Source: Thermoplasmata archaeon (lineage in GTDB: Archaea > Thermoplasmatota > Thermoplasmata > Lutacidiplasmatales > UBA184). From it: a DNA stretch of 64,000 nt. The position numbers and the translations under genes are program-made. Numbering within the stretch: the stretch's first letter is position 1; the number at the start of each line of letters is the position of its first letter. Where the stretch lies: positions 46,092-110,091 of the forward strand of contig DASPSQ010000001.1 of NCBI GenBank assembly GCA_035623855.1, given 5' to 3'. Positions 1 to 64,000 of this stretch are shown here, one piece after another. Below the pieces are notes generated by a model that was not told the DNA's origin, made no database searches, and saw nothing but the letters and a program-made list of their open reading frames with translations.

Positions 1-947
1 CGGTTCTTGATCAACGCCTCGGCATATGGGATTCCCGAGCGTTCCGCGAACCCGAGGGCCTGCGGCCGGGCCGAGTCCGGGACGGGGACGACGATGTCGG
101 CGTCCACCGGCGCCTCCTCCGCGAGCCGGGTACCGATGCGATGACGAACGTCGTACACCGGTTGGCCCTCGGCGATCGAATCCGGGCGGGAAAAGTAGAC
201 CCACTCGAACATGCAGTGGGCCCGTTCGCCACCGTTCGGAATGCGAGACGTCCGTGCGAGTTGGCCGCGCTCGAGAACGAGGACCTCCCCCGGCGCGAGA
301 TCCCGTACCGCCTTCCCGCCCATCAGCTCGAGAGCGACGGACTCGCTCGCGACCGCGACGCCCCCTTCCACGGTACCGAAGACGATGGGTCGAATGCCGA
401 GGGGATCGCGGAACGCGTACACCCGGTTCCCGACGAGGAGAACGACGGCGTATCCCCCCACGATCTCTGCGCATGCGCGCCGGATCGCCGCTTCGAGATC
501 GCGAGTCCGGCCGTATTCGAGCGCGATCATCTGCGCCATGGTCTCGGTGTCTGCGTTCCCGAGAAGATCGACTCCCTGAGCCTCGAGCCGGTGGCGGATC
601 CGGCCGAAGTTCACAATGTCCCCGTTGTGGGCAATGGCTCCGTCCTCGTCGCGCATCTTGACGACGATCGGCTGAGCATTTTCGAGGTCGCTCGAGCCGG
701 TCGTCGAGTACCGGACGTGGCCGATTCCCACGGATCCTCGGAGGGAGTCGAGGAGCTCCTGGCCGAAGATCTCGTGCACGAGGCCCATCCCTTTCCGCTG
801 ATAGACCACGCCGTGACTCGACGTCGCGATGCCCGCGGATTCCTGCCCTCGGTGCTGAAGGGAGCGAAGCCCTCGGAAGAGGTAGGGTGCGGCGCCTCGG
901 CCCTGCAGGGATACTCCGACTACGCCGCAGCACTCCCGGGCAGGCAT
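1..947 (-). CDS. purF: amidophosphoribosyltransferase (glutamine-PRPP amidotransferase), N-terminal ~315 codons; gene continues past window start
   Basis: Minus-strand frame in register with plus codons from position 3 is open from ATG (complement of 945-947) to position 1. It translates as MPARECCGVVGVSLQGRGAAPYLFRGLRSLQHRGQESAGIA...VGIGHVRYSTTGS...AHNGDIVNF...AFRDPLGIRP. This shows the propeptide plus Cys nucleophile and the Ntn-amidotransferase/PurF core. It is not in the ORF track because there is no stop inside the window. Confidence 0.85.
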   Translation of the reverse strand, partial: MPARECCGVVGVSLQGRGAAPYLFRGLRSLQHRGQESAGIATSSHGVVYQRKGMGLVHEIFGQELLDSLRGSVGIGHVRYSTTGSSDLENAQPIVVKMRDEDGAIAHNGDIVNFGRIRHRLEAQGVDLLGNADTETMAQMIALEYGRTRDLEAAIRRACAEIVGGYAVVLLVGNRVYAFRDPLGIRPIVFGTVEGGVAVASESVALELMGGKAVRDLAPGEVLVLERGQLARTSRIPNGGERAHCMFEWVYFSRPDSIAEGQPVYDVRHRIGTRLAEEAPVDADIVVPVPDSARPQALGFAERSGIPYAEALIKN

Positions 948-1136
948 TTCTTCTGGACCGAGTGCGGGAAGGGCGCCTCCGTACGACACACTCGGCCTTG
1001 AGTCTTAAGCGAAGCGGGCCCGGTGGCTCGTACGTCAGCTCCGACGTTCGATCGCGCCATGCCTGCTCGATCAATCGAAGCTCTGACTTTCTTTGAACGC
1101 CGGCGGTTTTGGTGCTTGCTTTTGGCCCGCAAGGGC

Positions 1137-1955
1137 ATGCGATTTCGCAGAATGCTGGATCGGAGCGATTTCGATGAGCTGTTGAGGAGCGCGTTCCTCC
1201 ACCCCATCCAGGGTTGGGACTTCAGTTGGCTTCGGGAAGAGGGCCGATACCAGGAGGACCCGCTCCCATGGGTCTACTCCGAATTGGTCGCGCGAAGAGC
1301 ACGCCGCTCGCCGGATCTACTGGACCTTGGCACCGGCGGCGGTGAACGACTCGCCGCAATCACTCCGCACCCGCAGCTCACCGTGGCCACGGAATCCTAT
1401 CCGCCCAACGTCGGGATCGCGGCCCGCAGGCTCGCCCCATTCGGCATAGACGTAGTACATGTCTCGAGCATTCCCGACAACGCCGGACAAGGCGACGTCG
1501 GACTGAAAGGCTCTCTCCCATTCCGTGACAGTTCGTTTCACCTCGTGATCGATCGCAACGAAGCGTTCGTCGCTCGAGACGTAGCTCGAGTCCTAGCACC
1601 GGGTGGCGTGTTCCTGACCGAGCAGAGCGGGGGTTCAGTGACTCCTGAAATCTACCGTCTCCTCGGCGTGGAACCGCCCGCTTCTCGAGCCCCGGACTGG
1701 AATCTCGATCTTGCACGGAAACAACTGGTCGCTGCCGGACTGCACCCATTCGGGAGCGGCGAAGCGGACTTCTCAATGAGCTTCAGCGACGTCGGAGCTC
1801 TCGCATGGTATCTTACCGCGGTTCCGTGGACCTTTCCGGGATTCTCGGTCGAGCGGCAACGGCGGCGACTTGAGAGGCTGCACTCGAGAGTCCTGGACCA
1901 AGGCCCGATTCGCGTGCCTCGGTACGCCTTCTGGCTCGAAGCCGGGAAGGGATGA
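1137..1955 (+). CDS. class I SAM-dependent methyltransferase
   Basis: ORF track 1023..1955. Motif I LLDLGTGGGERL and post-I VLAPGGVFL are present. The ATG at 1137 (MRFRRML..) puts motif I about 60 aa from the start. The start is uncertain; alternatives are 1023 and 1059. Confidence 0.6.
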   Translation: MRFRRMLDRSDFDELLRSAFLHPIQGWDFSWLREEGRYQEDPLPWVYSELVARRARRSPDLLDLGTGGGERLAAITPHPQLTVATESYPPNVGIAARRLAPFGIDVVHVSSIPDNAGQGDVGLKGSLPFRDSSFHLVIDRNEAFVARDVARVLAPGGVFLTEQSGGSVTPEIYRLLGVEPPASRAPDWNLDLARKQLVAAGLHPFGSGEADFSMSFSDVGALAWYLTAVPWTFPGFSVERQRRRLERLHSRVLDQGPIRVPRYAFWLEAGKG

Positions 1956-2164
1956 TCGAACGGCCGGGGACGGGCCCGAGGGGATTCCGGCAAAGGTGAG
2001 GTTCATCGGTCCGTCTCGGCCGCCCTGTCCGATGACCGGGCCGGGCCACGCGCCGTTGAAGGCCCGGATCTCAGTCTCGCGCCGAACCTGAGTATGGGGA
2101 CGGTCGGTCTGCTGACAGTCCTCAGCGAGCGGGCCGAGTTTGGTTTGAGCAAAGGGTAGGACTT

Positions 2165-4765
2165 ATGAGCCGGTTATACGTCGCCCGCGCTATGTCAAAT
2201 CACGGCAGGTTATTGCTGCTGGTCGTAGCCGCGGTCGTTGCGACGATGGTGTTGCCGGGCGCTTCCGCGCTCCGGATCGGTGGGACCTCCGGGCCGGTCC
2301 CGCACATGGCTCCCGCCGGTACGCACGTATCCTCCGAGAAGCCCTCCGCGACGCGATCCGTCGCAACTGGGACGATGACGACCCAAGAGCGCATCGTCTC
2401 TGACCTCAAATCGCAGCACGTCCCCTCGACTGCTGCGTTTCTGCCGAATTTTGGAGCGCGGGTCTCTACCGAGGGAGGCGTCGTGACACCGCTGTATGAC
2501 AACACGCCCGCGCCGATGGGTCTCGGCGACTTCGGAATCGAGGACGTCAATGGCCAGAATGTCGGCACGGTCACTTACGTCCGCAGTGTGATGGCGTCGG
2601 TCACCCTCAACAATGTCGAGCCGATCTACGTGACAAGCTCGGCCCCCGACGAGTTCACGATGCAGCTCAACACGGTCGGCACGAACGTCGATCTGTTCGG
2701 GAACGATAGTTACCAGTTCTGGCTCCAGAACGTTCCAATCTATGCTACGAGCACCCAGACTCTCTCGTTCGAGGACAACGTCTGGAACTTCTCGAGCCCG
2801 GCGTTCCTGTTCACTGCGAACTCGGTCTACGCCCACGGTCCCGGCGGGGTCGTCGCCGCGCCGACATTGTACTACGCCGTCGGCCCGTCCTTCCATATTC
2901 CAATGCCGTTCACAGTCGTGGTGTACAACAACCTCACCGTGGTCGGGGGGCGCTCAACGATTTTCTTCAACTACACCGTGATTCCGTCGACCGCGAGCCC
3001 ATTCTCGGGGTCCTATGACTTCGTGGAGTTCAACTCCACGCCGGCGATCACTGGGCCGGCACCCCAGCCCGTGAACCAGATTAACGGCCAGAAGGTCGGC
3101 GACACCAACTTCCTTCTGAACGACGCCGAGATCATGCTCGGCGGCCCGGGTGGTGGGTCGACAACGAGCCTCTTCCAGATCTCCGGTTCGATGGGGCTCT
3201 GGCTCCTTCCGAACGGGACGAGCACCTACCAGACGGTTCCCTCGGCGTACGATTTCGGGACGGACACCGGGGAAACGTCGGAAGGCATCGCAGAATGGGC
3301 CACAACGGGCTCGAGCCCAATGGCCGAGCTCGGGAGCGGTCCGTCGATGCTCTACGGACTCTGGGGCGTGGTCGGCGCCCAGCAGGGCGAGGAGACGATC
3401 ACGCTGAACCTGTCGCCGACGAACACGTTCGTCTTCGCGAGCCCGGGCGCCACGTTTAACGAGAGCGCGGCCGGCTGGGGGCCCACGGCGATCAGCGGGC
3501 CGACGGTCTATAACGTCGCGCCGGGGGCATACAGCTTTGAGTACCTGCTCGCGGACCACACCCCGCAGGCTGCCACGTACAGCTCGGGCGGGACCTGGAC
3601 GGTCGCGCTGACGCTGAACCCGTCGTTGGGAGACTACACGCCGCTCTGGGCCGAGGCAAATAGCCAGCTCGCGGCGATCTCGCAGGGCGGTATCGGGACG
3701 GCCAAGGATCCGTACATCCTCGACAATGGTCCGGCGAACGTGAACTCACTCTTTGGAGAGATCAACGACTACGCCTTTGTAGTGTTCCCGGGGATCTACC
3801 TGATCGACACGACCGCCTTCGTGACGGCAGCGGAGCTGCCGGCGTTCTCGATCGCGTACCTTCCGAGCCAGATCGCGGGCGCCCGCCTCATCCAGGACGG
3901 GCTGCCACTCAGCGACCAGCTGAACATCGAGCTGTACGAGACCTCCCACGTGTCGATCATCAATAGCGATCAGATCTCGGGATGGTTCGCGGCGTTTGGC
4001 TCGTTCGGGGAGCCCGCGTCGATCTACCTGTGGGGCGCGACGAACACCCTCATCGCAGGAAACGAGCTCGAGGTCGAGTCGAACGGGATCACCGCGGCCG
4101 GATTCACCGCGACGAACGGTGGGTATAACGTGATCTGGGGGAACATCTTCGCCCCCCAGCCGGTGGTCTCGCCGAGCACCGCCGAGCTCCTGAACTACGG
4201 CGCGTTCCCCGCGCTCTGGGAGTTCGAGTCGCACGACGTGATCTTTAACAACGCGTTCCTGACGCCGGTCACTGCGATCAGCTTCCCGGAAAACTTCTAC
4301 TCGGGAGCCTTCCAGCTGAACGTCGACCAATGGAACGTGAAGGTCCAGCCGTCGAGCGACGTTTACACAAAGAACGGATTCTACCTGTCGGGGAGCATCC
4401 TCGGGTTGAGCTGGGAAGGCGGCAACTACTGGAGCAACTACGGGACTCCGCAGGACCCGTTCGGCGTGCTGCCGTACAACGACGGTGGGTTGATCTTCTC
4501 CGGTGGCGACCATCACCCGCTGATCCCCTTCACGCTCTACGTGGTCCGGTTCACGGAGACCGGTCTCCCGAGCGGGACCGCCTGGTCGGTGACTCTGAAC
4601 GGCTACACTCAGACGACCACCCACGCGACCATGGTCTTCTATGAGCCGACGGGGGCCTACGCCTTCACGGTGGGCGCGGTTCCGGGATACACTGCAACTC
4701 CGTCCTCGGGCGCGGTCGACGTAGTGTCGAGCGCGGTTCTGGTGCACATTTCGTTCATGGCCTGA
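2165..4765 (+). CDS. thermopsin-family (peptidase A5) secreted glycoprotein with C-terminal beta-helix-like and Ig-like extensions
   Basis: N-terminal signal/TM segment LLLLVVAAVVATMVLPGASA. Blocks PAPMGLGDFG, YQFWLQNV...LSFEDNVWNFS and AEIMLGGPGGGSTTS...VPSAYDFGTDTGE match the thermopsin core (YWLQDV..FIDNVWN; AELVWGGGGNG..LYTFGADTAE). There are more than 20 N-x-S/T sequons. Confidence 0.75.
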   Translation: MSRLYVARAMSNHGRLLLLVVAAVVATMVLPGASALRIGGTSGPVPHMAPAGTHVSSEKPSATRSVATGTMTTQERIVSDLKSQHVPSTAAFLPNFGARVSTEGGVVTPLYDNTPAPMGLGDFGIEDVNGQNVGTVTYVRSVMASVTLNNVEPIYVTSSAPDEFTMQLNTVGTNVDLFGNDSYQFWLQNVPIYATSTQTLSFEDNVWNFSSPAFLFTANSVYAHGPGGVVAAPTLYYAVGPSFHIPMPFTVVVYNNLTVVGGRSTIFFNYTVIPSTASPFSGSYDFVEFNSTPAITGPAPQPVNQINGQKVGDTNFLLNDAEIMLGGPGGGSTTSLFQISGSMGLWLLPNGTSTYQTVPSAYDFGTDTGETSEGIAEWATTGSSPMAELGSGPSMLYGLWGVVGAQQGEETITLNLSPTNTFVFASPGATFNESAAGWGPTAISGPTVYNVAPGAYSFEYLLADHTPQAATYSSGGTWTVALTLNPSLGDYTPLWAEANSQLAAISQGGIGTAKDPYILDNGPANVNSLFGEINDYAFVVFPGIYLIDTTAFVTAAELPAFSIAYLPSQIAGARLIQDGLPLSDQLNIELYETSHVSIINSDQISGWFAAFGSFGEPASIYLWGATNTLIAGNELEVESNGITAAGFTATNGGYNVIWGNIFAPQPVVSPSTAELLNYGAFPALWEFESHDVIFNNAFLTPVTAISFPENFYSGAFQLNVDQWNVKVQPSSDVYTKNGFYLSGSILGLSWEGGNYWSNYGTPQDPFGVLPYNDGGLIFSGGDHHPLIPFTLYVVRFTETGLPSGTAWSVTLNGYTQTTTHATMVFYEPTGAYAFTVGAVPGYTATPSSGAVDVVSSAVLVHISFMA

Positions 4766-4957
4766 GCTGAGCACCGACTGCGAACCCCTCCCTTCCGCGA
4801 GGGGCCCGAACGAACCCCTTCCTCCGCCACTTTGGAGCCGTGTCGCTGCGGCGTACGCTTCGAAGTCCGATCTAGAATCGGTCCCCTGACGACCCACTGG
4901 CCCCCGGAGGGGCAGGGAATTGGTTCGGCGTGCAGAGCTGGATCGAGATCAGGTCGT

Positions 4958-5275
4958 TCAGCCGAAGAGGGCGGAGAGTCCCTCGGCCGCCTCCTCTTCG
5001 GAGACGCCCTTCTCTTCCTTCTTTTCCTCTTCCTTCTTTTCGCCCTTGCCTTCCTTCTTCTCCGCCGGAGCGGCCGCGGCAGGTGCCGGAGCGGCGAACG
5101 TCTCGGCTTTTGCGAGAAGGTCGGCGAGATTGACGCCCTCGAGCGAGGCGAGGAGCGCCTTCACCCGGGCCGCGTCCGGGGCGACCCCGGCCGCGCTGAG
5201 GACCCCGGTAAGGGCCTTCTCGTCGATCGGCTTTCCGGCGGCGTTGAGCAGCAGCGCACCATAGACGTACTCCAT
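4958..5275 (-). CDS. rpl12: 50S ribosomal stalk protein P1 (L12e)
   Basis: [31 protein letters not shown]...[26 protein letters not shown] is the typical archaeal P1 with an acidic/Lys hinge and a conserved C-terminus. The internal ATG at 5275 was preferred over the ORF-track start at 5284. Confidence 0.9.
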
Positions 5276-5306
5276 TGTTCTCACTCCGTGACCTTCGTGG
5301 GGACCC

Positions 5307-6167
5307 TCAGTGGCCTATCAACTTGCCGACCGCCGCCGCTTCGCGCATCGCCTTCGCGAAGAGCGGTTCGATCGTCTCCTTTGTTGGATAGCCGACCGCG
5401 ATGGCGACGGCGAGGGCGCGCCGGTGAGCGCGGGCGACGAGCGGGGGGAGGCTCGTCGGGGTGGCGTACCCTACCTCGACCGCGAGCCCAAGGGCAAGGT
5501 GAGCCGCCCGGGCCACGTCGTTCCGGCGAGATTCGAGATCGACGGACAAGACCTCGGGGGGGTAGAACACGTCTCCGTCGACGACCGCACGGAGGTTCAG
5601 ACCGACCTCGAGAGGGAAGATTTCGAGACGGGTCAGCATCGTCGCGACTTCGCGCGAGATGGGATGGCCGGCGTGGACGATGAGAGTGTCCTTCTTGAGG
5701 ACCACCTTACCCTTCTCGATCGCCGCGGGAAATCCCGCGTGCTGGAGCTCGCCCACGATCGGGCCGGGCTTGAAGCTCGTCGTCTGAGCGGGAACCAGGA
5801 TGTCGTCCGGGGCAATCTCACCGCCCCGGGCGGGCGTGGGAGATCGCGTCTTGAGGAACTGCTGGTACAGTGAGAACGGGTTCCCTTCGGCGGACAGGAC
5901 CGCGGTCTGGTCCTGCACCTGGTCGAGCAGGGGACGAAGGGAGGGTCGTTGGATTGCTGCCTTCTCCAGGGCGTGGCGGATCGCGCTGTTCGGGGCGACG
6001 GTGATCGGAGTCCCGCGGGCCCGCAACTCGCGGCGCATCGACTGAAGCGCGGCCGCCGGGACCCCCCGAACCGTCACGACGGCGGTCATCGAATGACCAA
6101 GGAGCCGATCGGCGAGCGCATCGACGTGGGCGAGCTTCTCGGGCCGCACCGCACCACGACCGGGCAT
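5307..6167 (-). CDS. rpl10: 50S ribosomal protein P0 (L10)
   Basis: 286 aa. The N-terminus [45 protein letters not shown] resembles P0. The gene lies between rpl1 and rpl12. Confidence 0.85.
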
Positions 6168-6177
6168 CTCGATCCCC

Positions 6178-6816
6178 TCACCAGAGCCGCACGGCGGGCC
6201 CCATCGTCGTCTTGACGTAGACCGATTCGATGTTCGTCCGCCCGCGTTCGAGCTTCCCGACGATGCGGCCCAGGACCGCGTCGACGTTCTGGGCGATCTG
6301 CTCCGGCTTCATGCCCCGTGTCCCGACGGCAGCATGGAACGTCCGGTTCCCTTTCGACCGCACACGGATCGACCGCTTCAGGGCGTTCACGAGGTTGGTC
6401 GGATCGCTTCCGGGGGGAACGGGACGCGGCATCTTCCCCCGCGGGCCTAGGACGACTCCCAGGCGACGGCCGATCGTCGGCATCAACGGGGCCTCGGCGA
6501 GGAAAAAGTCGACCTTGCTCACCATCTTCTTCGCGGTCTTCTTGTCCTTCGCGAACTCGTCGATCTCGTTCGCGGGGACAACGACATCGGCGACGCCCTT
6601 GACCTTCTGACAGAGTTCGGGGGAACCGAAGACCGCGACCTTGACCGGTTTGCCCCGTCCATTCGGCAGAGGGATCTCGTCCTCGAGGCGATTCTTCGGG
6701 ACCGTGAGGTCGAGGTCTTTGAGATTGATCGAGATCTCGACCGTTTCGGAGAACTTGCGATCCGGTGCTTTGCCGAGCGCTTCGGTGACAACCTCGATGG
6801 AAGGACGGTCCGGCAT
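6178..6816 (-). CDS. rpl1: 50S ribosomal protein L1
   Basis: 212 aa: ..KFSETVEISINLKDLDL...VKVAVFG...GKMPRPVP...NRTFHAAVGTRGM. It lies directly upstream of rpl10 with a 10-nt gap. Confidence 0.9.
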   Translation of the reverse strand: MPDRPSIEVVTEALGKAPDRKFSETVEISINLKDLDLTVPKNRLEDEIPLPNGRGKPVKVAVFGSPELCQKVKGVADVVVPANEIDEFAKDKKTAKKMVSKVDFFLAEAPLMPTIGRRLGVVLGPRGKMPRPVPPGSDPTNLVNALKRSIRVRSKGNRTFHAAVGTRGMKPEQIAQNVDAVLGRIVGKLERGRTNIESVYVKTTMGPAVRLW

Positions 6817-7013
6817 AGCGATTCTCTCGGCGGTAGCGCGGCGGCGCGGAGTAGCCCTCCCTACTTAAGTGTTGGTGGACCGGCGGCCGCTGCTCGGGTC
6901 ATGAGCTCCGGCAATGGGAGCGGACCGGGTCGCTAGAATCGTCATCTCCCGAGCTTGACATCGTTAACGCTCGGTCGAGGCACGATCGTCCCCAGTCGCG
7001 CGTCCCGGCGTCC

Positions 7014-7027
7014 TTATCATTAAATAC
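7014..7027 (+). promoter_or_regulatory. archaeal TATA-box-like element (ttatcattaaata) about 25-30 nt upstream of the rpl44e ATG; implies a leaderless transcript
   Basis: An AT-rich TTAAATA motif sits in an otherwise GC-rich spacer. The ATG is at 7050 and no Shine-Dalgarno-like purine run lies in between. Confidence 0.45.
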
Positions 7028-7049
7028 GCCCTCCGGCTCGGCGGCGCCG

Positions 7050-7334
7050 ATGCACTATCCAAAGGTCGTCTCGACGTACTGCCCGAAGTGCAAGAAGCAC
7101 ACCGAGCACGAGGTCGAGAAGGGCAAGAAGCGACCCGCGTCCGAGCTTGCTTGGGGGCAGCGGCGGTTCCGCCGCGCGACCCGCGGGTACGGAGGCTTCC
7201 CGCGGCCGAAACCCGAGGGACGCGCAAAGGCGGTGCGTCGCGTGTATCTCAAGTTCCGGTGCAAGAAGTGCCAGTACACGGTCCAGCCCGCAAGCTGGCG
7301 GGCGAGTCAGCTCGAACTCGTCGAGCAGCATTAG
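7050..7334 (+). CDS. rpl44e: 50S ribosomal protein L44e
   Basis: 94 aa with CPKCKKH..CKKCQ zinc-ribbon motifs, typical L44e. The stop codon is TAG. Confidence 0.9.
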   Translation: MHYPKVVSTYCPKCKKHTEHEVEKGKKRPASELAWGQRRFRRATRGYGGFPRPKPEGRAKAVRRVYLKFRCKKCQYTVQPASWRASQLELVEQH

Positions 7335-7345
7335 GGAATCCGTCG

Positions 7346-7522
7346 ATGCGCGCCCCCTCCCCGTTCTGGGTCGTGAAGTGTCCGGACTGCTCGACCGAGC
7401 AGACGATCTTTAGCCGACCGGCGACTGTCGTGAACTGCTCGGTCTGCGGCGCAACGCTTGCGACGCCGACTGGTGGTCAGGCCAAGCTCCGTGGCGAGCT
7501 CGTGCGCCCGGTGACGGCCTAA
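7346..7522 (+). CDS. rps27e: 30S ribosomal protein S27e
   Basis: 58 aa: MRAPSPFWVVKCPDCSTEQTIFSRPATVVNCSVCGATLATPTGGQAKL, a C4 zinc-finger S27e. The ATG at 7346 lies inside the longer ORF-track frame 7088..7522. Confidence 0.85.
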   Translation: MRAPSPFWVVKCPDCSTEQTIFSRPATVVNCSVCGATLATPTGGQAKLRGELVRPVTA

Positions 7523-7540
7523 CCCGGAGTCCGACCTCGG

Positions 7541-8317
7541 ATGCCCCTTCGCGCAGAGTTCCCCGAGGAAGGCGAACTCGTCATCGGTACGGTCACGTCG
7601 ATCCGCAATTTCGGCGCGTTCGTGACCCTCGACGAGTACGAGAAGCGAGAGGCGTTCATCCATCTCTCCGAGGTGGCGACGGGATGGGTCAAGTACATCC
7701 GGGACCACATTCGCGAGGGCCAGAAGATCGTCGCCCGAGTCCTGAGAGTCGATCCATCGAAGAGTCAGATCGATCTCTCGCTCAAGCGGATCAACGACCA
7801 CCAGCGACGTGAGAAGGTCCAGTCGTGGAAGAATGAACAGAGGGCGATGCGGCTCGTGGAGCAGGTCGCCCAATCTCTCAAACTGACCTCGGACCAGGCG
7901 ATCGAGCTCTTCGGTCCCACCCTCGTGGAGCGGTACGGCTCCCTCTTCCAGGCGTTCGAGGTGGCCTCCGCCGACCCCAAGCGGTTCCAAAAGGAGGCCG
8001 AGAAGTCGACCTGGGCGGCCGCGTTCCTCAAGGTCGCCCGCGACAACATCGTCCCTCCGCACGTGACGATTCTCGGGACTCTCGAGGTCAGCGATCCGTC
8101 GCCAATGGGGGCCGAGCACGTTCGCGCCGCACTTCTCGCCGCCGAGAAGATCGACCCGGAGTCGGTCGAGGTCCATTACGTGGGAGCGCCGAAGTACCGA
8201 ATCCGGGTGCAGGCCTCCCAGTACAAGCAGGCCGAGGAGCTCCTGAAAAAGGCGACCGAAGCCGCCCTTCGCTCGATCAAGTCGTCGGGGGGCGAGGGCA
8301 CGTTCGCCCGTGCATGA
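7541..8317 (+). CDS. eif2a: translation initiation factor 2 alpha subunit (aIF2-alpha)
   Basis: 258 aa. It has an S1 domain (GELVIGTVTSIRNFGAFVTLDEY..EAFIHLSEV) followed by the alpha-helical and C-terminal domains. Confidence 0.9.
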   Translation: MPLRAEFPEEGELVIGTVTSIRNFGAFVTLDEYEKREAFIHLSEVATGWVKYIRDHIREGQKIVARVLRVDPSKSQIDLSLKRINDHQRREKVQSWKNEQRAMRLVEQVAQSLKLTSDQAIELFGPTLVERYGSLFQAFEVASADPKRFQKEAEKSTWAAAFLKVARDNIVPPHVTILGTLEVSDPSPMGAEHVRAALLAAEKIDPESVEVHYVGAPKYRIRVQASQYKQAEELLKKATEAALRSIKSSGGEGTFARA

Positions 8318-8484
8318 CGGAATCCGTGCTCCGAGTCTGCAAGGGCTGCGGACGGTACACGTTCCGAACGAAATGCCCGGAATGCGGGTCGGAAACCCGC
8401 ACGCCCCACCCGGCCCGTTTTGACCCGGGGGACCGATACGGGAAGTACCGGCGCATGTTGACCGAACTGACCCGGTCCGGGTAA
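8314..8484 (+). CDS. nop10: H/ACA ribonucleoprotein subunit Nop10 (56 aa)
   Basis: The ATG overlaps the eIF2a stop as ATGA. The translation is MTESVLRVCKGCGRYTFRTKCPECGSETRTPHPARFDPGDRYGKYRRMLTELTRSG, which has the Cys4 zinc ribbon and the conserved RYGKYRR Nop10 C-terminal motif. It is below the ORF-track size cutoff. Confidence 0.85.
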   Translation: MTESVLRVCKGCGRYTFRTKCPECGSETRTPHPARFDPGDRYGKYRRMLTELTRSG

Positions 8485-8493
8485 GGCGAGGCG

Positions 8494-9018
8494 ATGGTCG
8501 CGGGCGTCCATCGGATCAAGGTCGTGAACGACGTCAGCGATCTCGTCCCGATCCTGCGCGCCGTCGATTCCTCGGTCAAGCTCCAGCTGGTGAAGCGGCT
8601 CGGCGAGAGCTGGCTCACCCTCGATGACGTCGTGGGAGAGTTTGGTAAGGAGGGAGAGAAGGCCCTCGCGTTCTTCGAGAAGCTCCGCTTGATCGATACC
8701 CGCTGGGTCGCTCGGGAGGGTCGTCGGCAACCGGAGAAGAGCTACCACTTCTACTACTCGACGATCAACATCAACACCACCTCGCCGCTGAACGAGATCT
8801 CGGAGGTCCTCTCGGTCGCCATGATGAGCCCGAAGGAGTACGTCCGAATCGAAAGGCGGGTTCACGACGCGGTCGGGTCGGACGGCCGGTTTTTTTCGGA
8901 CGTGGCCGAGGAGCTCGCGATGTCGCCGACGCGTCTCAAGGCGGTCGTCAAACGCTCGGAGACTCTGGAGTACCGTGGCCACCGGATCGAGCGGTTCCAG
9001 GCGGAAGCAGTCGAGTAG
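8494..9018 (+). CDS. conserved hypothetical protein (possible winged-helix N-terminus)
   Basis: 174-aa ORF with plausible globular composition. It sits in the translation-gene string between nop10 and trm56. No family was recognised with confidence. Confidence 0.5.
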   Translation: MVAGVHRIKVVNDVSDLVPILRAVDSSVKLQLVKRLGESWLTLDDVVGEFGKEGEKALAFFEKLRLIDTRWVAREGRRQPEKSYHFYYSTININTTSPLNEISEVLSVAMMSPKEYVRIERRVHDAVGSDGRFFSDVAEELAMSPTRLKAVVKRSETLEYRGHRIERFQAEAVE

Positions 9019-9547
9019 GGCCGTTCCAGAGGTCTCGGTCCTGCGGATCGGCCACCGGCCGGGGCGCGATCCCCGCCTGACGACCCACCTGGCACTGACC
9101 GCTCGCGCCTTCGGGGCGCGGGCGATGTATCTCGAGCCACCCGACCCGGCCATCGTGGATCGGCTCCGTGCGGTCGGGGTCCGGTGGGGGGGAGGGTTCT
9201 CGATCGTTCCCACAGACGACTGGCGCCCCGTGGTTCGATCCTTTGACGGCCCGGTCGTTCACTTGACGATGTACGGGCTTCCCTTCGAGAAGATCGAGCC
9301 ACGGCTCCGTCGATCCCGCCGGATCCTGCTCGTCGTCGGTGGGGCGAAGGTCCCTCGCGACCTCTTCAACCGGGCGACCTACAACGTCGCCGTCGGACAC
9401 CAGCCGCACAGCGAGGTCGCGGCCGTCGCCGTCGTCCTCGAACGACTTCGGGGAATCCCTGGACCTCAAGCCTGGCCCAAGGCTCGCCAGGTCATCGTAC
9501 CCCGGGCTCGCGGCAAGATGGTTCGGATGCGGGAGTCGCCACGATGA
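8975..9547 (+). CDS. trm56: tRNA (cytidine56-2'-O)-methyltransferase, SPOUT family
   Basis: [27 protein letters not shown] matches the Trm56 N-terminus ([27 protein letters not shown]). The ORF-track start is a GTG that overlaps the upstream gene by 44 nt, so the true start is uncertain. Confidence 0.8.
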   Translation: [190 protein letters not shown]

Positions 9548-10515
9548 CCGAAGCTCCGTCGCCCATACCGGCTCGACCCTTACCGGTGTCCGTCCGATCG
9601 CCCGGAAAGTGCATCGTCTTTGGAGAGCACGCCGTGGTTCGCGGAGCCCCGGAGCTCGCCTTCGCCATCGATCTCTACACCCAGGTCTTCGTTCGCCCCG
9701 GGGAGAAGGTCCAGTTGAACTCGGACCCGGACGCCGCCCGACAGAATGACTACTTCCGGTCCGCCCTTCGCCAGAGTTGGGAGGGAGGGCCCCCGGTCGA
9801 TGTGCGGTCGGTGTCCCGGATTCCACGAGCCGCGGGACTCGGGTCCTCCGCAGCATTCGCGGCGTCCCTCGCCGCGGCGTTCTCTGCGGCGAAAGGGGGG
9901 ATCCCTCGAGGCGATCTGGCCCAGGTGAGCTTCGACATCGAGCGGGAGGCCCAGGGGGTGGGAAGCCCGGGGGATACAAGCACCGTCGTTGCGGGCGGAT
10001 ACGCCGCGATCAACGGCGGACCGGGCGAGCCTTTGTGGACGGTCCACGGACCCGAGCACCAGTGGGATGTCCGCCGCGTGCCCGACCCCGGCTGGGTCTG
10101 GGTGGTGGCGTACACCGGGATCCCGAGGTCGACCAGCGAGGCCGTGCGCGCGGTCGGGCTCCGGCTGGACCGGAGCGACGGTCCCGCGCTGCTCGCCGAA
10201 TTCACACGGGTCGCGACCGATGGGATTCATGCGGTCGAGCGGGGCGACCGAGCGTCCGTTGCATCCCTCATGCAGCGGAATCAGGAGCTCCTCCGAGAGG
10301 CCGGAGTGTCTCATCCGAGGATCGAGGCCCTCATCGAGGCCGCCCGACCGGCGGCCGAGGCGTCGAAGCTGACCGGCGCAGGAAAGGGAGGTTCCGTGGT
10401 CGTCCTTCCGGTCCCCGGAAAGGAGACGGAGGTCGTCCGCCGTCTCGCGCGTGCCGGGGGCCTGGCGTTCGTGGTCCGTCCGGCAAGCCAGGGTGCGGAG
10501 GTCGTCGAAACCTGA
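9544..10515 (+). CDS. mvk: mevalonate kinase (GHMP kinase)
   Basis: PGKCIVFGEHAVVRGAPELAFAIDL, SRIPRAAGLGSSAAFAASLAAA and KLTGAGKGGSVVVL match the archaeal mevalonate kinase signature blocks. The ATG overlaps the trm56 stop. Confidence 0.8.
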   Translation: MTEAPSPIPARPLPVSVRSPGKCIVFGEHAVVRGAPELAFAIDLYTQVFVRPGEKVQLNSDPDAARQNDYFRSALRQSWEGGPPVDVRSVSRIPRAAGLGSSAAFAASLAAAFSAAKGGIPRGDLAQVSFDIEREAQGVGSPGDTSTVVAGGYAAINGGPGEPLWTVHGPEHQWDVRRVPDPGWVWVVAYTGIPRSTSEAVRAVGLRLDRSDGPALLAEFTRVATDGIHAVERGDRASVASLMQRNQELLREAGVSHPRIEALIEAARPAAEASKLTGAGKGGSVVVLPVPGKETEVVRRLARAGGLAFVVRPASQGAEVVET

Positions 10516-10524
10516 CCGGGTCGG

Positions 10525-11721
10525 TCAGCGTCGCGAGACGATCCGCACGACCGCATTCGGCCCGAGCGGATGGTCCGCGGCGAGCGCACGATGGGTCCGG
10601 CCATCGATGGCCCGGATAAAGTTCTCGCCGAGATCGGTGTGAACCCGGTACGCGACCGCTCGAGTCGGGGTGTTCGCTGGAACCAGGAGCGCGTCCGGCA
10701 GCACCCGGCCCTTTCCGTCGGTCCAATGCGACTCGTCCTCGACCGGATACACTACGATCATCTGGAGGCGATCGAACACCATCCGTTCGATCGCCGGTTG
10801 TACTCCCGTCCCTCCCCAGGTTTGCATGGTGGTACGGATGCCGTCGAGAGCTTTCGCCTGGGGTGGGGAAAGGCGGGAGGGATCCGGAATCGTGAAGGAC
10901 GCATCACCGGGTCGATACGACACGAGTCCTGCCCGTGCCGCGCGTCGCAAGGTGAGCTCGCTGTCCGCGGCCGTCGGAACCACCGGGATCGGTGAGACCC
11001 CCGACCGAAGGGCCTCTGCCTGCTCATGGCCCACGCGATCGCATTTGTTCGCGGCCACGAGCCGTGGTTTGGACTCCTCGAGAAGGGCCCGGGCGAGCCG
11101 GGCGCGGTCCTCCGAGGTCCAATGGGCCGGATGTGCTCGGTCCGTAGGGGTCAATCGCAGCGCGGAGGCGATCGCGCCGGGGGAGATGGAAAGGCCGGTC
11201 AATCTCTCGGCGAGAAACTCCTCGATTTTCTTTCCCTCGAGCTCGACCCCTTTCGCCTGGCGCTGGAAGTCCCGCCCCAGGATCTCGGCGACCCATGCCA
11301 CCATCTCTTCCTGGAGCCAGCCGACCTCCTCCGCGGGGTCGTGGCTCCCCGGAGCGACGATCCGGCCCTCCGCGTCGGTGGCGCCCGAGAGGTCGACCAC
11401 CTGCACAAACCCGTCGGCCGCTCGAAGGTCATCGAGGAACTTGTGTCCGAGCCCCTTGCCGGTGGACGCTCCGGGTACAAGCCCCGGAACGTCGACGAGG
11501 CTCACCGGAACCCAGCGGGTCCCGTCCACGCACTTGGAGTTGCCGGGCGTACACGGTACTCCCTTCTCGAGATGCGGACACGGGGCCCGGACTGCGGCCG
11601 TGCCCCGGTTCGGAGTGGTGGTGGTGAACGGATACGGAGCCATGGCGGCGTCCAACAGAGTCAGCGCGTTGAACAAGGTCGACTTGCCGACGTTCGGCTT
11701 GCCCACGACGCCGACTTCCAC
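10525..11721 (-). CDS. Obg-family GTPase, YchF/OLA1-like with C-terminal TGS-like region
   Basis: G1 motif VVGKPNVGKSTLFNALT at the N-terminus. 398 aa. The architecture is typical of the archaeal YchF-related GTP-binding protein. Confidence 0.7.
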   Translation of the reverse strand: MEVGVVGKPNVGKSTLFNALTLLDAAMAPYPFTTTTPNRGTAAVRAPCPHLEKGVPCTPGNSKCVDGTRWVPVSLVDVPGLVPGASTGKGLGHKFLDDLRAADGFVQVVDLSGATDAEGRIVAPGSHDPAEEVGWLQEEMVAWVAEILGRDFQRQAKGVELEGKKIEEFLAERLTGLSISPGAIASALRLTPTDRAHPAHWTSEDRARLARALLEESKPRLVAANKCDRVGHEQAEALRSGVSPIPVVPTAADSELTLRRAARAGLVSYRPGDASFTIPDPSRLSPPQAKALDGIRTTMQTWGGTGVQPAIERMVFDRLQMIVVYPVEDESHWTDGKGRVLPDALLVPANTPTRAVAYRVHTDLGENFIRAIDGRTHRALAADHPLGPNAVVRIVSRR

Positions 11722-11742
11722 GGACCGTCACCCCTCACCGGG

Positions 11743-12357
11743 CTAGGCAGAGTAATCCGGCGGGACTTCGGGAGTCCCGAGCGTGTGGTTTGCCACGAGG
11801 GCCAAGATGAAGAGGAGGTCGCTCAACCGATTGGCCCATGCGAGGAGTTCGGCCCGGAGCGGTTCGACCTTGTGCAGCCGCAGGAGTTCGGTCTCCGCTC
11901 GGCGGGAAATCGTGCGGCAAACGTGAAATTGCGCGGCCGCGCGAGATCCACCGGGGATTACGAACGAGTGAATAGGGGAGAGCTCCGCCTGGAATCGATC
12001 GATGTCTCGCTCGAGCCGTTCGACGTGTGCCGAGTTGATTCGATGGCGTGGCGAACGGGGGCGCGGTGTGGCAAGTTCGGCCTGCGCGACGAAGAGCTCG
12101 TGTCCCAGTCGAACGAGGATCGGTCGGAGAGTCTCCAGCTCGGGGGGCAAATCGGCCAGAGCGAGCCCCAGCTGGGAGCCGAGCTCGTCGTACGTCCCGT
12201 AGGCGCGGATGCGATCGGAGTCCTTGCTTACGCGGGACCCGCCGACAAGACCGGTAGTTCCGTGGTCACCCGTACGGGTATAGACACGCGGGATGCTCTC
12301 GCCTCCGGTCGCCACGGCAGCTGGTCCAAGGGAGAGCTCAGGCCGTGAACGGGACAA
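11743..12357 (-). CDS. ATP:cob(I)alamin adenosyltransferase, PduO type
   Basis: YTRTGDHGTTGLVGGSRVSKDSDRIRAYGTYDELGS matches the PduO/MMAB N-terminal signature. The ORF-track start is a TTG and the true start is likely a few codons before VYTRTGD. Confidence 0.75.
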   Translation of the reverse strand: MSRSRPELSLGPAAVATGGESIPRVYTRTGDHGTTGLVGGSRVSKDSDRIRAYGTYDELGSQLGLALADLPPELETLRPILVRLGHELFVAQAELATPRPRSPRHRINSAHVERLERDIDRFQAELSPIHSFVIPGGSRAAAQFHVCRTISRRAETELLRLHKVEPLRAELLAWANRLSDLLFILALVANHTLGTPEVPPDYSA

Positions 12358-12481
12358 TACGAGATGTGCAGCACCTCATTATGCTTGGCGTCCTGACGGC
12401 ACAGTCGGCAGATGAACCCGCTCCGCTCGCTCCAGGCGATCCCCATCGATTCCATGATGCAACCCTTCCCCGCTTCGGAGG

Positions 12482-12880
12482 TTATCGCCGGAGGAGCCCC
12501 CGACCCTCCCGTTCCGCCCGGTGCCGCCCCGCACGACGCTCGCTCGCCGACCTCGCGCGGTCGCGCAAGGCCGGGACGTGTTCGTCGTGGGTGCGAGCGA
12601 GCTCCCGAATGCCGAGCGTCAGGACGAGCGTAATCGCGCCGTCCAGGTCTCGGGCATAGCCATCCTCCACGAGATCCTCAAGCTCGTTCCGCAGGGTTGC
12701 GGGGAGCTCCACGGTCGTCGCCTTGCCCTCTGTTGCACCGCGCACGAGGGCACGAACCGCTTCGGAACGGTTCGGCAATCGGCGACTCGTTTGGAATCTC
12801 TCGAGGAGCGACTCTTCCTCGGTCGTCAGGCGAACTCCGAGAAAGTGAGTCGCGGGAGCTTCGGCTCGAGCGGTTCGCAC
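12482..12880 (-). CDS. ribbon-helix-helix (CopG/Arc-like) DNA-binding protein
   Basis: LGVRLTTEEESLLERF...RSEAVRALV is an RHH motif, followed by a second RHH-like segment. GTG start. Confidence 0.5.
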   Translation of the reverse strand: MRTARAEAPATHFLGVRLTTEEESLLERFQTSRRLPNRSEAVRALVRGATEGKATTVELPATLRNELEDLVEDGYARDLDGAITLVLTLGIRELARTHDEHVPALRDRARSASERRAGRHRAEREGRGLLRR

Positions 12881-12883
12881 GCC

Positions 12884-12945
12884 GTTTAACAGAATTAAAC
12901 GAATATTTAGTTATTCCGCAGATTTTGTTAAACACTTGGGGGCAA
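12884..12945. promoter_or_regulatory. AT-rich divergent promoter region with TATA-like elements
   Basis: The only strongly AT-rich stretch in about 10 kb: cgtttaacagaattaaacgaatatttagttattccgcagattttgttaaaca. It lies directly upstream of the RHH gene start (12880, minus strand) and about 180 nt upstream of the aminopeptidase gene. Confidence 0.4.
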
Positions 12946-13118
12946 GGCGTCTCCAACCCCTCGAACCCGGGACGTCCATGCAAGCCCTTCCGTCAGAAGC
13001 GCGGAACCTGAGGGCGTCAGTTGTTCGGACGCGCAAGACTCCGCGGTCGAACCGATGTGCCCACCGTTTCACAACCCCTGCATGATACAAATAGGCCCGT
13101 CGACGTCGGCTCCCTCCC

Positions 13119-14231
13119 ATGGTCGAAATCCCCTCGAAGTTGCACCGGGACACTGCCCGCAACATCGTGACCAAGTACCTCAAAATCCGGCCAGGAGAGA
13201 ACGCGATCATCGAGTCATGGGACCATACGATGCCGATAGCCGCCGCAATGGTCGACGAGATTCGCCGTGTGGGGGGCAAAACCCTCCACATCCACGAAGA
13301 CGAAGATGCGTGGTGGCGCGCGATCGACCGGAAGCAGAGCAAGCTCCTCGGCAGGTCGAGCGCGCCCGAGTGGGCGGCATTGAACGCCACGGATGTGTAC
13401 GTGCATTTCTGGGGTCCGGGTGATACGGACCGCCTCGAGAAGATTCCCGAGAGGACGTTCTACGAAGCGCTCGCTTGGTTCACGCCTTGGTACCAGGTCG
13501 CCAGGAAATCGGGCCTCCGCGGTGGGCGGGTGGCCCTTGGGTTCGCGACGGAAGGGCGGGCGAAGCAGTGGGGCTTGGATCGCGCTCGGTGGGAGGAAAG
13601 CATCCTACGCGCGTGCCTCACCGACCCGGTGGAGACGGCCAAAAGCGGGGCCCGGCTCTACAAGGCCATCTCCCACGGAAAGAAGGTGCGGATCACCCAC
13701 TCCAATGGAACCGACATTGAGGTCGCCTTGGCCGGCGGCGCTCCGCGGTTGCATGACGGGACGCCGCACCCTCGGGACAAGAGATACGGCCCGAGTGACA
13801 TGCTGGCTCAGATCCCCGCCGGACGCATCGACGTGGCCCTCGACTCCAAGACTGCGGAGGGAATCATCCACGCCAATCGCAGGACCAACATCTGGTGGCA
13901 TTGGACCGCCGGTGGAACGCTCGAGTTCTCTGACGGCAAGCTCGGCTCGTATTCCTTCGAGAAAGGAAAGGAGGAGTTTGACACCATGTACAAGAAGGGC
14001 ACGGCAGGCAAGGACCGCACCGGCTCACTCACTTTCGGGCTGAACCCGGCCGCCAAGGATGTCCCCCACTTGGAGAACGTCGAGCTCGGCTGCCTGACCC
14101 TCGCCATCGGGAGGAACCAGCACCTCGGGGGGGGCACCAACGGATCGAATTTCATGGATTGGATCTCGCTCGCCGGCTCTGAGGTCGCGATCGACGGGAC
14201 CCCGGTCATCCGCGCCGGAAAGCTCCTCTAG
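13119..14231 (+). CDS. aminopeptidase, M29 (thermophilic metalloprotease/AmpS) family
   Basis: 370 aa. Size and composition fit the M29 aminopeptidase T/II family. The assignment rests on recalled family resemblance, not a unique motif. Confidence 0.45.
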   Translation: MVEIPSKLHRDTARNIVTKYLKIRPGENAIIESWDHTMPIAAAMVDEIRRVGGKTLHIHEDEDAWWRAIDRKQSKLLGRSSAPEWAALNATDVYVHFWGPGDTDRLEKIPERTFYEALAWFTPWYQVARKSGLRGGRVALGFATEGRAKQWGLDRARWEESILRACLTDPVETAKSGARLYKAISHGKKVRITHSNGTDIEVALAGGAPRLHDGTPHPRDKRYGPSDMLAQIPAGRIDVALDSKTAEGIIHANRRTNIWWHWTAGGTLEFSDGKLGSYSFEKGKEEFDTMYKKGTAGKDRTGSLTFGLNPAAKDVPHLENVELGCLTLAIGRNQHLGGGTNGSNFMDWISLAGSEVAIDGTPVIRAGKLL

Positions 14232-14380
14232 ACCTGCCCCCAATCACTGCATTCGCGTAAGTTGCAACGGTCCTTGCACCCAGAGATTGCTCGTGGCTTG
14301 TCGCTTATGCAGACGGTCGAGCATGTGCTTAACCCACACTTTAATCGCTGCTCAGCGTAGCCCCTTCCGAAGGTGTCTCG

Positions 14381-14866
14381 ATGCCCGTGAGCTCTGTGCG
14401 ATTTCGGTTTCGTCAAGCTTTCCGGGTTCCGGCCAAGGCCGCGTACGAGTGGTGCACGGATTACCAACCCAGTGACGCTCGCTTCTTTGAACAGAAGTGG
14501 CGACGTGAGGTTCGCCGACTGGCCAAGGACGCGATTCTCCTGACCGAGACGACGTGGCCCGGGGGACGGACTTGTGTCATTCAGAGACTCGTACGGTTGA
14601 GCCCTCAAGATCTCGCATGGACGAACACTCACATTTCGGGACCCTTCCGGCATTCACAGTATTGGTACCGCATCGTCCCTGACGCGCCTCGGCGGTCGCA
14701 TCTCGAGTTTACCGGAATGCGCCTGATTCGAACTCCGAGGTCGCTAAGCCCCGCCCAGAAGACCCGGCTGACGGACCAGGAACGGCGCGGTGATTCCGCT
14801 CTCTGGCACCGAATTGCGCGGGCACTCGAACGTGAGATTGGGTCGCGGACCTACAGCGAACCATAG
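14381..14866 (+). CDS. SRPBCC (polyketide cyclase/START-like) domain protein
   Basis: VPAKAAYEWCTDYQPSD.. start typical of the Polyketide_cyc2/SRPBCC fold. Confidence 0.4.
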   Translation: MPVSSVRFRFRQAFRVPAKAAYEWCTDYQPSDARFFEQKWRREVRRLAKDAILLTETTWPGGRTCVIQRLVRLSPQDLAWTNTHISGPFRHSQYWYRIVPDAPRRSHLEFTGMRLIRTPRSLSPAQKTRLTDQERRGDSALWHRIARALEREIGSRTYSEP

Positions 14867-14988
14867 GTGCAAGTCCCCGCTTTCACCCAGCCGGGGAGAT
14901 TGGACCGCACCCGCCAGTAGATCCCCAAGTCGGCAAGACAAAGAATATCCCCGAATCGATCTATCCCTGTCGAAGAGGTTGAGAGACG

Positions 14989-15393
14989 ATGGCGAAATCC
15001 GTGGAGTTCGTGACCCTCATCCCGATTCGGAACATGAGCCGGGCGGTTCGGTTCTATTCGAAGCAGCTCGGCGGCAAGGTCACGATGCGGGGAACCGGCG
15101 AAATGAGGGACTCCTGGACTTCCATGAGTATCGCCGGCCACCACGTCTGGCTCGTGGCGCCCGACAAGCGGGAGAAACGAGCCCTCGCCTACACGACTCT
15201 TATGGTCAAGAACGCGAAGCGGTACGTGAAGTCCCTTCAGCGTCGTGGCGTGCGGTTCCAGCGAGGGGAATCGATGGGTCCGGACTCAACGGTCGAAGGG
15301 CCGGTCGTGTCGAATCCCTACGGAACAACGGCGTTCTTCAAGGATCCCGAGGGTAATCTCTGGATGGTTTTTCAGGTCCCCTCCGGAGTGTAG
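14989..15393 (+). CDS. VOC family (glyoxalase/bleomycin-resistance fold) protein
   Basis: 134 aa: EFVTLIPIRNMSRAVRFYSKQLGG...FFKDPEGNLWMV is a typical VOC module. Confidence 0.6.
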   Translation: MAKSVEFVTLIPIRNMSRAVRFYSKQLGGKVTMRGTGEMRDSWTSMSIAGHHVWLVAPDKREKRALAYTTLMVKNAKRYVKSLQRRGVRFQRGESMGPDSTVEGPVVSNPYGTTAFFKDPEGNLWMVFQVPSGV

Positions 15394-15585
15394 GTTCAGG
15401 GCCGAGGGCATTACCGAGGGGCCGTAGGCTGGACCCACCACCCTCTAACCCATCGCGCCGTCCATCAGCGACCACGTCGCAATAGCATTGGCCTCCGCTC
15501 GGCGCCGTGACACCGAGAGCGCACTCTCCCCTGGGCGTCTGTCATAAGGCGATACGCCTGTGCTGAATCGTTCGGCGAGGCGCCC

Positions 15586-15960
15586 GTGATCAGGGGGACC
15601 ATTATCCTGGAAAGTCTTCGTGAAGAAGCTGAGCTCACTGGGTTTCGTTTCCTCGTCCGGGAGGTCGGACGGGGTCGTGCCCGACTCTCGGAGCAACAGA
15701 TTGCCGCGGGCCTACCCGACGTGTGGTGCTCGATCGAGTTTGAGCTTGAGGACGAGCGGGCCGACGATCTCACGGAAGCGTTGTCCGAAGCTCTTGATAC
15801 CGGTTGGTACGCTAACTTCTCCTCGGAAACCGAGACGTTCATCATCTTCTCGGGCCGAGTTTTTCGATATCCTCGCGGCCAGCGCGACGGCCGAGCGGAA
15901 GCTCAAGCGTACGGAAGAGCTCTCGGAATTCCCGAACGACAACTGGATTGGTCGGAGTGA
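15586..15960 (+). CDS. hypothetical protein
   Basis: 124-aa ORF with protein-like composition. No motif recognised. Confidence 0.35.
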   Translation: MIRGTIILESLREEAELTGFRFLVREVGRGRARLSEQQIAAGLPDVWCSIEFELEDERADDLTEALSEALDTGWYANFSSETETFIIFSGRVFRYPRGQRDGRAEAQAYGRALGIPERQLDWSE

Positions 15961-16026
15961 GTGCGAGACCGCTTGCACCCAAACGGGGTCCGAGCTTCTC
16001 GTCCTAACCGCACCGGTGGCGCGTGG

Positions 16027-16317
16027 TCAGCTCCGGGGATCCGGAGGGGCGGGGGTCGGTTGTTCCCCCCGCGCTGCATGTTTCGGATAATACCAGTATA
16101 CGAGGAATGCCAAAACGGCCGCATAGAGCACAACTCCTCCCACAATCGCGAGCGTGACGTTCTCCCACACCCGGGAAGTCCCGACATCCTGGATGTATCC
16201 CAGAAGCCCCGACAAGACTACGGTGAACACGAGGCCGAGGCTAATCTGAACCGTACTGGGACGACGTCGGTAGAATGCAACAGAGATCAGTCCGGGGAGC
16301 ATCATCCGTCCCGACAC
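16027..16317 (-). CDS. small membrane protein (2-3 TM helices)
   Basis: Hydrophobic segments MMLPGLISVAFY, LGLVFTVVLSGLLGYI and LAIVGGVVLYAAVLAFLVYWYY. Confidence 0.45.
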   Translation of the reverse strand: MSGRMMLPGLISVAFYRRRPSTVQISLGLVFTVVLSGLLGYIQDVGTSRVWENVTLAIVGGVVLYAAVLAFLVYWYYPKHAARGEQPTPAPPDPRS

Positions 16318-16634
16318 TGGGTGTAACTACTAAAACGGATTTGGGCCAAAGGCGGAAGTCTGCGAGTGCCGCGACTCAGACGTGCCCCGTTCTTGCGACG
16401 ATTGACGTGTGGAACTGAGCGTGCACCTGTCGCGAACGACAAAACTTAGACTCCGTAAGGGGAAACAATCTACCTAATGCGGTCTGCCTAGTCTTTCGGT
16501 TCATCGCAGAGTCGTTCGTCCGCGTGCAGTCTCGGACGGCGAAAGAATTCTGTCTATCCGAACGAACCGCGAGGTGGGCCAAATCTCCTGAATGACAAAG
16601 TCCTCATAGAGGAAAACCTACGGGATGCGCGGCA

Positions 16635-17471
16635 ATGTCCTGGAAGTACACCGACGAGTACTATCGGGAATACACCCGGACGACCTGGAATGAGAGTGCG
16701 GACGCCTACGTGGGGATGCTCGCATCTCTCGAACCGTTCCGCCAGGACATGCTAGTCCGTCTTGGCGCGCGTCGAGGCGAAGTGATCCTCGACCTGGGCA
16801 CCGGCCCAGGCGAGCCGGCAATGACCATCGCGAAGCAGGTCGACCCGGACGGCCACGTCACGGGCGTGGACCTCTCCGAGAACATGGTCTCGATTGCCAA
16901 CAGGGTTGCGGCGTCTCGGAGACTCAAAAATGTCGACTTTCAGGTCATGGATTGCTCTGACCTGAAGCTGCCCGATTCACACTTCGATGCCGCTGCCTGC
17001 TGCTTCGGGTTCCAGATCTTCACCGACCCGGAGAAAGCGGCCCGAGAGGCTTTTCGCGTCCTCAAGCCGAACGGTCGAATCTGTGTGGGAGTGTGGGCTA
17101 CTGGTGATCGGGTGCCATTCCTCCATGCGATCGTGGGTCCGATGCTAGAGTTTGCCGAGCCGGACGAGAACGGGTACATCCCAACTCCCTACGAAACCGG
17201 GGGTCCGGGAGAAATGGTCCAATTCCTGCAGAACGCAGGATTCCAGGATGGCACGGAGTTTCGTGTCGAGCATCGAATGAAATTCGAGACCACCGACGAC
17301 TACCTTCGCACGATTCTGAAGGCCACACCCATCGGTCACTCCCTCGAAGAAGAGGATGCCGCGACTCAAGAGCAGGTTCTACGGAAGACTCGGGCAAATC
17401 TGAAACGTTGGACGACCTCCGACGGAGTCTCTCTCCCGGCGGAGTGTGTCATCGTAACCGCTCGGAAGTAA
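16635..17471 (+). CDS. class I SAM-dependent methyltransferase
   Basis: Motif I ILDLGTGPGEPA, plus VLKPNGRICVGV. Confidence 0.65.
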   Translation: MSWKYTDEYYREYTRTTWNESADAYVGMLASLEPFRQDMLVRLGARRGEVILDLGTGPGEPAMTIAKQVDPDGHVTGVDLSENMVSIANRVAASRRLKNVDFQVMDCSDLKLPDSHFDAAACCFGFQIFTDPEKAAREAFRVLKPNGRICVGVWATGDRVPFLHAIVGPMLEFAEPDENGYIPTPYETGGPGEMVQFLQNAGFQDGTEFRVEHRMKFETTDDYLRTILKATPIGHSLEEEDAATQEQVLRKTRANLKRWTTSDGVSLPAECVIVTARK

Positions 17472-17546
17472 CGGCTCCCACCCTCGGAGTCATCATCCTG
17501 CCCTTCCGGTAGGCGGGTCAAGCCGTCGTTGGGTCCAATATCTCCT

Positions 17547-17936
17547 TCACCCAACGTCTCGAGGTTGGTTCCCTAAGCCGTCAACGTTGCCGCGCTGCTT
17601 GAGGGTGACCGCTGCCCGAATCAGGTTCTTGAGCGCGACCGGATCGATCGAAGTCCCTTCGGGTATGTCGATTGCGCGAAAGGTCCTGCTCTCGAGTCGG
17701 GTGTTGAAGAGCCGGTTAGGGTCTTCGAGAGAGGCTCCGTTGGGGAAGGTGAGCCGCAGGCGACCCTTCAGCTCGTTCGCGAGGCAAATGATCCCGTTCT
17801 AGGACCATACCGGAACCCCCGCGGGATTCGAGGGTTTCTTCCATTTCTGCTCCTCGATAGCCTCGGGATCGGCCTCGCGCATGATGCCACGGACATCGTC
17901 GAGAAGTTTCGCCAGACCATCACAGGATTGCGACAT
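17547..17936 (-). pseudogene. DUF1801 (YdhG-like) family gene interrupted by one in-frame TAG (complement of 17799-17801)
   Basis: The upstream part (ORF track 17799..18125) ends ..IMREADPEAIEEQKWKKPSNPAGVPVWS. After the TAG the same frame continues NGIICLANELKGRLRLTFPNGASLEDPN...AAVTLKQRG to a TGA at 17547-17549. Joined, the two parts give a full-length DUF1801 domain of about 128 aa. Confidence 0.6.
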
Positions 17937-18324
17937 CTTCGTGGCTGAGGCGGCGGAGGACCTGCGGGTTCGGGGTGTGGGGCCCATTTTGCTCGCCTCG
18001 CACAGAATCTGCAGGCATAAGCCTCGCCTGCACCCAACGGTCCCGCTTCGCCGAGAGGCGACACGGACCCTAGGTTCGCCGTGCTCTCCCTCGGTGGTTT
18101 CCGGTAGGTCCGTCACGCGTTGCACACCAGGGACTCTCGGCTCCTCTCAAGGAACCGGTGGAGTGCCCGCCGACTCTCCTTCCCGGAGTGCTTCACTACC
18201 TCACCTACATGTTTTCAGGCATCACTTCTGTGGCCTGAGTACACGCCCGTGACACTCAGGCATGTGAGAACAACTCTCGCGACTCCGACGAAGTTATCCC
18301 GATAGGTCGCTCGGTGCGAAGCCC

Positions 18325-19260
18325 ATGGACGCACTCCTCGCGAAAAGCCTCTCCAAGACGTATCACGCCCGACAGGGGACGGTGAAGGCCCTCGACAACG
18401 TCGACATGGTGATTCGCAAGGGGCAGCTGTTCGGGTTCCTCGGTCGAAACGGAGCCGGGAAGACGACCTTCATCAAAATCGCCGCGGGGCTGCTTCTACC
18501 GACTTCCGGTTCAATGGAACTGTTCGGAATCGACGTGCTCAGGCAGCCGCGCGAGGTCCGAGAACGAATCGCCATTGTTCCGCAGGAGGGGAAGCCGTTC
18601 TACCACCTTACGCCGCGCGAGCACATCGAGGAGTACCTGCGGGTACGAGGCCGGGCGGCCGAGGCTGCGAAGAGCATCGCGGACGATCTTCTCCAAGCGA
18701 TGGGATTGGAGGCGTACTCGCACATCCCGGCGATGCTCCTCTCGGGGGGCCTCCAGCAACGAACGCTCGTGGCCATGGTCCTGGCAACCGGTGCCGACTT
18801 TCTCTTCCTCGACGAACCCACGCTCGGGATGGACCCCTTCGCTCGTCGACAAGTTTGGGATGTGATCCGCCGCGCCGGGCGCAACGGTTCGACGGTGTTG
18901 ATTACAACCCACTACCTCGACGAGGCCGAGCAGCTCACCGAGGAACTCGCCGTCATCGAGGGGGGACACGTTCTCTACAAGGGGAGTGCGGAGTCGCTCA
19001 AGTCCAAGGTTCGGAGAGAAGTGCGACTGCACTTCGACCGCGGCTTCACTTCGAAGGAGCTGGAATCCTTCGGGGAGGTCTACTCAGAACGCGGCGGTCT
19101 GACTCTGATGACCACTCGAGTCCATGCGGAGGAATTGACACGGGCTGCCCTGGAGCGCGGCATAGCGGTCAATGTCGGTCCGGTCACGCTCGAAGAAGCG
19201 TTCCTCACCCTCGTGGGCAAGAGCATCGAGGAAGACGAGCCCGGGGGTGCTTGGGCATGA
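18325..19260 (+). CDS. ABC transporter ATP-binding protein (ABC-2 exporter type)
   Basis: Walker A GRNGAGKTT, signature LSGGLQQR, Walker B FLFLDEPT. Confidence 0.9.
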   Translation: MDALLAKSLSKTYHARQGTVKALDNVDMVIRKGQLFGFLGRNGAGKTTFIKIAAGLLLPTSGSMELFGIDVLRQPREVRERIAIVPQEGKPFYHLTPREHIEEYLRVRGRAAEAAKSIADDLLQAMGLEAYSHIPAMLLSGGLQQRTLVAMVLATGADFLFLDEPTLGMDPFARRQVWDVIRRAGRNGSTVLITTHYLDEAEQLTEELAVIEGGHVLYKGSAESLKSKVRREVRLHFDRGFTSKELESFGEVYSERGGLTLMTTRVHAEELTRAALERGIAVNVGPVTLEEAFLTLVGKSIEEDEPGGAWA

Positions 19261-20021
19261 CGTGGAGGTCCCAGTCGAACGCGGTCCTACGGATCTGTTG
19301 GTTCAACGGGTTTCTGGGGTTGATGCGCAGTCCGCTGGTCTTTGTTGCGCTCTTCCTCACGCCTCTCAGCTTCCTGTTCTTCATCTACGTCCTAGCCCCG
19401 CGTGCGGAGCTGCCTTTTGGAGTGGTAGGAGGGCTGCTGTTCTCGTGCTTATTCACGGGTAGCGGGATGATGAACGATTGCGCCTACTTGCGGCTCGAGC
19501 GGCAAATGCAGCAGGTCTTCATCACAAGCCCGCTGCGGCCGATATCCTGGGTCCTCGGGATGGCCCTTAGCGAGCTCGTCTTCACCATCCCGGCTCTCGT
19601 GCTCTTCAGTATCGTCCTCGTCCTCGTCGTACCCATCAGCCTCCTCTCGTTCCTTGCCTTGGTGGGGGTGATCTTCCTCACCTGGCTGCTCGCGACCAGC
19701 CTCGGCTTCCTCCTGTCGACGTTCTTCCGCACGCTGCGGGAGATCTGGCCCATCGGGATGGTGGTGTTCACCACTCTTTCCGTACTCCCCCCGGTGTTCT
19801 ATCCGCTCGGCTACATTCCTGGCTCATTCCGGTGGGTGGCGTACATCGCTCCCTCGACCTTCGCTAGCCAACTCGCCGCTCGTGCCGCAGGACTGCCGGC
19901 GGCCTCGGTGCCCGCGTCCCCGCTTCTGTCGTCGGCTACCGGCGAACTGGTTGGACTGGTTCTCCTGACCGCACTCTTCATTGGGGTTGCCATGCGCTTC
20001 GCTCGATGGCGCGACCCTTAG
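19257..20021 (+). CDS. ABC-2 family transporter permease
   Basis: The ATG overlaps the ATPase stop as ATGA. Six predicted TM helices. It is the internal start of ORF-track 18855..20021. Confidence 0.75.
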   Translation: MTWRSQSNAVLRICWFNGFLGLMRSPLVFVALFLTPLSFLFFIYVLAPRAELPFGVVGGLLFSCLFTGSGMMNDCAYLRLERQMQQVFITSPLRPISWVLGMALSELVFTIPALVLFSIVLVLVVPISLLSFLALVGVIFLTWLLATSLGFLLSTFFRTLREIWPIGMVVFTTLSVLPPVFYPLGYIPGSFRWVAYIAPSTFASQLAARAAGLPAASVPASPLLSSATGELVGLVLLTALFIGVAMRFARWRDP

Positions 20022-20190
20022 AGATTGAAGTGCCAACACCAAGCGGTGTAGTCGCCGTTGAACTCTGCCACGCGTCGGGACGTGGACGCCCGATAGTCCG
20101 GACTTGGTTCGGTGCAACACCCTCGCACCCACTTCCCTGCCGGCCGTGGCTGAAGGTGCGAACGCCGCCGGCGCAACTCTGAGGCACCCC

Positions 20191-20463
20191 TCAACCGGAT
20201 CCGAGGTAAGCCCCGATGACCGCTACGATGCCTCCCACGACGATTGCCGCAACGCCGGCGACGAATCGCCACTCAAAGAGCAACGTGGCGCCAACGGCGA
20301 CCACCGAGAATCCCGCAATCAGCAGTACGAGATCGATCCGGGACGGAGATTCGGGCCGGAGAGCCGCCATTCGGCCGCTGCATCGGCTACACACTTCCGC
20401 CGCGGCCGGGTTGGACGCACCGCAGGACGGGCAGATGGTTAGCTCGGGGGGTGCCAGTGACAT
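20191..20463 (-). CDS. zinc-ribbon membrane protein
   Basis: CPSCG...CSRCSG zinc ribbon followed by two TM helices (LVLLIAGFSVVAVGATLLF; VAAIVVGGIVAVIGAYL). Confidence 0.45.
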   Translation of the reverse strand: MSLAPPELTICPSCGASNPAAAEVCSRCSGRMAALRPESPSRIDLVLLIAGFSVVAVGATLLFEWRFVAGVAAIVVGGIVAVIGAYLGSG

Positions 20464-20697
20464 TCGCGATGGGGCTAGGGGCGGCAGGAGCTTGATGGTT
20501 CGCTTTCAACCAATCTCGGGCCCGGGGTAAGCCTGACGGAGCCCGACCTCACCACGGACGAAGCCCTGGACTTCGCCGATTCTGCTTGCATGGATGCGAT
20601 TCCCCTACACCTACCCAGACCGAGTGGGTGCAAGCCCCTTTTCACTAACTCGGCCGAGATTGCGTCGCACGACGCTTTTACATCCAGCGAGGAGAGG

Positions 20698-21018
20698 CTA
20701 CCGTACCCAACTGCCCTCAACGTAGGTGAAGATCACCAGTCGGCATTTCTGGCAGCGCCAGGCCACGAACCGGGGCCGCTTCCCGAAGAGCGGACCAAAC
20801 ACGATCTCAGTGAACGGCACCGCTTGTCTTTGATCCGAATAGCCTCTCTCGCTGGGTTGCACAGATTCAGGAACCCATCCGATAGTCGCGGGAAACTGCT
20901 GCAGGGAGGCCGTGCTAATCATCCCCATGACATGGCCTGGTTCCATCACTTGCTTGCATTCGGGGCAGGTCCGGACCTGGACCTCCCGGGTCTCGGTCGC
21001 CACCTGACCCATGTCCAT
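20698..21018 (-). CDS. zinc-ribbon domain protein
   Basis: CPECKQ...CQKCRL pair of CxxC motifs. 106 aa. Confidence 0.4.
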   Translation of the reverse strand: MDMGQVATETREVQVRTCPECKQVMEPGHVMGMISTASLQQFPATIGWVPESVQPSERGYSDQRQAVPFTEIVFGPLFGKRPRFVAWRCQKCRLVIFTYVEGSWVR

Positions 21019-21187
21019 CTCCCGAAGGGTATGGGGGATTAGGGGGACGACACAATAGAAGTTTCCCGCCTCGCGGCCGACGGCCCACCGTGCCTGCCGT
21101 GGCTCAAGCCTTCGGAAACCGACGAACTCATCACCCTGAGGCGCAACGACCCTGGCACCCGCGCGGTCTTGGCCCCCAGGCCGGGGT

Positions 21188-21982
21188 TTAGGCGAAAAGG
21201 TCCTCGAGCGGATTTTCCATCTCGCGTGCTTCGCGGATCTTGACGCCCTGGGCCATCAGTTCGTGGAGGATCGAAGGGACTTCCTCGGGCCCCGAAAGCT
21301 CCCTCAGGTAGTACTCGCCCTCGTGGTCGTAGCTCGCGAGGGCCGGCGACGGTTCGAGCACCCTTATCCCGAGCACGAAGCGCGAACCCCGGACGTTCTC
21401 GATCCGGTCGAATCGGGCAATCATGCCCGATTTGATCACGAGAACGTATCGCCCGATCTCGCGCGCCTCGAAGAGGTTGTGCGAGGAATACAAAACGACC
21501 TTCTCTCGGCTCAGTTTCAGGATGAGTTCCCGGATTTCGCGGGCCAGTTTGGGGTCGAGATTGGCGGTCGGCTCGTCGAGAAGGTAGATGGAACGTTCTC
21601 GGAGGAAAATGCGGGCGATTGAGACCCGTTTGCGTTGGCCCGCACTGAGCTGCGACGGGAACTTCGCGCTGAGGTCCCGAATCTCGAGCTGGTCGAGGAC
21701 GCGATCCACATCCTGGGGTCGAGCGCCCTCGGCCCGGGCGAAGAACTCGAGGGCCTCGCGGACCTGAAGACCGTCCGGCAATCCGTCCATGTGGGTGAGA
21801 TAGTGCAGACGGTCGCGGGACGACTGCCGGTCGATCGGCTCTCCGCCCACGTACACCTCGCCTTCGTAGGGGCGTAGGATTCCCGCTAGCGTTCGGAACA
21901 GCGTGGTCTTTCCCGCGCCGTTCGGCCCCAGTACCACGTAGATCGACGGCTCCGTGATCCGGAACGAGACCTGGTGAAGCAC
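21188..21982 (-). CDS. ABC transporter ATP-binding protein
   Basis: GPNGAGKTTLFRTLAG, LSAGQRKRVSIARIF, YLLDEPTANLD. Confidence 0.9.
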   Translation of the reverse strand: MLHQVSFRITEPSIYVVLGPNGAGKTTLFRTLAGILRPYEGEVYVGGEPIDRQSSRDRLHYLTHMDGLPDGLQVREALEFFARAEGARPQDVDRVLDQLEIRDLSAKFPSQLSAGQRKRVSIARIFLRERSIYLLDEPTANLDPKLAREIRELILKLSREKVVLYSSHNLFEAREIGRYVLVIKSGMIARFDRIENVRGSRFVLGIRVLEPSPALASYDHEGEYYLRELSGPEEVPSILHELMAQGVKIREAREMENPLEDLFA

Positions 21983-22100
21983 CTTCGAGCCGAGGTAACC
22001 AGCCGTGACGGACCGACAATCGATTCCGACCCCACCGTCGACCCGATCGGAATTATTCGCCAGGGTCCCGGAAGAGCTCGTGGACAGCTGACCCCACCCC

Positions 22101-22826
22101 CTAGGCCGGCGAGAGGAAACGCTCTCGCCGGAGGAGCCTCCCCATGCTCACCAATAGGACGATGACAAGAATCGCTACGAGCCCCATCGCGGAACCGAGG
22201 ACTAGGAGCAGAGTGTCCGTCGATAAGGGGCCGGAACGAGACATGGTTACGATCACGAAAAGGGTCACCAGAGCGGGAAGAATTCCGATAAACGGGATGA
22301 GTCCAATCGGGCTGTTGATCCCTTGCCGGGGAGAGGAGAGCGTCGTCCAATAAACCCCGACGGTCGACGCGAACGCCGCGCAGGAGAACGCCATCGGGAC
22401 CGCGTACAGTCCGACGGCGATCTCTAAGTCGCTCGTGACGGAGAATCCCTTGGCGAAATATACCCCGAGGCTCACGGTGACGCCCAGCCCTACGACAATG
22501 CTGACCAGGACCAGCGTCGTGAGTAGGACGTTCGCAAACAGTCTCCGCGGCGAGTAACCGTAGGCGATCAGGTACTCCAGTACACCTTTCGTCCGGTCGC
22601 TCGTGAAGACGAGCAGCCCTCCCATCGACCCGACGACGCCGAAGATGGGAACAAAGAGGGAGAACGAGGACGCAAACGCCGAGCCCGAGAGGTAGGCAAG
22701 GACGACCCCGAGCAGGACGCTGATGGCGGTCCCATAGACGAGGAAGAAACGACCTGAGATCGAAGCCCTGCGGACCGTGGTGGAGAGGAGAGAGCGAGGG
22801 ACGTACTCGGTCTGCGGCCCGGTCAT
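22101..22826 (-). CDS. ABC-2 type transporter permease
   Basis: 241 aa with six hydrophobic helices. It lies upstream, in the same direction, of the ATPase at 21188..21982. Confidence 0.7.
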   Translation of the reverse strand: MTGPQTEYVPRSLLSTTVRRASISGRFFLVYGTAISVLLGVVLAYLSGSAFASSFSLFVPIFGVVGSMGGLLVFTSDRTKGVLEYLIAYGYSPRRLFANVLLTTLVLVSIVVGLGVTVSLGVYFAKGFSVTSDLEIAVGLYAVPMAFSCAAFASTVGVYWTTLSSPRQGINSPIGLIPFIGILPALVTLFVIVTMSRSGPLSTDTLLLVLGSAMGLVAILVIVLLVSMGRLLRRERFLSPA

Positions 22827-23060
22827 CTTCCGCGGTCAATCTCGCGTTGCCGATAAGCGATTCGTGGACCCCTGGACCCCGATTTTCGTTCAGGATGGGC
22901 AACGCGTGTTGCACGTTGACCTAGGTGAAAGTCCCGGTGCAGCTACCCTCGGACAAAACGCATCGGGGAGGCGGGAGCTCGTGCTCCCCTATCGAACGAA
23001 TCTGCGAATCGTGCGAAGGTCTTCTTAACCGACACACGATACCGCTCCGAGAGGCCCACC

Positions 23061-23273
23061 ATGGTGCAGCGAGTGACCGAAGTCGTTGGAATCCATCCGG
23101 AGAGCTTTGCCCACGCCGTGCAGAACGCCGTGACCACCGCATCCCACACGGTGCGCGACATGAAGTGGTTCCGGGTGTCCGAATTCGAGGGAGCCATCCA
23201 CGACGGCAAAGTGACGGAGTTCCGTGCCCTCGTGAGAATCTACTTCGACTACGAAGAAAAGGGACATCCGTAG
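23061..23273 (+). CDS. dodecin (small flavin-binding protein)
   Basis: 70 aa: VQRVTEVVGIHPESFAHAVQNAVTTASHTVRDMKWFRVSEFEGAIHDGKVTEFRALVRIYFDYEE matches the dodecin fold consensus (..W.EV.E.RG.I.DG.V..FQV...VGF). Confidence 0.75.
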   Translation: MVQRVTEVVGIHPESFAHAVQNAVTTASHTVRDMKWFRVSEFEGAIHDGKVTEFRALVRIYFDYEEKGHP

Positions 23274-23501
23274 ACTGAGCCCGCAAGGGTGCCTGGATGG
23301 ACCCGACCTATCGGGATCCGGGTTCCACATCTGGGAGTCTCCGACCCCACGTTCGATCGCACGCGAACCGTTTGCCGAGCTCCGGTCATCGCCTCCTGCT
23401 GCGGGACGCGTACCCTGCCTCGCCTACGCGCCATCGACGGATGGGGGTCCGGACCGTCTCCCCCTACGCGCCGGCCTCGGCGGGATCGTACGGGGTCGCG
23501 G

Positions 23502-24278
23502 CTATTCCCAACGGAAGAAGCGTACAGCGATGAATGCGAAAATGACGGTGTACACCACCATGGTCACGAGGGTGGTGTACGGCGGTACGGCGTTGAACAC
23601 CGAATACAGGATCGCCCGAACGGCCGCTCCCGTGGGGGAGTAGTACATGATGGTCGCTAACGCACCTCCGACCTGAACCGGCTGGACCCATAGCCCCGAC
23701 AGGAACATCAGAGGAAAGACAAACCCGCCCGCGATGTATTCGGCGGCTTGCTGCGACGGAGCGATCGCCGCCACCACCATACCGAGCGAGAACATCTCCA
23801 CAATCGCCAGGAACGCAATCCCCACAAACTCGACTCCCACGGTCAGCGGAGCCCCGAAAATCGCGATGGTGACGATCAGCAGGAAGGCGGTGGCGACCGC
23901 CGCGATGATCAGGTTCAGCAGCAGCTGAGCGGCGAGCAACATCGATGGTGGGATTGGCGTGGTGGATACTCGGCGAAGCCAGCCGATTTCTCGGTCCCTC
24001 GCAAACGTGGCCGGTAGGCCGAGTAGGCCGATCGCGATGTACGAGATGACCAGGATAGTCGGGGTCCAGAGTTCGAGGATCGTCAGCCCGGAGCCGGCGA
24101 CCTCCCCGGGATTCAGGCGCCCGATGGCCCAAAACACCACGAGCAGGGCGGTGGGCAGGACGAGGCCGGTAAAGATGTACCGTTGCCGCAAGGCGAGGCG
24201 CCACTGCACTTTGAGAAGTTCGGAAAACGCACCTCGCGTACGTTCCCGCGTGCGGCTGGGACTCGGGTCGGAGGTCAC
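23502..24278 (-). CDS. ABC-2 type transporter permease
   Basis: 258 aa with six TM helices. It overlaps the upstream ATPase gene by 4 nt. Confidence 0.7.
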   Translation of the reverse strand: MTSDPSPSRTRERTRGAFSELLKVQWRLALRQRYIFTGLVLPTALLVVFWAIGRLNPGEVAGSGLTILELWTPTILVISYIAIGLLGLPATFARDREIGWLRRVSTTPIPPSMLLAAQLLLNLIIAAVATAFLLIVTIAIFGAPLTVGVEFVGIAFLAIVEMFSLGMVVAAIAPSQQAAEYIAGGFVFPLMFLSGLWVQPVQVGGALATIMYYSPTGAAVRAILYSVFNAVPPYTTLVTMVVYTVIFAFIAVRFFRWE

Positions 24279-25246
24279 GCGGAGTCACGCTCCTCCGGAC
24301 CGGCGTTTCGGGTCAGCTTCACAAAGGCGTCGTCGAGGTTTCCCTTCCGGGCCTCGAGTTCGGAGACGCTCACGCCAGCCTTCCTCAAAGCGTCGAGGAC
24401 GGAGGTCGCGAGGTCGCCCGTGCCCGTGACGGTGATATACCGGTCTTTGCGCTCGATCGTTTCGACGCCCGGAATCGCCCGGAGGGTCGAGTCGTCGACG
24501 GGCACGGACGGAACGAATCGCACTCGGACCCCTCCCACGCGCGCGGTGATCGCCTCCGGAGTGTCCAAGACCCGTACGACGCCATGATCGATGAGGGCGA
24601 GCCGGTCGCACAAACGTTCGGCCTCGTCCATGAAGTGGGTGACGAGAATCACCGTGACACCACGCTCCCGGATGTGTTCGATAAGGTCCCATGTCTCTCG
24701 TCGAGCCTCCGGGTCGAGTCCGGTGGTCAGTTCGTCGAGGATGGCAATCCTCGGGTTGCCCACGAGGGCGAGCGCGATGGAGAGTCGTTGTTTCTGACCC
24801 CCCGACAACTTTTGGAATTGCTTCTGCTTCAGCTCCCCGATGCCCAGCGACTCGAGCAGTCGATCCGGCGTCAGCGGGTCCCGGTAGAACGAGGCGAACA
24901 GTTCGACGGCCTCGCCCACCGTGATGATCGGCGGCAGAGCGCCTTCCTGCAGCTGGACCCCCACGAATTCCCGCATCTTCTTACGGTCCGTCCGGGGAGA
25001 AAGCCCATCGACGAAGATCTGACCGGAATCCGGGACTCGGAGCCCCGAGATGCACTCCACCGTAGTCGTCTTGCCGGCACCGTTGGGTCCGACGATCCCG
25101 AAAATCTCGCCCTTCCGGATCGAGAACGAGACGTCGTTGACCGCCACGAGGTCGCCGTATCGCTTGACCAAGTGTTGTACCGCGACAATCGGTCCGGGCT
25201 CGGTCGGCGCTACCGACGCTTCCCCCGGGGCCTTGTCTGCGCTCAT
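24275..25246 (-). CDS. ABC transporter ATP-binding protein
   Basis: GPNGAGKTTTVECISG, LSGGQKQRLSIALAL, ILDELTTGLD. The start is taken at the internal ATG (MSADKAP..) of ORF-track 24275..25426. Confidence 0.85.
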   Translation of the reverse strand: MSADKAPGEASVAPTEPGPIVAVQHLVKRYGDLVAVNDVSFSIRKGEIFGIVGPNGAGKTTTVECISGLRVPDSGQIFVDGLSPRTDRKKMREFVGVQLQEGALPPIITVGEAVELFASFYRDPLTPDRLLESLGIGELKQKQFQKLSGGQKQRLSIALALVGNPRIAILDELTTGLDPEARRETWDLIEHIRERGVTVILVTHFMDEAERLCDRLALIDHGVVRVLDTPEAITARVGGVRVRFVPSVPVDDSTLRAIPGVETIERKDRYITVTGTGDLATSVLDALRKAGVSVSELEARKGNLDDAFVKLTRNAGPEERDSA

Positions 25247-25599
25247 AGGCTCGCCGCGGCTGCGGCCGAGGGGCGGGTGTCTACTTGAGTTGATGCCACC
25301 CGCGGTCGAATATATGGGCGAGAGAACTTCGTACGTTCCGGATTGCGAATCGACGCACGAACTCGCCGGCCCCTGAACGACCGCCGACGGGGACATGGAT
25401 CGTTGCGGAGACCTCCTTTCCAACACTTTTCGACCATCCGTAGGCAGCTTGAGTCAAGCGACCTCGAAGCTGCTCGAGAGCTCCGTTGTTCCGGGGAAGG
25501 CCCGGCCGCCGCAAACTTCGATTTCGCTGCGCTCTCGTTCCCCGAAAGACTAACTAGACCTGCTTCCATTTGCGGAAAGGCGCAGGGGAGCGGAAGACG

Positions 25600-26409
25600 A
25601 TGGTCGGAGCCGTTCCGACCGCCGGCACGACCGGGGAACGGCGGAAATTCTACCTCGCGGTGATCGTCGGCGTCGTCATTGCGGCGGGCGTGCTCATCTA
25701 TGCGGCCGCCCCCGCACCGTACGGGCTGGGAGCTTTCGAGTCCAAGTCGAAGGGCGCGCCCGCCCACATCGGTTCCAGCATCGCGGTTCAGTGCTCCTCC
25801 TCGCCCTGCACGGAGTCCATTCCCGTGACGGCGAACTCGATTCTGTTCATGGGATTCGGGTACACCGAGGCGCAGGCTGTGGCCGGGACGATGAGCATCC
25901 ACGGTTACCCGTTCACCATTGCCGACGAATACACCCAACAGAACTTCGGAGCGCCGTCCGTACAGGCCGGTTTCTACTACTGGGTCATCAACACGACGGC
26001 CACGGTAACGGTGTATCTCAACTACTCGACCCCGGCCATCTCCGACCTATCGCTGGAGGACTTCACCGGCATGGCGGTCGCTTCGCTCCCGAGCATCTTC
26101 GTGATGGGGGACGGGAGCGGCCTCTCCGTGGGACCCACGACCTCGGACATCTGCGATTTGGGGACCACCTACGAAGCGGCTGAGACCGTGGTCGTGGTGA
26201 CGATGACCGGCACCTACCAATCGAGTTCCCTTATTCCCGAGAGCTCGCCCATCTCCGCATCGGTCCTTCCGGGAGAGGTCTCGACCGGTAGTGGCGCACT
26301 GCTCGGGGAGTACGGGCTCCTTGCCTCTCAGGCTCCCACGGAGGTAACTGCGACGCTTGCCTCTGTGTCGCCGTACGCTACCGTCTGCCTCGCCCTCATC
26401 CCGGCCTGA
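25600..26409 (+). CDS. membrane-anchored/secreted hypothetical protein
   Basis: N-terminal TM anchor FYLAVIVGVVIAAGVLIYAAA followed by a Thr/Ser-rich ectodomain. The ATG at 25600 is preceded by ggggagcgg. Confidence 0.45.
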   Translation: MVGAVPTAGTTGERRKFYLAVIVGVVIAAGVLIYAAAPAPYGLGAFESKSKGAPAHIGSSIAVQCSSSPCTESIPVTANSILFMGFGYTEAQAVAGTMSIHGYPFTIADEYTQQNFGAPSVQAGFYYWVINTTATVTVYLNYSTPAISDLSLEDFTGMAVASLPSIFVMGDGSGLSVGPTTSDICDLGTTYEAAETVVVVTMTGTYQSSSLIPESSPISASVLPGEVSTGSGALLGEYGLLASQAPTEVTATLASVSPYATVCLALIPA

Positions 26410-26559
26410 GACCCAGCGCCGCGGGTGCTTGTCGGTCCACACGGTCAATCTTCTCTGGCGGAGTGGGCGGTCCCGGCGCATGTCTAGGGCAAGCCCCACC
26501 GATCCTCAGCTCGAAGAGAGGAGAAGCTCTATGATGGAGTTCGCCTCCGTTCAGCACCC

Positions 26560-26991
26560 ATGTCTCCCATCTTGAAGGTGCCTAGTCGCTACGCGCGCAC
26601 CCTGAAACTTTTCACCTCCGCTTGGAACACGGACGACGTTAAGGAGCGAACGCGGTTCGTGAGGGCGACGTGCTCCCCTAGGTTGGAAGTCTCAAGCCCC
26701 TACGGAGTGCTCCGTGGAGTCCGGGCCCAATTGGACTCCATCGCCGAGGTGCGCGCGCAGTTTCCCCGTCTCCGGACCGGAGGATCGCTACTTGGCGCAC
26801 ACCACCGGGTCGTTCTATCGGCGTGGTGGACAACGTTCGGAGGAGCACGCCCCGCCCTGACGGGGATGGACTGTTACGAGTTCGACCAACGGGGGAAAGT
26901 CGTTCGGGTCGTATCCTTCTCGCCGGTGTCGCCACCACGTGTTGCCCGAAGGGGGACGGCATCCGCTCGGCCCACGAAGCGCTCACGTTAG
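26560..26991 (+). CDS. hypothetical protein, possibly NTF2/SnoaL-like fold
   Basis: 143-aa ORF. The assignment is weak. Confidence 0.25.
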   Translation: MSPILKVPSRYARTLKLFTSAWNTDDVKERTRFVRATCSPRLEVSSPYGVLRGVRAQLDSIAEVRAQFPRLRTGGSLLGAHHRVVLSAWWTTFGGARPALTGMDCYEFDQRGKVVRVVSFSPVSPPRVARRGTASARPTKRSR

Positions 26992-27093
26992 CGCACGGCC
27001 GTCGGTAATTCTCTCGCGGCAGGCGGTAAGCCCGAGGTTCTCCACCAAAGCAGATCCGGCCCCTGTTAACTAGACGAGAACCATCGACGGGTC

Positions 27094-28752
27094 ATGCCCG
27101 ATTCGCCCTATCGCCATCTTTCCCATGCATACGGTCGCAACCATTTCTCCATTGACCGGCCGCTTCAGGAAATGCTGAGGGTTCACCTCGGCAAGCTTCC
27201 CGACCTGACGCGGCTGGGGGAGTTTGTCGGTAAGGAGCTCTACGAGGTCGCCGACTACGTCGATAAGTTCGGTCATCCCGAGCTCATCACCTGGAGCGTG
27301 GACGGCGAACGCGTCGACCGCACGTGGATGGCGCCCTCCGAGATGCGGGCCCTCGATTGGCTGATGAAGGAGGCCGCTGTCAATCAGGGTCCCTACCGTC
27401 GCGGAGACTGGTTCGAGCACTTCGCCGCGCTCTACCTGATCGCTGACCCGGGCGTGGGGTGCATCCTTACCGTCACGAACCAGACGGCGTACGCGATTCA
27501 CAAGTACGGCGACGCGGCCGCGAAAATCTACCTTCCGAGCCTCATCGGAGAGACGGACCCCGTCCGGTATGGCGCAACTTGGTTCACCGAGATCCAGGGT
27601 GGCAGCGACCTCGGGGCCAACCGGGTGACGGCGGAGCGCCACGATGGGCGATGGGTGGTCGACGGGGACACGAAGTACTTTGCGAGCAATGCCGGACTGG
27701 CCGAGCTCGCGCTGGTGACCGCCCGAGTCGAAGGAGGCGGGCCCGGTGTGAAGGGTCTTGGGCTGTTCTTGGTCCCCGAGCTGACCCAGGATGGGCGGCG
27801 CAATTTCCTCGTGCGCCGCTTGAAAGAGAAGAGCGGCACCATCGGAGTTCCGACCGGTGAGGTCGAGTTCCACCGCTCCGAGGCCCTCCTGCTCGGGGCG
27901 GCGGAGAAGGGAGTCTATTACACGCTCGAAAACCTGATGGTCTCTCGCCTCGCCAACTCGGTGGCCGCCCTCGGAATCGCACGGAAAGCGTACCTCGAGG
28001 CCTACTACTACGCCCAGGCCCGGAGCGCCTTCGGCCGGAAGCTCATCGACCACCCTCTGGTCCGACGCGACCTACTCGACCTCGAGGTGGCGATCGAAGG
28101 GGCCCTCGCGCTCACGTTCCGGGCCATCGAAGGGTTCCAGCGGGCTTGGACGGAAGAACCTCCGTACGGACCTCCGTACCACTTCGCCCGTCTTCTCGCC
28201 CACATCACCAAGAACGTGACCGCGGACATGTCCGCTCACGTCACGAGGGTCGCGATGGAACTCCACGGCGGCCTCGGATTCTTGCGGGAGTTCCCCATCG
28301 AACGGTGGCACCGAGAAGCCCTCATCACTCCGATCTGGGAGGGACCGAGCAACATCCAGGCGCTCGACCTTCTCGAGGTGATTGCCAAGAAAGGGGCGGA
28401 GAAGCTGCTGCTTCAGGAGCTCGCCCAGAGCGAACCGGGGGTTCATCTCGGACGCGAGACGTACGCCCTCGCCCGAACGCGCATCGAGCAGACCCTGGTC
28501 CGCCTCTCCTCGTGCTCGGAAGCGGAGGCCCAGTTCTTCGGGAAGGATTTCCTGAACGACCTCGGCCACGCCATCGCGGTGGCCCAGCTCGTCCGCATCG
28601 CGAACGCCCTTCCCTCTCCGCGCTTCGCCCGGGTCGCCGCTCTGTACGCCCGGCGGTTTATCGAAGGGCAACGCTACGACCTGCCCACCCTTCAAGAGGT
28701 CGACGAAGTAATCGAGATCGACCGGCTGCCCCCGGTCCGAGCCGACGGCTAA
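27094..28752 (+). CDS. acyl-CoA dehydrogenase family protein, long AidB-like form
   Basis: 552 aa. GATWFTEIQGGSDLGAN, the ACAD middle and C-terminal helical domains (WEGPSNIQALDLLEV) and a C-terminal extension, as in AidB-type ACADs. Confidence 0.7.
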   Translation: MPDSPYRHLSHAYGRNHFSIDRPLQEMLRVHLGKLPDLTRLGEFVGKELYEVADYVDKFGHPELITWSVDGERVDRTWMAPSEMRALDWLMKEAAVNQGPYRRGDWFEHFAALYLIADPGVGCILTVTNQTAYAIHKYGDAAAKIYLPSLIGETDPVRYGATWFTEIQGGSDLGANRVTAERHDGRWVVDGDTKYFASNAGLAELALVTARVEGGGPGVKGLGLFLVPELTQDGRRNFLVRRLKEKSGTIGVPTGEVEFHRSEALLLGAAEKGVYYTLENLMVSRLANSVAALGIARKAYLEAYYYAQARSAFGRKLIDHPLVRRDLLDLEVAIEGALALTFRAIEGFQRAWTEEPPYGPPYHFARLLAHITKNVTADMSAHVTRVAMELHGGLGFLREFPIERWHREALITPIWEGPSNIQALDLLEVIAKKGAEKLLLQELAQSEPGVHLGRETYALARTRIEQTLVRLSSCSEAEAQFFGKDFLNDLGHAIAVAQLVRIANALPSPRFARVAALYARRFIEGQRYDLPTLQEVDEVIEIDRLPPVRADG

Positions 28753-28925
28753 CGATCTTCGGCCGGATTGCCCAACCCCCCGGGACAATCCGGTCCTCCG
28801 AACGGGCTCGCGCGTACGCCCCTCCACTCCTCCCGCTCGAGAAGATCGGGCGAGGGGTCAGGTATATTCCGAGCTCCACGTTCGGTCGAAAACCCCACGG
28901 CCTACGCCGTTCCGAGGAGTCCTGA

Positions 28926-29963
28926 ATGTCGGGTCGAGTGAATCGACGATGGCTGGTGGCGAAGCGCTTCGACGGACAACTCACGGAAGCTAATTTTCGA
29001 TGGGTGGAGTCACCGGCTCCCGCTCCCGGCGAGGGTCAATTCCTAGTGCACAATCTCTGGCTCTCCTTCGACCCTACCCAGATCTTCATGCTCGGCCGAA
29101 GCGACGCCGTCGAACCGAATGACAGCGGAATCCCACTCGGCGAAGTGATGAACTGCATCGCGGTGTCGGAAGTGCTCGAGTCCCGGCACCCGGGTTTCGC
29201 GCCCGGGGACATCGTGCACGGCCACACCGCCTGGGAGGACTACACGGTCACAGACGGCCAGAGTTTCACCCCCACTTATCGGGTCCCGGAGGGAGTTCCC
29301 GCCAACTGGGCGGTCGGCGTGCTTGGACTCACGGGACTGGTGGCGTACTTCGGGGTCCACGAAATTGCGCGGCCCAAACCGGATGAGACCCTCGTCATCT
29401 CCGGAGCTGCCGGCGGCGTGGGGTCGATCGCATCCCAGCTCGCCAAGATCTACGGGCTCCGGGTCATCGGCATCGCCGGAAGTCCGGCGAAGTGCGAGTG
29501 GCTCCTGCACGAAGCAGGCGTGGACGGCGTGATCAATTACCGGACGGAGGACGTCGGAAAGCGGCTCACCGAACTTTGTCCGGACGGGATTGACATCTTC
29601 TTCGACAACGACGGTGGGCCCACCCTCGATATCGCCCTCGATCGGTTGCGGGCCGGGGGCCGGGTCGTGCTCTGCGGTGCGACCTCACGATACGCCGCCA
29701 AGCCCCAGCCCCCGGGTCCCGTCAACTACCTCGCCCTCGTCATGGTCAATGGACGGATGGAGGGACTCCTGGGACGGGACTACATCCCTCGGCGAGCCGA
29801 GGCGGTCGATGCCATGCTACCGTTGCTTCGTTCGGGCCGTCTCAAGTCGAAGGAGGACGTGTTGGTCGGGCTTCGCGAGGCACCGAGAGGCCTCGCGAGG
29901 CTCTACTCGGGGGACAATATCGGAAAGCAACTCCTCCGAATGGACCCGGCTCCGGGGAATTGA
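28926..29963 (+). CDS. NADP-dependent oxidoreductase, MDR superfamily (YncB/LTB4 12-HD-like)
   Basis: Rossmann motif SGAAGGVGSIASQLAKIYGLRVIGIAGS. It is paralogous (about half of residues identical by eye) to 36618..37649. Confidence 0.8.
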   Translation: MSGRVNRRWLVAKRFDGQLTEANFRWVESPAPAPGEGQFLVHNLWLSFDPTQIFMLGRSDAVEPNDSGIPLGEVMNCIAVSEVLESRHPGFAPGDIVHGHTAWEDYTVTDGQSFTPTYRVPEGVPANWAVGVLGLTGLVAYFGVHEIARPKPDETLVISGAAGGVGSIASQLAKIYGLRVIGIAGSPAKCEWLLHEAGVDGVINYRTEDVGKRLTELCPDGIDIFFDNDGGPTLDIALDRLRAGGRVVLCGATSRYAAKPQPPGPVNYLALVMVNGRMEGLLGRDYIPRRAEAVDAMLPLLRSGRLKSKEDVLVGLREAPRGLARLYSGDNIGKQLLRMDPAPGN

Positions 29964-30142
29964 CGGGAAGTTCAGTTGGTACGCAACGCCGTTACGTGGC
30001 TCGAGGGACGAACGGTCTCCGGGGGACGACTTTCTCCCTGGTTCGGGCGGCCACCAGCGCACCGACCGCCTCCACCCCCCGACGGGACCTTCATGCCCTT
30101 GGCCGGGGTGAATGACCCCGTAGAACTCTGGGTCGATGAGTA

Positions 30143-30171
30143 GGTATTTATCCCTATTGATGCGTATTTAT
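30143..30171 (+). promoter_or_regulatory. two direct copies of a TATA-like element (gtatttat) about 20 nt apart, upstream of the flotillin-GTPase operon (coordinates approximate)
   Basis: taggtatttatccctattgatgcgtatttatttca is the only AT-rich patch between the oxidoreductase gene and the operon. Confidence 0.35.
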
Positions 30172-30327
30172 TTCATCGGGCTCCTGCTGACGGCGGGAGT
30201 CGACCGAAGGGGGAAGGAAGCTGATGGCGGACCCAGCTCGCTCGGGCCACGTCGGAAGCTCTCTCGCCCCCCTCGGAGTTTTTTCGAACCCAGCGTCCAC
30301 GTCTGCTAACCCCGCCCGGGTCGACGG

Positions 30328-31380
30328 TTGGCACCAGGAGCGCCCCGCGCTTGCCGCACGCGGCGTCCCTTCCGGGGTGTGGCAAGGCAGAATGTGGTGC
30401 TCATCGATTTAGCCTGGCCGATCGCCGAGGCAGGTGGATTCGTAGCCGCGACGGCATTCGCGGTTTGGCTGGTCTACACCCGGTGCAGTGTTCGGGTACC
30501 GCCGAACCGCGCGCTGGTCCTCTTCGGTCGCCGAGCTCCCCGGCCTGCTTCCGACTCCCCGCTCATTCCCTCCGACGTGACGCTCCGCCGACCGAGAATC
30601 GTGGTCGGAGGGAGGGCGTTCGTCGCTCCCTGGGACCGAGGGGTGGGGTACCTTTCGCTCGCGCCGATCGCGGTCGAGGTGACGGTCCGTTCGATGCATG
30701 CGCTCGAAGGGACGCGGGCCTCGGGTTGGGAAGTCCGAGTGCAGGCGCAGGCGAAGGTCCCGGCCGAGCCGGGCTTTCTCTCCGTGGCCTCGGAGAACCT
30801 GCTCGGCAAGACGGATGAGGAGGTCCGTTCGCTGATCGTCCGGACCTTAGAGGGAGCCATCCCCGCCGTCCTCGCTCGGGTCAAGACCGAGGACGGGGAA
30901 CCCGACTGGGACCGCCTGGCCGCCGAGATCCAGGCGTGCGCGGCCCCCGACCTCGTCGCGGTGGGACTCACGGTCCGCACCCTAACGGTCACCGAACTCC
31001 ACCGGATCTCGCCTCCGGCCCCCGCTGCGATCGCCCCCTTCCCGAAAGCGGACCCGGACCGAGACCGAGTGGTCGAAGCCATCGGCTCCCGCTTGAGCGG
31101 TCTCGATGCCCGTCTTGACCGCACGGAGCGGAGTCTGAGAACTCTGGGGGAAGCGATCCTGCGGACCATCCGGCGTCCGGGACTGGAGCTTGACCCTCCG
31201 AGCCACCCGTCCGTGTTCGACCGTCCGTTGGGTTCGGACGTTGCCGCCGTCGAGCCGGCGAGTTCGGACGCTTTCCTTCACGATCCTTCGGGGGGCGAGC
31301 TTTCGCCCCGCCCGCGAACGTCGCCGTTGGGCGACCTGGCGCGAGAGCGGTCGGGCGATTCCCGGTTCCCGTTGGAGTAA
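30328..31380 (+). CDS. flotillin-like SPFH/band-7 domain membrane protein
   Basis: TM helix IAEAGGFVAATAFAVWLVY. Then VPPNRALVLFGRR..RIVVGGRAFVAPWDRGVGYLSLAPIAVEVTVRS..LLGKTDEEVRSLIVRTLEGAIPAVLARVKTED aligns block by block with flotillin-1 ([67 protein letters not shown]). The ORF-track start is a TTG and the true start is probably an internal GTG near 30379-30397. Confidence 0.8.
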   Translation: MAPGAPRACRTRRPFRGVARQNVVLIDLAWPIAEAGGFVAATAFAVWLVYTRCSVRVPPNRALVLFGRRAPRPASDSPLIPSDVTLRRPRIVVGGRAFVAPWDRGVGYLSLAPIAVEVTVRSMHALEGTRASGWEVRVQAQAKVPAEPGFLSVASENLLGKTDEEVRSLIVRTLEGAIPAVLARVKTEDGEPDWDRLAAEIQACAAPDLVAVGLTVRTLTVTELHRISPPAPAAIAPFPKADPDRDRVVEAIGSRLSGLDARLDRTERSLRTLGEAILRTIRRPGLELDPPSHPSVFDRPLGSDVAAVEPASSDAFLHDPSGGELSPRPRTSPLGDLARERSGDSRFPLE

Positions 31381-31401
31381 GCAAAGGAGAGAAAGAAAAC
31401 C

Positions 31402-32421
31402 ATGTGTCCGGCAGCAATTTTGGGCGACCGTGCGTGCGGAAAGACGACCTTCCTTGGGCTCCTCTATGCGGCTCAAGTGAAGTACGGAACCCGGGTGTTG
31501 GATTCGTTCCGATTCCACGCCCCGCTCCAGTCGTTGCGCCTCATGAGCCAGGTCTACGAGGGGATGAAAGACGCCCGATTCCCCGGGGCCACGCTCAAGG
31601 ACGAAATGACGGAAATCGGCTTCGTGTTCGGGTATCGTAAGCCCATTTCAGGACGCCTCCCGGCCGCGCTCAAGGACAAGAACTGGGTGAATCCGTTCGC
31701 GAAGCTATCCTTCGCAGCGTACGACGTATCCGGCGAGGACGTCCAGGAGTTCATCGAGACCGGGGTGGCCGCGAGCCCGATCATTCAGCAGCTGCTGAAG
31801 AGCCATGTCGTCGTCATTCTGGTCGACTGCAGCAAGATGACGACCGAGATCGACTCGCCCGTGTTCCGGCAGATGCTGAAGTACGACAGCGAGGTCGCGA
31901 GCCTCCTCGTCTCCCTCCAGACGTACAAGAAGCAGGAGTTCTCGCGGATGAAGACCCAGGGACTGAGCGTCGGCAACCCGGTGATCTACCCGGCGATCGT
32001 CCTCTCGAAGTTCGACTGCGTCCGGGACGAGGTACTGGTGAAGCTGGGGCTCCACCGAGGAGTTCCCGACGGGGAGCAGAAGCGGCGGCGCAAGGAGTAC
32101 GCGGAGGCGCTCCTCCGTGTGTTCATGCCGCAGACGCTCTCGCAGATCCGCGGCGGCAAGGTCGCCGGGGTCAACTTCGACCAAGCGGCGTACTTCTTCA
32201 GCTGGGTCCGAACCGAGACGGCCGAGGCCGGCATGCAGCCGCTCGGCGTGCCGCGCATCGTTCGGAAGGGATTCTCGGCCGAAGGCGGCGCGGAGCCGGA
32301 CTTCTCCTACGACGACTATGTCGCGTTCATCGAGCACTTCCGCGACGTCGCGAACAAGGTGCCCGACGAGATCGTCGAGCAGACCACGCTCCAGACCCCG
32401 CCCACCGCGGCGACCGCCTAG
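31402..32421 (+). CDS. small GTPase of Arf/SRbeta/MglA-like type with long C-terminal extension
   Basis: G1 ILGDRACGKTTFLGLL, G3 AAYDVSGED (DxxG), G4 LSKFD (NKxD-like). The ATG is preceded by aaggagag. Confidence 0.7.
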   Translation: MCPAAILGDRACGKTTFLGLLYAAQVKYGTRVLDSFRFHAPLQSLRLMSQVYEGMKDARFPGATLKDEMTEIGFVFGYRKPISGRLPAALKDKNWVNPFAKLSFAAYDVSGEDVQEFIETGVAASPIIQQLLKSHVVVILVDCSKMTTEIDSPVFRQMLKYDSEVASLLVSLQTYKKQEFSRMKTQGLSVGNPVIYPAIVLSKFDCVRDEVLVKLGLHRGVPDGEQKRRRKEYAEALLRVFMPQTLSQIRGGKVAGVNFDQAAYFFSWVRTETAEAGMQPLGVPRIVRKGFSAEGGAEPDFSYDDYVAFIEHFRDVANKVPDEIVEQTTLQTPPTAATA

Positions 32422-32470
32422 GGGCCGAGGCGCGACCGGACGGAACGCACGCACGGGAGGAGCAACTACG

Positions 32471-33283
32471 ATGAGCGACGCAACGGTGCTCGAGCTCGAG
32501 CACTGGATCTACGGAGCCAGCCACGAGAAAGGGTACGGGACGAAGGCCGAGTCCCGCGGCCTCAACGGGCCGCTCTACATGCGCTACCTCGAGAATCACC
32601 TGACACCCGTTCGGGTCGAGAAGACCGCGGGCGGCGGGACGTTGATCGACGCGCGGATGATCCATCCCGCCCCCGCGAATCGCGAGGTCCTGCTGTCGAT
32701 CCTGGGTCGAGGAGTCGCGGACGAGTACAACCGGCCCACGATCGCGAACCACACCGTCGTCATCCCCTACGACGCCCTTCGCACCGGTCAGCTTCGATTC
32801 GCCGATGTCGAAGCCGCCACGGTCGAGTTCGACCACAAGTTCCCGAAGGCCCTCGGCAAGGTCGACCCGATCCCGGTGAAGCTGCGCGCGCCCGGAGAGT
32901 CCCAAGAACCGCGGGGGTCGGGGATTCGCCGACTGATCACGAAGGCCGCGGTCGACACGCTCGCCAGCCGGTTCCTCGCGGACCACCAGGGACGAACCCT
33001 GATCCTCTGCCGGGGGAGCTCGAACCAGTACCGCAACGAGCTCCTCTACCACCTCGTGGAGCTCCTGCACGCCGGGGAGGAGATCGCGCTCTTCCCTGCC
33101 ATCAGCGACGCCCCGACCCTGAGCGCGATGAATCACTTCCGCCTCGCGATCTCGTCGCGCGGGGTTCGAGCGGATGGGTCGTGGACCCTGCTCGATGCGA
33201 GCATCGACCAGCCGACACTCCCTCCGATCAAGGGGAAGAGCCTCGTCTACAACCGCATCGCGGAGGCGTTCGCGTCGACGTAG
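32471..33283 (+). CDS. hypothetical protein between the two GTPase paralogs
   Basis: 270 aa. The ATG is preceded by gggagg, and it has the same codon-usage appearance as its neighbours. No motif recognised. Confidence 0.5.
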   Translation: MSDATVLELEHWIYGASHEKGYGTKAESRGLNGPLYMRYLENHLTPVRVEKTAGGGTLIDARMIHPAPANREVLLSILGRGVADEYNRPTIANHTVVIPYDALRTGQLRFADVEAATVEFDHKFPKALGKVDPIPVKLRAPGESQEPRGSGIRRLITKAAVDTLASRFLADHQGRTLILCRGSSNQYRNELLYHLVELLHAGEEIALFPAISDAPTLSAMNHFRLAISSRGVRADGSWTLLDASIDQPTLPPIKGKSLVYNRIAEAFAST

Positions 33284-33322
33284 GGCGAGCGTCACGAGAA
33301 CTCATTCGACCGAGGCCGGGCT

Positions 33323-34273
33323 GTGGGATCCGCGCTAGTCGTTGGCGACCGCGGCTCCGGCCTCACCACTTTCGTGGGACTCCTCTACGCGGCGCAGCTT
33401 CGGCTCGGTACCGAGGAGAGGGATGAATTCCGCTTCTCGGCGGACCGGGAGACGATTCGCCAGCTTGAGGGGATCTACGGGGAGCTGGTGGCCGGCCGAT
33501 TCCCCGATTGGGACGCGGACTGGGACACCCACCCCCTATCGTTCGTCTTCGCGTTCCGGTCCGGCACCTTCCCCCGGCTGAGGGGTGCCGGGGTAAGTCA
33601 CGATGGAGGGTTCGATTCGTTCCGGGTTCAGGTCGGGGGAATTTCGGTGGAAACGGTGGCCGAGTTGTCCGAGCACGATGCCATCCTCGAGAATTCCACG
33701 CGCGAGCTGCTCCGGAGCCCCGTCGTGCTTCCGCTCGTCGACGCGTCACGGCTCCTACCGTTGGTCGAGGAGATGGACCGACGCCCGCTCGAACGGTACG
33801 ACCGAATGCTCGCGGCGACCCTTGACCTGCTATCTCGCTTCCTATCGGCGGGGCGGGTCCGAAAGCTTCGGACCCTCTACCCAATGTTCGTGGTCACGAA
33901 GTTGGACCAGTGCCCTTCCGAGACCCTGAAACGCTTCCACATCCCCGCCGGCGTTCCGTCGAGTTGGCCCGCCGGGACCCGAGAGTCGGTGGGGGAGAAC
34001 ATCCTGACCTCCTACCTCCCGGAGACCCTTCGACTCATCCGGACGACGAAGGGTCGAAGGGGGGGCAGTATCGCGCTACCGAAATGGTTCTTTAGCGGCC
34101 TTCAGCTGGTTGCAGGACCCGAGGGGGTACGAATCGCTCGACGCTCCCGGATCCCCGTTGGCGGCTGGGAGCCGGAATACCCCTTCGAGGAATACCGGAT
34201 ACTCATTCGCCAGTTGGCCGTGCTGGCGCACCGCCTTCCCACTTGGGACGAAAGCACTCTTCGCCCCGATTAG
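33323..34273 (+). CDS. paralog of the upstream small GTPase with a degenerate P-loop (pseudo-GTPase)
   Basis: LVVGDRGSGLTTFVGLLYAAQ versus AILGDRACGKTTFLGLLYAAQ: the Walker-A Lys is replaced by Leu. The G4 VTKLD is retained. GTG start. Confidence 0.65.
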   Translation: MGSALVVGDRGSGLTTFVGLLYAAQLRLGTEERDEFRFSADRETIRQLEGIYGELVAGRFPDWDADWDTHPLSFVFAFRSGTFPRLRGAGVSHDGGFDSFRVQVGGISVETVAELSEHDAILENSTRELLRSPVVLPLVDASRLLPLVEEMDRRPLERYDRMLAATLDLLSRFLSAGRVRKLRTLYPMFVVTKLDQCPSETLKRFHIPAGVPSSWPAGTRESVGENILTSYLPETLRLIRTTKGRRGGSIALPKWFFSGLQLVAGPEGVRIARRSRIPVGGWEPEYPFEEYRILIRQLAVLAHRLPTWDESTLRPD

Positions 34274-35835
34274 GCGGCTCGCTTCGCCGTGAATCGGAAG
34301 CCCTTCTCGTGCGAGCCTTCTCGCACGACCGTCCATGCTCCGATGGTCCAAGTTTCGTCGGACGGATGCCACTGGGGGTCGCCTCGTGCTAGGTCGCCGA
34401 GCTCCGCCTCAAGGTACTCATGGTCCGTCACGACCTCCGGCACGAGCGAGCCTTTCTGGAGCAACGTGGCGAGCAGCGGTAGTCCGGCCGGGCGACCCCG
34501 CCACTTGATCGAGAGGAACGACTGTCGGAACTCGGGGTCTTCCAAGAGGAGGCTCCGAAGCTGGGCGTACGCCGTACTGCTGTGACACTCCTTAGGAGGT
34601 GTCTCGAGCCGCCGTCGCTCTCTCCGACGCTCTTTCACCACCCGACGCCACGCGGCGGCGTCCACTTCTTCGGCCGTCCAGATGGTGGTGGCATCCACCT
34701 CCTCGGCCTCGTCGGAGTCCGCTCCTTCGGCCTCTTCCGTCGCGGTGCCTACCCCTGTTTCAACGGGACCCCGGCCTCTGCCCGTCAGCTTTCGGCCCGG
34801 TCGTCCGGTCACTAAGCTGTAGGCGAGGGCCGCACCGGTCATGTTGCCCACCGGAGGCCGAATCTGGACTTCGTCGCACTCGGGGTACCGGTTCGGATGC
34901 AGGATGATGAACGGGCCGGTCTCGGGACCGCTGAACAGTTGGGCGAGCGCATCGTTGATGGTGGGCACCTGCCGGCGAACCGCGAGCTCGCTCAACCGAA
35001 CGAGCGGGACCGGTCCCTCCTTGTCCCGGCGGCGCACGGTCAGGTCGTCCAGAATCGCCTGGGCGACCTCGGCCCGGATCTGCTGGATCGGCGCCCGGCT
35101 CAGGGAAGACTCCACCCAGCGGTTCCGACGCAAACTTTGTCGCACTCGGCCTCCCAACGACCCTGACCGCGATGCTTGGGCGTAGACGGACCCGAGCCGC
35201 AGGTTGAGCCACGGTTGGAGCCGGCCTCCGCTGACACGGGAGTCGGCGAAGAGCCCCGCCCAGCTTTCCGCCATTCGATCGGACCAATCCTCCTGGCGGG
35301 GACTATTCTGGTACCAAAGGAACACTTGGTCCCGGAGAAATGCTCCCGCGCTCAAGGGGTCGTCCAATTCCTGTTTCACCCGAGCCATCAGGGCTTCGGC
35401 CTGCCGGGTGATGGCGGAGAGGAGGACCGAATCTCCTCGCGCCGCCTCGATGAGGTCCGGAAACCTCTGAGCGTTGAGCGCTTGGATGTTGAAACGCTCC
35501 ATCGGATTGGTCTGCAGGAATTCGGCAAGAATCGGGGGCCGCAGCGCGCCGCCAATGTTCCGGCCGGCCGGGGGGATCACCGTTCGGCTGACCGACGCCA
35601 TGGCATCGGGCCGAGCGAGGGTCGCCTCCTCCCGAGCTCGGGCCGAAGGGGCCGGATGCTCCAACATCTTCTCCGTTTCTTCGACGGATGGAGAGACGCC
35701 TCGGTCGGAGATGGATCGGAGCCGTCCGAGCTCACGCCGACGGTCGGTACGCTCCTCGTCGATCCGAGCGCGCTCGACGGCCCTCCGCTGCTCGCGGTCG
35801 CGCAAAATGCGCGCCGCGTCCGACTCATCAGACAT
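34270..35835 (-). CDS. hypothetical protein (521 aa) with Arg/Glu-rich N-terminus and an acidic linker
   Basis: Long minus-strand ORF convergent to the GTPase operon. It overlaps the stop of the pseudo-GTPase gene by 4 nt. Confidence 0.5.
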   Translation of the reverse strand: MSDESDAARILRDREQRRAVERARIDEERTDRRRELGRLRSISDRGVSPSVEETEKMLEHPAPSARAREEATLARPDAMASVSRTVIPPAGRNIGGALRPPILAEFLQTNPMERFNIQALNAQRFPDLIEAARGDSVLLSAITRQAEALMARVKQELDDPLSAGAFLRDQVFLWYQNSPRQEDWSDRMAESWAGLFADSRVSGGRLQPWLNLRLGSVYAQASRSGSLGGRVRQSLRRNRWVESSLSRAPIQQIRAEVAQAILDDLTVRRRDKEGPVPLVRLSELAVRRQVPTINDALAQLFSGPETGPFIILHPNRYPECDEVQIRPPVGNMTGAALAYSLVTGRPGRKLTGRGRGPVETGVGTATEEAEGADSDEAEEVDATTIWTAEEVDAAAWRRVVKERRRERRRLETPPKECHSSTAYAQLRSLLLEDPEFRQSFLSIKWRGRPAGLPLLATLLQKGSLVPEVVTDHEYLEAELGDLARGDPQWHPSDETWTIGAWTVVREGSHEKGFRFTAKRAA

Positions 35836-36052
35836 CGCTAGGGGCGAGACCGCTCCCTAGACGAAAAAAGTGGTTTCTCCAGGCATTAATGGTTTCGGAT
35901 TTCGTGGGGGATTGCCGGGTCTGGCTCCCAACGTTTTCCGGGGCGTCCGAAGTGCTGAATCCTACTGAAAATCACTCTCGCCGGGTGCTTCCCGTCCTGC
36001 CCGGATCGAAGCCCCGGCAGTGTTCCGAAGCCCGCTCTAACGCAACAGCGGA

Positions 36053-36316
36053 TCAAGCCGGTAGCGGAAGATAGAACCCACACCGGGTACAGTAGACACT
36101 ACCGGTGCCATTCGGCCAACCGCACTGGGCGCACGTGGTCTCCCGACCCGTGCCGGAGGAGGCGGAATCGGATCCGATACCCCAGAGCAGGCCCGCTCCC
36201 ATGCATACCAATCCGATGAAAACCACCACAAACCCTTCCCCAACCGAGACGGGCATCAGCAATGCGCCCACGACGAGGAAAAACGCTCCGACGATCAGCG
36301 CAGGGACGCTCGCCAT
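36053..36316 (-). CDS. small membrane protein with C-terminal zinc ribbon
   Basis: Two TM helices (ALIVGAFFLVVGALLMPV; VVVFIGLVCMGAGLLWGI) then CAQCG...CTRCG. The start is taken at the internal ATG of ORF-track 36053..36556. Confidence 0.4.
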   Translation of the reverse strand: MASVPALIVGAFFLVVGALLMPVSVGEGFVVVFIGLVCMGAGLLWGIGSDSASSGTGRETTCAQCGWPNGTGSVYCTRCGFYLPLPA

Positions 36317-36617
36317 GCTGCTGGCGGTAGGACATGGATGTACTTCTCCGATTCTCATACATAGGATCCGGAGGTTGAGTCCCCTCACGGTGGTCGATGG
36401 GGTGACCTCGTCCGTCGCCGGGAGCCGACGGCGACCTACGAACAAACGAAAGGGCAAGTTTCGAGTTTGATCCGGGTCGATGGCTTGGACGCACCCGTTG
36501 GGAACACCAATCCCTTCGTCTACCAGCGAGTTGGCTGTGACAGTTCTTGCGACCAAGCCCGACCCGAATGGCCCGCCGATTACGGAGCGTTAATCCCCAC
36601 CGTCCAAATTCCGCAGC

Positions 36618-37649
36618 TCACGACGGAATCGGCAGGGGTGGGTCGGCGAGCTTGAGGAGTTGTTTGCCAAAGTTCTCGCCCTTGAACAGCCGCGCCAGAG
36701 TCTTCGGGGCGTTCTCGAGGCCGACGGCGATGTCGACCCTCTGCTTTAGACGACCTTCGGCGTGCCATCGCGCCAGCACCGGCAACGCCTCCGAGAATCG
36801 TGCGGCGTAATCGAAGATGAGGAAACCTTCCATTCGGCCCCGACTCCGAATCAGGATGGAGTAATTCCTCAACGGACGGAACTCCCACGCGACATAATTC
36901 GAGATCGCGCCGCACATCACGATCCGCGCGTGCAGGTTGATCCGGGCCAGCACCTCGTCGAGAATCTCGCCGCCAACGTTGTCGAAATACACGTCGATCC
37001 CGTGCGGGCAGGTCTCGGAAAGACGGGGACCGACTTGCTCCCCGCGATAGTCGATGGCGGCATCGAAGCCCGCCTCCTTCCGCAACCACTCGCACTTCGC
37101 GGGACCCCCGGCGATGCCGACCACACGGGCTCCGAGGATCTTGGCGATCTGGCCGGCGATCGAACCGACCGCGCCCGCCGCGCTCGAGACGACGAACGTC
37201 TCTCCCGATCGGACCTTGCCGATATCCGTCACGCCAAAGTAGGCGGTCAACCCGGTGCCGCCCAAGAGGCTCATCGCTAACTCCGGCGCCACGCCGGGAG
37301 GAACTCTCGCGAGCGGGCTCAAGCCGCCCCTGCTGGTAGCGACGTAGTCTTGCCAACCGATGGGGCCGGTGACGAGCTCGCCGACCTTGAAACCCGCATT
37401 GCGCGACTCAATCACCTGACTCACCCCGAAGGCGCGCATCACCTCGCCGAGCGGGACCTTCGGGGCGTATGTGTCCGCCTTCATCCAACCTATTTGCGTC
37501 GGATCGCAGGAGATCCAAAGGTTCCGGAGGAGGACCTCTCCGTCCCGTGGCGTCGGGATCGAGGTCTCCGTCCACTTGAAGTTCTGTTCACTGAACATGC
37601 CTTCGGGCCGGCTCGCGAGCAGCCACTGGCGGTTCTTCCCACCCATCAT
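36618..37649 (-). CDS. NADP-dependent oxidoreductase, MDR superfamily (paralog of 28926..29963)
   Basis: SSAAGAVGSIAGQIAKILGARVVGIAGGPAKCEW. Conserved blocks NLWISCDPTQ and GLTAYFGV are shared with the paralog. Confidence 0.8.
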   Translation of the reverse strand: MMGGKNRQWLLASRPEGMFSEQNFKWTETSIPTPRDGEVLLRNLWISCDPTQIGWMKADTYAPKVPLGEVMRAFGVSQVIESRNAGFKVGELVTGPIGWQDYVATSRGGLSPLARVPPGVAPELAMSLLGGTGLTAYFGVTDIGKVRSGETFVVSSAAGAVGSIAGQIAKILGARVVGIAGGPAKCEWLRKEAGFDAAIDYRGEQVGPRLSETCPHGIDVYFDNVGGEILDEVLARINLHARIVMCGAISNYVAWEFRPLRNYSILIRSRGRMEGFLIFDYAARFSEALPVLARWHAEGRLKQRVDIAVGLENAPKTLARLFKGENFGKQLLKLADPPLPIPS

Positions 37650-37913
37650 CGGACCTCCCTCCAGCAATCGAGGTCGTTCCTACCATCAAAGACTCAGGAC
37701 CGGTATAACTCCGGGCCCGGATTGTTCGGTGAGCCTATCCGAGGTCAGACCGTCGTCCGGAGCGTTCACCGCTTCTCCTGAAGGAGGTAGGATGCCCAGC
37801 GTCCGAGGCGACCCGAATCCCGAGGAATTGAGCGGCCTCTCCACTTCCCCGCGCCCATCGCGTGCGCTCCCGGAGGTAAACTTGTGAGTACTGCCACCAC
37901 CTGTAACTCGGCA

Positions 37914-38798
37914 ATGAGCCGAACACTACCGATTACGACGCGCGAGGGCCGGGTGCTCCGGGTCGTCGATGGCGGCGATCCCAGTGGATGGCCGATTTTT
38001 CTGCATCACGGCACACCAGTTTCCGGGGCCCTCTACGCTCCGCACGAACGAGACGCGCTGGAACACGGGATTCGGTTAATCGGGTACGACCGTCCGGGCT
38101 ACGGGGGGTCCGACCCATCGCCGGGGAGGCGGGTGGTGAACGCCGCCGCGGACGTACTGGCCATCGCGGACCACCTTGGACTTGCGAACTTCTCGGTTTG
38201 GGGCCACTCCGGCGGCGGACCGCACGCGCTCGCCTGCTCTGCAACCCTACCGGACCGAGTGGCCTCCGCGGCCGCCTCCGCATCGGTGGCGCCCTACGGA
38301 GCCCAGGGGCTCGATTGGATAGAGGGGATGGGAGAGGGAAACTTGCGAGAGTTTCAGGCGGCTCTCTCAGGAAGGGAGGCGCTCGAACGCTACGTGGCGC
38401 CGGAGTGCGAAGCGATGCGGCAGGAGAGCGGGAATGTCTCGCCTGAGATGCTCACCCTGCTCTCACCCCAGGACTTCGAACTCCTCACGGGGGAACTCGG
38501 GAGGCACTTGCAGTCCGCCCAGCGCTTCGGTGTCGAGAAGTCGCCGGAGGGATGGATCGAGGACGACTTTGCCTTCATTTCCGACTGGGGATTCGACCTC
38601 AACAGCGTGAAAGTTCCCACATCGATTTGGCACGGCAAGCTGGATCGATTTGTCCCCTACGCGCATGGTGTTTGGCTCGCCGAGCACGTTCCCCAAGCGG
38701 AGTTCCACTCGTTCGACCAGGAAACCCACCTTACGCTCTACGACGGTCATTTCCAAGAAATCACTCGGTGGTTGCACGACCGGGCGAAGGGTCACTAG
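37914..38798 (+). CDS. alpha/beta-fold hydrolase
   Basis: HGTP oxyanion-hole region and the nucleophile elbow GHSGGG. The start is taken at the ATG at 37914; ORF-track has a GTG at 37884. Confidence 0.7.
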   Translation: MSRTLPITTREGRVLRVVDGGDPSGWPIFLHHGTPVSGALYAPHERDALEHGIRLIGYDRPGYGGSDPSPGRRVVNAAADVLAIADHLGLANFSVWGHSGGGPHALACSATLPDRVASAAASASVAPYGAQGLDWIEGMGEGNLREFQAALSGREALERYVAPECEAMRQESGNVSPEMLTLLSPQDFELLTGELGRHLQSAQRFGVEKSPEGWIEDDFAFISDWGFDLNSVKVPTSIWHGKLDRFVPYAHGVWLAEHVPQAEFHSFDQETHLTLYDGHFQEITRWLHDRAKGH

Positions 38799-38940
38799 AT
38801 TGCGATTCCGGATCCGCCTTGCGCCCGGTCCGAGGGTCGATTCCCGTTGGATCTCAGGCAGATTTCCTCGCCCACGAATACCCGCAATTCCCACGTCGGC
38901 CACTGTGTTCCGCCGAGGCCGTTCTCGAGCACCGTTGGCC

Positions 38941-39465
38941 TCAACTCTCCACGAGAAGCTGGAGGCTTGAGGGGAAAAACATCACGCCGGCACTGCTGTC
39001 CGGAGTTAACCAAACCGGGGTGGAGGTGTTCTGGGCCGGGTTGCAAACCCGCGGCCCTCCGGTGCCCCACGTCCCGTAGCAGGCTTGGACCCCTCCCGGC
39101 CCGGTCATGAGGTATCCCCACATGACCCCGCCCAAGGGTCCCGGCTCCGTGACACCCATCACGAAGAAGGAGTTGAAACCGAAAGTAACGGGCTGGATGA
39201 GTTGGAAAAAGAATCCCCATTCCGTGTGATTGGCACTGGTGTTCCCGGTTTGCGTTGGCACGGAGACGGTCGCAGCGCAGTACGTTCGACCACCGATCAA
39301 CTCCCGCGAACCGGGAGCTGCTTGACAGAGGGGAGAACTTTCCACCAGCGCCACCGCGGAAAAGACGAGGAACACCCCCACCGTAACAGCGGACACCACG
39401 ATCCCGGTGGAGAGCGTCGGCTTCGAGAGGGAGGATCGGTGTTCTCCGCGCGGTGGCGACTCCAC
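38941..39465 (-). CDS. membrane-anchored secreted hypothetical protein
   Basis: N-terminal TM anchor IVVSAVTVGVFLVFSAVALV, several Cys residues and N-x-T sites. Confidence 0.4.
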   Translation of the reverse strand: MESPPRGEHRSSLSKPTLSTGIVVSAVTVGVFLVFSAVALVESSPLCQAAPGSRELIGGRTYCAATVSVPTQTGNTSANHTEWGFFFQLIQPVTFGFNSFFVMGVTEPGPLGGVMWGYLMTGPGGVQACYGTWGTGGPRVCNPAQNTSTPVWLTPDSSAGVMFFPSSLQLLVES

Positions 39466-39645
39466 AGGTCGGCCCCCTGGCCGATAGCGTGTCGGCTACC
39501 CAAATACCCATCCGGCTCAGCGGGCATGAGGGAAGGGCTACCGAACGTCAGCGACCAGCCGAGATCGTGAGGGGCGGCACTTAGATTCTTTCGATCCGCC
39601 TCGTTCTCAACGTCGAGGCATCGATGATGCCCTCGAATACGGTCG

Positions 39646-40107
39646 CTAGTGTGGGTGAGGGAGCCGTTCCGAGTGAGCGACTCTAACCTTTCGGGCACGC
39701 AAAATCGAGAACGACGTCGCCCTCTTCGGAAGCTTGCGGCCAAGGATCAGCCCAAGCCACTCGATCTCGTAGACCCCCGGGATAAGAAGCTCGAGCGCGA
39801 ACCAGACGGGAACGCGCACCGCCGGAAGTTCGCTTCGGCCGGTCCACGTGGCCTTCGAGATGCGATGGCGACCGTCAAGGGTGATCTTGTACCAGTCTTT
39901 CCCCGCCACGATGATCGGAAAGGATAGGTCCACGTGGTCGAAGAGCCCCGGGAACAGCCGTAGCCCGAAACGGATCACCTTCTTGGAAAGCCGGGGAAGC
40001 TCAGCGAGTGGGGTCGACCGGACCGGGATGGCGTGAGTTCGCAGGTGCCGAGTAGCGAGTATCACTCCAGGCCGGGCGTGCCAGTCGAAGGAGGTCGAGT
40101 CAGTCAC
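39646..40107 (-). CDS. ParB/Srx-superfamily-like domain protein (copy 1 of tandem pair)
   Basis: FPIIVAGKDWYKITLDGRHRISKATWTG resembles the ParB N-terminal domain core (..vDGhHR..Aa...G). It is paralogous to 40293..40730. Confidence 0.4.
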   Translation of the reverse strand: MTDSTSFDWHARPGVILATRHLRTHAIPVRSTPLAELPRLSKKVIRFGLRLFPGLFDHVDLSFPIIVAGKDWYKITLDGRHRISKATWTGRSELPAVRVPVWFALELLIPGVYEIEWLGLILGRKLPKRATSFSILRARKVRVAHSERLPHPH

Positions 40108-40292
40108 GGGCGACTCGGGGCCGAAACCGGGAGGTCCCGGCCGCTAATCACTTCTTCCCGTGGGACGAGCGGACCGTTCGCTCCGCGATGATGGAGGTCC
40201 CGAACGTGGACCCCGACACCATCGGCGCGTGCGGTGTATCGGCCGGGACTCGAGCCGAGCGAGGCGTCCCGGTAGCGGACGGTGGCGAGGAT

Positions 40293-40730
40293 CTACTCCG
40301 ATGGGGTGACCGCTAGCCGGCCCGGTTTCCTAAGCTCGTGCCGGAGGTAGAGAAAGAGCCATTCTACCTCGAAGACGCCCGGGAACACTAGCTCGAAGAC
40401 GTACCAGAACGGCAATCGCACGGTGGGGAGTTCCGTGCGTCCGGTCCATATGGCTTTGCAAAGCCGATGGCGACCGTCGAGGGCCACTTGATACCACCCT
40501 CGACCTGCGACGATGATGGGGAACGAGACGTCGGCGCGGTCGAGGAAGCCCGGGAACAACCGGAGCGCGAGACGAATCGCCCGCTTCGACAAGTGGGGAA
40601 GCTGGGACAGCGGCTCGGTGACGACCGGGACCGAGTGGGCTCGGAGGTACCGTATGGCCAAGAAGACGCCAGCCCTCCGGTTCCAAGAGACGGTCGTCGA
40701 GTCGACCAAGGCTCGCCTTCCGCCCGACAT
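40293..40730 (-). CDS. ParB/Srx-superfamily-like domain protein (copy 2 of tandem pair)
   Basis: FPIIVAGRGWYQVALDGRHRLCKAIWTGRTELPTVRLPFW, about half identical by eye to copy 1 over the whole length. Confidence 0.4.
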   Translation of the reverse strand: MSGGRRALVDSTTVSWNRRAGVFLAIRYLRAHSVPVVTEPLSQLPHLSKRAIRLALRLFPGFLDRADVSFPIIVAGRGWYQVALDGRHRLCKAIWTGRTELPTVRLPFWYVFELVFPGVFEVEWLFLYLRHELRKPGRLAVTPSE

Positions 40731-40925
40731 TTATGATTCGTCCCTATACTCAGCCCTTTCGGGGCCGGTGCCTAGGTGACAGGGGAGCCTCGCCTGGCAT
40801 TCCCCCGTCCGAGTTTCGTGCCGGCGCACTCCGTGACACGGCCTCACGGCGGCTACCGCGTTGTATCCGCGAAGTCATTCGGCCGGTCGAGACATCGCGA
40901 GGAATCGAATCGTGCCCACGGGTCA

Positions 40926-41996
40926 TCACGGCGTGAGTACGGCACGCCCTTGGATCTTCCCGTGCTGAAGCTTATCGAGGACCGCGTTGGCTTCTTCAAG
41001 CGGATACGATTCGGACACGACAGGGACGACCATGCCCTTCTGGGCGAGGTCGACCAGTTCCTTCAATTGCTCGAGGGTTCCCGTGAAGTCCCCCAGGATC
41101 TCGGCCCCCAGGATTGGGAGCATGGGTAGGGGGATGGTCATCCCGCCCCCGGCTAATCCCACCAGGACCAGCCGGCCTTCGTGACCCAGGAGGCGGAACC
41201 CGAGGGAGGCCGTGCGGGGTGTCCCCACGTAATCCACCACGGCGTCCGCGCCGCGACCTTCGTTCGACCGTTTCAGCTGGGCAACGAGCTCTTTCGCATC
41301 GACCTTCGCGCCGTTGAACACGTCGTCGGCGCCGAGCCTCGAGGCCTGTTCCAGCTTCGCGTCGTCCACGTCCACTACGGCCACGCGGGCTTGCGTTGTC
41401 CGCTTCGCGATCTGAATGGCCGTGCTTCCTACGCCACCCGCTCCGATGATGAGGAGAAGCTCGCCCGCTCGAAGCTGGCACCGGCGGATCGAGCTTAGGG
41501 CCGTGATCCCCGCGCAGGCGAGGGGTGCGGCCTGCGAAGGCGCGAGCCCCCCGGTCCGGACGAGGTACCGAACCGCGGGCACGGAAACGAACTCGGCGTA
41601 GCCTCCATCCCGCATGAAGCCGAGGAACCGCTGAGCGCCTTCGCACTGGTTTTCCCGGCCCGCGAGGCACTTCCGGCATTGTCCACATCCGATCCAGGGG
41701 TAGACCACGACCGCGTCCCCTTCCTTGAGATGAGAACCTTCCGAGCCGGGTCCCAACGCTGCGATCGTCCCCGCGATCTCGTGGCCGGGAGTCAACGGAA
41801 GGAGAGCACCACCACCCGTGGTCGAGAGCTTGCGCCCTTCTCCCAGGTCATACCCCCCGGAGATCAGATGGAGGTCGGAGTGGCACACCCCCACCGCTTT
41901 CACTTCGACGAGAGCCGAGCCCGGTGAGACCGACGGGAGGTCCACCGACATCGCCTGGAGACCGCGACCTTCGGCGACGAGTCTCATGGCTTTCAT
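40926..41996 (-). CDS. zinc-dependent alcohol dehydrogenase (MDR family)
   Basis: GVCHSDLH catalytic-zinc motif, structural-zinc CGQCRKCLAGRENQC, Rossmann IIGAGGVGSTAIQIAK. Confidence 0.85.
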   Translation of the reverse strand: MKAMRLVAEGRGLQAMSVDLPSVSPGSALVEVKAVGVCHSDLHLISGGYDLGEGRKLSTTGGGALLPLTPGHEIAGTIAALGPGSEGSHLKEGDAVVVYPWIGCGQCRKCLAGRENQCEGAQRFLGFMRDGGYAEFVSVPAVRYLVRTGGLAPSQAAPLACAGITALSSIRRCQLRAGELLLIIGAGGVGSTAIQIAKRTTQARVAVVDVDDAKLEQASRLGADDVFNGAKVDAKELVAQLKRSNEGRGADAVVDYVGTPRTASLGFRLLGHEGRLVLVGLAGGGMTIPLPMLPILGAEILGDFTGTLEQLKELVDLAQKGMVVPVVSESYPLEEANAVLDKLQHGKIQGRAVLTP

Positions 41997-42137
41997 CAAC
42001 CCCACCTCGATCGGATGCGTGGACCAACAGAACGCCGGCTAGAGACGATTCCGCCTACATAGTTGGCGCCATCTTACCTTTCGCTCGGGCGGGCCGAGAG
42101 CCGGTCCGATGATGCGTGGGGTGAGGTGGACCACCCC

Positions 42138-42539
42138 TTACATCCGGTCGACCTTCGATGGTGGCGCCGCCTTTTCCATGAATTCAACCACCGATTGTAA
42201 TTCTCGTTCGCGAATCCCGATCAATCGGTGTCCGTTCGCTCGATAAACCGCCGAACCGTCGATGAAGCAGACGATGGTCGGAGTGATCTTGATTCGAAAC
42301 GTGTCCCACAGCGGATTTGTCATCTCGGTGATGTCGGCGATCGCCGGCGTGGCATGCATCCCCTTGGTCCGCGCTAGAAACTTCGGCACGAAACGTCGCG
42401 TCCAGGGGCACCACTCGGCCCCGAACGTCACCACGTATCGACCGGGCCTACGAATGCGTTCTCCGTCGAAGTCGGCCGAGCCAAGGACTTCCATTCCGGC
42501 AGTGGCCCAGGGACGCTCGGACATCGCGCTTTCGCGCAC
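42138..42539 (-). CDS. thioredoxin-fold protein with atypical CPWT active-site motif
   Basis: VVTFGAEWCPWTRRFVPKF: the Trx-like WCxxC position reads CPWT, with the second Cys replaced by Thr. Confidence 0.45.
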   Translation of the reverse strand: MRESAMSERPWATAGMEVLGSADFDGERIRRPGRYVVTFGAEWCPWTRRFVPKFLARTKGMHATPAIADITEMTNPLWDTFRIKITPTIVCFIDGSAVYRANGHRLIGIRERELQSVVEFMEKAAPPSKVDRM

Positions 42540-42665
42540 TCCTGATTCCCACGAGGGTCAAGACGCCTCCTCAACACGGGTTGCAACCCCGGTTGAACCT
42601 GTGATCGGACCAGGGCAGCGCGGCGTGTTCGCCTTGGGACTCTTTCCCGGGGAACGCCTTCCGGT

Positions 42666-43283
42666 TCAGACTCCCGGAGCGCCCAACGGGATGCGGGTCG
42701 CCGAAGCCGCCGTCGGCCCCATGGGCTTCACGGCGACCACGATATCCATCGTGTTCAACCACCTCCGCTTCCTCTCGTGGAACGTGATCGCCAACCCGAT
42801 CTGCGCGAGGTGTTCCCGTATCTCCTGCTTGTGAAACATCTCGACGTAGAAGAAGCGCCCGCCGGGGCGCAGCACTCGGTTCACCTCATCGAGCCCTCGG
42901 AGGAGTTCCGGGACACCGCCGAGATGATGCAGCATCAGGTGCGCGATGACGAAGTCGAACGCCTCGTCCGCATACTGGAGCCGGGTGGCATCGCCCCGTT
43001 CGAGCCGTATGGAGGGAGGGATGGAACCATACTGCCGCGCGAGCGTCGCTTGGGCGACCGCGAGCTGGTCCCGGTCGTAGTCGGTAAGGTGAATCCGGGC
43101 GGGGTGATACCGCTCGTTCACCAACAGAGAGAGTTTCCCATTGCCGCCCCCGAGCTCAAGGACGCTCGACGATGAGGTGAGAGAGATCTGACCCGAGCGC
43201 TCGAGCTTATCCAATAACCGGGAGAGGGATTTCAGTCCTCGGCGATTGACAAAGAACTTCTCGGTCTTGGTCATTTCCGGCAT
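42666..43283 (-). CDS. class I SAM-dependent methyltransferase
   Basis: Motif I VLELGGGNGK, plus VLRPGGRFFYVE. Confidence 0.65.
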   Translation of the reverse strand: MPEMTKTEKFFVNRRGLKSLSRLLDKLERSGQISLTSSSSVLELGGGNGKLSLLVNERYHPARIHLTDYDRDQLAVAQATLARQYGSIPPSIRLERGDATRLQYADEAFDFVIAHLMLHHLGGVPELLRGLDEVNRVLRPGGRFFYVEMFHKQEIREHLAQIGLAITFHERKRRWLNTMDIVVAVKPMGPTAASATRIPLGAPGV

Positions 43284-43343
43284 GACATTACCCTCGGCCG
43301 AGCTCACCCGGGAGAAACGGGACGGGGTGCGGCATCCCCCGGT

Positions 43344-45317
43344 CTACTGCGGCGCCTGAACGGGTCGGCCGTACGTAGAGAGCAGCTGGACGAATCTTGG
43401 GTCCTTCCTCGCGCCGGCGAGGAGCGGAGACATGCGGATGCGAGCGGCCTGCATGGTATGCGCCTTGGCGGTCACGAACATCACTTCGAAAAACCGGTCG
43501 AGGTCACCGAGAGCGTAGTAGATGAATCCCACCGACGACTGACGCGCGTATCCCTCCTTCGAGGTCTCCTTGAGCTTCTGGATCGCCTTCATCGCCGTCG
43601 CTCGATCTCCTCGCAACGCCGCGAGGAAACCCCGGCAGAGGAGGGCGAAGTCGCTCGATGGAGCGATGCGCTCCAATTCACTCACCATGCTTTCCGCCTG
43701 CTCGAAGTCGCCCTTGAGCATGTAATAATCGGCGAGCCCTCGGTACGAGTCGATGGGGGACCGCTCCGTGGTCTTCTTCCAATGGGCCAGAGCGTCATCG
43801 AACCGGCCCGAGAAGAAGTAGGCGTTCCCCAGCGATCGGATCGTGGTGGGGAAGAGAGGGTCCAGCCGGAACGCTTGCTCGGTTTGATCGAGGTACGCCT
43901 CCACGATGCCGAGGGATCCCGCGAGCGCTCCCAAGATCATGTGAGCCTGGGCTGAGTTCGGGTTCAACTCCAACGCTCTCCGTACCTCGCGGTCCAAGAT
44001 GTCGGCGTTCTCGTCGGCCATGAACGCGATCTCGGCTCGCAAGCCGTGCGCCTCGGCGAGGTTCGGGTCGATGGCCATCGCCTTTTCCGCCGCCGCTCGA
44101 CCGAGTTCGCAGGCATCCACCCAGGGCATGAAGTCTTCCGTCCCCAGCCCGATGTACGCTTGCGACATGCCCGCGTACGCTCGCGCGAACGTGGGGTCGG
44201 TCTTGATCGCCTTCTGGAAGAACTCCAGGGAACGCCGCAACGAGTCTTGGTCGGTCTTCCACATCAACGATTGTCCCTGAAGATACAGGAGGTACGCCTC
44301 CGTTTCCGTGGGCTTTTCGAGCTCGGGGACCGCGACCCTCTCCTTCTGTAGTCCCCCGGGAAGAGCCGTCGCCACCTTGGTCGCGATGTCGCTCTGCACC
44401 GCGAAGATGTCGTCGAGGTCATCGTCGTACTTCGCGGTCCAAAGGTGCTCCTCGGTCGCCACGTCGATGACCTGGACCGTCACGCGGATTCGGTTCGCCG
44501 ACCGGCGGACACTCCCTTCGACCACGGTCCCCACGCCGAGCTCCTTTCCGATCGTGGCGACCGTTTTCTCGGTCTTCTTGTAGCCGATGACCGAAGTTCG
44601 GGCGATCACCTTGAGGCCCGGCACGAGCGAGAGGTTCGCGATCAGTTCTTCCGTGAGCCCATCGGCGAAATACTCGTCGGAAGGGTCGGGGCTGATGTTC
44701 GCGAAGGGAAGGACCGCGAGACGGGTCTTGTCCGCTACGCGTGCATCATCGGCCGCCGGCCCGCCGCCATTGTTCATCCAGGGGAACACCACCCGATAGA
44801 CCTCCATCGGGATTTGAATTCCCTTCATCGCTTTCGGCGGAAGCTTCTCGAACTTGTCGGGAATCTTTGTCCGGACCTGGTCGTAGACGGCACTGGAAAC
44901 GCATACCCCACCGGGTTCGGCGAGCGGCTCGATGCGGGCGGCGATGTTCACCGCGTCCCCGAGGATGTCGGCCCCGTTCTGGACCACGTCCCCGAGATGG
45001 ACCCCGATTCGGATGCGAATCGGCGTCTGACCGCCCTCGGAATTCCGCTCGTAGATGCGGCGCTGGATGTTCATGGCACACTGGACGGCCTTGAGCGCGC
45101 TGTCGAACTCGACCAGGAAGCCGTCGCCCGTGGACTTGATTTCGCGACCCTGGTGAAGGGCGAGGAGCGGGCGGAGTAATTCGGCCTGCTGACGGAGCAG
45201 CTCGAGGGTGCGCCCCTCATTGGCCTGCGTGGACGCCGTGAAGCCAACCGTATCCGTGAACATCACCGCGGCGAGGCGGCGACCCGGAGCCACGGAGCTG
45301 GGATGCATTCGGTCCAT
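43344..45317 (-). CDS. class III adenylyl cyclase with TolB-N-like region and C-terminal TPR repeats
   Basis: CHD motifs AVMFTDTVGFT (metal Asp), IKSTGDGFLVEF (Lys plus second Asp), RIGVHLGDVV, GDAVNIAARIE (Asn/Arg transition-state pair). TPR-like helical repeats follow. Confidence 0.8.
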   Translation of the reverse strand: MDRMHPSSVAPGRRLAAVMFTDTVGFTASTQANEGRTLELLRQQAELLRPLLALHQGREIKSTGDGFLVEFDSALKAVQCAMNIQRRIYERNSEGGQTPIRIRIGVHLGDVVQNGADILGDAVNIAARIEPLAEPGGVCVSSAVYDQVRTKIPDKFEKLPPKAMKGIQIPMEVYRVVFPWMNNGGGPAADDARVADKTRLAVLPFANISPDPSDEYFADGLTEELIANLSLVPGLKVIARTSVIGYKKTEKTVATIGKELGVGTVVEGSVRRSANRIRVTVQVIDVATEEHLWTAKYDDDLDDIFAVQSDIATKVATALPGGLQKERVAVPELEKPTETEAYLLYLQGQSLMWKTDQDSLRRSLEFFQKAIKTDPTFARAYAGMSQAYIGLGTEDFMPWVDACELGRAAAEKAMAIDPNLAEAHGLRAEIAFMADENADILDREVRRALELNPNSAQAHMILGALAGSLGIVEAYLDQTEQAFRLDPLFPTTIRSLGNAYFFSGRFDDALAHWKKTTERSPIDSYRGLADYYMLKGDFEQAESMVSELERIAPSSDFALLCRGFLAALRGDRATAMKAIQKLKETSKEGYARQSSVGFIYYALGDLDRFFEVMFVTAKAHTMQAARIRMSPLLAGARKDPRFVQLLSTYGRPVQAPQ

Positions 45318-45506
45318 TAAACCCGCGGCCGGCCGGAGTTAAGGCGCTTTCCCTAGACCTCTGCGCCGGTTGCTGGGCGAAAATCTCCGGTACGGATTCC
45401 CGGAATGCGGTCCTTACGATCGTTCGAGAGATTGGGAGGTTCACTATAGAGACCACACCAACAGGCTCATCTATCGGCTCACCTCGTCGGGGTCGGGCGA
45501 AGACGG

Positions 45507-45944
45507 ATGAGCGACCCGAAGGATCAACCGGCCGCCATGGACTTGCTGAAAACAGTACCGCTGTTCGCAAGTCTCGAGAAGAAATACCTGAAGACCCTCG
45601 CCGCGACCGCCGCCGATCAGCGATACAAAGCCGGTGACGTCCTCATCGCGGAGGGCCAAAAGGGAATCGGCTTCTACCTGATCGCCGAAGGCCAGGTCAA
45701 CGTCGAAAAAGGTGGGAGAACCGTTGCGACCCTCGGCCCGGGGCAATTTTTCGGGGAAATGGCACTCCTGGACGAAGAGCCCAGGACCGCGACCGTCAAG
45801 GCCGTCAGCCCGACCCGTTGCTTGGTCCTCTCCTCGTGGGAGTTTTGGGGGACCGCGGCCGCGGGGGACCCGACCGTTTTAAAGGCGCTCCTTCGGGAGA
45901 CCGTGCGACGCCTGCGCCAAGCGGCGCCTGGCCCGGAAGATTAA
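45507..45944 (+). CDS. stand-alone cyclic-nucleotide-binding (cNMP) domain protein
   Basis: LFASLEKKYLKTLAA...GDVLIAEGQKGIGFYLIAEGQV...FGEMALLDEEPRTATVKA is the canonical CAP/PKA-type cNMP-binding signature. It is divergent from the cyclase gene. Confidence 0.8.
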   Translation: MSDPKDQPAAMDLLKTVPLFASLEKKYLKTLAATAADQRYKAGDVLIAEGQKGIGFYLIAEGQVNVEKGGRTVATLGPGQFFGEMALLDEEPRTATVKAVSPTRCLVLSSWEFWGTAAAGDPTVLKALLRETVRRLRQAAPGPED

Positions 45945-46242
45945 CCGTCGGTCCCCGTCCCACATCGGACTCGCAAGGGTTTCCGTTCACGAGGCACGTA
46001 GCTCGCTTCGCCGGCCGGCGAAGACGAGCACGGGGCTAGTCTTGGCTGACACGACACCTCGGCCCGAACCGAAACGAGCTGGGTCGCTGGCACCTCAGCT
46101 GACGGCGTTTTGTGGGTGGGCCTTCCCCCAGCTCTTCGAGTCGGTGTGCCACAAAGTCCCTTGTGCAACGCACCCGTGCTACCCGCCGAGTGTTTCATGA
46201 CCTCCTTCAGGAGTTTATCTCCCGTCTTGATGTGCCGTGCCC

Positions 46243-46656
46243 ATGGCCTCGAAGTCGAAGTCCAAGCCGGCCAAGTCATCCAAAAGCCAAGCCGCCCCCT
46301 GGGTCGCGAGCACTGCCGTGGTGGTCAAGGACCGCAAGAACTCTCTGCGTTGGTATACCGAGGTTCTCGGGCTGCCCATCGCAATCTCGGGCGACCATTG
46401 GGTTACGGTGGGGCATGCCCGAAAGGGCGGGGCGATCCACCTGTGTCAGGGCTCGGACCTCGAGCCCCGAGTACCCCTCGAACCGGGCAATAGCGGAATC
46501 TTGCTACTGCTCGACGGGGACTTCCATGCGAACTGCGAGGAACTCAAGGCCCGGGGCGTCGAATTTGTGGATGGTCCCACCCAGCGCCCTTGGGGCTGGG
46601 ACGCCACGATTCGCGACCCTGATGGCAACGAACTGCTCCTGATGCCCTCCGAGTAG
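46243..46656 (+). CDS. VOC family (glyoxalase-like) protein
   Basis: VVVKDRKNSLRWYTEVLGL...IRDPDGNELLLM. Confidence 0.55.
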   Translation: MASKSKSKPAKSSKSQAAPWVASTAVVVKDRKNSLRWYTEVLGLPIAISGDHWVTVGHARKGGAIHLCQGSDLEPRVPLEPGNSGILLLLDGDFHANCEELKARGVEFVDGPTQRPWGWDATIRDPDGNELLLMPSE

Positions 46657-46711
46657 CTGGGAGGGCCAGCGGTCGCAAGACTGCGTACATCCCGAACGGT
46701 CGCGCGACTCT

Positions 46712-47278
46712 CTACCCCGAGCCCCCGGCGGTGTCTCGGGTGGCACTCCACTCGAAAAAAAGCGCACCCTGCACGGGGTGGGGCCAGTAGGGTGGGATGG
46801 GCTTGAACCCCATCTTTTGGTAGAACTGTATCGCGGCGGTCATCGACGGGAGCGTATCCACCCGGACTCGCTCGAATCCGAGCTCACGCGCTCGCTCCAG
46901 CAGCGCGGCCGTGAGCACCGGGCCGAATCCCGGCCCTCGGTGATCCGCCCGCACGTAGATTCGCTTGATTTCGCCGACCTTCGGTTCCCACTCCCGTAGT
47001 GCACCGCAGGCGACGAGCTCGGCGTGATGGAACGCGAGGAGAACATCCCCACGCGGCGGACCGTAGACTCCGGGTAGCTCGGAGATAACGCGGTCGAACT
47101 GGACGAGTCCAATCGGCACGGGCGAGTCGGACCCGGTCGCCGCGGGAGAGTGATCCGCGAGCCAATCGCGGTACTCCCGGAAAAGCCGCCGAACCGTGTC
47201 CAGATCATGGGACCAGTTGATTTTCCGAAGCGTAGTGTCGGAGAAATCTGCCCGAGCGGGGTGCTTCGACCTCCTCAT
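46712..47278 (-). CDS. GNAT family N-acetyltransferase
   Basis: Acetyl-CoA binding motif IKRIYVRADHRGPGFGPVLTAALLERARELG. The start is taken at the ATG at 47278; the ORF-track TTG is at 47374. Confidence 0.65.
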   Translation of the reverse strand: MRRSKHPARADFSDTTLRKINWSHDLDTVRRLFREYRDWLADHSPAATGSDSPVPIGLVQFDRVISELPGVYGPPRGDVLLAFHHAELVACGALREWEPKVGEIKRIYVRADHRGPGFGPVLTAALLERARELGFERVRVDTLPSMTAAIQFYQKMGFKPIPPYWPHPVQGALFFEWSATRDTAGGSG

Positions 47279-47528
47279 TCTCTCCCATCGCCTCCGGGCT
47301 GATCGACGGCCCAGCTCACTCGGTCCAAAGAAGGCTCCGGTCATCGCGTCCGAAGTTAGATCTGTCACGCCCAACTCGGAAACTCGTGGAGAGGCGAGAC
47401 CCGGTGCATGGGTGGAGGGTTACGGGCCGGGTGCGTGCGGCCCTGCTGGCCAACCCCCATCGGCTGGTCCCCTCGCGGCTACGCAGAACTACTAAAGAGC
47501 CGTCAGCGATTCCGGTCCAACCGGGCAC

Positions 47529-48419
47529 ATGACCGAAGGTCCCGGACCCGTCCTGGTGACCGGCACGAGCTCCGGAATCGGGCGCAGAATCGTGGAGACC
47601 CTCTCCGAGCAGGGCCACGCGGTCTTTGCCGCCGTACGCAAGGAAGCGGACCAAGCTCCTCTCGCCGCGCTACCGAACGTCACCCCGATCCTGCTGGACG
47701 TAACCCACGATGACAGTGTTCGAGCTTCCGCTCGGATGGTGCGCGAGGCCGGTCGGGGACTCTACGGACTGGTCAACAACGCGGGGACCGTCGACCTCGC
47801 CCCGTTGCTGGATACGTCGATCGAGGACCTCAGCCGGCTGTTGGACGTCAACGTCTACGGCATGCATCGGATGGTCCGGGCCTGCTTTCCGCTGCTTCGT
47901 CAGGCGCATGGGCGCATCGTGAACATTGGTTCCATCAACGGCGTGTATCCCGACATCTTCGAAGGCTCGTACTGCATGAGCAAGTACGCGGTGGAGGCGT
48001 ACACCGACGTGCTTCGGGAGGAGTTCGCCCCGCTCGGAATCGGGGTCAGCGTCGTGGAACCCGGAGGGTTCCGAAGCAACATTGTCTCGAGCTTCTTCGA
48101 GCGGAAGAAAGGCCACACGGCCGCTGCGTCCGTCAGCTCGCCCATGCGGGAGGCCACACAGAAGTTCTTCTCCGAGACATTCTCCGTTCCCGGAGAGTTG
48201 GACCGGTCCCGGTATCCGGACTCCCGTCCGGTGGCGGAAGCCGTCGTGGACGCACTCTTCTCGCAAACCCCCAAGACGCGTTATCTCGTGGGGAGCACGG
48301 GGGAGACCTCGGCGGCCATCGACCAAGTGATCCGGTTGCTGGTCCAGCTGAACGAGCGCCACAACCACTCCTTGACGGCGGACGAACTGGTCGCGCGGTT
48401 GCGCGCCGCTCTACAATAG
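47529..48419 (+). CDS. short-chain dehydrogenase/reductase (SDR)
   Basis: VLVTGTSSGIGRR NAD(P)-binding motif, NNAG, and the active-site YCMSK. Confidence 0.8.
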   Translation: MTEGPGPVLVTGTSSGIGRRIVETLSEQGHAVFAAVRKEADQAPLAALPNVTPILLDVTHDDSVRASARMVREAGRGLYGLVNNAGTVDLAPLLDTSIEDLSRLLDVNVYGMHRMVRACFPLLRQAHGRIVNIGSINGVYPDIFEGSYCMSKYAVEAYTDVLREEFAPLGIGVSVVEPGGFRSNIVSSFFERKKGHTAAASVSSPMREATQKFFSETFSVPGELDRSRYPDSRPVAEAVVDALFSQTPKTRYLVGSTGETSAAIDQVIRLLVQLNERHNHSLTADELVARLRAALQ

Positions 48420-48544
48420 GCGAGGGACCCTTCCGTCGAGTCCGGGCAGCGCCTCCATGGGCCGTCGAGGGTGAACTACCCCTTTCACTCACTGTTCCAC
48501 GACCTTCCCGGAACGCTCTTGGGGACCGTCCGTGTCACGTCGCC

Positions 48545-48919
48545 ATGGAACTTGCGAAAAGCCCCAAACTCGCTCCATACTTGCTCGCCCGCAATGCCGC
48601 CGGACTCGGGCGGTTTATCGAAGAAGGGATTGGCGGAAAGGCAGGGTTCCAGGAACTGACCAAGGACGGGAAGGTGAACCACCTTGAGTTCCGCATCGCG
48701 GACTCGGTGGTGATGATTGCGGAGGCTCCCACCGGCCGCCGCCCTTTCCCCGCCATGATCCATCTCTACGTGACCGACTCCGACGCGGCCTACCAACGGG
48801 CGCTCAAGGCGGGCGCCACCAGCATTCGAAAGCCGCAGGACGCACCCGACGGTCGACGAGGCGGCGTGCGGGATGCCTGGGGCAATGAGTGGTGGTTCAC
48901 CCGACCGGGTCCCGACTGA
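48545..48919 (+). CDS. VOC family protein (PhnB-like)
   Basis: KLAPYLLARNAAGLGRFIEEGIGG...AWGNEWWF. Confidence 0.5.
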   Translation: MELAKSPKLAPYLLARNAAGLGRFIEEGIGGKAGFQELTKDGKVNHLEFRIADSVVMIAEAPTGRRPFPAMIHLYVTDSDAAYQRALKAGATSIRKPQDAPDGRRGGVRDAWGNEWWFTRPGPD

Positions 48920-48954
48920 AGGGGTATCCGACGAAAGGGAGGCGGCTCGCATCC

Positions 48955-49560
48955 ATGGTCACCACGATCGACCTGATGGATTTCGTCCACGAGCTCCGGG
49001 AGGACTTCTTCGAGTGCTCGGCCAAGCTAGGATGGAAGGAATTCACCAAGGACCGCGGGGTGAGCATGCTCTCCTTCCGCGACATCTTCCTTCATCTAGC
49101 CTACGTGGAGGAACAGCACGTCACCGAATTCTGCGAGGGACGACCGACCGCGTGGATGACGGAGGTGATGAAAATCCCCAAGGACCGCTTCCGGAGCATC
49201 TCGGCGGTCCGACGTCGCCTCCGAGAGGTACGGGCGATGGGAGATCAACGGTTCAAGAAATGGAACCGTCCCGAGGAGCTCGAAAAACCCGCGGTCTGGG
49301 TGGCCGCGAGAAAGTACCCCATACGCCTGTCCCGGGACTCCGCCCTCGCGCAATGCCTCACGGAACACCTGCTCCATCTGGGCGAGGTGGAAGCGATGCT
49401 TTGGCAGATGGACGTGGAGCCACCCACGACCTTCTGGATCCAGCGACGCGTCCTTCACGGCCGTTGGCCGCCTCCGAAGTCAGCTCTTTACAACGTTCGC
49501 CCTCGACCTAGGACCTCCGCAAGCCGTCGGGCTTCCCGCATGGCGAAGCGGCGGCGCTAG
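48955..49560 (+). CDS. DinB/YfiT-like (DinB_2) four-helix-bundle protein
   Basis: ..FRDIFLHLAYVEEQHV...LTEHLLHLGEVEAMLWQMD. Paralog of 56029..56505. The ATG is preceded by aagggagg. Confidence 0.5.
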   Translation: MVTTIDLMDFVHELREDFFECSAKLGWKEFTKDRGVSMLSFRDIFLHLAYVEEQHVTEFCEGRPTAWMTEVMKIPKDRFRSISAVRRRLREVRAMGDQRFKKWNRPEELEKPAVWVAARKYPIRLSRDSALAQCLTEHLLHLGEVEAMLWQMDVEPPTTFWIQRRVLHGRWPPPKSALYNVRPRPRTSASRRASRMAKRRR

Positions 49561-49643
49561 ACCCACGCTAGCAGCGCTCCAGCCAAATCGCTCGCCGCGA
49601 AATCGCATGCTGGTGAGCGAGAAATGGCCACTCCTGTCAATAT

Positions 49644-50573
49644 ATGGGACCGGACGCTGGACGGACCATGCCGTCTCCTTCCCCGAGCCTGAACGATCAA
49701 CCGATTCTCCAGGTGGGCGCGACCGGCTATCTCGGAGGCCTTGTCCTCCAGGAACTTCTCTCCCGAGGAAAGAAAGTGCGCGCGCTGGTGCGCCCCGGCA
49801 GCGACGCATCCAGGCTCCCCAACGGGGTCGAAGTCGTTCGAGGGGATCTGCTCGACCCGGCGTCCTTGCGGGGTGCTGCGGCCGACGTCTCCGCCATCGT
49901 CACTTCGGCGATCGGGTACTCCCGCCGGAAGGAGGGAGATTCGATTCGGACCGATCGGGACGGGAACCGAAACCTCGTGGACGCGGCAAAGCACGCGAAG
50001 GTTCCTCGGTTCGTTCTCCTCAGCATCCTCACGTGCGACCAGGCCCCTGACGTGCCCCACTTTTGGGCGAAGAAGGAAACGGAGGATTACCTCGTTCGAC
50101 AGGGAGTTCCGTTCGTCTCGCTTCGACCGGGAGCCTTTCTGTACGCCCCCGAAGGCGGGTACGGCCAGATGATCCGTCAAGGCCTCGAACAGGGCCAGGT
50201 CTTGGCCATGACTCCCGAGGGAATCCGCATCACCTACATCGCGCCCCGCGAGGTGGCTCGGGCGATCGCCCTGGCGGTCGACGAACCCAGAGCCCTCGGA
50301 CAGAAGATCGACCTGGGGTCGGATCGACCCCTATCGGGCCCGGAATACGCGACGCTGCTCGGCGACATACTGGGCCGACCCGTGCGAGTTGCCCCCATGC
50401 AGGGGGGTCGAGGGGCTCGCGACGACGACATGATGGCCATGTTCCGATATTTCCAGACGGGAAAGTACGTGGCCGACACCCGCCGCCAGGCCGAGCTTTT
50501 TGGGCCGGTTCCGAAAGTGGAAGACGCGGCTCGTCAGATGCTCACGGGACTGGGTCTCCTCCCGGGTAAGTGA
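49644..50573 (+). CDS. NmrA-like/atypical SDR NAD(P)-binding protein
   Basis: ILQVGATGYLGGLVLQELLSRGKKVRALVR Rossmann start. The start is either 49644 or 49668. Confidence 0.65.
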   Translation: MGPDAGRTMPSPSPSLNDQPILQVGATGYLGGLVLQELLSRGKKVRALVRPGSDASRLPNGVEVVRGDLLDPASLRGAAADVSAIVTSAIGYSRRKEGDSIRTDRDGNRNLVDAAKHAKVPRFVLLSILTCDQAPDVPHFWAKKETEDYLVRQGVPFVSLRPGAFLYAPEGGYGQMIRQGLEQGQVLAMTPEGIRITYIAPREVARAIALAVDEPRALGQKIDLGSDRPLSGPEYATLLGDILGRPVRVAPMQGGRGARDDDMMAMFRYFQTGKYVADTRRQAELFGPVPKVEDAARQMLTGLGLLPGK

Positions 50574-50617
50574 GGACTCCTCGACTCGCGCTGCGAACGC
50601 CAGCGGCTATCGGCCGT

Positions 50618-51643
50618 TCAGCTGCTCGTGTCCAGCCGACGGTCCGCGCTCTGCTGCTCCTCGGCTCGCCGATCGTACGGGTACGTGACGTCCAGCGTAC
50701 TGGCCAGATTCAGGGCGGCGAGCTGATCGGACGTCAGGGACCACCCGGTGGACCCGAGGTTCTCGGAGAGTTGCTCCGGGCTTCTCGCACCGATGATCGG
50801 CGCGGTGACGGTCGGATGGGACAAGAGCCAGTTGAGCGCCACCTGGGACATCGTATGGCCGGACTCGCGGGCGGCGGCCTCGACCGCGCTCACGATGCGC
50901 ACCGCTCGCTCGTTCTCGAATCGTTGAACGTAGAACTCCTTGTTCTCCGAGTCGGCGATCCGAGTCCTGGGAGGGGGATTGCGAACGCCGTCCCGGTACT
51001 TTCCCGATAGGAATCCACCAGCGAGCGGACTCCATGGAAGCATGGCGACGTTCTCCGCGCCGCACATCGGAAGCAGCTCGAATTCCGTCGCCCGAGCGAA
51101 AAGACTGTACTGGGACTGAAGGCTCACCGGTTCGCTCCATCCTCGATGGCGACTCAGCTGGAGCGCCTTCTCGAACTGCCATCCCCGATAGTTGCTAATC
51201 CCGACATACCGAATCATCCCCTGCCGGACCATCTGGTCGAGGGTCCCGAAGGTCTCTTCGAGAGGCGTGAGCGGGTCCCAGGCATGCACCTGGAGGAGGT
51301 CGATATAGTCGGTCTCCAGACGTTTCAGGCTCTCGTGGACGGCATGATACAGGTTCTTCCTCGAGAGACCGACGTCGTTGACTCCGGTCCCGGTTCGGAA
51401 CCGTGCCTTCGTGGCGAGCACGATCTCGGAGCGGTTGCGACTCTTCAACCAGCTACCGATCATCGCCTCGGACTTTCCGTCCGAATACACATTCGCCGTG
51501 TCGAGAAAGTTCCCGCCTTGCTCGACGTAGAGGTCGAGAATTCGATGGCTGGTAGCTTCGTCCGTCTGCCATCCGAAGGTCATGGTCCCCAAGCAAATCT
51601 CGCTAACGAGGATGCCGGAGTTCCCGAGCCGACGCACATTCAT
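50618..51643 (-). CDS. aldo/keto reductase
   Basis: MNVRRLGNSGILVSEICLGTMTFG...LDTANVYSDGKSE is the AKR N-terminal signature. Confidence 0.8.
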   Translation of the reverse strand: MNVRRLGNSGILVSEICLGTMTFGWQTDEATSHRILDLYVEQGGNFLDTANVYSDGKSEAMIGSWLKSRNRSEIVLATKARFRTGTGVNDVGLSRKNLYHAVHESLKRLETDYIDLLQVHAWDPLTPLEETFGTLDQMVRQGMIRYVGISNYRGWQFEKALQLSRHRGWSEPVSLQSQYSLFARATEFELLPMCGAENVAMLPWSPLAGGFLSGKYRDGVRNPPPRTRIADSENKEFYVQRFENERAVRIVSAVEAAARESGHTMSQVALNWLLSHPTVTAPIIGARSPEQLSENLGSTGWSLTSDQLAALNLASTLDVTYPYDRRAEEQQSADRRLDTSS

Positions 51644-51933
51644 GCCGGAAAGCAAGGAGCGTGACTAATCAGGGTTCCCCGCACACGAGCCTCGCTGCTC
51701 GGGCCGCCGCCCCCACGGCCTACGAACGGACCCTCACCAACAAGGGGTCGCTCAGCGCCTCGGGGGAGGCTGGTCGACGCCACGTTCTTCCATAGTATGC
51801 GGGCCCTCGCTCTACGCGCTGTCGGCTCCTCGTCCCGGGAGCCCTGCGATTCGCTCCGACCTCTCGGGTCGGGTGGAGTGACGTAAATGCAAGACTTAGC
51901 TTCCCTCGAGGGCGGTAAGCTCGATTCGGGAGA

Positions 51934-52320
51934 TTGTACGAGGGAGGGGATGTGTCCGCAGCCGTAAACGAGTGGCGAGGCCGAGGCGAGGCCTGCATGC
52001 TCGCCTGGGTCGCGGCGGTGCTTTTTCTCACGGAGGGGTTTTACCTCCTCACCCACACGCTGACGCTCCCCTTCGGCTCGATCGACCTGCCCTCCGCCGG
52101 TGCCCTTTCGGCGGTTGCGGGACTCAGCATGATCTTCCTCCCCGCCTTCTACCGCAGCTACGGAAACTATCGAGCGTACTTCGGAACGCTCATCGTTTTG
52201 GTGTCCGCCTGCGACCTATGGTTCGGCGGCGGCTTCTGGGTCGGTTCCGTTCTCGGAACCATCGCCGGCGTGTTGATGCTGGTCCTCCCACCGTACGGAT
52301 TGGTCCACGAACCCGGTTGA
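51934..52320 (+). CDS. small membrane protein (3-4 TM helices)
   Basis: Hydrophobic helices throughout the 128-aa ORF. Confidence 0.4.
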   Translation: MYEGGDVSAAVNEWRGRGEACMLAWVAAVLFLTEGFYLLTHTLTLPFGSIDLPSAGALSAVAGLSMIFLPAFYRSYGNYRAYFGTLIVLVSACDLWFGGGFWVGSVLGTIAGVLMLVLPPYGLVHEPG

Positions 52321-52341
52321 TCCTCTTCGGGTCGACGCACG

Positions 52342-53142
52342 ATGGGCGCCGGACGCCCGCCCGGTGAAATCGACGCTGCCGCGGTCAGGTTGCGGGAGAG
52401 ACGCGTTGATGAGGGCACGCTCTTTCGACTCCGTATCGGTGAGGGTCGATCGGTGACCGAGCTGGACTGGTCGGACGATACGTCACGGGCGTACGCTCGG
52501 TACATGGAGAAGAACATCAAGTACGATTATCGTCACTGGGCGACGAAGATCCTCGCGGACCTACAACCCACCCCGCCGGGAACGACGGTGGTGGATGTCG
52601 CGGGGGGTCCGGGATTCCTCGCGCTCGAGGTCGGCCGTCACCTCGACCATCCGCGACTCTGGGTCGTCGACGGTTCTCCCACGATGCTCCAGCTGGCGGC
52701 CGAGAATGGTCGAAAGTACTCTCTCGAGGTGGTCGCCCGCCACGGAGAGGCCGAGCGACTCGAGTTCCCGGACAGTTTCGCGGACGTGGTCCTCTGTAAG
52801 CATTTCATTCGCCTCTCGTCGGACCCGGAGCGGGCGCTGCGGGAGATGGCTCGTATCCTCAAACCCGGTGGCCGGCTCTATGTTGTCGACTTCGATCGCA
52901 GCGCCCCGGCCCTCCGACGGTGGCTGTTGACCCTCTGGATTCGGTTGACCGCGCCGGCGTTCATCCGGTCGGCCTTTCACGATGCTCTACGCACTGGCTT
53001 CTCCGCATCTCACATGGTCACCATGCTCCACGAAACCGGTCTTCGAAATCCTCGGGTGCTCTCCCGGGGCACGAGTTACCTCGTCGTCGGGGAGCGTCCC
53101 CGATACCGCGTGCCGAGCGCGAGCGCGACCGAGGGAAACTAA
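52342..53142 (+). CDS. class I SAM-dependent methyltransferase
   Basis: Motif I VVDVAGGPGF, plus ILKPGGRLYVVD. Confidence 0.65.
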   Translation: MGAGRPPGEIDAAAVRLRERRVDEGTLFRLRIGEGRSVTELDWSDDTSRAYARYMEKNIKYDYRHWATKILADLQPTPPGTTVVDVAGGPGFLALEVGRHLDHPRLWVVDGSPTMLQLAAENGRKYSLEVVARHGEAERLEFPDSFADVVLCKHFIRLSSDPERALREMARILKPGGRLYVVDFDRSAPALRRWLLTLWIRLTAPAFIRSAFHDALRTGFSASHMVTMLHETGLRNPRVLSRGTSYLVVGERPRYRVPSASATEGN

Positions 53143-53211
53143 CCAACACCGGCCCGGTCGCCGCTGCCGTCTTCTCCGAGCTCGGGTTTGGCCTTTGGGA
53201 GGAGCGAGAAC

Positions 53212-53760
53212 GTGACCGAGCTGCGGGTCGGCCCCGCCGTGATCGAGTGCGTTCAAGGTGACATCACGGACCAGCGCGACATCGAAGCGGTGGTCAACGC
53301 GGCCAACGCTGAGCTCCGACCGGGCGGTGGCGTCGCCGGGGCAATCCATCGGGCCGCCGGGCCGGGCCTTTACGAAGAGTGCCGTCCGCTCGCCCCCCTC
53401 CGGCCGGGCGAGGCGGTCATCACGGGAGGTCACGGGCTACCCAACCGGTATGTAATCCATTGCCTGGGCCCGGTGTACGGAGTCGACGTCCCGTCCGACG
53501 TCCTGCTGGCCAACTGCTACCGGAACGCATTGCGGCAGGCCGGCTCGCGAGGAATCCGGTCGATTGCGTTTCCAGCGATCTCGGCCGGAGTGTTTGGCTA
53601 TCCCATGGAGGCGGCGGCGCAAGTCGCCGTCCGCACCGTTCTCGAGGAGGTGAGAGGTCTTCCGGACATCCGCCGCGTCCGGTTCGTGGTGTTCGACGGC
53701 GCGGCCCGGAATGTGTACGAGGCCCTGCTCGCCGCCCGCGTGGGTCCGAAGTCCCGGTAG
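53212..53760 (+). CDS. macro domain protein (ADP-ribose/O-acetyl-ADP-ribose binding)
   Basis: VIECVQGDITDQ..AVVNAANAELRPGGGVAGAIHRAAG...IRSIAFPAISAGVFGYP. A GTG start at 53212 is preceded by gggagg; the ORF-track TTG is at 53188. Confidence 0.8.
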   Translation: MTELRVGPAVIECVQGDITDQRDIEAVVNAANAELRPGGGVAGAIHRAAGPGLYEECRPLAPLRPGEAVITGGHGLPNRYVIHCLGPVYGVDVPSDVLLANCYRNALRQAGSRGIRSIAFPAISAGVFGYPMEAAAQVAVRTVLEEVRGLPDIRRVRFVVFDGAARNVYEALLAARVGPKSR

Positions 53761-53880
53761 GACCTCCCGCGCCCCTGGCTCTGAGAATCGACCGTAGCCC
53801 CCGCGTCGCGACTACCTCACCGGATTCCGCCGGCGAGCGAGGCCTCAAGAACCTTTCCGGGGCATACATTCCGGTGGACC

Positions 53881-55965
53881 ATGACCTTGCGGCGTGCGAG
53901 CCGTTCGGCTCGACCATGGACCGTTCCACTCCTAGTGGCAGCCGGCGTCGGAATCTTGTTGCCCATCGCGTCGATGGGAGGGAGTACGCTGGGCTACGGC
54001 CCCGAGAACACCGTCCCGTCCCCTTCGGAGGCACCCGCGGTCGTTGGCGCGTCATCGTTGCCGCCCACGGGCAGCGCCCCGTCGTCCCCTCCCGTCCAGA
54101 TCTGTGGGAACTCCTCTCTGCTCACGGGACCGGATACACCTCCGCCGGGCGCGGTCACGTTGCCCGCAGGGAACAACGGTAACATGTCCGCGAGCTACGA
54201 GCTCGCGCCGGACACCACCTATTGGTTAGCCCCGGGAGCCCACACGCTCGGCACGGGTCCGTTTTCCCAGTTCCAACCGGATGCGGGCGACACGTTCGTC
54301 GGAGGTCCGGGTGCGGTCGTGAACGGGCAGTCGGTGAACCAGTTCGCCTTTACGGACAACCCCAATTCGGGTTCGCCCAACGTCACCATCGAATACCTGA
54401 CGATCGTGAACTTCACCTCCGGAGAGGGCGAGGGGGTCGTCAATCAGGCGGGCCAGTCGGGTTGGGTCGTCGAACACAACACGATCGGGCCGAACGAGTT
54501 CAACGGTTCGAACCCGGGGGGTGCGGGGGTGATGCTCGGCTCCCACAACACGGTCGAGTACAATTGTCTCGCGCACAACGGCGAGTACGGTTTCAGTTCC
54601 TTCGGAGGTTCCGCCAACATCACGCTCTCCGACAACGAGATCGCGTTCAACGATGCCTACGGTGGATACGATCAACCGGGAAGCCCGATCTCCTGCGGCT
54701 GCTCGGGCGGTGGGAAGTTCTGGATCTCGAGCGACGTACGGGTGACCGACAACTACGTCCACGACAACGGCAACGTCGGCATCTGGGTCGACACGGACAA
54801 CACCGGGTTCCTGATCGCCCACAACTACATCGTCGACAACTACGCGGAGGGCGTCATCTACGAGATCAGCTACAACGGCCTGATCGAGAACAACACGTTC
54901 ATCCGCAACGCGATCAGCGCTGGCCCGACGGTCGCCGGTTTCCCGGATTCCGCCTTGTACATCTCGGAATCGGGGTTCGACGAGCGGGTCGCGAACCCGT
55001 TCCACGCCACCTCGTTCCTCGTGGCCGACAACGCCTTCAGCGACAACTGGGGCGGCGTCGTCGTCTGGGAGAACGCAAATCGCTACTGTTCGGACGGTAG
55101 CGACCAGGTCTGCACCCTCGTCGACCCGGCCGTGTTCAACCTGACGAACTGCGCGGCCCATCTAGGGGAACGCTCGCCCGTCAACTACTACGATAACTGC
55201 CGCTGGAGAGCCCAGAACGTGACCGTGGCGCACAACCTGTTCGCGTTCGACCCGTACGAGGTCGGGCCGACCTGCACGGTCGCCAACTACTGTGGAGACA
55301 ACGGCCTCTTCAGCAACTACGGCGAGCCGCCGTACAGCGGCCCTGCCGTCCCGATCAACATTACGTTCGACCAGAACAACCACTTCGAGGACAACACCTA
55401 CGCCGGACCCTGGCATTTCGAGGCGTGGAGCCAGGGGAACCCCGACAATCCCGTCAACGGGACCGTCTGGCGGGCGAATGTGACCGACCGATGCAGTCTA
55501 CCGGCGGAGAATTCCTCGGGAACGTGCGACAGCGGTTTCGGTCAGGACTCGGGGAGTGTCTTCGATGCCACGGTAGGTCCGTGGGTCTTCTCGTTCTCGG
55601 CCGACCCCTCGGCAGTGCGCGTCGGGGAACTCACGTTCCTCAACGCGTCCTCCATCGGTGGGGTCGGCCCCCTCCGGTACACCTACACGGGCCTGCCGGC
55701 GGGCTGCGCCTCGTCGAACACGAGCTCCCTGCGGTGCACTCCGTCGAGCCGCGGCCTATTCGACGTGACGGTCTACGTCAACGACTCGGCCAAAGAGAGC
55801 GCGAACGCCTCCACCGACCTCGAAGTGTACGGGACCAGCCCGCCACCGATGCCGGTCGCATCTCCGGACGTTTGGCCGTGGGTCGTCGTCGGGGCGATCC
55901 TCGTGGCGGGAGCGGTCGCCGGAGCCGTTTGGTTCGCCCGACGGCGACGCAAGTCGTCCGCCTGA
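53881..55965 (+). CDS. cell-surface protein: signal peptide, right-handed parallel beta-helix (pectate-lyase-like) repeats, Ig/PKD-like domain, C-terminal TM anchor
   Basis: Signal peptide LLVAAGVGILLPIASMGGS. Repeats of the form GSHNTVEYNCLAHNGEYGFSSFGGSANITLSDNEIAFN. C-terminus WPWVVVGAILVAGAVAGAVWFARRRRK. Many N-x-S/T sequons. Confidence 0.7.
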   Translation: MTLRRASRSARPWTVPLLVAAGVGILLPIASMGGSTLGYGPENTVPSPSEAPAVVGASSLPPTGSAPSSPPVQICGNSSLLTGPDTPPPGAVTLPAGNNGNMSASYELAPDTTYWLAPGAHTLGTGPFSQFQPDAGDTFVGGPGAVVNGQSVNQFAFTDNPNSGSPNVTIEYLTIVNFTSGEGEGVVNQAGQSGWVVEHNTIGPNEFNGSNPGGAGVMLGSHNTVEYNCLAHNGEYGFSSFGGSANITLSDNEIAFNDAYGGYDQPGSPISCGCSGGGKFWISSDVRVTDNYVHDNGNVGIWVDTDNTGFLIAHNYIVDNYAEGVIYEISYNGLIENNTFIRNAISAGPTVAGFPDSALYISESGFDERVANPFHATSFLVADNAFSDNWGGVVVWENANRYCSDGSDQVCTLVDPAVFNLTNCAAHLGERSPVNYYDNCRWRAQNVTVAHNLFAFDPYEVGPTCTVANYCGDNGLFSNYGEPPYSGPAVPINITFDQNNHFEDNTYAGPWHFEAWSQGNPDNPVNGTVWRANVTDRCSLPAENSSGTCDSGFGQDSGSVFDATVGPWVFSFSADPSAVRVGELTFLNASSIGGVGPLRYTYTGLPAGCASSNTSSLRCTPSSRGLFDVTVYVNDSAKESANASTDLEVYGTSPPPMPVASPDVWPWVVVGAILVAGAVAGAVWFARRRRKSSA

Positions 55966-56028
55966 ACGGTCGGTACGAGCGGAACGGTGTCGCAAGGGGT
56001 TTTCTCCCCGCGTCGACTGGGGGCGCCG

Positions 56029-56505
56029 ATGACCACCGAACTCGAGCTGATCCGCGACCTCTACCGTTACAACTCGAAAGGACGCCAGGGATACCTTCGC
56101 AAGATCTGGCAGCTCTCCCCCAAGGAACGGTACCGCGACCGGGGGGCGTCGTTCCCGTCGCTCGTCGACATCTACATGCACATTCTCGACGCCTACCGGT
56201 GGTGGTTCATCAAGGTCTATGGGAAGACCGAGTTCGACGAGTACCCTCTCGGCACGCGATACACTCTCGCCGAGGCCCGACGCGAGACCCGAAAGGTCGA
56301 CCGGATGCTCGACGACTTCTTGAGGGACCTCGGCCCGAAGGACCTCGAGCGCAAGGTCACCCTGCCCAACCGCCGCCGCGAACAGCTCACGGTACGCACC
56401 ATGCTGGTGCACATGATTGAAGAGGAACTCCAGCACAAGGGTGAGCTGAACGCGCTGCTCTGGCAGCAGGATGTGGACGCCCCGGTCCTTGGGTACGACG
56501 ATTAA
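56029..56505 (+). CDS. DinB/YfiT-like (DinB_2) protein
   Basis: LVHMIEEELQHKGELNALLWQQD corresponds to LTEHLLHLGEVEAMLWQMD of the 48955 paralog. Confidence 0.5.
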   Translation: MTTELELIRDLYRYNSKGRQGYLRKIWQLSPKERYRDRGASFPSLVDIYMHILDAYRWWFIKVYGKTEFDEYPLGTRYTLAEARRETRKVDRMLDDFLRDLGPKDLERKVTLPNRRREQLTVRTMLVHMIEEELQHKGELNALLWQQDVDAPVLGYDD

Positions 56506-56932
56506 TCCCGCGGGCGCTCTTCGAAGGCGCTCAGCGAACATCTAGCTCGGCCATCGGAATGGGGGACGGCGGATGGGTGCGTGGAGAGCTCGCCGCCCCC
56601 GACCGGGGACGCGAGCTCCCATCGGCCCCCGGTCGGAGCTCTCCCGCGCGACAGGGTAAAGAGTCGGGCGTGGGTTCTGGACCGTTGTGAAGTACGATTA
56701 TCCGGACGTCACGGAGGTCGCGCTCGACCGGGACACCCGCAAGCTCGTGGTGGTCACGGGAGGGAAACGGGTGATCGTCGACGGCGTCGACCGCCTGTAC
56801 GTCAACTCTCTCGCCTGGTCCGAGTCGACCGGGACGGTCCGCCTCGACCACGGCCGGGTCTCGGTGAACGGGAACATCGCCGCCGCCGAGGATTGAACCG
56901 ACCCCTCCGGAGTTCACCCACTCACTGGAATC

Positions 56933-57511
56933 ATGTCGCTCGAGCTGGACCGGGCGAAGACCGCGCTCGTCGTCATCGACCTGCAGAAAGGCATCGTCGC
57001 GGCCGGTAGGACGCTCGCGCCGCACTCGAGCGAAGAGGTCGTGCGCAACGCGGCGCGACTCGCCGATGCCTTCCGCCGGCACGGTATGCCGGTCTTTCTG
57101 GTCCACGTTGTCGCAGGCCCCCATGAACGGCTGAACGTCGTTGCGGACGACCCGGGCTGGCGCCCGAGCGGCCCGCCCTCGCCCGACGCTTCGGAGTTCG
57201 TGCCCGAACTTACTCCCCGCGAGGGCGACCTTCCGATCACGAAGAAGCAATGGGGAGCGTTCTACGGCACGGAGCTCGAGCTGCAGCTCCGGCGGAGGGG
57301 CATGACGACCATCGTTCTCTGCGGGGTCTCCACGAACTACGGCGTCGAGAGCACCGCCCGATTCGCCTACGAGTACGGTTTCCAGCAGGTGTTCGCGGAG
57401 GACGCGATGAGTTCCGGTTCCGTGGAAATGCACCAAGCCACCGTCAACTTCGTCCTCAAGCGGATCGGCCGCGTACGGACGACGGGCGAGATCCTCGAGG
57501 CCCTCGGCTAA
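56933..57511 (+). CDS. isochorismatase-family cysteine hydrolase
   Basis: ALVVIDLQKGIV...IVLCGVSTNYGVESTARFAYEYG (catalytic Cys in a VLCG context). Confidence 0.65.
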   Translation: MSLELDRAKTALVVIDLQKGIVAAGRTLAPHSSEEVVRNAARLADAFRRHGMPVFLVHVVAGPHERLNVVADDPGWRPSGPPSPDASEFVPELTPREGDLPITKKQWGAFYGTELELQLRRRGMTTIVLCGVSTNYGVESTARFAYEYGFQQVFAEDAMSSGSVEMHQATVNFVLKRIGRVRTTGEILEALG

Positions 57512-57618
57512 TCTGGCCCTGAAGCATCGCCGGGCAGGGCCGTGCATCTTCGAACTTTTCGAAGGGGCTTCGGTTGCCTCCCGCCGTGCTTAAAGGCGAC
57601 CCGGGTCCTCGGGAAGGC

Positions 57619-58074
57619 ATGGTGAAGACCCCGACGATCGAGCAGACGTTCTACTACGCCGTCGCCCCGGAGCGTGTCTATGCCGCGTTCACCGAGCCGA
57701 GCGAGCTCACCCGCTGGTTCGCCGACCAGGCGAAGGTCGCCGCGAAGAAAGGCGGTGCCTACCGACTCACTTGGTCGACCGGCTACACGATGCGAGGCAA
57801 GGTGAAAAGGGCGGAGCCGGGGAAGGAGCTCGTGGTGACCTGGGTCGACCGTTTCGAGGGGGGCAGGGTCTTCGAGACGGAGGCACGATTCACTTTCGCG
57901 AAACGCGGCCGAGGCACGCAGCTCAAGGTTACGCATCGAGGGTTCAAGTCCGGAAAGAGGTGGATCGCCCTGTACGGCGCGATACAATCCGGCTGGGCGT
58001 ACTACCTCACGAATCTGCGTTCCGTCGTGGAGCACGGGATCGACTTGAGGTCGGACCGGGACGCGCTCGGGTAA
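57619..58074 (+). CDS. SRPBCC family protein (AHSA1/Aha1-like domain)
   Basis: TFYYAVAPERVYAAFTEPSELTRWF....GGAYRLTW is the Aha1-domain signature. The ATG at 57619 is preceded by gggaagg. Confidence 0.6.
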   Translation: MVKTPTIEQTFYYAVAPERVYAAFTEPSELTRWFADQAKVAAKKGGAYRLTWSTGYTMRGKVKRAEPGKELVVTWVDRFEGGRVFETEARFTFAKRGRGTQLKVTHRGFKSGKRWIALYGAIQSGWAYYLTNLRSVVEHGIDLRSDRDALG

Positions 58075-58137
58075 TCTCCCCAGGGCGCCGGCGCCATGGG
58101 TCCGCCGGTCGGTGGCCGACGATGCTAGCGCCCCCCG

Positions 58138-58938
58138 TTGGAGGGGGGAGCCCGAATGGACCGACGAGGAGGAAGGGGTAAGGCCCTCCCGACCCGTACG
58201 GAACGTGTGGGGGAGGATACGGGACCGGTCGACCAACCCGCCTTCTCGGACCTCAATCAGCATCTCGCGAGCCTCGACGGTCGCGTCGGGTCCATGGCAC
58301 GACGGAGCCGTCGGTTCTCGTGGCTTTCCTGGGGGTTCCTGTTCGCCACCTACCTCGGCGTGTTTCTCTGGGCCATCATTGGCATCCTTTTCCCGGTCGT
58401 GACCGTGACCACCTTGACCGGTGGCGGCACTTCGACGACCACCACGTTCCCTTGGTGGGACTTCCCCGTGCTGAGCGTGCCGCCGGTCGCGATGCTGGCC
58501 TTCGCCTTCCGCGAACTGTTCCTCGGTCGCCGGGAAACCTCGAAGAGGACGAACGGTCCCATCGGTAATGACCCCAAGGAGTTCGGCGGATACGCCGCGG
58601 GCTGGACGGGAACCGTCCAGCGCTGCCAGCAACGGATTACGCACGCGAAGAGCGAGGTGGAGTGGTCGTTCGTCCCGATCGTCCTCGGATGGTTCTCCTT
58701 CGTGTGGATCGGGCTGGCCGCGCTGGAATCCGTCCTGGCGCCGGGCATCGGGCCGGTGGCCGTCCTCTTGTTCCCGCTCGTCGGACTCGCGAGTATCGTC
58801 CTGCTCTATCCGCTGTACCGATACGCGAAAGGCTGGATCGCGCAATATCAAGAACTCCTCAACCGACGGGTCGGCGAGCTGTCGAAACTCGAGGCCGAGT
58901 TTCTCTGGCGGTTCGCCGGAGGGGGCCTGCCGACATGA
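58138..58938 (+). CDS. hypothetical integral membrane protein
   Basis: Several TM helices (WLSWGFLFATYLGVFLWAIIGILFPVV; IVLGWFSFVWIGLAAL; VAVLLFPLVGLASIVLLYPLY). Confidence 0.45.
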   Translation: MEGGARMDRRGGRGKALPTRTERVGEDTGPVDQPAFSDLNQHLASLDGRVGSMARRSRRFSWLSWGFLFATYLGVFLWAIIGILFPVVTVTTLTGGGTSTTTTFPWWDFPVLSVPPVAMLAFAFRELFLGRRETSKRTNGPIGNDPKEFGGYAAGWTGTVQRCQQRITHAKSEVEWSFVPIVLGWFSFVWIGLAALESVLAPGIGPVAVLLFPLVGLASIVLLYPLYRYAKGWIAQYQELLNRRVGELSKLEAEFLWRFAGGGLPT

Positions 58939-59213
58939 TGGAGCGACCCGACCTCTTCGTCATCGGCCGATTGCTGGAAGCCCTCACGCCGGGCCCCCTG
59001 CTGCGGACCCAGCTCCAACAGAAGGCCGGCCTCAACTACTCGGTGTTCCAACGATACCTCGACTTCCTGGTCCGGTTGAACCTCGTGGTAGTCCGACCGG
59101 CCGACGACGGCCGCGTGGAGCTTTCGGAGAAAGGGGTGGAGGCGTACCGGTTTCTCTCCGAAGGACTCGTCCGTATCTTCGGGCTGACCGGTCACCCGAA
59201 GGTCGGTGGATAG
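58935..59213 (+). CDS. winged-helix DNA-binding protein (small putative transcription regulator)
   Basis: 92 aa. The ATG overlaps the upstream stop as ATGA. It has the LLRTQLQQKAGLNYSVFQRYLDFLVRLNLV HTH-like segment. Confidence 0.5.
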   Translation: MMERPDLFVIGRLLEALTPGPLLRTQLQQKAGLNYSVFQRYLDFLVRLNLVVVRPADDGRVELSEKGVEAYRFLSEGLVRIFGLTGHPKVGG

Positions 59214-59258
59214 CCGCGAATCGAGTTCCCGCCGCCGCCGATCGCGGCGAGCGGGAGC

Positions 59259-59990
59259 TCACTCCGGGGGGGCGGGGTCCAGCGTCAGGTAGAGCCGCTT
59301 GTTCCGCGCGCCCTTGTTCTCGATGCGTTCGAGCCGGGCCGTCCCCACCTCCGCCGTGTTCGCGACGTGCGTTCCCCCGTCCGCCTGGACATCGAACCCT
59401 TCGATATCGATCAGTCGAACGACCGCCACATCGGGCATCAGTTCCGGGGCGACCCGGATGAGGGTGGGGTCCTTCTCCGCCTCGGCCCGGGGCAGGGACC
59501 GGACCGTCACGGGCCGACGCTCACGGGCCACCGCGTTGACCCCTTCGATCAGGTTCTCGGCGAGGCTGCGGTCGAACTCGGGGATCGAGAAATCCATCCG
59601 GGCCCGTTCCGCGGTGATCTGGTTGCCGGTGATGACGCTGCCCAGGCGGCGATAGACCACGCCGCTCAGGATGTGAAGCGTCGTATGGTAGCGCATGTGA
59701 GCGTATCGTCGATCCCAATCGATCTCGCCCGCGACGGAATCGCCCGGCGCCAGCGTCCTCGCCCCGGCGACCTGATGCACGATCCCCCCCGGGGTCTTGC
59801 GCACGTCGACCACCTCGACCGTTCCGCCATCGGAGAGCGTTAGTTTCCCCCGGTCCGCGGGTTGGCCGCCCCCGGTGGGGTAGAACGCTGTACGGTCGAA
59901 CCGCACCCCCTCGGGCGAGACCTCCACGACCTTCGCGTCGAATCGCCGGAGATAGGCGTCCGTAAGGTAGAGCGCGTCGTTCAGTTCCAT
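59259..59990 (-). CDS. alaX: alanyl-tRNA editing protein AlaX-M (AlaRS editing-domain homolog)
   Basis: HTTLHILSGV zinc-binding HxxxH motif. It also has the ..GGTHV.. C-terminal motif. 243 aa. Confidence 0.75.
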   Translation of the reverse strand: MELNDALYLTDAYLRRFDAKVVEVSPEGVRFDRTAFYPTGGGQPADRGKLTLSDGGTVEVVDVRKTPGGIVHQVAGARTLAPGDSVAGEIDWDRRYAHMRYHTTLHILSGVVYRRLGSVITGNQITAERARMDFSIPEFDRSLAENLIEGVNAVARERRPVTVRSLPRAEAEKDPTLIRVAPELMPDVAVVRLIDIEGFDVQADGGTHVANTAEVGTARLERIENKGARNKRLYLTLDPAPPE

Positions 59991-60027
59991 GATCCGAAAG
60001 CCCGCCTCCGGGGTAGTGGAACGCTCC

Positions 60028-60348
60028 TTACGGCTGGATTCGGCCGACCTTGTATTCGATCGTTTCGGGTTTGTCGAGTCGGTGGTCGATCCTCAGGATG
60101 ACTGCGATGCGCTGGGCTCCCATGCGGAGGAGGGCCGCGTGGGCCCTCTGCACCGCGCGAAAGATGTCATCGAGGCTCGCCGCCTCGACGGCGGTCGACA
60201 TCGCCCCCGGCACGAGCCGGACGCCTCGAACGCTCGCCATAGCCTTCGAGGCGGCCCGAACGTAGTCGCCGAGGCTCGTTCCCTTTCCGATCGGATAGAT
60301 GGAGACATCGCCGATGACGCGGGGTCGGCTCCGGGGGGCTCGCGGCAT
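60028..60348 (-). CDS. MTH1187/YkoF-family protein
   Basis: IYPIGKGTSLGDYVRAASKAM....VPGAMSTAVEAASLDDIF. Confidence 0.6.
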   Translation of the reverse strand: MPRAPRSRPRVIGDVSIYPIGKGTSLGDYVRAASKAMASVRGVRLVPGAMSTAVEAASLDDIFRAVQRAHAALLRMGAQRIAVILRIDHRLDKPETIEYKVGRIQP

Positions 60349-60474
60349 ACCCCGTCGAACCGAGTTCGCTATTAATCGGGTGGCCCGTGGTTCGTCCTAC
60401 CGCAACGCTCCCCGGAACCCCTCCGGGGATCGGGTGAGAACCCCCCACCCACCCCCCGGCGGCTCCGGGTCGGT

Positions 60475-61065
60475 TTATAGACCCGCGGACAGCAGGGCGT
60501 TCATCGCCTGGGTGAGCGTGTGCTCGGGGTTCTGGGAAGAATCGAGCCGGATCCACCGGGGAGGCTGGAACATCTGCTCGAAGCTCGTCTTGACCCGTTG
60601 GAGGTAGGTCTCGTCGTCCGTCGCGTCGGTCTGACCGCTCTCGGCCATGCGACGAATCGCGAGGCTAATCGGCACGTCGAGGTACAGGATCAGGTCCGGC
60701 TCGATCGAGAGCGCCTGCTCGATCCGCTCGAGCTCGCGGAATTGCTCGACCGAGAGCGCGGGTGACAGGTAGGCGAGGGCGGAGTAGTACGAGCGGTCCT
60801 GGATGACCACGTCCCCCTGGAGGAGCGCCGATTCGACCTCGGGCCGCAGCATCGCCCGGTCGACCGAGAAGCAGAGCGCCGCGGCGAACGGGTCGCTCTT
60901 CGCGAGTCGGGCGTATTCGCTGCGGAGAAACTTGTCGGTCGGAGAACGGAAGCTGGAAACTGAGTGCCCACGCCGCAGGAGCGGCGGCACGAGCCGCGCG
61001 GCGAGCTCGGTCTTGCCCGTCCCGTCGATCCCATCGATGACGACGTAGGTGCCACGACTTCCCAT
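60475..61065 (-). CDS. tmk: thymidylate kinase
   Basis: P-loop VVIDGIDGTGKTE and DRSYYSALAY (DRY/LID region). The start is the internal ATG of ORF-track 60475..61143. Confidence 0.75.
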   Translation of the reverse strand: MGSRGTYVVIDGIDGTGKTELAARLVPPLLRRGHSVSSFRSPTDKFLRSEYARLAKSDPFAAALCFSVDRAMLRPEVESALLQGDVVIQDRSYYSALAYLSPALSVEQFRELERIEQALSIEPDLILYLDVPISLAIRRMAESGQTDATDDETYLQRVKTSFEQMFQPPRWIRLDSSQNPEHTLTQAMNALLSAGL

Positions 61066-61323
61066 CGAATCCTTCGAACTCCTTCCTTCGGGCCCCTCGT
61101 ACCGCCGGGTCGTGTGGATTGAGAGGGGGAAGTCCTCCCGCATGATAAACCCCGCAGAAATCGTCAGGGAACGTCGACCGTTGCTCGCCCCGTCACGAGG
61201 GAGCGGGCGGAAGGCCGCGGGGGTGACTCGACACGGCTAGGGCGGAGTCCCTCGCTCGGGAGGCCGCTTCATAAAGCGTCGAGTTCATCGCCGGTGCTCG
61301 AGGTGGACCTCGGCGGGTCAACC

Positions 61324-62712
61324 ATGCCGTCTCGGGACCGGTACGATGTCGTGATCGTGGGGGCGGGCGCGATGGGCCTCGCGTCCGCCTACCATCTCAT
61401 CCAACGCCACCCCGAGCTCGCGGTGCTCGTCGTGGACGCCCGCTCGGGCCCCGGCGAAGGCTCGATGGGCGCGAGCAACGGGATGGTGCGTGACGTCTTC
61501 AGCTCCGAGGACAACCACATCCTCGCGAAGGCGGCGATCGCGAGCTACCGAAAACTGATGGAGGAGCATGGGGAACTTCGCGCCCCCACGCCGCTGCTCG
61601 ACCGGTACGGCTACCTGTGGCTGCTCCCCGAACGCCTCTTCCAAGAATACCGGTCGATCGTTCGCCGAAGTCAGGGTTCCATCGACGCGGACGTGGTCGA
61701 GCTCGATGAGCTTCGCTCGTGTCCGGGGCTCGAGCTCGCGCCCCAACGATGGTACGAGGGCGACCGTGCGGTCCCCCCCGAGCCGATCGTGGGCGGGCTC
61801 TTCGGTCGAAACTGCGGCGCCGTCGCGCCCGAGCTCATGGCGAAGTTCTACCGGGACGAGGCCCAGCGCTTCGGGGTCGAGTTCGCGTTCGACACGTGCG
61901 TCCAGCGGCTCTCCTTCGAGGGCCGCGAGGAAATCCTACTCCACGAGCCCTCGAAGCGGCCGTTCTCGTTCCAGGAGCAGATGCAGGGACGGCTTCGCAT
62001 CCAGCAGGTCTGCTTCGGGGACGGCCGGTCCGTCCGCACCGACCGGGTGGTCGTCGCGGCGGGTGCGTGGGCGAACCAGATCCTCCACCCGCTCGGGGTT
62101 GCGACGGCGTGCAGCCCGAGGACCCAGCTACTCTTCTCGGTCGCGGGACCGGTCGTCGAGGAGCTCCTCGGCTGGAACCCACCCATCCGGCCGGTCGATA
62201 CCGACCACGGTCGGGCCCGGTTCCCGTTCCTGATCCTCCCTACGGGAGCCGTGCTGAAGCCGATCCTCCCCCAACGGCAGCTCTGGCTGGGCTACGTCGA
62301 TACGGTGGCCCACCCCATCGGCACGCGGGAGGACCCGGGCGTCGAGGGTCGCCTCGACTTTGACATGGCCCGCATGGGCGAGCGCGACGCGTTCGCGACG
62401 GACGCGCTGCCCCTCGTTACACCGTATCTCCCGAGGTTCGAGACGACGGGCGTCCGGCTCGAGAACGCATGGGGAGGATACTACAACTTCAGCCCCGAGG
62501 GTCTTCCGGTGCTTACCGAGGAACCGTACGGCGTCATCGCGGTCGGCGGTGACTCGGGAAGCGCGATCATGAAGGCCGACTCGATCGGCCGCCTGGTCGT
62601 CGCCCTGTTCGACGGCCGGCCCGAGGCCCAGCTGTTCGACGGTCGGTCGTATCGGGTCGACCGGCTGTCGCTCGAACGCCGGTCCGTGCAGGAAGAGAGA
62701 ATCATCCTCTAG
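61324..62712 (+). CDS. FAD-dependent oxidoreductase (DAO family)
   Basis: YDVVIVGAGAMGLASAY dinucleotide-binding motif at the N-terminus. Confidence 0.7.
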   Translation: MPSRDRYDVVIVGAGAMGLASAYHLIQRHPELAVLVVDARSGPGEGSMGASNGMVRDVFSSEDNHILAKAAIASYRKLMEEHGELRAPTPLLDRYGYLWLLPERLFQEYRSIVRRSQGSIDADVVELDELRSCPGLELAPQRWYEGDRAVPPEPIVGGLFGRNCGAVAPELMAKFYRDEAQRFGVEFAFDTCVQRLSFEGREEILLHEPSKRPFSFQEQMQGRLRIQQVCFGDGRSVRTDRVVVAAGAWANQILHPLGVATACSPRTQLLFSVAGPVVEELLGWNPPIRPVDTDHGRARFPFLILPTGAVLKPILPQRQLWLGYVDTVAHPIGTREDPGVEGRLDFDMARMGERDAFATDALPLVTPYLPRFETTGVRLENAWGGYYNFSPEGLPVLTEEPYGVIAVGGDSGSAIMKADSIGRLVVALFDGRPEAQLFDGRSYRVDRLSLERRSVQEERIIL

Positions 62713-62806
62713 CGCGGTAACGGTCCTATCGGGCCGGCCGCGGTGTTTCACGACCCCCCTGGGGTCTTTAATCGTCCCGCCTACTCGCTGCCTACCGAAG
62801 GAATCT

Positions 62807-63265
62807 ATGATCGTCCTCGCGGATTGCGCCGTAACGGTCTCGGACACGAAGAAGGCGACCCGCTGGTGGGTCGAGAAGCTGGGATTTGCGGTACACACGG
62901 TCGGAGGCAGTGAGCACTCCGTGATGGTCGCGCCCCCAGGGGACAAGTTCGTGCTCCACCTGTGCGCGGGGTTCGAACCCGCGGAACCGGGCAACACCGG
63001 CGTCGCCTTCATGACCGACGACATCGAGGCTCTGGTGGCCCGGATGGAGGCGGCGGGGGTCGAGTTCCCGGAGCCGCTGAGGAAGGAGGCGTGGGGGTCG
63101 ATCGCGAAGTTCGCCGACCCCGACGGCAACATCTTTTGGCTGCTCGGGGCCCCGACATCGTTCGTCCGCACCGAGGCGCGGCGGCGGGCGCCCGCTCGGA
63201 CTCCGGCCGCCCGCGCCTCGCCCCGTCGGCGGGCCGGCTCCCGCGCGTCGCGTCGCGCGCGCTAA
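62807..63265 (+). CDS. VOC family protein with Arg/Ala-rich C-terminal tail
   Basis: VSDTKKATRWWVEKLGF...FADPDGNIFWLL. Confidence 0.5.
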   Translation: MIVLADCAVTVSDTKKATRWWVEKLGFAVHTVGGSEHSVMVAPPGDKFVLHLCAGFEPAEPGNTGVAFMTDDIEALVARMEAAGVEFPEPLRKEAWGSIAKFADPDGNIFWLLGAPTSFVRTEARRRAPARTPAARASPRRRAGSRASRRAR

Positions 63266-63921
63266 AGGGGCCCCGGGAAGCTCAACGGCTCCCGCCGACG
63301 CATCGTCAACTCGAGACCCACACCCGCCGTGACTACCTCGCCGTCCCCGAAAGGGCTCGTCCGGGCGAATTCGCGAAACTCCTCCACGCTGTAGGCCCGG
63401 CGCCGCAACGATCGGAGAGCGCTGCGGGTCATCAATGCGCGGAACGCACCTAGGTGCATCGCGCGCACTTCGTCACGGATTGCGCCGTTGCTCGCGTCGC
63501 GTCGCATGTCCTCGATCCGCGCGAGCCCGTTCGGTCGCAGCACCCGGTACATCTCGTTCACGGACGCCTGGGGGCGGCTGAAATTCTTGAACGCGGCCTG
63601 GCAGACGACCAGATCGAACGAGCCGTCGTGGAATGGCATCCGCGACGCGTCGCCTTGCCGGACGGTCAGGGGTACACCGACAGTGCGGGCGTTTTCCGTC
63701 GTGATCTCCACGAACGTGCGACTGATGTCGAGGCCGGTGACGCGGAATCGGCCCAGCCGCGCGATCTCGATCGCGAAATAGCCGGGTCCGGGGGCGACCT
63801 CGAGGATCTCGGCTCCGTCCGGCAGCCCTTCCGTGACCGCGGCGGCCTGCTTTCTCCATGCGGCAATCTGACTCTCGGTCCCCCGCGTCCGGGCGTACCA
63901 TCGCGCGATGGAGCCCTCCAT
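63262..63921 (-). CDS. class I SAM-dependent methyltransferase
   Basis: Motif I ILEVAPGPGYF, plus VLRPNGLARIED. Confidence 0.65.
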   Translation of the reverse strand: MEGSIARWYARTRGTESQIAAWRKQAAAVTEGLPDGAEILEVAPGPGYFAIEIARLGRFRVTGLDISRTFVEITTENARTVGVPLTVRQGDASRMPFHDGSFDLVVCQAAFKNFSRPQASVNEMYRVLRPNGLARIEDMRRDASNGAIRDEVRAMHLGAFRALMTRSALRSLRRRAYSVEEFREFARTSPFGDGEVVTAGVGLELTMRRREPLSFPGPL

Positions 63922-64000
63922 GCCGATGCCCCGGTAGCCCTTCGTGGCCGGAACTTCGTTCGAGGGAGTCCGGAGGGGGGAGCGATCCCCGTTCCGGTCG

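Follow-up and report, generated by a model that had tools for sequence, protein, structure and literature searches.

A DUF1801 (YdhG-like) gene of an uncultured Thermoplasmata archaeon as a probable pseudogene of recent origin

We find that a DUF1801 (YdhG-like) gene of an uncultured soil/peat Thermoplasmata archaeon carries two independent disabling lesions, an amber codon in place of a near-invariant histidine codon and a single-base deletion near the 3' end, and that in a natural population both have reached fixation or at least prevail. We judge it highly probable, at somewhat under nine chances in ten, that the locus is a real, recently formed pseudogene of an accessory gene. The analysis covers the whole stretch of DNA in which the gene lies, 64 kb in length and called the window hereafter. 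What the locus displays is most probably gene decay of an ordinary kind, and not stop-codon recoding.

The broken reading frame and its lesions

The DUF1801 gene runs on the minus strand from an ATG (17987-17985) to a TGA ending at 17547 and is broken by a single in-frame TAG (17801-17799). Ahead of the TAG lies a 62-codon frame, MGPTPRTRR...GVPVWS, and beyond it the same frame continues with NGIICLANELKGRLRLTF... for 83 codons, as far as the TGA (17549-17547). An earlier reading, made from the sequence only, had proposed that a single in-frame amber codon divides a DUF1801 gene, with both halves in the same frame of the minus strand, and our translations and profile searches bear this out. 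The joined halves match PF08818 (DUF1801) with 52.5 bits (E 6.8e-14, profile positions 4-85 of 85), which passes the gathering score of 27.2 bits, whereas the N-terminal half taken singly reaches 15.9 bits and the C-terminal half 30.6 bits. The downstream half thus does align to DUF1801, without which the proposal would have failed, and both halves are colinear with full-length orthologs at 77-89% identity. Judged by these comparisons, the match of the two halves is far beyond chance.

A search of 5.8 billion protein clusters returned thousands of relatives, the best of them full-length DUF1801 proteins of 132-139 aa that are 77-89% identical to the window gene. In the ortholog alignment, the column of the TAG holds a near-invariant His within the motif KWKKPSNPAGVPVWS-H-[ND]GIIC. 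We examined the codon aligned with the TAG in 110 retrieved loci, in 91 of which the motif could be read. CAC accounts for 67 of these and CAT for 13 (80/91 together, which settles the question, raised in the earlier reading, of the residue that aligns with the TAG), the rest being a few Asp, Arg, Cys, Lys or Ser codons; TAG, CAG or TAY was found at this position in none of the 91. His is present throughout the closest clade (10/10 members). The nearest intact copy, protein P0001 (loci L001, L002 and L033), has 87-89% amino acid identity to the window gene and reads TCC CAC AAC where the window reads TCC TAG AAC, so that the codon differs by substitutions at both its first and its third position. 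This intact copy is a positional ortholog of the window DUF1801 gene, as it adjoins, divergently, an ABC ATPase gene whose product is 95-98% identical to that of the window gene at 18325-19260. Relative to this ortholog, which has the same ABC ATPase neighbour, the window copy is disabled by TAG for CAC and by a frameshift.

The frameshift had escaped the earlier reading, in which the gene was said to be free of frameshifts and of any further damage. When its DNA is aligned with that of the closest intact ortholog, a 1-nt deletion appears between 17599 and 17598, near the 3' end, where the window reads CTCAA-GCAG and the ortholog CTCAACGCGG (over a longer stretch, CTCAA-GCAGCG and CTCAACGCGGCG, respectively). 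The deletion takes the third base of an Asn codon, AAC, and shifts the frame over the last 7 codons. The Asn at this site (N127) is nearly invariant among relatives, being conserved in at least 90% of them. As it stands, the window C-terminus reads ...TLKQRGNVDGLGNQPRDVG before its stop instead of the ...TLNAARQR of the ortholog, and the insertion of one base yields exactly the ortholog C-terminus, ...TLNAARQR, together with the stop TGA at 17583-17581. Between the TAG at 17801-17799 and the deletion at 17599/17598, the window copy is left with no uninterrupted reading frame for the whole domain. The frameshift alone, affecting only the last 7 residues, might be tolerable.

Changes specific to the window lineage were polarised with nine further relatives. 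They comprise 2 synonymous and 3 missense changes, too few for a test of relaxed selection. Gly22 -> Cys (17924-17922) and Val103 -> Phe (17681-17679) both affect sites that are invariant in 9/9 relatives.

Table 1. Features of the broken DUF1801 gene and its immediate neighbours, in window coordinates
Feature	Position	Strand	Remarks
N-terminal part of the broken DUF1801 gene	17802..17987	-	ATG and 61 more codons; start MGPTPRTRR common to intact orthologs P0001 and P0002
In-frame TAG at near-invariant His codon	17799..17801	-	CAC in nearest orthologs
Downstream part, remaining DUF1801 domain	17547..17798	-	83 codons and TGA 17549-17547
Site of 1-nt deletion	17598..17599	-	ancestral AAC (Asn) without its third base
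Ancestral stop TGA, now out of frame	17581..17583	-	DNA alignment with ortholog and one-base repair
TTT (Phe103)	17679..17681	-	GTT or GTN (Val) in 9/9 polarising relatives
TGT (Cys22)	17922..17924	-	Gly in 9/9 relatives
SAM-dependent methyltransferase, convergent neighbour	16635..17471	+	278 aa, intact; HXY46333.1; Pfam methyltransferase families
ABC-2 transporter operon, divergent neighbour	18325..20021	+	ATPase 18325-19260, permease 19257-20021, both intact

Reality of the lesions and decoding of the TAG

The window sequence comes from a metagenome-assembled genome, and a sequencing or assembly error had been put forward as one possible cause of the TAG; the true genome would then have a sense codon at this position and no deletion. 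Against this, an identical 62-aa N-terminal product is annotated on 11 public contigs from at least four samples (those shown are JGI 3300017975, 3300018090 and 3300018088, and ENA ERZ27251267), the outcome of two assembly efforts, one of JGI and the other ENA k141. An exact-protein look-up led us to these contigs, and we aligned four of the 11 to the window. Across the gene their DNA is base-for-base identical to it, with the TAG and the deletion included, yet they differ at one downstream SNP, and they are therefore separate assemblies of one population and not copies of one record. In addition, two substitutions together with an indel outside a homopolymer form an atypical error pattern. 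We rejected an error on the strength of the 11 contigs and of the two lesions shared by the four that were aligned, and an assembly artefact is very unlikely as the source of the lesions. Among the 5.8 billion protein clusters there was no intact allele more than 89% identical. A scan of JGI metagenomes by peptide patterns recovered intact relatives with up to 87% identity and no contigs identical to the window, and the nearest matches in the GTDB representative genomes are only about 53% identical.

Even with the lesions real, the TAG could still be decoded some of the time, by pyrrolysine, a suppressor tRNA or a near-cognate tRNA, and full-length DUF1801 protein would then still be made. The two halves stand in one frame, with 83 downstream codons free of further stops, the dN/dS ratio of the gene is still low (0.12), and the two changes from CAC to TAG look odd as a single accident. 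Thermoplasmata also contain the Methanomassiliicoccales, which use pyrrolysine. The stop codons of the window argue otherwise. In a crude GC3-based gene call (n=57), TGA ends 23 genes, TAG 20 and TAA 14, so that about one third of the calls, including genes that encode full-length domains, end in TAG. Among these is rpl44e, which closes with ...VEQH-TAG at 7332-7334, just as the sequence-only reading had it, and its verdict that genome-wide amber recoding is unlikely is upheld by the 20 TAG-ended calls of 57. Several TAG-ending ORFs have Pfam domains that run from end to end: ArsR (1-157/159), Cob_adeno_trans (1-170/171), ABC2_membrane (3-211/211), Abhydrolase_1 (2-244/245) and DAO (1-353/353). 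A scan of the 64-kb window for stops flanked by coding-like sequence gave no other plausible recoding stop and no second in-frame TAG; its candidates were an SDR gene with a non-coding-looking extension past its TAG and two adjacent genes that share a frame by chance.

The locus itself speaks against decoding as well. A TAG at this position occurs in 0/91 readable orthologous or related loci, the residue lost is a near-invariant His, which to our knowledge is encoded by no known amber reassignment, and a readthrough product would keep the frameshifted tail without the conserved Asn. No tRNA gene and no Rfam family was matched in the 64-kb window, and a Pfam scan of some 40 window ORFs brought up neither pyl nor methanogenesis genes. 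The earlier reading had suggested looking for a downstream structure that might promote readthrough, but the 131-nt segment that surrounds and follows the TAG has a fold no better than that of shuffled sequences (z = -1.3; 21/200 shuffles fold as well). A small hairpin (8-bp stem, 5-nt loop) does occur within window positions 17680-17810 of the minus strand, and its loop takes in the last two bases, AG, of the TAG. Since its paired bases specify the conserved VWS.NGII motif, and given an overall fold without significance, the hairpin probably just reflects the coding sequence. Compared with the pyrrolysine decoding of Methanomassiliicoccales and Methanosarcinales, the likeness is limited to an in-frame TAG in a Thermoplasmata-labelled archaeon; here TAG is a frequent terminator, the orthologs share no conserved in-frame TAG, the window holds neither pyl genes nor a tRNA, and the residue replaced is His. 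Stop-codon readthrough, another cause that the earlier reading had allowed for, is thus unsupported, given normal stop usage, the lack of other in-frame stops in the window and the insignificant fold. We rejected amber recoding or pyrrolysine use on stop usage, on the absence of other in-frame stops and on the lack of tRNA or Rfam matches in the window, and we give decoding of the TAG a slim chance overall. Its narrower form, in which partial suppression by a pyrrolysine or near-cognate tRNA would supply a full-length DUF1801 protein with a non-His residue and an altered tail, kept by selection, strikes us as scarcely credible, although, if true, it would account for both the open downstream frame and the low dN/dS. 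As it stands, the locus furnishes evidence neither for a new genetic code nor for a mechanism of recoding.

Selection, protein fold and the fate of the two halves

Between the window gene and L033, the nearest intact ortholog, pairwise dN/dS is 0.12 at a dS of 0.36, a value inside the range of 0.06-0.17 that holds for most intact pairs. By this pairwise test, which has low power, the window gene shows no statistically supported relaxation of selection. A ratio of 0.12 means that most of the divergence took place under purifying selection, so that inactivation would be recent; the value agrees with recent inactivation without proving it. The earlier reading had also offered a very recent nonsense mutation as an explanation. 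Its recency fits the dN/dS of 0.12, but a single recent point mutation was rejected, as CAC -> TAG requires two changes and the deletion is present too. As for the open frame beyond the TAG, open frames of 83 codons are common at 64% GC. Separately, two closely related intact orthologs, L037 and L039, differ from each other with an unusually high dN/dS of 0.53 at dS 0.10 (13 nonsynonymous and 8 synonymous differences). In L039, Pro replaces the conserved Ser that immediately precedes the His, and a further Pro stands in the conserved LTF motif; this pair may include another copy under relaxed constraint.

The protein fold was approached through an AlphaFold model of the intact ortholog P0001, which is 89% identical to the window gene and is not the window sequence itself (mean pLDDT 77.3). 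The model consists of a helix (20-36), five strands (41-45, 55-59, 63-70, 73-78 and 101-106) and a second helix (113-131). Its best PDB match is Bacillus subtilis YdhG (2OC6; probability 1.00, TM 0.60/0.64), followed by a Listeria YdhG-like 'frataxin' (9T2W) and a B. halodurans protein (2KL4), with superpositions of the three in the TM range of 0.57-0.64. A YdhG-like alpha/beta fold is thereby recognised for the P0001 model rather than for the window sequence; searches of the PDB by sequence and of NCBIfam gave no matches. The B. subtilis protein YdhG (Fra) is described as a frataxin-like iron donor for Fe-S assembly, and the SCOP YdhG-like group of proteins has been discussed as frataxin-like (PMC10855754). 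The joined window sequence passes the PF08818 gathering score (52.5 against 27.2 bits) and would on that count belong to this family, but identity to the solved YdhG proteins (2OC6, 9T2W and 2KL4) is only 13-15%, with about 15% to YdhG itself, and the subfamily has a conserved motif of its own, KWKKPSNPxGVPVWSHDGI. By analogy with the B. subtilis protein, an iron-chaperone role of the subfamily is putative, and the window copy, interrupted and frameshifted, would be a relic and not a working member.

In the P0001 model, the turn that links strand 55-59 to strand 63-70 contains the His, and truncation there would therefore remove four strands and the C-terminal helix. From this model we infer that a stop at the TAG leaves one helix and two strands, and no viable domain. 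The allele is nevertheless the only one seen for its lineage and recurs across samples, and NCBI annotates the C-terminal half as a protein, HXY46334.1, which could be taken to mean that a function has been kept or gained, either by the N-terminal fragment of 62 aa or by the halves as separate products. The annotated protein, however, comprises 81 aa of the downstream half (window 17547-17792) and begins at a non-canonical ATC; no ATG, GTG or TTG occurs in frame within the downstream half (17547..17798), and for want of a canonical start codon there we rejected a split gene with two products. The N-terminal fragment, for its part, would represent one helix and two strands of a fold of about six strands and two helices, and the homologs contain no family of similar short proteins, their 100-aa entries being N-terminally shortened calls that still span the His. 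Function in either fragment is accordingly a quite improbable reading of the locus.

Under the pseudogene interpretation that we prefer, at least three mutational events would have struck a gene of 135 codons, namely two substitutions at His63, by which CAC became TAG, and one single-base deletion, and the missense changes Gly22 -> Cys and Val103 -> Phe would also have accumulated in the window lineage. The codon could have changed in two steps, via a missense intermediate (Tyr or Gln), or under the relaxed constraint that followed the frameshift. Translation would end at the TAG and produce a 62-residue fragment with helix 1 and the first two strands only; the downstream part would not be made, since with no canonical start codon it should remain untranslated. 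The loss of function would be tolerated if, as relatives suggest, the gene is dispensable in the clade. In most respects this resembles ordinary prokaryotic pseudogenes, which likewise show a premature stop at a conserved codon, an extra indel, missense changes at invariant sites and a gene whose presence or absence varies among close relatives. Only the two-step change of CAC to TAG within one codon differs, and it is mildly unusual.

The DUF1801 locus among relatives and its meaning

The gene annotated next to HXY46334.1 on the ABC operon side is HXY46335.1, the ABC ATPase, and the relatives retrieved around this ATPase differ in the state of their DUF1801 gene. In L033, where the ATPase is 95% identical to that of the window, DUF1801 is intact beside the ABC operon. 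It is also intact in L040 (ATPase 90% identical), there inverted relative to both flanks. The window population, with an ATPase identity of 100%, has the broken copy. DUF1801 is absent from L118 and L119 (ATPase 97%), in which homology ends near 18107 and gives way to an NmrA/epimerase gene, and from L115-L117 (ATPase 91%); the DNA retrieved around the ABC ATPase in these five loci, L115-L119, contains no DUF1801 gene. Because siblings with ATPases 97% and 91% identical lack the gene, we infer that it is dispensable in the clade. A tblastn search for a second DUF1801 copy, as a source of possible redundancy, found none in the window.

The segment from about 16600 to 18107, which holds DUF1801 and the methyltransferase beside the ABC-2 operon, is variable among siblings. 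Their homology to the window ends about 120 nt upstream of the DUF1801 start, and the genes that replace the segment are the NmrA/epimerase gene or a 123-aa ORF without a Pfam match. In L040:1-2143, the intact DUF1801 gene has the opposite orientation to that in the window with respect to both of its flanks, the methyltransferase and the ABC ATPase, an arrangement that indicates a small local inversion.

The window as a whole has archaeal content, with genes for thermopsin, the ribosomal proteins L1, L10, L12, L44e and S27e, eIF2-alpha and aTrm56, and it also encodes heterotroph-type dehydrogenases. The thermopsin-domain protein, 866 aa in length, is encoded at 2165-4765 on the plus strand (PF05317, 180 bits). 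Thermopsins are a family of proteases characteristic of acidophilic archaea, Thermoplasmata among them, and the gene fits the Thermoplasmata label of the assembly. Three ABC ATPase genes (18325-19260, 21188-21982 and 24275-25426) and the ABC-2 permease genes 19257-20021 and 23502-24278 all lie within 7 kb, and these genes, between 18325 and 25426, may constitute putative paralogous export systems. A further gene, 43344-45317 on the minus strand, is TAG-terminated; in its product of 657 aa, an adenylate/guanylate cyclase catalytic domain occupies the N-terminal part and TPR repeats come after it.

The main value of these findings lies in annotation, where the locus is best recorded as a single pseudogene, broken by an internal stop and by a frameshift, instead of a stand-alone 81-aa 'DUF1801 domain-containing protein', HXY46334.1. 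Across lineages, the DUF1801 gene is intact in one sibling, broken here and absent in others, and the window population provides a clean, small example of an accessory gene in early decay in a natural population of Thermoplasmata.

Follow-up and report, generated by a model that had tools for sequence, protein, structure and literature searches.

The gene cluster

The window, a 64,000-nucleotide stretch of contig DASPSQ010000001.1 from a soil archaeon of the class Thermoplasmata, contains a cluster of five genes in which two paralogous GTPase-like proteins, hereafter A and B, are separated by a third, MID, and are preceded by a gene for an SPFH protein and followed by a convergent gene, DN521. 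The genes and the motifs on which the following sections draw are these:

30328–31380, plus strand: SPFH/Band 7 (flotillin-like) protein, the first gene of the cluster; its start codon is uncertain
31402–32421, plus strand: paralog A, 339 aa; judged from its motifs, a catalytically intact DO-type TRAFAC GTPase
31423–31452, plus strand: P-loop of A, residues 8–17, GDRACGKTTF, with the Lys14 codon AAG at 31441–31443
31720–31740, plus strand: Walker B/G3 motif of A, residues 107–113, YDVSGED, with the Glu characteristic of DO-GTPases; invariant in 84 of 84 A-type proteins
32471–33283, plus strand: MID, 270 aa; predicted longin-like N-terminal half and DENN-core-like alpha/beta C-terminal half (TagF-like)
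33323–34273, plus strand: paralog B, 316 aa, GTG start; putative pseudo-GTPase
33344–33373, plus strand: degenerate P-loop of B, residues 8–17, GDRGSGLTTF, with the Leu14 codon CTC at 33362–33364
33626–33655, plus strand: G3 remnant of B, residues 102–111, VQVGGISVET, placed by pairwise alignment, motif table and hmmalign
33896–33907, plus strand: G4 motif of B, TKLD, in which T192, K193 and D195 are invariant
34270–35835, minus strand: DN521, 521 aa, convergent with B; charged N-terminus and conserved C-terminal domain

The SPFH protein of the window matches the NCBIfam FloT model over residues 81–224 (4.6e-12); its match to Pfam Band_7 is sub-threshold (E 0.2), and the same Pfam model is found in 8 of 11 orthologs, with a best E-value of 1.1e-10. 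It has one N-terminal hydrophobic segment (Kyte–Doolittle > 1.6 at ~residue 23). DN521 belongs to no Pfam, NCBIfam or PADLOC family, its alignment holds 27 invariant columns, and its C-terminal domain is conserved across all four gene orders described below. A PADLOC search with all five cluster proteins gave no match. The stop codons of B (plus strand) and DN521 (minus strand) overlap by 4 bases (34270–34273), and convergent 3′ ends overlap or abut in other loci too, for instance by ~25 bases between MID and DN521 in the loci of type 2. An open reading frame located upstream of DN521 (36053–36556, minus strand, 167 aa), whose product has hydrophobic segments and, at its C-terminus, a zinc ribbon (Pfam E 1.2e-4), was rejected as a member of the system because it has no homolog in any related locus.

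The A/B paralog pair

The N-terminus of A reads MCPAAILGDRACGKTTFLGLLYAAQ and that of B MGSALVVGDRGSGLTTFVGLLYAAQ. The two proteins align end to end by BLASTP with 29% identity and 46% positives (E 6e-38), a similarity that is far above chance and, as the alignment covers their full length, extends beyond the N-termini. A previous, sequence-only reading of the locus had set the same two N-terminal strings side by side and taken the proteins for paralogs; both strings were exact, and the paralogy is borne out by the full-length alignment. That reading had also pointed to the loss of the Walker-A lysine in B, and this holds as well, the AAG (Lys) of codon 14 in A being replaced by CTC (Leu) in B, a change that requires a minimum of two base substitutions. 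What had escaped it were the surroundings of the pair, namely, MID between the paralogs, the SPFH protein upstream and the distant relationship to DO-GTPases.

Searching 5.8 billion proteins retrieved 192 relatives of B, and all those with a name come from metagenome-assembled genomes of Thermoplasmata. An intact GKT/S P-loop in these orthologs would have marked the lysine loss as a private mutation. Instead, among the 120 clusters listed at 90% identity, the Walker-A Lys position is occupied by Leu in 117, by Gln in 3 and by Lys in none, so that the loss is a conserved feature of the B lineage. In species-representative genomes, the leucine of B is encoded by CTC 25 times and by CTG 10 times. 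All full-length orthologs of A carry the lysine, the lone exception being a 200-aa fragment. In an alignment of 39 B orthologs, down to 50% identity, 48 columns are invariant, including G11, G13, L14 and T16; Thr15/16 and the P-loop glycines do not vary.

Extent of the motif loss in B

The degeneration of B is wider than the single residue noted at first. The motif set of A comprises G1 (GDRACGKTT), G2/switch I (ATLK), G3 (YDVSGED), the beta4 motif LVDCSK and G4 (SKFD). Compared with it, B of the window carries the substitutions K14L, T64D, K66D, D108G and G111V, the last two of which correspond to Gly106 and Val109 of the G3 remnant, and keeps E110, the beta4 Asp (D140) and TKLD. Motif statistics were compiled for 84 A-type proteins and 70 partner paralogs from species-representative genomes, all aligned to the A profile with hmmalign. 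Residues K14, K66, D108, G111, E112, D142 and K203 are invariant in the A-type proteins wherever present. In the partner paralogs, the K14 position is filled by Leu (34), Lys (22), Arg (6), Thr (2), Val (2), Gln (1), Gly (1) or Phe (1); D108 is retained in just 2 and G111 in just 3, and an intact G3 (DxxG) is found in 0 of the 70, the Lys-retaining clade included. Where the residue could be aligned, the partners keep the beta4 Asp (66/68), K203 (67/68) and D205 (68/68).

Measured against the motifs of a canonical P-loop GTPase, B lacks G1 with the Walker-A Lys, the switch-I Thr of G2 and the DxxG of G3, and possesses G4 ([NT]KxD) and the G-domain fold. Retention of the fold, loss of the catalytic motifs and maintenance by selection, all of which apply to B, are the marks of a pseudoGTPase in the sense of Stiegler and Boggon. 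Residues 64–67 of B (33512–33523) form a near-invariant acidic/aromatic motif (D64 and W67), followed by H70, which replaces T64/K66 of switch I in A; this motif looks like a functional gain beyond mere decay.

In the wider family, approximately one-third of the 94 full-length representatives are A-type and the others are variously degenerate. One protein of the representative library (P0452) has Leu at the Walker-A Lys position (GLEGSGLST) together with a seemingly intact G3 (MDIAGE), the order of loss being reversed relative to all other family members.

Fold and evolutionary rates

The AlphaFold2 model of B, built on the ortholog alignment, shows a beta-alpha G-domain core (pLDDT 83.3, pTM 0.86), and Foldseek matches it to G-alpha, the stress GTPase YcjX, atlastin and RABL3 in the PDB (E ~1e-4, TM 0.3–0.4); the matches are weak because of large insertions, and Rag is absent among the best 50. 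The model and these matches lend support to the earlier suggestion that the G-domain fold of B is retained. Sequence searches of the PDB with the A, B and MID profiles returned nothing below E 0.04 and, hence, no solved relative.

Compared with twelve other genomes, dN/dS of B is 0.17–0.41, with the value of 0.17 obtained for the closest pair; for DN521 it is 0.13–0.35, and for A 0.02–0.08, an unusually strong constraint. Identity to the closest genome is 99% for A, 96% for MID, 84% for DN521, 82% for B and 76% for the SPFH protein, and in farther genomes A remains 91–97% identical, with B falling to 48–61%. At the protein level, B evolves ~5–10 times faster than A. These substitution patterns indicate that B is under purifying selection and is not decaying.

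Family membership of A

Kaur et al. (2020, eLife) defined the DO-GTPases by computation, and dimers of paralogs have been predicted for this family (PMC7159879). A of the window scores 23.8 and 16.1 bits against the Pfam models DO-GTPase2 and DO-GTPase1 (PF19993 and PF19975; curated cut-off 27), and B scores 12.1 bits against the DO-GTPase models (cut-off 27). Of the A orthologs, 38/38 match DO-GTPase2 (E < 0.1, best 8.5e-8) and 33/38 match DO-GTPase1. An hhalign comparison of the A profile with the Pfam-positive 686-aa DO-GTPase of locus L084 gave 97.3% (E 2.6e-11) over 224 columns, with the motifs in register. The Glu of the DO-GTPase DxxGE motif is invariant in A (DVSGE, 84/84), and in B only this Glu survives. 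By these profile comparisons, A is probably a distant DO-GTPase. Searching 1.84 billion cluster representatives with the A profile yielded merely 192 proteins (E < 1e-3), which marks the A subfamily as separate, small and remote.

The lineage that includes L084 (7001–10602, 11766–15011) and L080 contains an A protein ~45% identical to that of the window with no clear second paralog nearby. Its MID homolog forms part of an 858-aa fusion protein with an AAA+ ATPase, a RuvB-type winged helix and DUF835, and the canonical 686-aa DO-GTPase is encoded together with a GAP1-N2 protein on the same strand, 4 kb downstream.

The protein encoded between the paralogs

The gene for MID is always part of the A operon and, in most layouts, lies directly 3′ of A. 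At the sequence level, MID belongs to no family in Pfam, NCBIfam or the PDB, save for sub-threshold matches to GAP1-N2, which occur in 4 of 26 MID homologs with 12–19 bits (cut-off 24) and are collinear over ~100 of 139 profile positions. Alignment of the MID profile with the GAP1-N2 protein of L084 by hhalign gave no match, and at 270 aa, MID is too short to accommodate the three GAP1 domains (N, M and C).

The AlphaFold model of MID (pLDDT 78.6, pTM 0.83; poor at residues 17–56) consists of a beta-beta-alpha-beta-beta-beta-alpha-alpha half followed by an alpha/beta sandwich. The top Foldseek match is TagF (E 3.9e-5, TM 0.54), with C9orf72, the Lst4 longin and FLCN next. Two fold-comparison methods concur on a TagF/DENN/longin relationship, the matches including DENND1A, DENND10, C9orf72, FLCN, FNIP2 and the Lst4 longin. 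On these structure-model matches, MID is predicted to be, at the level of the fold, a longin plus DENN-core-like protein, with the order of parts, an N-terminal longin followed by an alpha/beta DENN core, that is expected of a DENN-module/TagF-like protein. The Pfam models DENN, uDENN, dDENN and TagF find no match in MID, and its 270 aa leave no room for a d-DENN lobe. The invariant residues of MID include the arginines R88, R175 and R181. Eukaryotes use the longin/DENN module as a GEF or GAP of small GTPases.

Locus types and history of the partner paralog

A scan of gene neighbourhoods, with one genome per GTDB species, yielded 80 loci, nearly all of them titled Thermoplasmata, Thermoplasmatota or Methanomassiliicoccales; two loci with bacterial titles, one on a 2.2-kb contig, are probably mis-binned. 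A, MID and a partner paralog (B, B′ or X) are found together in ~70 loci, in four gene orders:

Type 1 (the window): SPFH, A, MID, B, convergent DN521; partner with Leu or Gln at the Walker-A Lys position
Type 1b: DN521 (minus), SPFH, A, MID, B′; partner with Thr or Val
Type 2: X, A, MID, convergent DN521; partner with Lys (intact GKT)
Type 2b: DN521 (plus), X (minus), A, MID; partner with Arg (GRTF)

Outlier partners have Gly or Ser at this position or, in the L056 clade, no recognisable P-loop. The SPFH gene lies upstream of A in type 1 and type 1b loci, DN521 adjoins the GTPase genes in all four types, and B shares an operon with A in all loci of the window layout that extend far enough. 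Types 1b and 2b are both present in four genomes, and two paralogous systems share one genome in WH2.bin11, clean3262, REEB18 and clean282. The DN521 homologs of type 2b (L043, L052 and L062) contain a ~250-residue insert with hydrophobic stretches, apparently several membrane helices, and the homolog at L082 (4293–5972) has an N-terminal CxxC...CxxC zinc ribbon; from this difference, the membrane link appears to be made differently by clade.

In a neighbour-joining tree of A and the partner paralogs, rates are too unequal to place the Lys-retaining partners (X) relative to B. From the motif distributions, we trace the asymmetric pair back to the common ancestor of these systems, and read the partner as having lost the catalytic G3 first and the Lys later, more than once. 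The partner clades offer a graded series of active-site decay, which begins with G3 and proceeds to switch I, the Walker-A Lys and finally the whole P-loop. Two proteins that resemble natural A–MID fusions (P0194 and P0212) were rejected as such, consisting of a truncated A and a truncated MID with no contig on record; they are probably frameshift artefacts.

Comparison with known systems

With the DO-GTPase/GAP1 systems (Pfam PF19993, PF19975 and PF20013), the cluster shares a TRAFAC GTPase whose Walker-B Gly is followed by Glu, a pair of paralogous GTPase genes per operon, a partner encoded directly downstream and recurrent membrane links. It differs from them in that its GTPases are without N-terminal Zn ribbons or TM segments, in that FNIII, a GASH protein and variable effectors are all missing, in that the partner, MID, has 270 aa compared with the three-domain GAP1, and in that, unlike those mobile systems, it looks vertically conserved in Thermoplasmata. 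By these comparisons, the cluster appears to be a DO-type GTPase system plus a pseudo-GTPase. Of the 26 passages of Kaur et al. (2020, eLife) that speak of inactive states, 12 were considered, and none of these concerns the GTPase paralogs. Among the septins, one paralog retains catalysis and a degenerate, catalysis-dead one stays in the assembly via its nucleotide-proximal interface (PMC10731463). Septins are the closer analogue for a dead paralog kept beside an active one, with the difference that they are eukaryotic filament formers and that nothing indicates a polymer for A and B, whose contact is putative.

The sequence-only reading had named Rag A/C and SRP/SR as precedents for pairing an active with a pseudo G domain. 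The comparison is inexact: in both cases, both partners bind and hydrolyse GTP, so that these are not active-plus-pseudo pairs, whereas B is without the G1 Lys, G2 and G3. Rag pairs, moreover, dimerise via C-terminal roadblock domains. The Rag analogy nevertheless gains an unexpected echo, given that longin/DENN-fold proteins regulate Rag and that MID is encoded between A and B. The assemblies of Rag A/C with FLCN–FNIP and Ragulator, of DENN with Rab and of C9orf72–SMCR8 with ARF combine a paired G-protein unit, longin/DENN regulators and a membrane scaffold; compared with the DENN systems, MID has neither a d-DENN lobe nor a DENN-family sequence match. TagF is a bacterial protein that takes part in the regulation of type VI secretion (T6SS) and is not known to have a GTPase partner. 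Its structure (PDB 9t0n) is similar in fold to MID, with no sequence similarity. MglA/MglB and the archaeal small GTPase–Roadblock operons resemble the cluster as prokaryotic GTPases co-encoded with a regulator of the roadblock/longin fold, but MglA is a Ras-like small GTPase present as a single copy with no pseudo-paralog, and MglB is a single roadblock domain.

A probable switch of a live and a dead subunit

The conserved loss of the lysine, the retained fold, the purifying selection and the operon shared with a motif-intact paralog together indicate that the active/inactive pair is real, as the sequence-only reading had proposed, and that the loss is ancient. By these features, the pair has the look of a conserved switch, one subunit being live and the other dead, and not that of a sequencing error; A and B may physically heterodimerise, perhaps as the obligate pair suggested by that reading. 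In our judgement, the cluster probably encodes a membrane-associated switch with A as its sole catalytic GTPase, B as a G-domain partner in a fixed state and MID as a regulator or effector platform. A and B would form an asymmetric pseudo-homodimer joined G domain to G domain, a mode of pairing predicted for DO-GTPases and known from GTPases that are activated by dimerisation; GTP would be turned over at the site of A alone, with B serving as fixed-state partner or adaptor; MID, by analogy with DENN/longin modules, may be the exchange factor or GAP of A or provide an effector platform; and DN521, together with the SPFH protein, would position the complex at the membrane. B itself has lost the Mg/gamma-phosphate ligands and carries Leu or Asp in place of two lysines, which makes canonical phosphate binding unlikely; it probably no longer binds nucleotide phosphates. 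Its retained TKxD may bind the base, have a structural role or make a contact in trans. Dynamin, a dimerisation-activated GTPase, has TKLD as its G4, and the [ST]KxD form of G4 in A and B resembles it.

B could, alternatively, be a protein-binding module of the class-i pseudo-GTPase type that tethers MID, DN521 or the SPFH protein, with A functioning as a monomer or homodimer, a non-pairing adaptor role for which AAGAB, CENP-M and dynein LIC offer likenesses. B, DN521 and the SPFH protein share similar rates, faster than that of A, the switch-I region of B holds the new acidic motif with near-invariant D64 and W67, and class-i pseudo-GTPases bind non-GTPase partners via unusual surfaces (PMC12490416), all of which would suit a tether. 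We nonetheless regard this reading as unlikely: B arose as a paralog of A, shares its operon and keeps the G4 and beta4 residues at the nucleotide-proximal face, which suits a partner at the G interface, and paralog dimers have been predicted for the DO-GTPase family (PMC7159879).

We also assign a low probability to a role of the cluster in conflict or defence comparable to that of bacterial DO-GTPase–GAP1, with B and DN521 as fast-evolving sensors or decoys and A–MID as the constant switch. PADLOC finds no match, variable effector domains are absent, dozens of species have the same set of five proteins, metabolic genes flank the cluster in the window, and A, with a dN/dS of 0.02–0.08 and 91–99% identity where B has only 48–82%, behaves as a typical core cellular protein. 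What such a function has in its favour is the homology of A to DO-GTPases, the weak GAP1-N2 matches of MID, the presence of two paralogous systems in some genomes, the canonical DO-GTPase/GAP1-N2 pair 4 kb from an A-like gene in L084 and the variable architecture of DN521, which in some loci includes a TM insert or a Zn ribbon.

That B is still an enzyme, binding and hydrolysing GTP or another nucleotide by means of residues that have moved within B or that A or MID provides in trans, is very unlikely. Pseudoenzymes with migrated catalytic residues are known (PMC10211241), and the invariance of TKxD, the P-loop glycines and Thr15/16 would be compatible with such an activity, but five phosphate- or Mg-contacting positions have changed jointly, including two lysines to Asp or Leu, the Lys position varies freely by clade (L, Q, T, V, G, R and F), and the L056 clade is devoid of a recognisable P-loop. 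The reading of B as a gene copy in decay or a product of misassembly, for which only its ~5–10-fold faster protein evolution speaks, has practically no probability left and is refuted by the intact reading frame in >100 clusters from independent assemblies, the dN/dS of 0.17 at low divergence and the 48 invariant columns among orthologs down to 50% identity, in addition to the confident AlphaFold prediction of the fold.

The preferred reading, a membrane-associated switch with A as its catalytic subunit, can be taken further, in a form that we consider speculative and rather improbable as a whole: MID, as a longin/DENN-type protein, would be the GEF or GAP of an obligate live/dead G-domain heterodimer residing on an SPFH microdomain, a non-Asgard archaeal counterpart of eukaryotic logic. 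If so, a DENN-like fold was coupled to GTPase control already in prokaryotes, and GAP1-N2 of the bacterial DO-GTPase systems would be a longin domain. Should MID regulate A at all, a fold seen as a hallmark of eukaryotic GEFs and GAPs would become tied to GTPase control in prokaryotes. Pseudo-GTPases have been described mostly in eukaryotes and their mechanisms are poorly understood, and DO-GTPases have so far been described only computationally; the compact five-gene archaeal system is a natural experiment on why dead G domains persist.

Divergent loci and flanking genes

In a low-GC lineage, in which A is 37% identical to that of the window, the gene order is A, partner (GSGRTV), MID. The neighbours of these genes at L083 (487 aa and 315 aa) were considered as counterparts of the SPFH protein and DN521 and rejected, as they show no similarity to either. 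Upstream of A in this locus lies a divergent gene for an FHA-domain protein (L083:3298–4020, minus strand; Pfam E 1e-4, above cut-off). TagF, the best structural match of MID, is reported to act via the FHA protein Fha in type VI secretion, and the presence of an FHA gene beside A may be a coincidence. In the window, the flanks of the cluster are metabolic, with an AidB-like acyl-CoA dehydrogenase, two oxidoreductases and a hydrolase. Two ADH_N_2/ADH_zinc_N oxidoreductases, inverted paralogs that are 50% identical to each other, flank the cluster at 28926–29963 (plus strand) and 36618–37667 (minus strand).
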